Assembly (NCBI GenBank): GCA_038858525.1
Contig: JAWCFL010000009.1
Span: 19,937-51,936 of the forward strand
Reading direction: 5' to 3'
From: Candidatus Jordarchaeales archaeon
GTDB lineage: Archaea > Asgardarchaeota > Jordiarchaeia > Jordiarchaeales > Freyrarchaeaceae
Length of the DNA stretch: 32,000 nucleotides
The first letter of the stretch is position 1. The number at the start of each line of letters is the position of its first letter. Below, piece by piece: positions 1 to 32,000 of the stretch. A model generated the notes under the pieces. It was not told the DNA's origin, did not search any database, and worked only from the letters and a program-made list of their open reading frames with translations. The position numbers and the translations under genes were made by a program.

Positions 1-1435
1 CCACCACGAACTCAAGCCCCCTTTCCCCGCCACGCAACCTTTCCGAGCTAATCTCCTTATTGAAGACGCCGGTGACATCAATTAATCCCGCCTTCAGCGC
101 TTCCGCCAGAAAGTCCACCATGGCTGAGCCGCATATTCCGCGAGGCTTCCCGCCATCTATAGTCCTGTATTCAACCTCAAGGTCCTCTTTTATGCTTATC
201 CTCTCGATAGCTCCAGTGGCCGCCCTCATTCCGTGCCTTATATGTGCCCCCTCGAATGCTGGGCCCGAGGCGCAGGAGCACGCCAGTATCTCCTCCTTAT
301 TTCCCAAGATGACCTCCGTGTTCGTTCCAATATCTATTGCTAAACATATCTCGTCTCTTTTGTAGATCTCCGTTGCCAGTAGCACCCCTGTGGTGTCGGC
401 GCCCACGAATCCCCCTATAATGGGGAGAAAGTAAACGTTGCCGCTCGGGTTAATTTTCACTCCGAGACTACGAGCGGTGACGTTTACACCCTTTCTATTG
501 GCGGGCGTATAAGGTGACAAAGCTAGATACCTTGGACAGATGCCTAAGGCAAGATGATGCATTGCAGTGTTGCCAACAGCGACCATCTCGTACACTTCTT
601 CTCTCTTCACGCCAGTCTTTTCCAGGAGGGAGCCAAGTATTTGGTTTATAGCGCCAATAACGGCCCTTTGAAGCCTTCTCTGTTCTCTTGACCCCCTAGA
701 TGCATACGTGATCCGAGCTATGACGTCCTCACCATAAGGTATCTGTGGATTCATCAAGGAGTCAACGGCGACAACCCGTCCACTGGAAAGGTCAAGCAGG
801 TATCCGGCGAGCTTAGTTGTTCCTATGTCGACAGCATAACCAAACATCCTCCTGGTCGTGTCACCAGCCTCCACACTTATAATCCTATCATTCCACAAAA
901 CGACTGTCACGTTCCACCCCTTCCTTCTGAGAATCGCCGGCATAACCTGTAAAGCATGAAAGTCGATATCCACGCTTTGAAGCCCCTTCTGGCGCCTTAA
1001 CTCGTCCAGCAGTATTTCGGCGTCAGGTCGGGGGTCGCTGAGAGACGGCTTCGACAGCTTTAGAAAATACTTACGCAGTGGAGGATTCAACTTTACCAGT
1101 GTTTCTATTCCCTCAACCTGAAGCCGTTGCCGCCCCGTCCTACTCTCCTCAGGTATCTTAACGGTAACTGGGCCATTAATCACCGTGCAGCACGCCAGCC
1201 TATACCCCTCAGCGATCTCGGCGGAGGAAAGTTTCTTTTTCTCTTTTTCAGTTAGGGGTGAAATGTTTCTCCTATCTTCAATCACCACCTTACACTTTCC
1301 ACATATCCCTCTACCACCGCATATCGATGTGAGATCTACGCCTGCAAGTTTAGCTATTTCTAGCAGGTTTTCGCCGAGCTTTATGGGAACACGCTTCCCC
1401 TCCGGTTGAAAAACAACGCTTCCCTCCTTAGACAT
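1..1435 (-). CDS. Corrinoid reductive activator, RACo/ASKHA (DUF4445) type with N-terminal [2Fe-2S] domain; 3' end runs off the window
   Basis: Absent from the ORF track because it has no stop in the window. Manual translation from ATG 1435 gives MSKEGSVVFQPEGKRV...SICGGRGICGKCKV...GYRLACC (2Fe-2S), YAVDIGTTKLAGYL and AIDIGTNTE (ASKHA phosphate loops), and CASGPAFEGAHIRHGMRA. RBS-like GGTGGAG upstream. Confidence 0.93.
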   Translation of the reverse strand, partial: MSKEGSVVFQPEGKRVPIKLGENLLEIAKLAGVDLTSICGGRGICGKCKVVIEDRRNISPLTEKEKKKLSSAEIAEGYRLACCTVINGPVTVKIPEESRTGRQRLQVEGIETLVKLNPPLRKYFLKLSKPSLSDPRPDAEILLDELRRQKGLQSVDIDFHALQVMPAILRRKGWNVTVVLWNDRIISVEAGDTTRRMFGYAVDIGTTKLAGYLLDLSSGRVVAVDSLMNPQIPYGEDVIARITYASRGSREQRRLQRAVIGAINQILGSLLEKTGVKREEVYEMVAVGNTAMHHLALGICPRYLALSPYTPANRKGVNVTARSLGVKINPSGNVYFLPIIGGFVGADTTGVLLATEIYKRDEICLAIDIGTNTEVILGNKEEILACSCASGPAFEGAHIRHGMRAATGAIERISIKEDLEVEYRTIDGGKPRGICGSAMVDFLAEALKAGLIDVTGVFNKEISSERLRGGERGLEFVV

Positions 1436-1472
1436 GCCACTCCACCCTCTTCCGTCGTCGCTTAAAGCTTAA

Positions 1473-1605
1473 TTTTTAAAACGTTTTTTAAAGGTGCGTT
1501 CAGGTAACATAGTCATTAATTTATAAGTTGACACAGTTTTCAAATCGAAACCATCAAGGTGAATCATGCCTCTTCAGTTTCCTGAAACAAAATTTTTTAT
1601 ATAAA
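1473..1605. promoter_or_regulatory. Divergent promoter region: minus-strand TATA-like TTTAAAAA (1473-1480), plus-strand TTTATATA (1596-1603), palindromes AAAACGTTTT (1478-1487) and TTCAG-N4-CTGAA (1573-1586)
   Basis: Motifs read directly; spacing to both start codons fits archaeal promoters. Confidence 0.55.
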
Positions 1606-1637
1606 TGACCTAAGATGATTGAAGTTGGGTGAGGAGG

Positions 1638-3143
1638 ATGCCTAGAACAGGTGTTCCTTTACCATCAAGGAATCGATTATGGAGAGTGCTGGATAGGGAG
1701 GAGCTGGAGATAATAGACGCGGCGGCTTACAAGATCCTAAAGGATGTCGGCGTCTTCATCGATGACAATGAGCTGTTGAAGATGGCGGAGGAGATGGGTT
1801 GTAGCGTTAACTATGAAAAGAAGATCGTTACGGACATACCGGAACACGTTGTCAGGGAGCAGGTTCGTAAGGCGCCTAGAAGTTTTCTTCTAGCTGGAAG
1901 GGACCCTGAATGGGACGTCGAAGTCGAGGGGCCAGCGCGCAGGCAGTACTGGGCTCCGGAGAGCGGTGCAACGGACGTCCTCGTGTGGGATGAAAAAAGC
2001 AGGAAGTATTATCGTAGGAGGGCAAGCTCGAAGGACACGCTCTACGCCGCGAAAATCGTGGATGGAATCGATGACTTCGACGTTAACGTGTACATATATG
2101 ATGCAGCGGAGGAGGGACATCAAGGGTTGCCCTCAGAGCTTAACAAGATGAACGCGATGCTTCAGGGAACTACGAAGTGGGCGGGGCACCTTTGTACGAC
2201 GGTCTCAACAATAGAGGAGTACGATTACGTTGAGAAACTAGCCGCTGAGGTAGCTGGAGGAGAAGAGGAGTTAAGAAAAAGGCCGCTGTTCTGGACTGTT
2301 TACAACTACATTGGTACTTTGCAGCTAAACAGGTTTAACAGTTGGCTGCTTCGAGCATCCATAAAGTACCATTGGCCCATAATGCCTGCTGTAACCGCAG
2401 CTGCGCCGCTCATGGGGCCGGCTATGGCTGCCGGGAACACCGCTATCTCGCACGCGGGAATACTCTTCATGACAGCCCTCAAACAGTTCCACGATCCCGG
2501 AGCAGCAGTGGTTCCAAACAACATAGTTTTTAGTCTAGACCCCATGACGGGAAGGGGAGGAGCGCATGTTCCACACTTCATGCTGGGGACGTGCGCCATG
2601 AATCAGCTGTGGCATGAGCTTTACGGGCTCCCAACAGCACAGTATGGAGGAACTTTCGCCGCAAGCCTCGACCAACAAGCCTTCAACCTTGCAAGATACT
2701 TGACGCTACAAGTCATTTCCGGGACGGATTTCATATTTGAGCAATGTGGAGGCGAAGCCTTCGACCCGGCGCTGATACCCATCTGCGCCGAAATAGCAAG
2801 GATGGGTAGAACCCTCATGTCCACCTTCCATCAGATCTACCCAACACCTGAAAACCTTGCCCTTGACGTTGCTAAGGAAGTGGGCGCCAAGGGCGAGAAG
2901 TGGATGACGCACAAATACAACCTTGACCGCCTTAAAATGTTCCCGTCAGGCTTCTGCCTGGACACTGACGCCTTCGACACGTGGCTCGGAAAGGGGGCGC
3001 GCTCATGGGTTTACGACCTCTGCAGGGAGAAGTTGAAAGAGCTGGAGAAGCATGAGCCAAAGCCGCTACCTAAAGATGTCGTTGAACGAATGAACGCCAT
3101 AGTCAAGGAAGGAAACGAGAAATTGAGGGTGAGAGTGGGATGA
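1638..3143 (+). CDS. Trimethylamine methyltransferase (MttB) superfamily MT1, pyrrolysine-free
   Basis: MttB-like N-terminus (LDREELEIIDAAAYKILKDVGV, VRKAPRSFLLAGRDPEWD) and C-terminus (FDTWLGKG...KELEKHEPKPLPKDV). No in-frame TAG. ATG 1638 follows RBS GGTGAGGAGG; the ORF track starts at GTG 1629. Confidence 0.88.
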   Translation: MPRTGVPLPSRNRLWRVLDREELEIIDAAAYKILKDVGVFIDDNELLKMAEEMGCSVNYEKKIVTDIPEHVVREQVRKAPRSFLLAGRDPEWDVEVEGPARRQYWAPESGATDVLVWDEKSRKYYRRRASSKDTLYAAKIVDGIDDFDVNVYIYDAAEEGHQGLPSELNKMNAMLQGTTKWAGHLCTTVSTIEEYDYVEKLAAEVAGGEEELRKRPLFWTVYNYIGTLQLNRFNSWLLRASIKYHWPIMPAVTAAAPLMGPAMAAGNTAISHAGILFMTALKQFHDPGAAVVPNNIVFSLDPMTGRGGAHVPHFMLGTCAMNQLWHELYGLPTAQYGGTFAASLDQQAFNLARYLTLQVISGTDFIFEQCGGEAFDPALIPICAEIARMGRTLMSTFHQIYPTPENLALDVAKEVGAKGEKWMTHKYNLDRLKMFPSGFCLDTDAFDTWLGKGARSWVYDLCREKLKELEKHEPKPLPKDVVERMNAIVKEGNEKLRVRVG

Positions 3144-3832
3144 GCGTTAATAAGGAGGTAATTTTGAAGAAGCTAGCTGAGGCGGTCATAAACTTCGACG
3201 AAGCGGCTGCCATGGCTGCAGTAAGTGAAGCCATATCCGCCCAAATAGACCCGGTAGAAGCAATCACGAGAGGACTCACAGCCGGAATAAAGGAAGTCGG
3301 CGACAAGTTTGGCAGAGGCGAAATCCCGCTGCCCTTCCTGATGCTCGCCGCGCAAGTCATGGAAAAAGCGACGAACGAGCTCCTCAAATACGTGCCGGAG
3401 GACAAAAGGCCAGAGCCACTCGGCGTAATGGTATTAGGAACAGTCGAAGGAGACATCCACAACTTGGGAACAAACATCGTTACGGCAGTGTTTACCGCGG
3501 CAGGATTCAAAGTGTACAACATTGGTGTGGACCAGCCGGTGGAGAACTTCATAAAGAAGGCTGAAGAGGTCAACGCGGACATCATAGGTGCCTCCGCATT
3601 GATGAGCAACACTCTTCAACAGCAAAAGTTCTTGGGCGAAGCCCTGAAAAAGAGGGGCATCAGGGACAAGTACATCTACATGGTGGGTGGCGGGGCATTC
3701 CCAGGCGAAGAGTGGTGCAGAGAGTGCGGAGCCGACGACTACGCCACAGACGTAATGATAGCTCTCGAAAAAGCCAAGAACCTTCTTGCAGAACGAAAGG
3801 GAAGGAAAACAAAAACAGCAAAAAGAAAGTAA
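3140..3832 (+). CDS. Methyltransferase cognate corrinoid protein (MttC/MtaC-like, B12-binding)
   Basis: Cap domain plus GTVEGDIHNLG (DxHxxG), GASALM and YMVGGG. ATGA overlap with the MT1 stop indicates translational coupling. Confidence 0.93.
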   Translation: MSVNKEVILKKLAEAVINFDEAAAMAAVSEAISAQIDPVEAITRGLTAGIKEVGDKFGRGEIPLPFLMLAAQVMEKATNELLKYVPEDKRPEPLGVMVLGTVEGDIHNLGTNIVTAVFTAAGFKVYNIGVDQPVENFIKKAEEVNADIIGASALMSNTLQQQKFLGEALKKRGIRDKYIYMVGGGAFPGEEWCRECGADDYATDVMIALEKAKNLLAERKGRKTKTAKRK

Positions 3833-3837
3833 GCACG

Positions 3838-3866
3838 CCTTTTTTCCTCATTTCCCTCCAAATGAC
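3838..3866. terminator. Probable oligo-T terminator between convergent genes
   Basis: CCTTTTTTCC pyrimidine run right after the 3832 stop. Confidence 0.35.
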
Positions 3867-5585
3867 CTAATCTGAGACCGGGCATAATCCTGTCAGTTTT
3901 TTACTTACCTCGCTGAGCTCCTCCTCTTCTTTTAGTACTTTCCTGATTTTTTCGTCGAGCACTCGTTTTCTTTCCTTCATTTTTGCCTCGTCCATTTTTC
4001 TTACTTCGCTCATTTTCGCGACGACTGCGTCGTCCACCCGCAGGATCATAGTAGCGAACTCGTATGCCGCCATGATCGCGCGCCGCTTAACTTCAAAAAC
4101 GTCAAATAATCCATTTTCGACTGTGTCGACAATTTCACGATTGACGGCGTCAACCCCAAAGTTCCTGTTTCCGCCAGCGTGTTTAGCTTGCAGCTCTGGC
4201 AAAACGTCGTTAGCCTTAAGCCCAGCGTTGTCAGCGAGCATCTTTGGAATGGCTTCGATCGCCCTTGCAAACGCCTCTATAGCTAGTTGTTCTTTCCCTA
4301 TAAAGGACCTCGAAAACCTCCTTAGTTCCCTAGAAACTTCAACTTCGGTAGCACCGCCACCCGGCAAAATTTTCCCTCCCTTAGCTGCAAGGGACAGGGC
4401 TTTAACCCCGTTCTTAATGGTTCTCTCAAGTTCTTCGACAACCTCCACGGTTCCCCCCCTTAACAACAGCGTCACGGCGGTCGAGTTCCCGCAGCATTCT
4501 AGGAAAAGCATTTCGTCGCCGGCAACTTTTCGGAATTCTACAAGCTTCGCGAAGCCTAAGTCTCCCCCCGTTAAGTCCTTCACGTATGAGACGATTCTCC
4601 CTCCGGTCGCCCTTGCAAGCCTAGCCATGTCCTTCTCTGAAACAAGTTCAAACGCCAAAACACCCTCCCTTGCAAAGTAATCAACTAACCTTTCACTAAT
4701 CCTTTTACGGCAAAAAACAACGGATGCCCCCGCACTCTTCACTCTACTTACAATATCCCCATAGATCTCTTTCTCCCCATCGATAAAAGTTGCTAGTTGC
4801 TCTCTCCTGTCAACCAAATACTCCTTTTTCCATTCATCGCTTTTTCGCAGGAAAGGATGAAGCGAGCAGTTCAGCAATGCAACCTTCACATTAGTCATCT
4901 TGTCCGGCATCTTTGGATGAGGTTTCCCTCTGTTTATAACTACTCCACAAAACAATTCAGAGGCATTTACATCGCAACCCGTTTTCTTGACAAAACAGAC
5001 CCTATCTTCAACGGGCATTCCTTCCGTTTTTTCTGCAGAGACAAGCCTAACCGCTTTGACAATCAGATCAGCAACGTATTCTTGGACGTTCCCGCTGAAG
5101 CTGCTTCCGAGAAAAGTCCTCGCGACACTTTTCATAAGCACATCGTTCTCGGTTGAAAAGCTGATCGCGAGCGCCTCCAGAACCTCCATGGCTTTACTAG
5201 CTGCCTTTCTGTACCCCTCAGCTATAGTTGTAGCGTGAATTTTTTGGTCCAGCAGTTTCTCAGCCTCTCTCAGCAATGCTCCTGTAAGTATCACGACGGT
5301 CTTCGTTCCATCACCGGCAAATTCACTCTGAGTCCTAGCGACGCCTATTAAGCCTCTAGCGACGGGATGAGAAACCCTCAGCCTCTCCAGCATTGCCCTC
5401 CCGTTGCTCGTCACGAACACATCCCCTGTCTCAGCAACCATCATTTTGCTCATTCCCATAGGACCAAGCATGGTCCTCAGGATCTCGGATATAACTACTG
5501 CAACAGCAATGTTCGTCCTCCTAACATCCCTCCATCTACTATAACCTCTAGATAGAACCGAAGTCAACTCACCGCTCAGCGCCAT
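3867..5585 (-). CDS. Divergent group II chaperonin (thermosome/TCP-1 family), predicted hydrolysis-deficient
   Basis: LGPMGMSKM, GDGTKT, LRGGT, PGGGATE, NAG and ATMILRVDD motifs; both catalytic Asp positions read as Asn. Confidence 0.92.
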   Translation of the reverse strand: MALSGELTSVLSRGYSRWRDVRRTNIAVAVVISEILRTMLGPMGMSKMMVAETGDVFVTSNGRAMLERLRVSHPVARGLIGVARTQSEFAGDGTKTVVILTGALLREAEKLLDQKIHATTIAEGYRKAASKAMEVLEALAISFSTENDVLMKSVARTFLGSSFSGNVQEYVADLIVKAVRLVSAEKTEGMPVEDRVCFVKKTGCDVNASELFCGVVINRGKPHPKMPDKMTNVKVALLNCSLHPFLRKSDEWKKEYLVDRREQLATFIDGEKEIYGDIVSRVKSAGASVVFCRKRISERLVDYFAREGVLAFELVSEKDMARLARATGGRIVSYVKDLTGGDLGFAKLVEFRKVAGDEMLFLECCGNSTAVTLLLRGGTVEVVEELERTIKNGVKALSLAAKGGKILPGGGATEVEVSRELRRFSRSFIGKEQLAIEAFARAIEAIPKMLADNAGLKANDVLPELQAKHAGGNRNFGVDAVNREIVDTVENGLFDVFEVKRRAIMAAYEFATMILRVDDAVVAKMSEVRKMDEAKMKERKRVLDEKIRKVLKEEEELSEVSKKLTGLCPVSD

Positions 5586-5638
5586 CCTGATCCCCCAAAA
5601 AGGAAAGAAACATTATTCTGAATCAAGAACTATACCCC

Positions 5639-6556
5639 TTATTCTATTGTGGCTATTTTGTTAAGGTTGTAGAATGGATGATTGGCTGCCGGCTTAACAC
5701 CCCACTCTTGCCATGAGGTATACGCCGCGTAAGCGTTCGCAAGCGCTACGACAGGATATATCTTCGCCGCGTTCTGTATTGGGCCATACAAGAGAAAGTC
5801 TGCACCCATTATTACAGGTATAAGGTTCGCCAGAATAGTGCCCGAGAACCTTACACTCGGACTCAATTTTGTACGCTTGCGCCAGATGTCGATGGCGTTA
5901 TGCGCGCCACAACCCGCCGGGTAACCATACTTTTCCTTGACCAAATAAATCGCCTTAGATACAGGGCCAGGGTCTAGAATATCAAAAATAGCTGTATCTA
6001 TAAGGACGTTTTCCACGCCCGCAGCTGAAGACTTACGTAGTAACTCGTCAATCACCTCGAATTTCCCACTAAGAAGCGGGTTCCTAGTGTTAAGAAGCAG
6101 TAACACTGCAGACTTAATTCCGGCATCCTTGAGCGCGCGAAGCTCGTCTTCTTTTATTTCTGGGCTAATAGAATTATATATGACACGCTTTGACAATCCA
6201 GTCTCCATAACATATCTGGATCCCGCCATCCTAACATCAGCCGTCGTCCCATCAATACAAAAAGGCCCCTCCACCACGTCAGCCACGAAATCGATAAATC
6301 TCTCAAACGCCTTAGGATAAGAAGCGCAAACATCCACGATTCGTGGATTCCCTGTTCTAAGAGATATCTCCTCCTCCTTCATCAACACTTCCTCAGCAGC
6401 GGCTTTGTCGAAAACACCCTCCCTCTCATCCGTGACAAGCTTATCGCCATGATAGAAAATGGTTCCAATCATTACTGTGGGAACTTGCCCCGGCTGGCCG
6501 CCAATCCTAATACCAGCGATATTAAACGTTTTTTGCTCCACCCCAAACTTGAACAT
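5639..6556 (-). CDS. mtrH: MtrH-family methylcorrinoid:tetrahydropterin methyltransferase (MT2)
   Basis: MFKFGVEQKTFNIAGIRIGGQPGQVPTVMIGTIFY, GCGAHNA and GADFLLYGPI are MtrH signatures. ATG 6556 follows GGAGTGAGGTGG. No other mtr subunits adjacent, so it is a stand-alone MtrH-like paralog. Confidence 0.88.
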   Translation of the reverse strand: MFKFGVEQKTFNIAGIRIGGQPGQVPTVMIGTIFYHGDKLVTDEREGVFDKAAAEEVLMKEEEISLRTGNPRIVDVCASYPKAFERFIDFVADVVEGPFCIDGTTADVRMAGSRYVMETGLSKRVIYNSISPEIKEDELRALKDAGIKSAVLLLLNTRNPLLSGKFEVIDELLRKSSAAGVENVLIDTAIFDILDPGPVSKAIYLVKEKYGYPAGCGAHNAIDIWRKRTKLSPSVRFSGTILANLIPVIMGADFLLYGPIQNAAKIYPVVALANAYAAYTSWQEWGVKPAANHPFYNLNKIATIE

Positions 6557-6788
6557 TAAAGCCACCTCACTCCTTCCTTACACCCTCGACCCCGCACCTA
6601 TCATCATTGATCATTTTTCCACTCACACCTTCAAGAGGAGAAAGCAAAGTCAAATAAAGCTTAAGATCAAAACATCCACTCATTTATTAACAAATAAGAG
6701 CTCTAAGTTTTTCTTTTTTAGTCCTATTTGATCAAGAAATTATACTTTCTAGAACCAATGTGACCATCAAAAATACATGGGAAAACTC

Positions 6789-7490
6789 TTATAACATGTA
6801 GATTTTCGAGGTGCAGTAGGGCTTGTCAAACTCTAACAAGGCGTAATCCCACTCGTAGCCTGTGACGCCCCTGAAATACCTGCACATTCCAGAAGACGCC
6901 GGGCAATATGGTCTACCATCCACCCTCCTAAGGCCTTCATTCAACATCTGCCTACAAACATCTATAAAGTAACAATTTATGAAGAACATGTCTAGTGTTC
7001 CGTCATCATTCACTCTATAACCGCTTCCATCATTGGGGTTAATCTTCAAACTTCGCGTCATCTTATTCATGTCCAAAAGAACTTTTTCTACGTCAATTTT
7101 CACGTCTCGTCTCGCACCCCCAACGAACCCTTTAGCCCATTTAAGTTCACTTATCTGGATTGCGGCTCCGATACTGCCCTGAAGCTCAACCTCCGCTCTG
7201 ATCTCGGCATAAAGTAATGCGCAGTATGGTCTAGGATACTTCCCCATTATCGACATCAAATACCCTGCCAGCTGCTCTAGCGTTTCGATGTCACTGGGCG
7301 CACGCTCACCAGTTTTACCAGAAATAAATTTCAGCGCGTACTCGACGGCTTTTTTGGAAAAAACCGAGCCGTAAACCTCTTCATTGCTTTTTATTCCGGC
7401 AATAAGTACTCTAACTAGCATATCAGGATCCAATGGCTCGTTTTCCAGAATCCGGAATCCCATCTCCTTAAACTTCTCCATAAAGCTCAT
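6789..7490 (-). CDS. Hypothetical protein with a C-terminal Cys-containing V4R/MetOD1-like domain
   Basis: Long clean ORF with RBS GGTGGA before ATG 7490; C-terminal pattern NCYFIDVC...YCP...C...YC. The fold call is a tentative visual match. Confidence 0.55.
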   Translation of the reverse strand: MSFMEKFKEMGFRILENEPLDPDMLVRVLIAGIKSNEEVYGSVFSKKAVEYALKFISGKTGERAPSDIETLEQLAGYLMSIMGKYPRPYCALLYAEIRAEVELQGSIGAAIQISELKWAKGFVGGARRDVKIDVEKVLLDMNKMTRSLKINPNDGSGYRVNDDGTLDMFFINCYFIDVCRQMLNEGLRRVDGRPYCPASSGMCRYFRGVTGYEWDYALLEFDKPYCTSKIYML

Positions 7491-7815
7491 GTTTTCCACC
7501 TTCCAAATTTATAGAAACGTGCAAGAGATATGTTTCTTTCTCAAAGAATATAAAAATTATTTGTATTAAAAAATAGAAATTCGGAAAATACTGTTAGATC
7601 GTCTCTTAGCAGAATGCCTAAGTTGGAAGCAGAAGAAATACTATTGGGGAGAACAAGGAAATTAACTTGCTTCCAGCTTTGAGAACATTCGGGAAGCTGA
7701 ACAAGCCCTTTCATAAAAGGAGAACAATTAGGAGGTAAACGGCATATCTTCACAAACATAAAGCATATTTTATTTAAACTCTAATAAACTTTAAACTATT
7801 ATTTGAGCGTATAGA

Positions 7816-8541
7816 ATGGGGTGGCGGGTGATGGTGTGTGATTCCAAGAAGCTTGCAAGGGGAAGGAAGGAAGAGGTAAAGCGTCGTCTCTTGTTTGAGC
7901 TGATTAGGTGTTCGAGGAGAAGCGACAAGGAACTATCTAAGGTTATAGGGTGTACGCGTGCAACCGTTTACCGGAGGAGAAAGGAGCTGGAGAAGGAGGG
8001 TCTAATAAGGGAGTATACTGTTATTCCTGACTTAGCTAAAATGGGATACGAGATATGTGCGTTCATATTTCTGAGCTGGAGGGAGCATCCGAATGAAGAT
8101 GAACTTGCAATTGGAAGAGAGTGGCTTGCAAGTGTGCCAAACATACTTTTTTGTTCGGCTGGCGAGGGGTTGGCTACCAACATTGTCGTGTCTTTGCATA
8201 AGAACTTCGCTGATTTTTCTTCTTTCATTGATTTTCTGAGGCGTTCTTCTCAGCCTAAACTTGACAATCTACAATTTTTCATAGTTCCTTTAACGAGGAC
8301 GGACTCCATATATAAGAACTTCTCTTTCCGCACGCTCACACATGAAAAATCAGGCACCCAAGCTTACAGTGGCGTTGGAGTTAAGAAGAACGAAGCATGT
8401 ATATGTTACAAGGAGCACACCATATTCACTCTAAAAAACATGAAATATGAAATGGATAAATTTGAACGCATAACAAATAATAACTTTAGAGAGAGCATAC
8501 TAAGGCATGTCGCCTCCAGTCTTCCTTCTAGACGTTGTTAG
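7816..8541 (+). CDS. Lrp/AsnC family transcriptional regulator
   Basis: HTH segment LIRCSRRSDKELSKVIGCTRATVYRRRKELEKEGLIREYTVIPDLAKMGY; upstream TTTAAA elements. Confidence 0.88.
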   Translation: MGWRVMVCDSKKLARGRKEEVKRRLLFELIRCSRRSDKELSKVIGCTRATVYRRRKELEKEGLIREYTVIPDLAKMGYEICAFIFLSWREHPNEDELAIGREWLASVPNILFCSAGEGLATNIVVSLHKNFADFSSFIDFLRRSSQPKLDNLQFFIVPLTRTDSIYKNFSFRTLTHEKSGTQAYSGVGVKKNEACICYKEHTIFTLKNMKYEMDKFERITNNNFRESILRHVASSLPSRRC

Positions 8542-8646
8542 TCTCTTCATCAAAAATTGATCTCTTTATGAGGTGGCGGTGGAAAGGAAATCCTTTTAAG
8601 GTAGTGTTCTTCTTGGGCTTAGTGAACCAATTGAGGAGGGAGCGTT

Positions 8647-9660
8647 TTGATCAAGACTCCCCTGTGTGAAATGCTAGGTATAAAGCACCCCATAATTCAG
8701 GCCCCAATGGGGCCTTTCTACACGACGAAGCTTGCAGCGGCGGTAACCAAAGCAGGCGCCCTAGGAATAATTTCCCACACAAACCTCTTCGGCGTAGACC
8801 CAGTAAAGGATATGGAGAAGAACATCCTTGAGGTCAAAGAGAACTGTGACGGGCCATTCGGCGTCAACGTGAGGGTTGCGAGAATTCAGGTCGACGCACC
8901 TGCAATATTGGAGAAAATAGTTGAATTACGCGCCAAAGACCCTGAATTGAAAGAAAGGCTGAAACTGGTGATTACGTCCGCGGGGAACCCTGAGCCTCCA
9001 GCAAAGTTCCTTAAGCAGAAGGACCCCGACCTGATACACTTCCACGTTGCTCCGACACTATACCATGCCATGAAGGTTGACAAGCTGTGCGACGGCATCA
9101 TCGCCACGGGATATGAGGGAGGAGGACACCAGAGCTACGAGGGCGTAACGACAATGGTCCTTATCCCGGAGGTGGTTAACAACTGCAGTAAGCCAGTCGT
9201 CGCATGTGGAGGAATAAGTGACGGTAAGGGACTGGCGGCAGCGCTAGCCATGGGCGCAGTCGGTGTCCAGATGGGAACACGTTTCATCGCCACGAAGGAG
9301 TGCGAGTTCCACCCCGCCTACAAGGACTTCGTGGTACGCTCACAGGACAGAGACACTGTAGTCACGACGGGCGCCTTCGGCCCAATAAGGCTCCTCAAGA
9401 ACAAGTATGCCATGGAGCACCCGCGAGTTATGACTAAGGAGGAAATGATGGCTAAGGAGGCGCAGCTAACGCCCCAAGAAATAGCGGAAGATATGAAGAA
9501 ATACGAGCTGGTCTACAAGGGGGACATAGATAACGGCCCGGTTCTATGCGGCCAGTCGTGCGGGAACATAAAGAACATCCCGACAGTGAAGGAAGTTATA
9601 GAAGGCATAGTGAAGGAAGCCGAATCCATACTTAAAGGGCTACACAAATACGTAGCATAA
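8647..9660 (+). CDS. Nitronate monooxygenase / enoyl-reductase II (FabK) family FMN enzyme
   Basis: TPLCEMLGIKHPIIQAPMG, EGGGH (catalytic His), VACGGISDGKGLAAALAMGAVGVQMGTRF and CGQS. Confidence 0.9.
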   Translation: MIKTPLCEMLGIKHPIIQAPMGPFYTTKLAAAVTKAGALGIISHTNLFGVDPVKDMEKNILEVKENCDGPFGVNVRVARIQVDAPAILEKIVELRAKDPELKERLKLVITSAGNPEPPAKFLKQKDPDLIHFHVAPTLYHAMKVDKLCDGIIATGYEGGGHQSYEGVTTMVLIPEVVNNCSKPVVACGGISDGKGLAAALAMGAVGVQMGTRFIATKECEFHPAYKDFVVRSQDRDTVVTTGAFGPIRLLKNKYAMEHPRVMTKEEMMAKEAQLTPQEIAEDMKKYELVYKGDIDNGPVLCGQSCGNIKNIPTVKEVIEGIVKEAESILKGLHKYVA

Positions 9661-9758
9661 TCCTTCCATTTTTTTCCTATGAATTTTTCCCCATGAAGTC
9701 CGAGCTTCTGTCATTGTTCATGCCGAAATATTTTTTTCTCAACATAAATTTTCTTCAA

Positions 9759-10265
9759 ATGGTGTGGCTTGTGGACGCGTGCGAGTTAACTCTTAAAGCT
9801 CTTGGCAGTATAAATTCACAAAGGGTTTTAGAGGCACTTGCACTGTGGGGAAACTTGAACGTTAAAGAGCTCTCTGATAAAGCCTCAATTAGCGAGGGGT
9901 CAGCTGTAAAGTCGCTCGAGGAACTTTCAGCGGCGGGTCTTGTGGAGAGCGACGGGAATGGCAGATTCCGCCTGGCGGGTAATAGGCGGGCGGAGCTGCT
10001 CAAGTCCTTCTATGTTGAAACAGCCACCCAACACATGGAAGGCAACATCGCCAAGCTGCTCTCTAGGGCGGAGGAGCTGGGGGAAAGATTCCCGGAAGAA
10101 GTAGAAAGGCTCATAAAAAGGTACTACCCGGTTTTAAAGGAAAACTTCTACTGGTCTATGGTGACGCTGATCGAACTAGCTGAGAAGTATAAGAAGGAAA
10201 AGGACGAAAAGCGCCGCGCCACCGTAGTGAAATCCCGAGACGCAGATGTGCGCGGTGCAATTTGA
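9759..10265 (+). CDS. Winged helix-turn-helix protein (ArsR/TrmB-like N-terminus)
   Basis: RVLEALALWGNLNVKELSDKASISEGSAVKSLEELSAAGLVE. The first 22 codons of the track ORF are T-rich terminator/promoter sequence, so ATG 9759 or GTG 9771 is preferred. Confidence 0.7.
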   Translation: MVWLVDACELTLKALGSINSQRVLEALALWGNLNVKELSDKASISEGSAVKSLEELSAAGLVESDGNGRFRLAGNRRAELLKSFYVETATQHMEGNIAKLLSRAEELGERFPEEVERLIKRYYPVLKENFYWSMVTLIELAEKYKKEKDEKRRATVVKSRDADVRGAI

Positions 10266-10402
10266 GGGCAATATTTTGTGTTGTCGCACCGATCATCTGT
10301 TTCAGCTCAATTAAATCTGGCACGGTGAAGCCGGTTAGTTTTAAATAAGCCGACTCTCTCATGTTTAAGGTGAGTTAACTGATTTTTCCTTTTTTTGGGG
10401 GA

Positions 10403-11251
10403 GTGTGTCTGTATCAGCGTTTCTTGACCCGTGGATTCAAGCCCTTTGATCCGTTAGATTTGGCAAGGGAAACAGAGAAGATAGTTACTAAGGAGGGGGA
10501 GGATGGTGTTGAGAGGAAATATGTGGCCTTTTACTCCGCCCCAGTTTATAGGGGGATAGCCACGGGATACGCCGTCGGATGCTGTCTCAGGTGTATTTAT
10601 TGTTGGAGTAACTGGTCGAGGGATTTTCCTGAGAAGTTCGGGGACTTCTACTCTCCTCGGGAGGCTGCACAGAGGCTTGTCGAGGCCGCCAGGGAGGGAA
10701 TTACTTCTCCAGGGTGGGAGCGCTTTAGGCACCTTAAAGTTAACAAGCTTAGGGTTTCGGGTTGCGAGCCCACTATAGGTAAAGACCACCTTGTCGCCTT
10801 GCTAGGGCACGTTAAGGAGTTTGGCTACCCGTTTTATCTCGAAACGAATGGCATACTGTTGGGAGCCGACAGGGATTACGTTAAGCGGATCGCGGAGTTT
10901 TCGGATATGCTCTATGTCAGGGTCTCGTTTAAGGCGGCAACGCCGGAAGGCTTCACATCTAGGACGGGGGCAATCGGAGAATATTACGAGCTTCCATTTA
11001 GAGCATTAAGGTATCTTCTCGATGAGGGTGTCTATGCTAGGGCGGCGGCGATGACTGACCCGAGGGTTATGCCTCCGGAAGAGAGAAACCTTCTGATCTC
11101 GATGCTGGACGAGATAGACCCGGCTGCAGACTACCCCCGGACACTAGAGGAGGAAGTAATTGATATGTACGAAACTACGATTATGAGGCTTAAAGCGTTC
11201 ACGGACGAGAAGTTTGCAAGGAAGCTTGAGGAGGAGCTCAGCCGTGAGTGA
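10403..11251 (+). CDS. Radical SAM protein, uncharacterised archaeal family
   Basis: GCCLRCIYCWS (CX3CX2C), RVSGCEP (GGE-like motif) and LETNG. Confidence 0.88.
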   Translation: MCLYQRFLTRGFKPFDPLDLARETEKIVTKEGEDGVERKYVAFYSAPVYRGIATGYAVGCCLRCIYCWSNWSRDFPEKFGDFYSPREAAQRLVEAAREGITSPGWERFRHLKVNKLRVSGCEPTIGKDHLVALLGHVKEFGYPFYLETNGILLGADRDYVKRIAEFSDMLYVRVSFKAATPEGFTSRTGAIGEYYELPFRALRYLLDEGVYARAAAMTDPRVMPPEERNLLISMLDEIDPAADYPRTLEEEVIDMYETTIMRLKAFTDEKFARKLEEELSRE

Positions 11252-12257
11252 GCTGTGTCCTCCAAGCCCCTTTTCGGGCGGAATACTGCTGTCATACAAG
11301 TGTAACGTTAGTTGCAGGCACTGTATGTACGCCTGCTCCCCAAAGTGGAAGGGCGACTGGATTTCGGAGGAGGATGCTTTAAGAGTCCTGTCTCAGCTCG
11401 CCGAGGAAATCAGGGGGAAGTATTCTAACCCTGAAGCGGTAGGGATCAATTACGGCTTCCACTTCACGGGTGGAGAGCCGTTTCTGAAGTTTGACCTTCT
11501 CCTTGAACTGGTTGAAGCCTCATCCAAGCTAGGTTTACCATCGACGTTCGTCGAGACGAACTGCTTTTGGTGCAGGAGTGATGAAGCAACTATGAGAAAG
11601 ATGGAGGAGCTTAGAGAGGCGGGGCTGAAGGGGATACTGGTTAGCGTGAACCCATTCATAGTGGAATCGGTGCCATTCGAAAGGACGGAGAGGGCGGTCA
11701 GAATAGGTTTGGAAGTCTTCGACAGAAACGTGATCATTTACCAGAAACTGTTCTTCGAGCTTTTTAGGGGTATGGGACTAAAGGGCACCATTAGCTTCGA
11801 GAACTTTCTCGAAGAGGCGGGCGGCGTCCTTCGCTACGCCGAGCTGATACCTGCGGGAAGAGCACCCTACAAGCTAGGATACCTCTACGCTAGGCATCCT
11901 GCAAGACGCTTCTTCGGCTCTTCATGCGAGCAGGAACTTCTAAGAGACTGGCACATTCACATAGACAACTACTGCAATTACATCCCGGGTTACTGTGCGG
12001 GTATATCCCTCGGAGACGCGCGGAACATTAAGGAGGTTTGCCGCCCCTCCAGCCTAAAGAAGCGCCCAATAGTGAGGGCGCTGCTTTCAGACCTGGGAAA
12101 GCTTTACGAGGTGGGCAGGGAGCACGGCTACGAGGAACCGGAGGAAGGATACGTCTCCAAGTGCCACTTATGCCTAGACCTCAGAAGGCACTTGGCGAGT
12201 AGCGGGGAATTCCAAGAACTTAAACCGGCAGAGTTCTACGAGCACCTAGAAGACTAA
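11244..12257 (+). CDS. Radical SAM protein with additional C-terminal Cys
   Basis: KCNVSCRHC, FTGGEPF, VETNCFW and C-terminal YCNYIPGYC...KCHLC. GTG 11244 overlaps the previous stop. Confidence 0.88.
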   Translation: MSELCPPSPFSGGILLSYKCNVSCRHCMYACSPKWKGDWISEEDALRVLSQLAEEIRGKYSNPEAVGINYGFHFTGGEPFLKFDLLLELVEASSKLGLPSTFVETNCFWCRSDEATMRKMEELREAGLKGILVSVNPFIVESVPFERTERAVRIGLEVFDRNVIIYQKLFFELFRGMGLKGTISFENFLEEAGGVLRYAELIPAGRAPYKLGYLYARHPARRFFGSSCEQELLRDWHIHIDNYCNYIPGYCAGISLGDARNIKEVCRPSSLKKRPIVRALLSDLGKLYEVGREHGYEEPEEGYVSKCHLCLDLRRHLASSGEFQELKPAEFYEHLED

Positions 12258-12348
12258 CCTGAAATCATCAGCGTTCAGCTTATAGCTTAAAGCACTCGCA
12301 TCAGGCATTGATAGGAATCCTTTATTAATATTAGAGAGACCAGTATAT

Positions 12349-12864
12349 TTGAAGGTGCACAGGTTGAATAAAAGTGACGTGAAGTCTGAGGTTGCCATTT
12401 TTGCTGGAGGGAACTTCCAGCACATGATAGAGGTCTTCTCTGAGGTTCCCGGCGTCCTAGAAGTTATTTCGGGGTACACGGGTGGCTGGAAGCATAACCC
12501 AACATATGAGGAGGTCGCGACAGGTGAGACGGGCCACTTCGAGGCCGTAATGATAATTTATGATCCATCCAGAATATCGTATGAGGGGCTCCTCGAAATC
12601 TTCTGGAGAAGTATAGACTTCATGGATGCAGGTGGGCAGTTCGCTGATCGAGGCACGCAGTACCGCACAGCGATATTCTACATGAACGAGGATCAGAGGA
12701 TTCGGGCGACAGCCTCTAAGAAAAAGATTGAAAAGGCGTTGAACGCCTCAAACATGGTGGCGACGCTGATACTTAAAGCGTCGAAGTTTTATAAGGCTGA
12801 GCGAATCCATCAGCTTACTGCAAGAAAAAAGGTCCAAAATGAGGCCACGCCTGGCTCCGTCTGA
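12349..12864 (+). CDS. MsrA-fold protein lacking all cysteines (pseudo-enzyme or decaying msrA)
   Basis: SGYTGG, NPTYEEV, GHFEAV, GGQFADRGTQYRTAIFY match MsrA, but the GGCFW motif reads GGNFQ. Confidence 0.85.
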   Translation: MKVHRLNKSDVKSEVAIFAGGNFQHMIEVFSEVPGVLEVISGYTGGWKHNPTYEEVATGETGHFEAVMIIYDPSRISYEGLLEIFWRSIDFMDAGGQFADRGTQYRTAIFYMNEDQRIRATASKKKIEKALNASNMVATLILKASKFYKAERIHQLTARKKVQNEATPGSV

Positions 12865-12913
12865 GCTTGTTACGTTGCCGTATACAAACAATTTACTTTT
12901 ATCCGCCTTAGGA

Positions 12914-13046
12914 CCCCTGGGAGCTTGATACTTTTTAACTCCGTCAGGGGGCTTCTTTGCAGGTCTGCATCCCTTTCAAGTCAAGAACTAGCCTTTTGGG
13001 TGCATCGCTGAAAGTTTAAATGCTACGCTAATAACTGGGCGTAGCA
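12914..13046. other. Cluster of inverted repeats in a convergent intergenic region
   Basis: CCCCTG-GGAG...CTCC-GT-CAGGGG (12914-12950), TGCAG-gt-CTGCA (12958-12969) and TGCTACGC-N10-GCGTAGCA (13021-13046). Confidence 0.5.
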
Positions 13047-13134
13047 AAATCAGGGCTTGTTGCGTTTCGAAGCGTCTTTCGTTCTTTGAGAAATGCAGGA
13101 GGTCTGCCTTTTACCGGGAGTGGAAGCGTATATT

Positions 13135-14589
13135 CTAATCTTTTTTAGTTTCTTCGGGTTCCAGGTGGACGTTCACTTCCTCAACGTTCAGTATTCTTTT
13201 TCTTACTTCGTTTTCGGCTTCCGCAGCCAGCCTGTGTGCTTCATCTATAGAAGTGGAGCCGTTAAGTATACAGTTGACGTAGATGCTAAGTCTCCCATCC
13301 ACCTCTCTTACCGTTACTTTACGGCACCTCCCCTCTCCGACCACGGACTCCACGGCCTCTTTAACTTTGAGGCTTGAAGTCTCCCCTGTGATATCTTTGG
13401 AGTTAGTGGTTTCTCTTCTAGACGGCTCTATGTGTACATTCACTTCCTTAACTCCTTCGATACATGCCTGTACTTTTTCCTCCAGTTCGTCTGCCACCTT
13501 GTGCGCTTCATTGAGGCTCATCCATGATGGGACCTCTAAATGCAGGTCTACGCTAAGCGCTCCATTCAATTTGTGGACGTGAACGTCGTGAACTTCGAAG
13601 CCGCTTGAGAGCGCAATCCCCCTAGTCCTCTCGGCAACGTCTCCCTCAACCTCTGCGGGCTCCACGTGAACCATGACGTCCGCCTTTGGCAACATGCTCC
13701 GTATTTTGCTTTCAACTTCTGATGCTACCTCATGGGTTTTCGCGAGGGGGCATGACGGATCAACGGTTATTACGACATCCACGAAGTATGCTGACCCAGT
13801 TGACCTGACCCTAATCCTCCTGCACTCTTTAACCATGCTCACGCTCCAAACAGCGTTCTCTACGAGTTCACGTGCCCTTGCGGGGGCTCTATCTAAGAGG
13901 ACGTCTACCGCCCTCCTTCCAAGCCTGAAACCGGTGAGGAATATTATGAGGGAAACGAGGAGCGCGGCGACGGAGTCAGCGTGGCGCAGCGGGCTTGCGC
14001 TGACCATCTTCATCAACGGATAAAGCATGGTGTACTCGAAGTACCTTAAGGGGACGCCTAACCATTTTTCGGAGAGCCAAACCAGAGCTAAGCCAATGAT
14101 CACCACCGAGGAGCTCAGCATGTCTGTGCTAAAATGGAGTGCATCAGCCTCTAACGCTTGGCTACTATACTTTCTAGCTGCTCTGTAGAGGACACGGGAA
14201 CGCGAGAAGTCAACGAAGATGGAAACAGCCATGACGAAGAAAGCCCACAAGCTTGCCTCAACCATCACTTCGTCCGAGAGAATTCTGCTAACCGCCTCGT
14301 GAATTATCCATCCACAAGCGATGAAGAGAAAGGCTATCTCGACCAGAGCAGAGAGACTTTCGATCTTGCCGTGCCCATAATGGTGGTCGACGTCAGCAGG
14401 CCTACCCGCAGCCCTGACGGCGAAGAACGTGACAGCTGCAGCTGCCAAGTCCAGTCCTGAGTGTAAGGCTTCAGAGAGCACACCTAAGCTACCTGAAGCC
14501 CACCCAACGACAAGCTTCAAGGTGACTAGAAAAACTGCAGCCGCAACGGAGCTAAAAGCAGCAGTCACCGCCCCTCTTCTCTCTTCCAT
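13135..14589 (-). CDS. Cation diffusion facilitator (CDF) transporter with three tandem C-terminal ZT_dimer domains
   Basis: SEALHSGLD, HHYGHGKIE and ADALHFSTD motifs; three repeats each ending in VH[VIL]EP. ATG 14589 preferred over 14649. Confidence 0.92.
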   Translation of the reverse strand: MEERRGAVTAAFSSVAAAVFLVTLKLVVGWASGSLGVLSEALHSGLDLAAAAVTFFAVRAAGRPADVDHHYGHGKIESLSALVEIAFLFIACGWIIHEAVSRILSDEVMVEASLWAFFVMAVSIFVDFSRSRVLYRAARKYSSQALEADALHFSTDMLSSSVVIIGLALVWLSEKWLGVPLRYFEYTMLYPLMKMVSASPLRHADSVAALLVSLIIFLTGFRLGRRAVDVLLDRAPARARELVENAVWSVSMVKECRRIRVRSTGSAYFVDVVITVDPSCPLAKTHEVASEVESKIRSMLPKADVMVHVEPAEVEGDVAERTRGIALSSGFEVHDVHVHKLNGALSVDLHLEVPSWMSLNEAHKVADELEEKVQACIEGVKEVNVHIEPSRRETTNSKDITGETSSLKVKEAVESVVGEGRCRKVTVREVDGRLSIYVNCILNGSTSIDEAHRLAAEAENEVRKRILNVEEVNVHLEPEETKKD

Positions 14590-14898
14590 AAAGAGACCCT
14601 TAGTAACACAGAAAAATTCTCCCTTTAAATTTTCCTCGTATATGTGCAACCAGCTGTTCGTCTACTAGGACGCGAAACACATGTCTCTCGTATTCTAAGG
14701 CTTCATAACTTCTATCAATGGATACGTTTTTATACGTGTTTCTCCATTCTTCGCTTGACGTCCATGCTTGATTTACTTCGCGGGCGGACGTTAAAGGTTT
14801 GATTGTGAATCCTACTTGTAGGAGGAGCTGGGCTCTTAGAGTGGTGTGATGTTGCCCTCGTATTTGATGAGTCCTCCTAAGGCTTGGTGGTGTCCTTG

Positions 14899-15702
14899 AT
14901 GGAGAAGGTGGACTTTTCAGTTCTTGCTGAGAAATATGAGGAGATGGCTTTTGCTCAGAAGACGGCCGCGGAGATCCTTCTGAGTCTCATGGACTTGAAG
15001 GGGTACGAGGATGTCTTGGATTTAGGGTGTGGCACGGGGATGCTGACTAGGCGGATAAGGGAGATGACCAGTGGGCGGGTTGTCGGCATCGACCCGTCGC
15101 TTGGAATGATAAAGGAAGCCATAGAGAAAAGTAGGGGGTTCAACATAATCTACGAAGTTAAGAGCGCTGAGGAAATGGACTACGACGAGGAGTTTGACGT
15201 AATCATCTGCAATTCGGTGATGCAGTGGTTTAGGGACCCTGATAAAGCTTTGGAGAACTGCTATAGAGCTCTGAGGCCGGGTGGGCGTATTGGCGTCCAA
15301 GCAACAGCTAAGAAGATTTATTGTCCGAACTTCGTTGAGGCGGTGGAGCGCGTGAGGAAAGACGAGAGAACGAGGAGTGTTTTTGCCCATTTCAGGGAGC
15401 CTTGGTTCTTCCTCGAGTCTGAGGAGGAATACGTCCTCTTTTTCGAGAGACACGGCTTCAAGGTAGTTTTCTCAGACATGCGGGCTCTTACAAGCGAGCA
15501 CACGCCTGATGAGGTCTTCAAAATATTCTCCTCAGGCGCCATGGCGGGCTACCTTAACCAAGACTACTACGACGTCCCCCTAACAGAGGATTACATATCC
15601 GCTTTCAACGAGATCGTGAAGGAAGAATTCAGGAAGCAGGCAGGCAGTGATGGAAAAGTGAAGCTAACGTTCAACAGAGTCTTCATAATAGCTGTAAAAT
15701 AG
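14899..15702 (+). CDS. Class I SAM-dependent methyltransferase (Tam/BioC-like)
   Basis: VLDLGCGTG, VVGIDPS, FDVIICNSVMQW and ALRPGG. The track ORF begins at TTG 14884. Confidence 0.88.
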   Translation: MEKVDFSVLAEKYEEMAFAQKTAAEILLSLMDLKGYEDVLDLGCGTGMLTRRIREMTSGRVVGIDPSLGMIKEAIEKSRGFNIIYEVKSAEEMDYDEEFDVIICNSVMQWFRDPDKALENCYRALRPGGRIGVQATAKKIYCPNFVEAVERVRKDERTRSVFAHFREPWFFLESEEEYVLFFERHGFKVVFSDMRALTSEHTPDEVFKIFSSGAMAGYLNQDYYDVPLTEDYISAFNEIVKEEFRKQAGSDGKVKLTFNRVFIIAVK

Positions 15703-15728
15703 TAGTCTACTTGCTCTTCCCGCCATTT

Positions 15729-15750
15729 TAACGTGTCAGTAACGTGTCAG
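15729..15750 (+). repeat. Perfect 11-bp tandem direct repeat TAACGTGTCAG x2 upstream of the cimA-ilv promoter
   Basis: Read directly at 15729-15739 and 15740-15750; GTGTCAG recurs at 15816-15822. Confidence 0.8.
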
Positions 15751-15764
15751 GTTTTGCGGGAGCA

Positions 15765-15780
15765 CGAAAGACTTATAAAT
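15765..15780 (+). promoter_or_regulatory. BRE/TATA of the cimA-ilvBNCD operon
   Basis: CGAAAG followed by TTATAAAT (15773-15780). Confidence 0.6.
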
Positions 15781-15828
15781 TATTCTTTCATCTAGTGTTG
15801 ACAATAGTCTAAAGGGTGTCAGAAGTGA

Positions 15829-17439
15829 GGGAGTGCCAAATCCAGGAGGGTCGAGATCTACGACGCTACGCTCCGCGAAGGGGCACAGGCATGCGAGGTT
15901 GCCTTCTCACTGCAGGACAAGCTGCGCGTGACTCTTAAGCTTGACGAGCTCGGCGTTCCCTTCATAGAAGGGGGTTGGCCTAGTTCTAATCCAAAAGACA
16001 AGGAGTATTTTAAAGCTCTAAGGGATGTTAGTCTATCTTACTCCAAAGTCACGGCTTTCGGTAGTACGAGGAGAAAGGGGATTCCGGCGTACAAGGATGA
16101 GGGGCTCCAATCCATAGTGGAGTCAGATGTCGAGTGGGCAACGATCTTTGGCAAGTCTTGGGATCTGCACGTGACGCATGTGCTAGGCGCTTCTCTCGAA
16201 GAGAACTTGGAGATGGTCGCGGACTCCATAGAGTATCTTGTGGGGCACGGGTTAAATGTGATATTCGACGCGGAACACTTCTACGATGGATTCAAGGCTA
16301 ACAAGGAGTACGCGTTAAAGGTGATCAAGACTGCCGCTGAAGCCGGTGCGTCCCGCGTGGTGCTCTGCGACACCAATGGGGGGACGTTGCCGTGGGAGTT
16401 TGTCGAGATAACACGCGAGGTGTTAAGAATGTTTGTCACGCCGCTCGGCGTCCACTGCCACAACGACTCCGGAATGGCTGTGGCCAATAGTCTCCTCGCG
16501 GTCGTCGAGGGTGTCTTCCAGGTTCAGGGGACGATCAACGGGATAGGTGAGAGGTGCGGTAACGCAGACCTCTGCCAAGTTATACCATCACTTGAGCTGA
16601 AGATGGGAGTGAAGTCGGTGTCGGGCCCGCTTAAAAAGATAAGCGAGGTTTCAAGTTACATCTACGAGTTGACGAATCTTAAGCCGAACCCATACCAGCC
16701 ATATGTTGGCAAGTATGCGTTCGCACATAAGGGCGGCGTCCACATAGACGCGGTGCTTAAGGTTGAGAGGAGCTACGAGCACGTTGACCCGGCGTCTGTG
16801 GGGAATATGAGGATCATAGCTCTCTCAGAGGTTGCTGGTAGAACAGCCATAGTCGCTAAGGCTAAGGAGCTTGGGTTCGAGCTTGACAGAAATTCGGAGG
16901 AAACATTGCGCCTCCTTAACCGCGTGAAGCAGCTTGAAAGCATGGGTTATCAGCTGGAGAACGCCAACGGGACCTTCTACATAATGTTGCTGGAGGAGCT
17001 CGGGTTAAAGATGGATTGGCTTAAGCTCATATCATGGAAGACGCTTGTTGAGGGGAAGAACGGCGAGGTCGTGTCGGAGAGCACCGTTAGGGTTAAGGTG
17101 GGCGACAGGGTTTTCCATGAGATATCGGAGGGAGATGGACCAGTTCATGCGCAGGACATGGCGATCAGGAAAGCGCTAGTAGAGTCTTACCCTGAAATCG
17201 AAAAGGTGCGCCTCATAAATTACAAGGTTACAACGGTCGACGTTCATCCGGGAATAGATGACAAGACGGGGACTGGCGCGACGGTCAGAGTATTCATCGA
17301 GTTCAGCGATGGGCAAGAGACGTGGGCGACAGTTGGAGTCTCACCCAACATACTGAAAGCCACAAAGGAAGCTCTCCTAGATGGATACTCTTACTACATA
17401 CATAGAACTCGCCTCAGCCATTCTCAGAGGAGGGTTTAG
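15829..17439 (+). CDS. cimA: Citramalate synthase (CimA type); 5' end anomalous
   Basis: VEIYDATLREGAQ, IEGGWPSSNPKD, FDAEHF, HCHND, GERCGN, AHKGGVH and a C-terminal regulatory domain. The reading frame is open from 15829 but the first canonical start is GTG 15928. Confidence 0.85.
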   Translation, partial: GSAKSRRVEIYDATLREGAQACEVAFSLQDKLRVTLKLDELGVPFIEGGWPSSNPKDKEYFKALRDVSLSYSKVTAFGSTRRKGIPAYKDEGLQSIVESDVEWATIFGKSWDLHVTHVLGASLEENLEMVADSIEYLVGHGLNVIFDAEHFYDGFKANKEYALKVIKTAAEAGASRVVLCDTNGGTLPWEFVEITREVLRMFVTPLGVHCHNDSGMAVANSLLAVVEGVFQVQGTINGIGERCGNADLCQVIPSLELKMGVKSVSGPLKKISEVSSYIYELTNLKPNPYQPYVGKYAFAHKGGVHIDAVLKVERSYEHVDPASVGNMRIIALSEVAGRTAIVAKAKELGFELDRNSEETLRLLNRVKQLESMGYQLENANGTFYIMLLEELGLKMDWLKLISWKTLVEGKNGEVVSESTVRVKVGDRVFHEISEGDGPVHAQDMAIRKALVESYPEIEKVRLINYKVTTVDVHPGIDDKTGTGATVRVFIEFSDGQETWATVGVSPNILKATKEALLDGYSYYIHRTRLSHSQRRV

Positions 17440-17441
17440 AA

Positions 17442-19124
17442 GTGAAGATGAGTGGAGCGAAAGCCTTTATAGAAGCCCTTAAGAGGGAGAACGTTAAGCT
17501 GATATTCGGTTTACCTGGAGGAGCAATCCTCCCCGTTTATGACGCTCTATATGATGACGGTGAGATAAGGCATGTACTGGCGAGGCATGAGCAGGGAGCG
17601 GCTCACATGGCTGATGCCTACGCTAGGGTTAGCGGTAGGGTTGGCGTATGCATGGTGACCTCAGGTCCCGGAGCAACGAACACTGTAACTGGGATCGCCG
17701 TTGCCCACATGGACAGCTCCCCGATGGTCACCATAACGGGACAGGTCGCAACATCCATGATAGGAAGGGACGCGTTCCAGGAGGCGGACATCGTCGGAAT
17801 AACTACTCCGATAACCAAAGAGACCTTTCAGCCAAGAAAAGCCAGAGAGGTCCCACGCATCGTTAAAGCGGCTTTTTACATAGCCTCTACGGGAAGACCC
17901 GGACCAGTGCTCATAGATCTTCCAAGGGACGTCCAGACTGAAGAGTGCGAAATGGAGTTCCCGGAGAAGGTTGAGCTATTAGGTTACAGGGTTAAAATGG
18001 AGCCTGACCCGCTCCAGGTTAGGCGTGCTGTTGAAGCGCTGATGAACGCTGAGAAACCCATAATAATCGCTGGCGGAGGCGTGATACTCTCAAACGCCAG
18101 TCATGAGCTCCGATCCCTCTCAGAGCATCTCATGATTCCAGTTGCAACTACACTTATGGGTAAGGGGGCTATGCCTGAAAACCACCCTCTTTGCCTTGGA
18201 ATGATCGGAATGCATGGGAGGTATGAGGCAAACAAGCTCGTCACCGAGGCAGACGTAATCTTAGCTGTTGGGACAAGGTTTTCTGATAGGTCCACGGGGA
18301 AGTTTAGCGAGTTCGCCCAAGATGCCAGAATAATACACGTCGACATAGACCCCGCAGAGATATCGAAGAACGTGCCAGCCCACATACCAATAATATGCGA
18401 CGCGAAGATAGGGCTCTCAATGATTCTGGAGGAGGCTAAAAGGAGAATAAAGAAGTCCTCTAACTCGAAGTGGGTTAAGAGAATAGAGGAAGTTAAGGAG
18501 GAGGCGCGTTCAGTGTATGACCTTGAGGGCGACCTCAAGCCGGGGGTCTTAATGAAGATGCTGAGAAAAATGCTGCCTGAAAACGCAATAGTTACGACGG
18601 GTGTTGGCCAGAACCAGATGTGGGCTGCGCTATTCTTTGACGTTTATCATCCTCGAACATTCATAACGTCAGGTGGCCTGGGAGCTATGGGGTTCGGCTT
18701 CCCAGCAGCTGTGGGAGCAAGGGCTGCGGCTCCGGATAGGGTAGTTGTCGATGTAGATGGGGATGGAAGCTTCATGATGACCGGCAAAGAGCTTGCCACG
18801 TCTGTAGCCGAGGAGCTACCAGTTATAGCGGTTATACTTAACAATGGATGGCTCGGAATGGTTAAGCAGTGGCAGTGTCTTTTCTACGGGAAGAGGTATA
18901 TTGCGACGAACTTGAAGGGTAACCCTGACTTCGCTAAGCTTGCCGAGGTTTACGGGGCGCAGGGCTTCACTGTTTACTCCTACGATGACTTTGAAAGCGC
19001 TATGAGTGAGAGCTTAGGCTGCGAGGTCTCGTCAGTAATAGACGTGAAGATATCCCCCGACGAGAAGGTGTTCCCCTTTGTGCCTCCAGGAAAAAGCCTG
19101 AAGGAGATGATTCTTCATGAGTAG
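17442..19124 (+). CDS. ilvB: Acetolactate synthase large subunit
   Basis: FGLPGGAIL, RHEQGAAHMADAYAR, TSGPGATN and the ThDP motif GDGSF...NN. Confidence 0.96.
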   Translation: MKMSGAKAFIEALKRENVKLIFGLPGGAILPVYDALYDDGEIRHVLARHEQGAAHMADAYARVSGRVGVCMVTSGPGATNTVTGIAVAHMDSSPMVTITGQVATSMIGRDAFQEADIVGITTPITKETFQPRKAREVPRIVKAAFYIASTGRPGPVLIDLPRDVQTEECEMEFPEKVELLGYRVKMEPDPLQVRRAVEALMNAEKPIIIAGGGVILSNASHELRSLSEHLMIPVATTLMGKGAMPENHPLCLGMIGMHGRYEANKLVTEADVILAVGTRFSDRSTGKFSEFAQDARIIHVDIDPAEISKNVPAHIPIICDAKIGLSMILEEAKRRIKKSSNSKWVKRIEEVKEEARSVYDLEGDLKPGVLMKMLRKMLPENAIVTTGVGQNQMWAALFFDVYHPRTFITSGGLGAMGFGFPAAVGARAAAPDRVVVDVDGDGSFMMTGKELATSVAEELPVIAVILNNGWLGMVKQWQCLFYGKRYIATNLKGNPDFAKLAEVYGAQGFTVYSYDDFESAMSESLGCEVSSVIDVKISPDEKVFPFVPPGKSLKEMILHE

Positions 19125-19641
19125 CAACGGGATGCACGTGATAGTCACGCTTGTCGAGGACAAGCCGGGAGTCCTCTTCAAGGTTACCAGCTTGATAAGA
19201 AGGCGGAACTTCAACATAGCAACTATAACGGTCGGCTCAACAGAGCAAGAGGGAATATCCCGCATGACCTTCACGATATACGGGCAGGAAGAGGAGCTGA
19301 GGCAAGTGGTCTACCAGCTCGACAAGCTTGTAGAGGTTATAAGCATAGTCTCGATGAAGCCGGAAAATATGGTAATCAGAGAGCTTGCGCTCATAAAGAT
19401 GGTGATGCCGAACAACGGGCTCCAAACCGAGGTCATAGAGAAGATTAACAGATACAGGGGTCACGTGGTAGACATGACGCCGAGGACAATCACCGTTGAG
19501 CTCGTCGACACGCCTGAAAAAATAGACAGCTTCATAAGAGAGATAGGGAAGATAAATATCGTCGAGATAGCTAGGACGGGGATAACAGCAGTTGTTAAGG
19601 GCGCCGAGCCAACGATAAAGGAGGTGGGTGTGAATGGCTAA
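19117..19641 (+). CDS. ilvN: Acetolactate synthase small (regulatory) subunit
   Basis: ACT domain VEDKPGVL...RRNFNI and EIARTG; overlaps ilvB and ilvC. Confidence 0.94.
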
Positions 19642-20620
19642 AATCTTTAAGGACGCGGATGTTGACTCATCAATACTTAACGGACGAACAGTAGCGGTGA
19701 TAGGTTACGGAAGCCAAGGAAGAGCCCAAGCCCTTAACTTGAAGGACAGCGGAGTGAATGTCTTAGTCGGCCTTAGGAAGGGAAAGTCCTGGGATGCTGC
19801 CTCATCAGACGGACTTAGAGTGCTTGAAATAAGCGAAGCCGTCAAAAAAGCCGACGTCATCCTCATGCTCATCCCAGACATGGTTCAACCCGAAGTTTAC
19901 GAGGAGCACGTGGCGCCGAACATTAAGAGGGGAGCAGCACTAGGATTCGCCCACGCCTTCAACATATATTACGGCCTGATAAAGCCGCCTGAGACTGTTG
20001 ACGTCTTCATGGTTGCCCCCAAGAGTCCGGGCGCTATGGTTAGGGAGCTCTACGTTCAGGGGTTTGGGGCGCCAGCACTAGTCGCGGTCCACCAAGACTA
20101 CACAGGAAACGCTATGAAGATAGCCTTGGCAGTAGCCAAGGCGATAGGCGCAACTAGGGCTGGGGTCATAGAGACAACTTTCAAGGAAGAGGTCGAAACG
20201 GACCTCATAGGTGAGCAGTGCGTTCTTGTCGGGGGACTTATGGAGCTCATAAAGAAAGGTTTCGAGGTTCTCGTGGAAGAAGGATACCAGCCTGAAGTGG
20301 CTTACTTCGAAGTGCTTAACGAGGCGAAGCTCATAATGGACATGATATATAGGGGCGGCATGACCGGCATGCTGAAGGCGGTTAGCGACACAGCCAAATA
20401 CGGGGGGCTAACCATTGGCCCAAAGGTGATCGATGACAAGGTCAAGAAGAACATGAAGGAAGCAGCAAAAAGGGTCAAAAACGGGTCATTTACGGAGGAG
20501 TGGGTTAAAGAGTACAAGTCAGGGCAGAAGAAGCTTAAGGAACTGATGGATAAGATGGCAAGCCACCAAATAGAAGTTGTGGGAAGAACACTGAGAAAGC
20601 TGGCTGGAATAGAAAAGTAG
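19634..20620 (+). CDS. ilvC: Ketol-acid reductoisomerase
   Basis: [34 protein letters not shown] and SDTAKYG. Confidence 0.97.
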
Positions 20621-20660
20621 AACTTCTGTTTTTCCTCTCTATTTTCCTGGAGGTTTTGGT

Positions 20661-22331
20661 TTGAGGAGTGAGGAGGTTAAGAGGGGAGTTGAGAGGGCGC
20701 CTCACAGAGCACTTCTCAAGGCGCTCGGCGTAACAGATGAAGACCTTGACAAACCATTCATAGCAGTGGTTAACAGTTACAGTGAGATTGTTCCGGGGCA
20801 CATTCACCTGAAAAGGCTTGCAGACCTCGTCAAGCTGGGTGTGGTGTCGGCTGGAGGCGTGCCCTTCGAGGTTAACACTATAGCGATATGCGACGGGATA
20901 GCGATGGGGCACGCTGGGATGCATTATTCTCTCCCGTCAAGAGAAGTCATAGCGGACTCTGTCGAGCTCGTAGTTGAAGCCCACAGATTTGATGGCGTGG
21001 TCCTAATAACCAACTGCGACAAGATAACGCCCGGCATGTTAATGGCAGCCGCCAGGATAAATATTCCGTCAATAGTCTTGACGGGGGGCCCGATGCCGTC
21101 TGGAAGCTATAAAGGTCAGAGGATAGGCGTTGCAAGCATGTTCGAGGCTGTCGGCCGCTATAAAAGAGGAGAGCTCACGCTGGAGGAGCTGAAATCGATG
21201 GAAAGCGCCGCTTGTCCAGGGGCTGGTTCCTGTAACGGCTTGTTCACCGCCAACACCATGGCTTGCGTGACTGAAGCGCTTGGAATGTCCCTTCCAGGGT
21301 GCGCTACGGCTCAAGCCTGCTCCGCAAAGAAGGAGCGGATAGCTGTTGAAACAGGCAGGCTGGCGGTTAGAATAGTGGAGGAGGAAATTAGGCCTAGAGA
21401 CGTGATGAGTGAAGACGCCTTCAGGAATGCCATAGCGGTTGATGTGGCTCTTGGAGGCTCAACCAACACTGTGCTCCATCTTCCAGCTATAGCGGCGGAA
21501 GCCGGAGTGAAGCTGAGCATCGACGTTTTCGAGGAGGTGAGCAGGTCAACTCCGCAGTTATGCACTATAGTTCCTGGAGGAAGCCACACGATGGAGGACT
21601 TGGAGGAGGCTGGCGGCATACCGGCCGTGCTGTCAGAGCTGAAGAGCCACCTTAACCTTGACGCCAAAGCAGTCTACGGCACGCTTAGGGACTCTGCTGC
21701 TAGGGCTAGCGTTTTGAGAAGGGACGTGATAAGGCCGGTCAGCAACCCCGTTAGAAGACATGGATCGATAGCTATTCTCAAGGGAACTCTCGCACCCGAA
21801 GGGAGCGTGATAAAGCTCTCAGGATTAAGGGACGAAAACGTCGTCATGGAGGGGCCAGTCAGGGTTTTCGATGGTGAGGAACTATGCATGAAAGCCGTAA
21901 TGAGCGGGGAGATCGATGAAGGCGACATACTGGTTATAAGGTATGAGGGTCCACGTGGCGGACCGGGAATGAGGGAGATGCTCTCCGTGACCGCCGCGGT
22001 ATCCGGCATGGGGTTGGGAGAGAAAGTCGCCCTCCTCACTGATGGGCGCTTCTCGGGTGCGACGAGAGGGATAAGCATAGGGCACATTTCTCCGGAGGCA
22101 GCAGAAGGTGGACCAATATCGCTCTTGGAGGATGGCGACATTGTTAGAATAAGCCTTCCAGAGAGGAGGCTCGACGTTCTCCTGCCGAGAGAAGAACTGG
22201 AGGAAAGGAGGAAAAAGTGGAGTTGGTCTCCTCCCGGACACGCGATGAAAGGCTACCTCAAAAGGTACATGAACTCTGTTTCATCCGCCAGCTCGGGCGC
22301 CATCCTTAGGGCTTGTGTCTCTTCCTTCTAG
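20661..22331 (+). CDS. ilvD: Dihydroxy-acid dehydratase
   Basis: [36 protein letters not shown] and TDGRFSGAT. Confidence 0.97.
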
Positions 22332-22357
22332 TGGGAAATCTTTATTACTTTTCCCAC
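22331..22357 (+). promoter_or_regulatory. Inverted repeat GTGGGAAA-N11-TTTCCCAC enclosing a TATA-like TTTATTA; probable vapBC operator/promoter
   Basis: 8-bp perfect arms read directly, 25 bp upstream of the antitoxin ATG. Confidence 0.6.
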
Positions 22358-22381
22358 CATTTTTACCTGATCGGTGTTTCC

Positions 22382-22645
22382 ATGCTGGCATCCAGGGTTG
22401 ACTCTAAAAGGAGGATAAGGATCCCCAAAAAGGTTTTTGAGGCAATGGGCATAAGAGTGGGAGACATTGTCCGCTGGGTTCTAGTTGGGGAGCGTGTGGC
22501 GGCGGTAATCGCCGAGAAGGAAGAGGAGGAGAACGAAGTTCTAAGTTTCCTCGAAAACCTTCCCTCAAAAAAGATCGAGAGGACTGGAGAACCGGACTAT
22601 AAGGAGGCATCGAAGTCCGAGCTCTGGTTGGAGGAAGAAACTTGA
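22382..22645 (+). CDS. vapB: AbrB/MazE/SpoVT-family antitoxin
   Basis: SRVDSKRRIRIPKKVFEAMGIRVGD swapped-hairpin signature and an acidic C-terminus; overlaps the PIN gene. Confidence 0.85.
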   Translation: MLASRVDSKRRIRIPKKVFEAMGIRVGDIVRWVLVGERVAAVIAEKEEEENEVLSFLENLPSKKIERTGEPDYKEASKSELWLEEET

Positions 22646-23088
22646 GCATATTCTTCATAGATTCCGGAGTGGTTTGGCGCCTGTTAGACCCTCTTCACCC
22701 CGAAAGAGAACCCTGCCTTAGTGTGGCACGCCGATGCTTCTCGTCGAAGCCCGACTTCCTCATGGGGGTAAATTCCGTCGTGATAGTTGAGGCGATGATC
22801 AGCCTGGTTAAGCGCTCAAAAATATTACCTTCAACCGCCTCCTCAATAATTCATGATGGCTTTCTCAAAGCGAAGAGCCGAGTCCTAGTTTACAATGTTA
22901 CTAGGAACACGCTTCTGGAAGCGCTACGCCTCCAGCGGGAAAACGGAGAAGCCGAGTTCCCTGACTGCGTTATAGCTGCAACAATGAAGGAAAACAACAT
23001 TTCAACGATACTAACAACAAACCCGGAACACTTCGAAGCATTCAGCTTCGTGGAGAAAGCTATAGACCCGCGCTTCACAACGATATGA
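22642..23088 (+). CDS. vapC: PIN-domain ribonuclease toxin
   Basis: FIDSGV (D), VEAM (E), FPDCVIAATM (D) and ILTTN; coupled to the antitoxin. Confidence 0.85.
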   Translation: MSIFFIDSGVVWRLLDPLHPEREPCLSVARRCFSSKPDFLMGVNSVVIVEAMISLVKRSKILPSTASSIIHDGFLKAKSRVLVYNVTRNTLLEALRLQRENGEAEFPDCVIAATMKENNISTILTTNPEHFEAFSFVEKAIDPRFTTI

Positions 23089-23170
23089 ACTCCTCCTAGA
23101 AAAGCCCGAAAGCAGAAACTCGTCAATAAGCGATTAAAAGACAAAAGTAAAAGAAACTTTATTTGCCTGT

Positions 23171-24313
23171 GTGGTTGACCTTCATAGCGGTGGATCTAAA
23201 TTGGAGCTTGAAGGAGCTCGAAGCCGCGAGTCGCCTGAATATGTGAGGGTGAGCTTGGCTGCCGCTATCACTCTAGGCATGCGTCCCGGAAGCTTCTTTA
23301 GGGGAGCTAAGCTTTACTGTCTAAACCTGCTGCTGACGTATGATGATGGGTGCATCGGCAGGTGCGCCTACTGCGGGCTTTCAAGGTCTAGGGTCCCCGT
23401 GTCAGAGTGGGTTGAGCGCAGCTTCATACGGGTAGACTGGCCTGTTGTCTCCCTCAAGGAAGTCGTGGAGAGAGTTGCTGAAGGGGTGTGTCAGCACGTT
23501 GAGCGCGCTTGCGTCTCCATGGTCACGCATAGGAGGGCTAGGAGGGACACGCTGAAGGTTGTCGAGGCCGTTAAGAGCGCCATCGATGAGGTCTCAGCCC
23601 TAATCTCCCCCACCATAATAGACAAGGAATGGCTTTGGAGCCTTGAGAGCGCCGGCGTCGACAAGGTTGGAGTAGCTGTGGATGCCGCTACGCCTGAGCT
23701 GTTCGAGAAGCTTAGGGGGAGAGGCGTTGGAGGACCTCACAGGTGGGAGAAGTACTGGGAAACAGTTGAGGAATCCGTGGAGGTTTTCGGGGCATTCAAC
23801 GTCGGAATCCACCTAATAGTTGGGTTAGGTGAAATGGAGAGAGAAGCAGTTCGCGTCATTCAGACTGCCTACGATATTGGCGCGCTAACACATCTTTTCT
23901 CGTTCTTCCCAGAGGCGGGCTCCCTCCTAGAGTCGAAACCCCAGCCTCCCATAGGAAGCTACAGGAGAGTTCAGCTGGCAAGATACCTTATAAATAAGGG
24001 GCTTGCTAGGTATGAGGACATGGGGTTCGACCAGAGGGGGAGAATCATGGATTTCGGGGTCCCAGAAAGTGTTTACGTGAAGGTGGTTGAGAGCGGGCTT
24101 CCCTTCATGACCTCAGGCTGCTCCAGTAAAAACAGGGAGAACGCGTGTAACAGGCCGTTCTCAGACTTCACACCATACCAGGCATACCTGGGCGAAATAA
24201 GAAATTACCCTTTCAAGCCCGGCAAAGATGACGTGGAGATAATAAAGCGTCAGCTGGGAGATTACTCCGACACGCCAGTCAAGGTATGGGTGGAGGAGGC
24301 GATCGATGACTAG
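23171..24313 (+). CDS. lipS2: Radical SAM lipoyl synthase subunit LipS2
   Basis: GCIGRCAYC plus C-terminal TSGC...CNRP, matching the LipS2 TxGC..C(N/D)RP motif; clustered with lipS1 and a ligase. Possible TTG start at 23201. Confidence 0.78.
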   Translation: MVDLHSGGSKLELEGARSRESPEYVRVSLAAAITLGMRPGSFFRGAKLYCLNLLLTYDDGCIGRCAYCGLSRSRVPVSEWVERSFIRVDWPVVSLKEVVERVAEGVCQHVERACVSMVTHRRARRDTLKVVEAVKSAIDEVSALISPTIIDKEWLWSLESAGVDKVGVAVDAATPELFEKLRGRGVGGPHRWEKYWETVEESVEVFGAFNVGIHLIVGLGEMEREAVRVIQTAYDIGALTHLFSFFPEAGSLLESKPQPPIGSYRRVQLARYLINKGLARYEDMGFDQRGRIMDFGVPESVYVKVVESGLPFMTSGCSSKNRENACNRPFSDFTPYQAYLGEIRNYPFKPGKDDVEIIKRQLGDYSDTPVKVWVEEAIDD

Positions 24314-25307
24314 GGGGCTTAGCCGTCACCAAGTGGTTGACTACTGCTTCGAGTGTGGTTCAGAGGAACTAAGGCGCCTGCTAGGCGCCGCTTACAGGGT
24401 AAGATCCGAAAACTTCCCTAACACCATCCAGTTCTACTTTCCAGGTATGGTTCACTTCGAGGCGAGCTTTCACAGGGCGGTGAACCCCTACCGTTTCCCT
24501 GCGGTATCCGTGACTGGGAAAGCATGCCAGCTGAACTGCGACCACTGCAAAGGCAGACTGCTGAGAAGCATGATGCCGGCGAAAAAACCCAGGCAACTCT
24601 ATGAGGCTGCCTTGAAAGTGAAGAAGGAAGGAGGGGCTGGCGTCTTGGTTAGTGGTGGAAGCCTTGCTGACGGCAGCGTCCCCCTAAAACCGTTCTTCAG
24701 TGTGATGAGGAAAATTAAGGACGAGCTGGGCTTGAGCGTTGTTGTCCACACCGGGCTGGTTGACGAGGAGACCGCCGAGGGCCTTGCATCAGCCGGCGTG
24801 GATTGCGCCATGATAGACGTCGTCGGCTCCAACGAAACAATAAGGGAAATACTGCACCTGAACCGAGGCGTTGAGGAATATATTCGCTCGCTCGAGTTGC
24901 TCGAACTTCACGGTGTTCCGTTAGCCCCCCACATAGTGGTGGGGCTTCACAGGGGAATGTTGAGGGGGGAGAGGGAGGCGCTAAAGGCGATCTGCGAGAG
25001 AAAAGTTTCGGCCTTGGTCATCGTTGTCCTGACGCCCTTCGAGTCAACAGAGTCCCCGCCCTCCATAAGGGATGCGTTGAGGGTTATAGTCGCGGCAAGA
25101 ATGATGAAGCCGAAAACCCCCCTACTCTTGGGGTGCGCTAGGCCGAAAGGCAAGTATAAGGATGCGCTTGACGTTTTAAGCATAAAGGCTGGGGTGAACG
25201 GGATAGCCTACCCGTCTGAGGTGGCTTACCGTGTGGCAGTTAGACGCAACCTATCCGTTAAGCTTCACGACGAATGCTGCTCACTTGCTTGGAGGGATAC
25301 GAACTGA
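24306..25307 (+). CDS. lipS1: Radical SAM lipoyl synthase subunit LipS1
   Basis: CQLNCDHC, LGCARP (GC(M/A)R motif) and C-terminal ECC (CC motif). Confidence 0.8.
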   Translation: MTRGLSRHQVVDYCFECGSEELRRLLGAAYRVRSENFPNTIQFYFPGMVHFEASFHRAVNPYRFPAVSVTGKACQLNCDHCKGRLLRSMMPAKKPRQLYEAALKVKKEGGAGVLVSGGSLADGSVPLKPFFSVMRKIKDELGLSVVVHTGLVDEETAEGLASAGVDCAMIDVVGSNETIREILHLNRGVEEYIRSLELLELHGVPLAPHIVVGLHRGMLRGEREALKAICERKVSALVIVVLTPFESTESPPSIRDALRVIVAARMMKPKTPLLLGCARPKGKYKDALDVLSIKAGVNGIAYPSEVAYRVAVRRNLSVKLHDECCSLAWRDTN

Positions 25308-26905
25308 AGCCTGTTTGGCGTCTCCTAGACACCGGGCCTAGGACTGCCGCGGAGAACATGGCGCTTGACGAAGTGCTACTTGAGTGCAGGGCGATGGGTG
25401 TAAGCCCGAACACCTTCCGCCTCTTGAGGTTCAAACCTCCAGCAGTCCTAGTGGGCTACCATCAGGATGTCACTCAAGAGGTGAGATTGGACTACGTTGA
25501 AGAGAAGGGTATACATGTAAATAGGAGGATAACTGGTGGCGGCGCAATATACTTCGACGAAGAGTCAGTCGGCTGGGAAATCGTGGCTTCGAAAAGTAGC
25601 CTTCCACCGTATGGAAGCGTCGAGTCTCTCTTTAGGGTCATGTGTACCGGCGCCGTGAAGGCTCTGGAGAAGCTTGGGGTTAAGGCGTCTTTTCGCCCAA
25701 AGAACGACATAGAAGTTAAGGGGAGAAAGATCTCCGGGACAGGGGGAACGGAGAGGAGTGGAGCTATACTGTTTCAGGGGACGCTTCTAGTCGACTTTGA
25801 CGTTGAAACGATGATTAAGGCTTTGAGGGTTCCCGTTGTGAAGCTTAAGGACAAGGAGATACGGTCAGTGAGGGAGAGGGTCACCTGTCTTTCGTGGGAG
25901 CTAGGCTACAAGCCGACCTACGAGGAGGTTAAGAGATGCTTGGTAAGCGGCTTCGAGGAGGCGATGAGCGTGGAACTAAGGGAGGCGGGTCTCCTCGAGG
26001 AGGAGGAACGGATGCTTCGCGAGAAGTTACCGTACTTCCAGTCTGACGACTGGGTTTTCCTCGACAGGAAGTCGTCTGAAGAGCCAGCAGTCCTTTACTC
26101 CATAGCGAAGAAGCCTGGTGGACTGATAAGAGTGTCGCTGACGGTCGACAAGGAGGCGAAGATAATAAAGAGCTTACTCATAACGGGTGACTTCTTCGCT
26201 TTCCCACCTAGAGTAATATACGACCTTGAAGCATTCCTGAAGTTCTCGCCGTGCAACGAGGAGGAGATACGTGGAAAGGTAAGGAAGTTCTTTGAAGCGA
26301 GGGGGGAGTGCATCCTCGGAGTCTCCCCAGACGACATCGCCAACCTGATAATTGAAGCCGCTGGAAAACTCTCCTATGAAAGGTACGGGTTGAAGGGGGA
26401 CGAGTTGAACTACATATTCCCCGTCACGGAGAAGGCGTGGATGGTGCCGCTGGGTGAGTGCGACTACCTGCTACTCCCCTACTGCGCGAAGCACATAGAG
26501 TGCAGCTACAGGAGAGTTGAAGGTTGCGAGAAGTGCGGCGTCTGTAGCATTGGGGACGCTTACAGGATGGCTGAGGAGGCTGGGCTAACCCCAATCACCA
26601 TACAGAACTTCGAGCACCTCATGGAGGTCCTAAGCCTCATGAAGGAGAGAAAAATGAGGGGCTTCGTGGGGTGCTGCTGCGAGGCTTTCTACCAGAAGCA
26701 CAGGGACGAGCTTGAAGCGATGGGCGTTCCTGGAATCATAATAACGATAGACGACAAGACATGTTACGAGCTGGGGAAAAGCGAGGAAGCATACAGAGGA
26801 GACTTTGAAGCCCAGACGAGGATTAAACTGGGCACGTTATCCAAAATAATAGGTAGCATATGCAAGTTCAGGAGTGGAGGCAGAAATCCAGTTGAAGCTC
26901 TGTGA
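25274..26905 (+). CDS. lplA: Lipoate/octanoate-protein ligase (LplA+LplB domains) fused to a Cys-rich DUF116-like domain
   Basis: NMALDE, RRITGGGAIYFD, NDIEVKGRKISGTG, KKPGGLI...GDFF, then LPYCAK...C...CEKCGVC...GCCCEAF. Confidence 0.85.
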   Translation: MLLTCLEGYELKPVWRLLDTGPRTAAENMALDEVLLECRAMGVSPNTFRLLRFKPPAVLVGYHQDVTQEVRLDYVEEKGIHVNRRITGGGAIYFDEESVGWEIVASKSSLPPYGSVESLFRVMCTGAVKALEKLGVKASFRPKNDIEVKGRKISGTGGTERSGAILFQGTLLVDFDVETMIKALRVPVVKLKDKEIRSVRERVTCLSWELGYKPTYEEVKRCLVSGFEEAMSVELREAGLLEEEERMLREKLPYFQSDDWVFLDRKSSEEPAVLYSIAKKPGGLIRVSLTVDKEAKIIKSLLITGDFFAFPPRVIYDLEAFLKFSPCNEEEIRGKVRKFFEARGECILGVSPDDIANLIIEAAGKLSYERYGLKGDELNYIFPVTEKAWMVPLGECDYLLLPYCAKHIECSYRRVEGCEKCGVCSIGDAYRMAEEAGLTPITIQNFEHLMEVLSLMKERKMRGFVGCCCEAFYQKHRDELEAMGVPGIIITIDDKTCYELGKSEEAYRGDFEAQTRIKLGTLSKIIGSICKFRSGGRNPVEAL

Positions 26906-27929
26906 CTTGATCGTTGTTGGGGCTGGCCCGGCAGGCGTAGCAGCAGCTATAAAGTCGGCTGAAGCGGGTTACAGCACCATAATAGTCGAGAAGAGCGAGG
27001 GGCGGCGGAAGCCATGCGGAGGAGTTCTCACCACGGCGTGCATAGACGTCCTCTCACGTGAGTTAAACTTAAGTCTGCCCGAGAACGTTCTGAGCTCGCC
27101 CAGTAGCCTCAGCCTGTTCTACGTTTCCCCAAGCGGGTATGGGGGACGCGTGAGGAACTACAGTCTCGTGAACGTTGAAAGGCGTGCCTTCGACGAGTGG
27201 CTTAGAAGCGAGGCCTACGAGAGAGGAGCCAAACTGCTTTATGGCGCCAGCCTCGTGGACATCGAGCAGCGTGGCCGTGAAGTAATTGTTAACGTTAAAC
27301 ATAGGGGGCGAGTGGAGAAACTAGCGGCAAGGTTTCTAGTCGGGTCGGATGGGGCTCTCTCAAAAGTCAGAAGAGCACTTTATCCCGAAACGAGCTTTAA
27401 GCTGGCGTCCGTGGTTCAAGAGCACTGGGATGGTAATGGCGAGATCGAAGATTGCTTTTACATGCTTCTCTTGGGTTCTGACGTCACTCCTCTCTACGGC
27501 TACCTGATACCGAAGGGCTCCACATTAATCATTGGAGCGGGAGCACCGACGCTCAGAGAAGCCAGAGCCAGCCTCGCGAGGGTCAAGGATGCCCTAAAAG
27601 AAATGGACTTTAAGCCATACAGGTTGGTTAGGAAAGAACACTGGTTTATCCCTCAGGGAACAGTTCTGTATGGAGACGGAAACATTGTTCTGGCGGGTGA
27701 CGCTGGAGGCTTCTGCAACCCCTTCTCAGGTGAGGGAATCAGGTTCGCCCTTGAGACAGGGGCAGCCGCCGCACAAGCCTTGAAAAACGAAGACGGCTTC
27801 TCTGAAAGCTACAAGGGAGAAGTGGAGGAGATAGCATCCCTCATAAAGGTTCTTTCCCAATTTATGGTGAGATTAGATGACGAGGCAAGGGATGAATTTG
27901 TTAAACGCGAGCTCCGCAGATTCTTCTAG
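26874..27929 (+). CDS. Geranylgeranyl-reductase-family FAD oxidoreductase (LipT-like by context)
   Basis: VVGAGPAG, KPCGG and GDAGGFCNPFSGEGI; overlaps the ligase stop. Confidence 0.8.
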   Translation: MEAEIQLKLCDLIVVGAGPAGVAAAIKSAEAGYSTIIVEKSEGRRKPCGGVLTTACIDVLSRELNLSLPENVLSSPSSLSLFYVSPSGYGGRVRNYSLVNVERRAFDEWLRSEAYERGAKLLYGASLVDIEQRGREVIVNVKHRGRVEKLAARFLVGSDGALSKVRRALYPETSFKLASVVQEHWDGNGEIEDCFYMLLLGSDVTPLYGYLIPKGSTLIIGAGAPTLREARASLARVKDALKEMDFKPYRLVRKEHWFIPQGTVLYGDGNIVLAGDAGGFCNPFSGEGIRFALETGAAAAQALKNEDGFSESYKGEVEEIASLIKVLSQFMVRLDDEARDEFVKRELRRFF

Positions 27930-27960
27930 GAAAAAAGGGGTGGTCCTGTTTCGTCTTCAG

Positions 27961-29316
27961 CTACCATGCCTCATAATTTAATCCCCTGTCTTGTAACTCC
28001 TTCTTCATCCTGGAGTAGAGTTCCAGGTATTCTTTTCCTGGCTTAAGGGTTTTCATGTCGTACTTCTCCAGTATGAGAGTCTCGCTGGGGAGGCTAACCT
28101 TCACTTTTCCCTCGTATTTTGCGAGCAGCTCCTTCACTATTTCGACGCCGTCGCTTGTCTTGATGCCCGCTGCGGCCCTCGCCACTTCCCCGCCCCATCT
28201 TCCCTCTATTCCCGGCACGCCTCCCGTAAGCCACATTCCCTCCATGCCAGAGATGGTGTTAGTTATGACCGTGGCAGCGATAGCGTAGAAGGACACGTCG
28301 GTCGCCTGCTGCCCCGTAACCCCACCACCATAACTTATCCATGGAACCCTTATGTTCCTCTCTGCGGCGAGTGCTTGGGCGGAGTTAGCCCAGAAAACGT
28401 CTCTTCCCTCGTATCTTCCCTCGACCGTCGCGCTCATGGCTTGGGCAAAGGAGCCGCCGGAGTACGCCATCATTCCGAGAACATGAGCGATGCCCTCAAC
28501 AGCAGCCTCCTCTGGGCCTCCTATGTAGGCGTACATGGTGGGACAACTGCTGATCCATGGGTTTATACCGTTCTGCTGGGCGAAGAATGCTAGGTTAAGC
28601 CTGTCATAGTCGATCCTCATGTCCTGTATAATGTGAACTGGGCACATGCAGTTGTGCCTCGTGTAACCTGCAGGGTGAAATGAGCCCATCACAGCCTTGG
28701 CGCTTGACACGCTCATGGGAATCCCTAGATACATGCCGGGTCTGCCTACACGGACTGCCGCCTCCCTGAGAATGAATCCCTCAGTTAGCCCTAGGAGGGT
28801 TTCGCTGGGAGTCTCGCTCGTCGGCTTCAAGTCACCTATGCCCTGAAGCGGTAAAGCTATAAGTCCGTCAGCGACAGGCTCCTTAGCTGCTGAGAGCACG
28901 TATGCCTTGTAAAGCTCAATGTTGCTGGTCAGAATTCCGGCGGGCAGAAAGGTCCTCGGCGGATCTCTGTCCTCCGGCTTCCTGAGCCTCAAAGCGATCT
29001 GGTCTCTTCCCTCCCCCAAGACCAGCTCCCTCTTCCTCGTGGCGAGGACCTCCTTGATCTCCTCCTCCGTGAACTTCACTATTCTCTTCGTGTCCTTATT
29101 ATACAGGCCAACTTCCAGCAGGAGCTCGAGTCCAGCCTCGAAGATCTCGTCAGCCATACTGGCGTCGGTCATGACGACCTCTTCCGGATCGTATTTTATC
29201 CCGTGCTCCCTCACGATTTCCTTTATTTTTGACGGGAAAAACTCGGTTTCAAACTCCTCCTCCTTCATGAGAGGACCTGTCTGAGACCTTTCCAAAACCT
29301 CCCACAGCAACGACAC
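27961..29316 (-). CDS. Monomethylamine methyltransferase (MtmB) family MT1, pyrrolysine-free
   Basis: Colinear with MtmB: GLELLLEVGLYNKDTKRIVKFTEEEI, LGEGRD, GRPGM, GGPEE, GEVARAAAG and YDMKTLKP. The Pyl-equivalent codon is GGG (Gly). Confidence 0.9.
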   Translation of the reverse strand: MSLLWEVLERSQTGPLMKEEEFETEFFPSKIKEIVREHGIKYDPEEVVMTDASMADEIFEAGLELLLEVGLYNKDTKRIVKFTEEEIKEVLATRKRELVLGEGRDQIALRLRKPEDRDPPRTFLPAGILTSNIELYKAYVLSAAKEPVADGLIALPLQGIGDLKPTSETPSETLLGLTEGFILREAAVRVGRPGMYLGIPMSVSSAKAVMGSFHPAGYTRHNCMCPVHIIQDMRIDYDRLNLAFFAQQNGINPWISSCPTMYAYIGGPEEAAVEGIAHVLGMMAYSGGSFAQAMSATVEGRYEGRDVFWANSAQALAAERNIRVPWISYGGGVTGQQATDVSFYAIAATVITNTISGMEGMWLTGGVPGIEGRWGGEVARAAAGIKTSDGVEIVKELLAKYEGKVKVSLPSETLILEKYDMKTLKPGKEYLELYSRMKKELQDRGLNYEAW

Positions 29317-29490
29317 GTTAACCCCTCCGATCTCTTCAAATAAGAGAATTCAAAAATATATATGTGTTTTCTTAAGGGGAGTTAATGCCACGAGAACGAA
29401 TTTGCTCCGATTTTAGTCATAGAAACTTCTTCTGAGAAAAACTTTTTAGTGAGAAGAGCCGCAATTTTTTCTTTGCGGTTGGATGGGAGG
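29317..29490. promoter_or_regulatory. Divergent promoter region of module B
   Basis: TA-repeat TATA-like element (29352-29363), palindrome TCTCTT-N5-AAGAGA (29331-29347) and hairpin CCGCAA-N8-TTGCGG (29459-29478). Confidence 0.55.
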
Positions 29491-31176
29491 ATGGTGGGCT
29501 TGTCGACGTGGGATGTTGAAGTGGATGTTGTGGTTGTCGGTAGCGGTGCTGGCGCTCTGACCGCAGCCATAGTTGCTCATGACAAAGGAGCTAAAGTCAT
29601 CGTCCTCGAGAAGACGGACAAGGCTGGAGGAGCAAGTGCTGTCTCTGGGGGAGCTGTCTGGGTGCCAAACAACAGGTTCATCAGGGAGGGGTTCCAGCCC
29701 GAATTTTGGGATCCCGACAGAGGAGAATGGGTTAAGGCTCCCGACTCCGAGGATAAAGCCTTCAAGTACATGAAGGCGATAGCCGCTGGCAGGTCTAGTG
29801 ATGAGCTGATAAGAACGTATCTCAGAACGGTAAGTGAGGCTTGTGACTACTTGGAGAAGAACACGCACGTTAAGTGGTCGCACGTGAAGCTGATGCCGGA
29901 CTACTTCCCCGAGTGGGAGGGCGGAGTAAAGGGTGGCAGGGTCATGGAGGCGCAGCTCATAAGCTTCAACTCTCTACCCAAAGAGGTGGCTGAGCGAGTG
30001 AGGCTCTCCCCGGTCAGCCTCCCCATACTGCTCGAGGAACTGGTCGAGTGGGGCGGGCTGGCGACCATGATGAGCGGCAGGTGGGACTTCAACCTTATAA
30101 ACGAAAGGCTGAAGGAAAGGTTCTACGGGTGGGGGACAGCGCTCATAGCTCGCCTACTGTACTCCTGCTACGAGAGGGGCATCGACATCAGGTATAATAC
30201 TCCAGCTAAGAGGCTCATCGTTGAGGGGGGCAGAGTTGTCGGAGTGGTGGCGGGGCACGAGGGAAAGGAGCTTAGAATACGCGCTAGGAAAGGCGTGATC
30301 CTAGCGACCGGCGGCTTCGAGTGGCATGAGAAAATGCCTTCAGCCTTTCTGAGGGGGCCGATGAGGGGGCCCATGTCCCCGCCGCACAACACCGGCGACG
30401 GGCACCGTATGGCGATGGAGGTCGGAGCACAGGTCGACTTGATGTGTGAAGCGTGGTGGTTCCCAACGGTTTACACAGGCGACTCCTACGATGGTAAACC
30501 ATACTATAGGGGCATATTCTTCGAGAAAGTTCTACCTGGAGTCATAATAGTCAACAAGTATGGGAAGCGGTTCGCTAATGAGGGAGCGAATTACTTTGAC
30601 TTCACGAGGGCGATGCACACCTGGGACCCGAATAGGCATGAGTATCCGAATATTCCGGCGTGGATGATTTTCGATGAGCGCGTGCACCAGAGTTACACGA
30701 TATTCACTCTTTATCCGGGAGCTGAGCCTACTGATCCACCGTTCAAGTGGGCTGACACGCTAAGAGACCTAGCAAGGAAGGCTGGAATAGACCCAGATGG
30801 GCTCGAAGAGACTGTTGAGAGGTTCAACAGGTATGCTAAGGAGGGCGTCGACCCGGACTTCCACCGTGGGGAGAGCTACTTTGACAGGTTTTATGGGGAT
30901 CCGAACTGGAAGCCTAACCCAACCCTCGGACCGCTGGAGAAGCCGCCATTCTACGCCATCGAAGTATACCCGGGATGCCTAGGCTCGTGTGGCGGCTTAA
31001 AGATAAACGAGAAGGCGCAGGTTCTCGACTACAATGACAAGCCTATACCCGGACTGTACGCGGCTGGCAACGTCACAGCGGCAGTGTCAGGGGGAGGATA
31101 CCCGAGCAGCGGCATAACTATAGGCGCGGGTATATGCTTCGGCTACATAGCGGCGAACGAGGTCACAAAAAAGTGA
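29491..31176 (+). CDS. FAD_binding_2 flavoprotein of the 3-ketosteroid delta1-dehydrogenase (KstD) type
   Basis: VVVVGSGAG, GGASAVSGGAVWVPNN, LATGGFE, NTGDG, EAWWFP, RFANE, GLYAAGN and YPSSGITIG; Tyr seen in PDY, NEGANY and GYP. Start ATG 29491 or TTG 29500. Confidence 0.8.
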   Translation: MVGLSTWDVEVDVVVVGSGAGALTAAIVAHDKGAKVIVLEKTDKAGGASAVSGGAVWVPNNRFIREGFQPEFWDPDRGEWVKAPDSEDKAFKYMKAIAAGRSSDELIRTYLRTVSEACDYLEKNTHVKWSHVKLMPDYFPEWEGGVKGGRVMEAQLISFNSLPKEVAERVRLSPVSLPILLEELVEWGGLATMMSGRWDFNLINERLKERFYGWGTALIARLLYSCYERGIDIRYNTPAKRLIVEGGRVVGVVAGHEGKELRIRARKGVILATGGFEWHEKMPSAFLRGPMRGPMSPPHNTGDGHRMAMEVGAQVDLMCEAWWFPTVYTGDSYDGKPYYRGIFFEKVLPGVIIVNKYGKRFANEGANYFDFTRAMHTWDPNRHEYPNIPAWMIFDERVHQSYTIFTLYPGAEPTDPPFKWADTLRDLARKAGIDPDGLEETVERFNRYAKEGVDPDFHRGESYFDRFYGDPNWKPNPTLGPLEKPPFYAIEVYPGCLGSCGGLKINEKAQVLDYNDKPIPGLYAAGNVTAAVSGGGYPSSGITIGAGICFGYIAANEVTKK

Positions 31177-31214
31177 AAAACGCGCGATGAAGCGTTTCTA
31201 GTGGGGGTGGTTTT

Positions 31215-32000
<786 letters not shown>

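What the first reader, a model, noticed from the sequence alone, without database searches (positions are those of the whole stretch)
3867..5585. Thermosome paralog with both catalytic aspartates replaced by Asn, beside a methyltransferase gene
Seen: (T/S)NDG reads TSNG (AAC at 5403-5405), GDGTTT reads GDGTKT (5301-5303) and ERALxDA reads ERTIKNG (4410-4412), while other nucleotide-binding motifs and the full-length ORF are intact. Established: these two Asp (GroEL D52/D398 equivalents) activate the hydrolytic water, and D-to-N/A mutants are ATPase-dead. Inference: two independent conservative D-to-N changes suggest selection for a non-hydrolysing subunit, holdase or assembly scaffold, loosely analogous to eukaryotic BBS chaperonin-like proteins. 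It lies 54 bp downstream of an mtrH-like gene on the same strand, so it may serve methyltransferase assembly.
Basis: partly seen in the sequence, partly recalled or inferred. Interest (0 to 1): 0.72.

Follow-up and report, generated by a model that had tools for sequence, protein, structure and literature searches.

The report
Methyltransferase-linked thermosome paralog without catalytic aspartates
An Asgard archaeon from hot springs carries a second, intact copy of the protein-folding cage (thermosome) that has lost the residues needed to split ATP, and it belongs to a small, unnamed chaperonin family that almost always sits inside vitamin-B12 methyltransferase gene clusters, so it is probably a private helper of that pathway.

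Summary
ORF 3867-5585(-) encodes a full-length 572-aa group II chaperonin that reads TSNG, GDGTKT and ERTIKNG. A third ATPase residue, the nucleotide-sensing-loop Lys, is also lost (Ser162).

This is not error or decay:
- An independent hot-spring assembly carries the same codons.
- Orthologs at 77, 72 and 59% identity keep Asn392.
- dN/dS is 0.08-0.17.

The N/N pair is not the defining feature. The gene belongs to a distinct chaperonin family marked by GDGTKT and a charged C-terminal helix of about 50 aa. A strongly supported branch separates it from canonical thermosomes of all archaeal phyla. The family occurs in Asgard archaea and Thermoproteota (Methanomethylicus). It lost one or both catalytic Asp several times.

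Of 25 distinct family loci, 20 lie within 5 kb of RACo, corrinoid-protein, MttB, MtrH or MtaA-like genes. Only 2 of 75 canonical thermosome loci do.

Best reading: a dedicated chaperone of the corrinoid methyltransferase system that binds ATP but hydrolyses it poorly. The client and the oligomeric state are unknown.

I found no paper describing this. The scan met the same family earlier on other genomes (e1-5424045, e1-5424044, e1-4831427).

The parts
3867..5585 (-). K-type group II chaperonin paralog (P0001, 572 aa)
   Evidence: Pfam Cpn60_TCP1 1.7e-145. NCBIfam thermosome_alpha 512 bits against a cut-off of 450, but below the TIGR02339 cut-off (501 vs 671). AF2 model pLDDT 84; Foldseek TM 0.9 to Mm-cpn and KS-1 subunits.
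5403..5405 (-). Asn61 codon (AAC) in place of the stem-loop catalytic Asp (TNDG reads TSNG)
   Evidence: Orthologs have N, N, S, N.
5301..5303 (-). Lys95 codon: phosphate loop reads GDGTKT instead of GDGTT(T/S), the family signature
   Evidence: Invariant in 40 family members; Thr in all canonical thermosomes aligned; the tree needs only one change of state.
5100..5102 (-). Ser162 codon in place of the nucleotide-sensing-loop Lys (KS-1 Lys165)
   Evidence: The role of the Lys is described in PMC5635000.
4410..4412 (-). Asn392 codon (AAC) in place of the catalytic Asp (Mm-cpn D386 / GroEL D398 equivalent)
   Evidence: Asn in all four orthologs, with AAC/AAT codon variation.
3870..4037 (-). Charged C-terminal extension (residues 517-572), predicted as one long helix. 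It replaces the short Gly/Met- or Glu-rich tail of canonical thermosomes.
   Evidence: helix H517-566, pLDDT 55-80. The full tail was found in only one order among 400 Asgard genomes.
5586..5638 (-). 53-nt spacer between mtrH-like gene and chaperonin, with GGGGGAT 5-11 nt before the ATG
   Evidence: The equivalent spacers in orthologous loci are 14-92 nt.
5639..6565 (-). MtrH-family methyl-corrinoid:pterin methyltransferase gene, upstream on the same strand
   Evidence: Pfam MtrH 5.5e-81; NCBIfam NF002142 299 bits against a cut-off of 287.
3140..3832 (+). Corrinoid (B12-binding) protein gene, convergent with the chaperonin (34-nt gap)
   Evidence: Pfam B12-binding and B12-binding_2. 90-93% identical in orthologous loci.
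1629..3143 (+). Pyl-free MttB-superfamily methyltransferase gene
   Evidence: Pfam MTTB 2.9e-34.
2..1435 (-). RACo-type reductive activator of corrinoid proteins (cut by the window edge)
   Evidence: Pfam Fer2, RACo_linker, Raco_middle and RACo_C_ter.
6789..7499 (-). 236-aa ORF of no known family upstream of mtrH, conserved in orthologous loci

Best explanation
The gene encodes a specialised group II chaperonin paralog. I call its family K-type, for the GDGTKT phosphate loop; members also carry a long charged C-terminal helix. It serves the corrinoid (B12) methyltransferase system encoded around it: MttB-family methyltransferase, corrinoid protein, RACo activator and MtrH.

In this lineage three residues are replaced: the two Asp that activate the hydrolytic water and the sensing-loop Lys that contacts the gamma-phosphate. 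The Mg/phosphate and base-binding motifs remain. The protein therefore most likely still binds ATP but hydrolyses it very slowly or not at all. Group II rings close on hydrolysis, so it should dwell in the open, client-binding state. It would act as a holdase or assembly platform rather than a cycling folding cage.

My preferred client step is keeping the apo-corrinoid protein, or the TIM-barrel methyltransferases, competent for cobamide insertion or complex assembly, alongside RACo.

Shown: fold, family separation, conserved gene neighbourhood, residue replacements, purifying selection.

Inferred: loss of ATPase activity, holdase mode, identity of the client, oligomeric state.
For: Fold and paralogy:
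- Full thermosome fold.
- A canonical paralog with all catalytic residues lies elsewhere in the same genome.

Family separation:
- All GDGTKT proteins lie on one side of a 100* branch (length 0.47) from 41 canonical thermosomes (45 rows in all on that side) of Asgard, Thermoproteota, Euryarchaeota-type and DPANN-type genomes.
- The Lys95 state needs only one change on the tree.

Synteny:
- 23 of 29 K-type loci (20 of 25 distinct ones) have RACo, corrinoid protein, MttB, MtrH or URO-D-type methyltransferase genes within 5 kb, often within 0-150 bp. Only 2 of 75 true canonical loci do (gene tables).
- The link holds down to 28-33% identity, in a divergent Asgard group lying 25-116 bp from RACo by ORF ends.
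- It also holds in Methanomethylicus-type members.

Co-occurrence:
- A related genome, G115, lacks both the chaperonin and this MttB ortholog.
- G118 and G119 keep both, unlinked.

Residue losses are conserved and selected:
- Asn392 is present in all four orthologs with synonymous codon variation.
- dN/dS is 0.08-0.17.
- An independent assembly differs at 10 sites, 9 of them at third codon positions and none in codons 61, 95 or 392.

Mutant precedent:
- Mm-cpn D386A binds ATP, cannot hydrolyse it and stays open (PMC5019054).
- The sensing-loop Lys contacts the gamma-phosphate, and hydrolysis drives closure in group II (PMC5635000).
Against: - There is no biochemical data for any family member.
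- Asn differs from the Ala used in the mutants, and the extra Lys95 beside the phosphates could partly compensate, so residual or altered hydrolysis is not excluded.
- Many family members keep both Asp, so the family's role does not require a dead ATPase.
- One sublineage (four loci) has no methyltransferase genes within 8-10 kb.
- Gene neighbourhood shows association, not the client or the mechanism.
- Mixed rings with the canonical subunit are not excluded.
- The tree is unrooted and was built with the quick search.
Confidence: 0.6

Rival explanations
1. It is simply a second subunit of the housekeeping thermosome. It would form mixed rings with the canonical subunit and act as a low-activity subunit, as some CCT subunits are. 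Its position beside methyltransferase genes would reflect co-regulation, not a dedicated client.
For: - G000 shows only one canonical gene plus this one.
- Many archaea build hetero-oligomeric thermosomes.
- NCBIfam scores it above the thermosome_alpha/beta cut-offs.
- The equatorial and intermediate domains are well conserved.
Against: - The family is absent from most Asgard genomes, which still have canonical thermosomes.
- Sister genomes of the same genus carry two canonical genes plus this one.
- The neighbourhood is conserved over very deep divergence, while canonical genes lack it.
- The 50-aa C-terminal helix would have to fit at the ring equator, where canonical tails are short.
Confidence: 0.2
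2. It is a methyltransferase-dedicated chaperonin that still cycles on ATP. Hydrolysis would be rescued by other residues (for example Lys95 in the phosphate loop) or supplied by neighbouring active subunits.
For: - Lys95 is invariant in the family and sits in the phosphate-binding loop.
- GDG and GGGA are intact.
- Many family members keep both Asp, so the ancestral family function probably used ATP.
Against: - Three separate residues of the catalytic apparatus are gone in this protein.
- Single Asp mutants abolish hydrolysis in Mm-cpn (PMC5019054).
- Repeated independent losses in the family (at least 4 state changes at the first Asp and 8 at the second) suggest that hydrolysis is often dispensable.
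Confidence: 0.15
3. It is a decaying or neutral relic of a duplicated thermosome gene, or the Asn codons are assembly errors.
For: Loss of catalytic residues is what relaxed constraint would produce.
Against: - The reading frame is intact in every ortholog.
- dN/dS is 0.08-0.17.
- The same codons occur in an independent run at depth 60, where 9 of 10 strain-level differences fall at third codon positions.
- The family is conserved across phyla.
Confidence: 0.02

Closest known systems
Archaeal thermosome subunits (group II chaperonin; Mm-cpn of Methanococcus maripaludis, Thermococcus KS-1 alpha, T. acidophilum alpha/beta)
   Same: Same three-domain fold with a built-in lid region. About 40% identity and TM 0.9 to the solved subunits. 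GDG and GGGA nucleotide motifs are present.
   Different: - Both catalytic Asp and the sensing-loop Lys are replaced.
- Lys replaces Thr in the phosphate loop.
- A charged C-terminal helix of about 50 aa replaces the short tail.
- A strongly supported branch separates it from canonical thermosomes of all phyla sampled.
- It is embedded in corrinoid methyltransferase clusters.
Mm-cpn D386A and GroEL D52A/D398A engineered hydrolysis-deficient mutants
   Same: The equivalent Asp positions are altered. The mutants bind ATP but do not hydrolyse it, and Mm-cpn D386A stays open (PMC5019054).
   Different: Here the change is natural, to Asn rather than Ala. It is combined with loss of the sensing-loop Lys and gain of Lys95, and it is maintained by selection.
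Eukaryotic chaperonin-like BBS proteins (MKKS/BBS6, BBS10, BBS12) and low-ATP-affinity CCT subunits
   Same: Chaperonin-fold proteins with degenerate ATP sites that act in assembly of a specific complex rather than in general folding (background knowledge; PMC2846930 is listed).
   Different: An analogy only. This protein is thermosome-like, not CCT-like (thermosome models 501-512 bits, best CCT model 350 bits). It is archaeal, and its context is metabolic (B12 methyl transfer).
RACo/RamA-type activators and other maturation factors of corrinoid enzymes
   Same: Encoded in the same clusters. Both act on corrinoid proteins rather than on the methyl substrate.
   Different: RACo is an ASKHA-fold ATPase with Fe-S clusters that reduces Co(II). 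No chaperonin has been described as part of such systems in the papers I could search.

Membership tests
Group II chaperonin / thermosome | Cpn60_TCP1 domain over the full length, with equatorial-intermediate-apical architecture and a helical-protrusion lid region | tested here: met
   Pfam 32-524 matched to profile 1-489 of 490. AF2 model with Foldseek TM 0.88-0.92 to Mm-cpn, KS-1 and the T. acidophilum thermosome. The lid region has lower confidence (pLDDT about 65).
Group II chaperonin / thermosome | Curated thermosome model cut-offs | tested here: inconclusive
   It passes NF041082 (512 vs 450) and NF041083 (506 vs 400) but fails the TIGR02339 subfamily cut-off (501 vs 671).
Group II chaperonin / thermosome | Catalytic Asp pair (Mm-cpn D60/D386 equivalents) and sensing-loop Lys | tested here: not met
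   Asn61, Asn392 and Ser162 here. All 41 canonical sequences aligned have D, D and K.
Group II chaperonin / thermosome | Phosphate loop GDGTT(T/S) | tested here: not met
   GDGTKT, invariant in the K-type family.
Group II chaperonin / thermosome | Double-ring 16/18-mer with ATP-driven lid closure | not testable with these tools
   This needs native mass measurement or cryo-EM, plus ATPase and closure assays.
K-type, corrinoid-methyltransferase-linked chaperonin family (defined here and in earlier scan notes) | GDGTKT loop, charged C-terminal extension of about 50 aa, placement outside the canonical thermosome clade, and neighbourhood of RACo, corrinoid protein and methyltransferase genes | tested here: met
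   This lineage lacks the terminal HPET-like motif that most other members carry.
Eukaryotic CCT/TRiC subunits or BBS chaperonin-like proteins | Best match to a CCT subunit or BBS family rather than to the thermosome | tested here: not met
   The best CCT model (gamma) scores 350 bits against a cut-off of 553, while the thermosome models score 501-512 bits. The same holds for distant family members.

The most novel reading that the evidence does not exclude
K-type chaperonins are chaperonin-derived maturation factors for corrinoid methyltransferase systems. Working with RACo, they would hold the apo-corrinoid protein (or the TIM-barrel methyltransferases) open for cobamide insertion or complex assembly. 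In several lineages, this one included, they would do so without ATP hydrolysis. That would make them the first client-dedicated group II chaperonin of archaea and a missing B12-loading factor for this enzyme class.
Probability: 0.3. Interest if true: 0.8.

Novelty: new variant of a known kind. Interest (0 to 1): 0.62.

Why it matters
Thermosomes are treated as general, ATP-cycling folding machines, and databases name this protein 'thermosome subunit alpha/beta'.

A separate, phylum-spanning chaperonin family would be a new functional class of group II chaperonin. It is tied to B12 methyltransferase clusters and has repeatedly given up its catalytic residues.

It would also point to an unrecognised maturation step in corrinoid methyl transfer. 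This chemistry underlies methylotrophic methanogenesis and the C1 metabolism proposed for Asgard archaea.

In practice, co-expressing this protein may help produce active recombinant corrinoid proteins, which often need refolding with cobalamin (background knowledge, not checked here).

Annotation pipelines could separate the family with the GDGTKT and tail signature.

Tried and rejected
- Complex prediction of the chaperonin with the neighbouring corrinoid protein gave no answer (score 0.00, controls not run). This is uninformative.
- No RNA run holding the stretch was listed, so co-transcription with mtrH could not be tested.
I used them as synteny controls.
- The CCT-ancestor idea is rejected: all family members tested score much higher on thermosome models than on CCT models.
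- The pseudogene and sequencing-error ideas are rejected.
- MtrH as the specific partner is rejected as too narrow. Many family loci lack MtrH but have RACo, corrinoid protein, MttB or URO-D-type genes.
- Literature searches for a chaperonin in corrinoid methyltransferase clusters found nothing relevant. The Freyarchaeia paper that describes these MttB/MtbC/MtrH clusters does not mention it.
- Only sigma-70-type promoter scanning is on offer, so I did not use it for this archaeon.

Full report
**Observation.** The ORF at 3867-5585 on the minus strand is open and encodes 572 residues. It matches Pfam Cpn60_TCP1 from end to end at 1.7e-145.
- TSNG at residues 59-62, with Asn61 at 5403-5405.
- GDGTKT at residues 91-96, with Lys95 at 5301-5303.
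- ERTIKNG at residues 387-393, with Asn392 at 4410-4412.

HMMER alignment to solved thermosomes puts Asn61 on Asp64 of the Thermococcus KS-1 alpha subunit (Asp60 of Mm-cpn by residue offset). It puts Asn392 on the Asp that precedes Ala in the ER-A-x-x-D-A helix, the Mm-cpn D386 / GroEL D398 equivalent.

The nucleotide-sensing-loop Lys (KS-1 Lys165) is Ser162. GDG (Asp92) and GGGA (409-412) are intact. The spacer to the mtrH-like gene is 53 nt, not 54.

**What it is.** NCBIfam places the protein above the thermosome_alpha and thermosome_beta cut-offs but below the older thermosome subfamily cut-off. CCT models score about 150 bits lower. An AlphaFold2 model built on 40 relatives has mean pLDDT 84. 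It superposes on Mm-cpn, KS-1 and T. acidophilum subunits with target-normalised TM scores near 0.9.

The genome (2.09 Mb, 63 contigs) holds one further chaperonin gene. That copy is canonical (TNDG, GDGTTT, ERALNDA) and 40% identical. The closest database relatives are named Jordarchaeales and Freyarchaeota, which are Asgard archaea. The DNA is held by hot-spring metagenomes from several studies.

**A distinct family.** About forty relatives share two traits that every canonical thermosome in the alignments lacks. One is Lys in the phosphate loop (GDGTKT). The other is a charged C-terminal extension of about 50 residues, which in most members ends in an HPET-like motif. In the model the extension is one long helix, 517-566.

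In a maximum-likelihood tree of 84 sequences (quick search, PMSF model, unrooted), a branch with SH-aLRT support of 100 and length 0.47 sets off a 45-row side that holds all 41 canonical thermosomes, from Asgard, Thermoproteota, Methanobacteriota-type, Thermoplasmatota and DPANN-type genomes. All GDGTKT-plus-tail proteins lie on the other side. The Lys state needs only one change on the tree.

Other findings on the family's extent:
- A very divergent Asgard group (28-33% identity; ITQKG in place of TNDG) lies on a long branch on the same side.
- At 50% clustering, only a handful of clusters in a 1.8-billion-protein library are of this type, so the family is small.
- One subgroup is named Candidatus Methanomethylicus in NCBI records.
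- Among 400 Asgard genomes, the full tail is found only in the window's own order.

**Neighbourhood.** In the window the chaperonin gene is flanked as follows:
- It lies 53 nt downstream of an MtrH-family gene on the same strand.
- It is convergent with a corrinoid-protein gene, 34 nt away.
- That gene follows a Pyl-free MttB-superfamily gene.
- A RACo-type activator lies 2.4 kb away.

The same arrangement is kept in orthologs of 77, 72 and 59% identity. More distant members stand next to RACo, corrinoid protein, MttB, MtrH or URO-D-type (MtaA-like) genes, often with gaps under 150 bp.

I scored all fetched loci by tblastn with the window's own proteins. Of 29 K-type loci with at least 4 kb of flank, 23 have such a gene within 5 kb; counting distinct loci, that is 20 of 25. 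Of 77 other loci, 4 do. Two of those four are really family-related: a truncated ortholog, and a GDGTIT paralog between two RACo genes. That leaves 2 of 75 canonical loci. Relatives are not independent, but the link appears in about nine separate subclades.

The one exception is a Freyarchaeia sublineage. Its genomes keep MttB, corrinoid protein, RACo and MtrH as one block, with the chaperonin elsewhere. A related genome that is 94% complete lacks both the chaperonin and this MttB ortholog.

**The catalytic residues.** All canonical sequences aligned carry Asp, Asp and Lys at the three positions. Within the K-type family the tree needs at least 4 changes of state at the first Asp and 8 at the second. 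Observed pairs include D/D, E/A, G/G, S/D, D/S, K/G and N/N.

The window's protein belongs to a starred five-member clade in which both Asp are gone. Its four Jordarchaeales-type members read N/N, N/N, S/N and N/N. The Asn392 codons are AAC, AAT, AAC and AAC, and the flanking residues vary.

Evidence for selection:
- Pairwise dN/dS is 0.08-0.17, although dS is saturated in the deeper pairs.
- A contig from a different study, at depth 60, covers the whole gene. It differs at 10 sites, 9 of them at third codon positions and none in codons 61, 95 or 392.

Sequencing error and gene decay are therefore excluded.

**How it most likely works.** Mm-cpn D386A binds ATP, cannot hydrolyse it and is locked open (PMC5019054). 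The sensing-loop Lys contacts the gamma-phosphate, and group II rings close on hydrolysis (PMC5635000).

With three such residues replaced but the Mg, phosphate and base motifs kept, this protein should bind nucleotide yet hydrolyse it poorly. It would then stay in the open, client-binding state. Together with the conserved neighbourhood, the best reading is a dedicated holdase or assembly chaperone of the corrinoid methyltransferase system.

The client is not established. Two candidates come from background knowledge:
- The apo-corrinoid protein, whose cobamide is deeply buried.
- The TIM-barrel methyltransferases (MttB, MtrH, MtaA-like).

RACo and the corrinoid protein are the most constant neighbours. 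Whether the protein forms its own rings or mixes with the canonical subunit cannot be told from sequence. A complex prediction with the corrinoid protein gave no answer.

**Comparison and novelty.** The protein works like a thermosome subunit carrying natural versions of the classical hydrolysis-dead mutations. It fails three sequence criteria of a catalytically competent thermosome. It is analogous, not related, to the eukaryotic BBS chaperonin-like proteins.

Full-text searches found no paper that reports a chaperonin in corrinoid methyltransferase clusters. The paper that describes the Freyarchaeia MttB-like/MtbC-like/MtrH clusters does not mention it (PMC11291895). Databases label the family 'thermosome subunit'.

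The scan itself met the family earlier on other genomes and reached a similar reading (e1-5424045, e1-5424044, e1-4831427). I re-derived the evidence independently here.

I rate it a new variant of a known kind. It is of solid interest to chaperonin and C1-metabolism specialists, but it rests on comparative evidence only.

Noticed in passing
G116:C1 near 3112051; G119:C160; G120:C348; proteins P0123, P0124: Freyarchaeia-type genomes and the protein library hold ORFs of about 1050-1090 aa with two Cpn60_TCP1 units, which may be tandem-fused chaperonins.
   Followed up: no
L010:2668-4317: A second unusual chaperonin (549 aa, GDGTIT, both Asp kept) lies between two RACo genes, 3.7 kb upstream of the K-type chaperonin of the same contig.
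   Followed up: partly
L131, L133, L134, L135, L130, L132 (Asgard genomes G191, G276, G130, G129, G153, G123): A very divergent chaperonin-like group (28-33% identity). It has ITQKG in place of TNDG, Gly/Ser/Thr in place of the second Asp, and a charged tail. It lies 25-116 bp from RACo and 1-4 kb from MttB and corrinoid-protein genes.
   Followed up: partly
L137:5979-7897; L140:5466-7312; L019: A MoxR-type AAA+ gene and a VWA gene sit directly beside the K-type chaperonin in three loci. This suggests a larger set of maturation factors in these clusters.
   Followed up: no
window:6789-7499 (-): A 236-aa ORF with no Pfam or NCBIfam match lies upstream of mtrH and is conserved in the orthologous loci L003-L006, L128 and L129.
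   Followed up: partly
L003:10438-11942; L004; G116:C1:875939-877441: The MttB ortholog is called as two overlapping ORFs in L003/L004 and carries one in-frame TAA in G116. This may be a frameshift, an assembly error or recoding.
   Followed up: no
window:3140-3832 versus L003, L005, L007: The corrinoid protein is 90-93% identical between genomes whose neighbouring chaperonins are only 59-77% identical, so the chaperonin evolves much faster than its putative partner.
   Followed up: no
window:27961-32000: Earlier scan notes describe a second corrinoid module in this window (Pyl-free MtmB-like, KstD-like flavoprotein, corrinoid protein, MtrH). The genome has several such systems but only one K-type chaperonin.
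   Followed up: no
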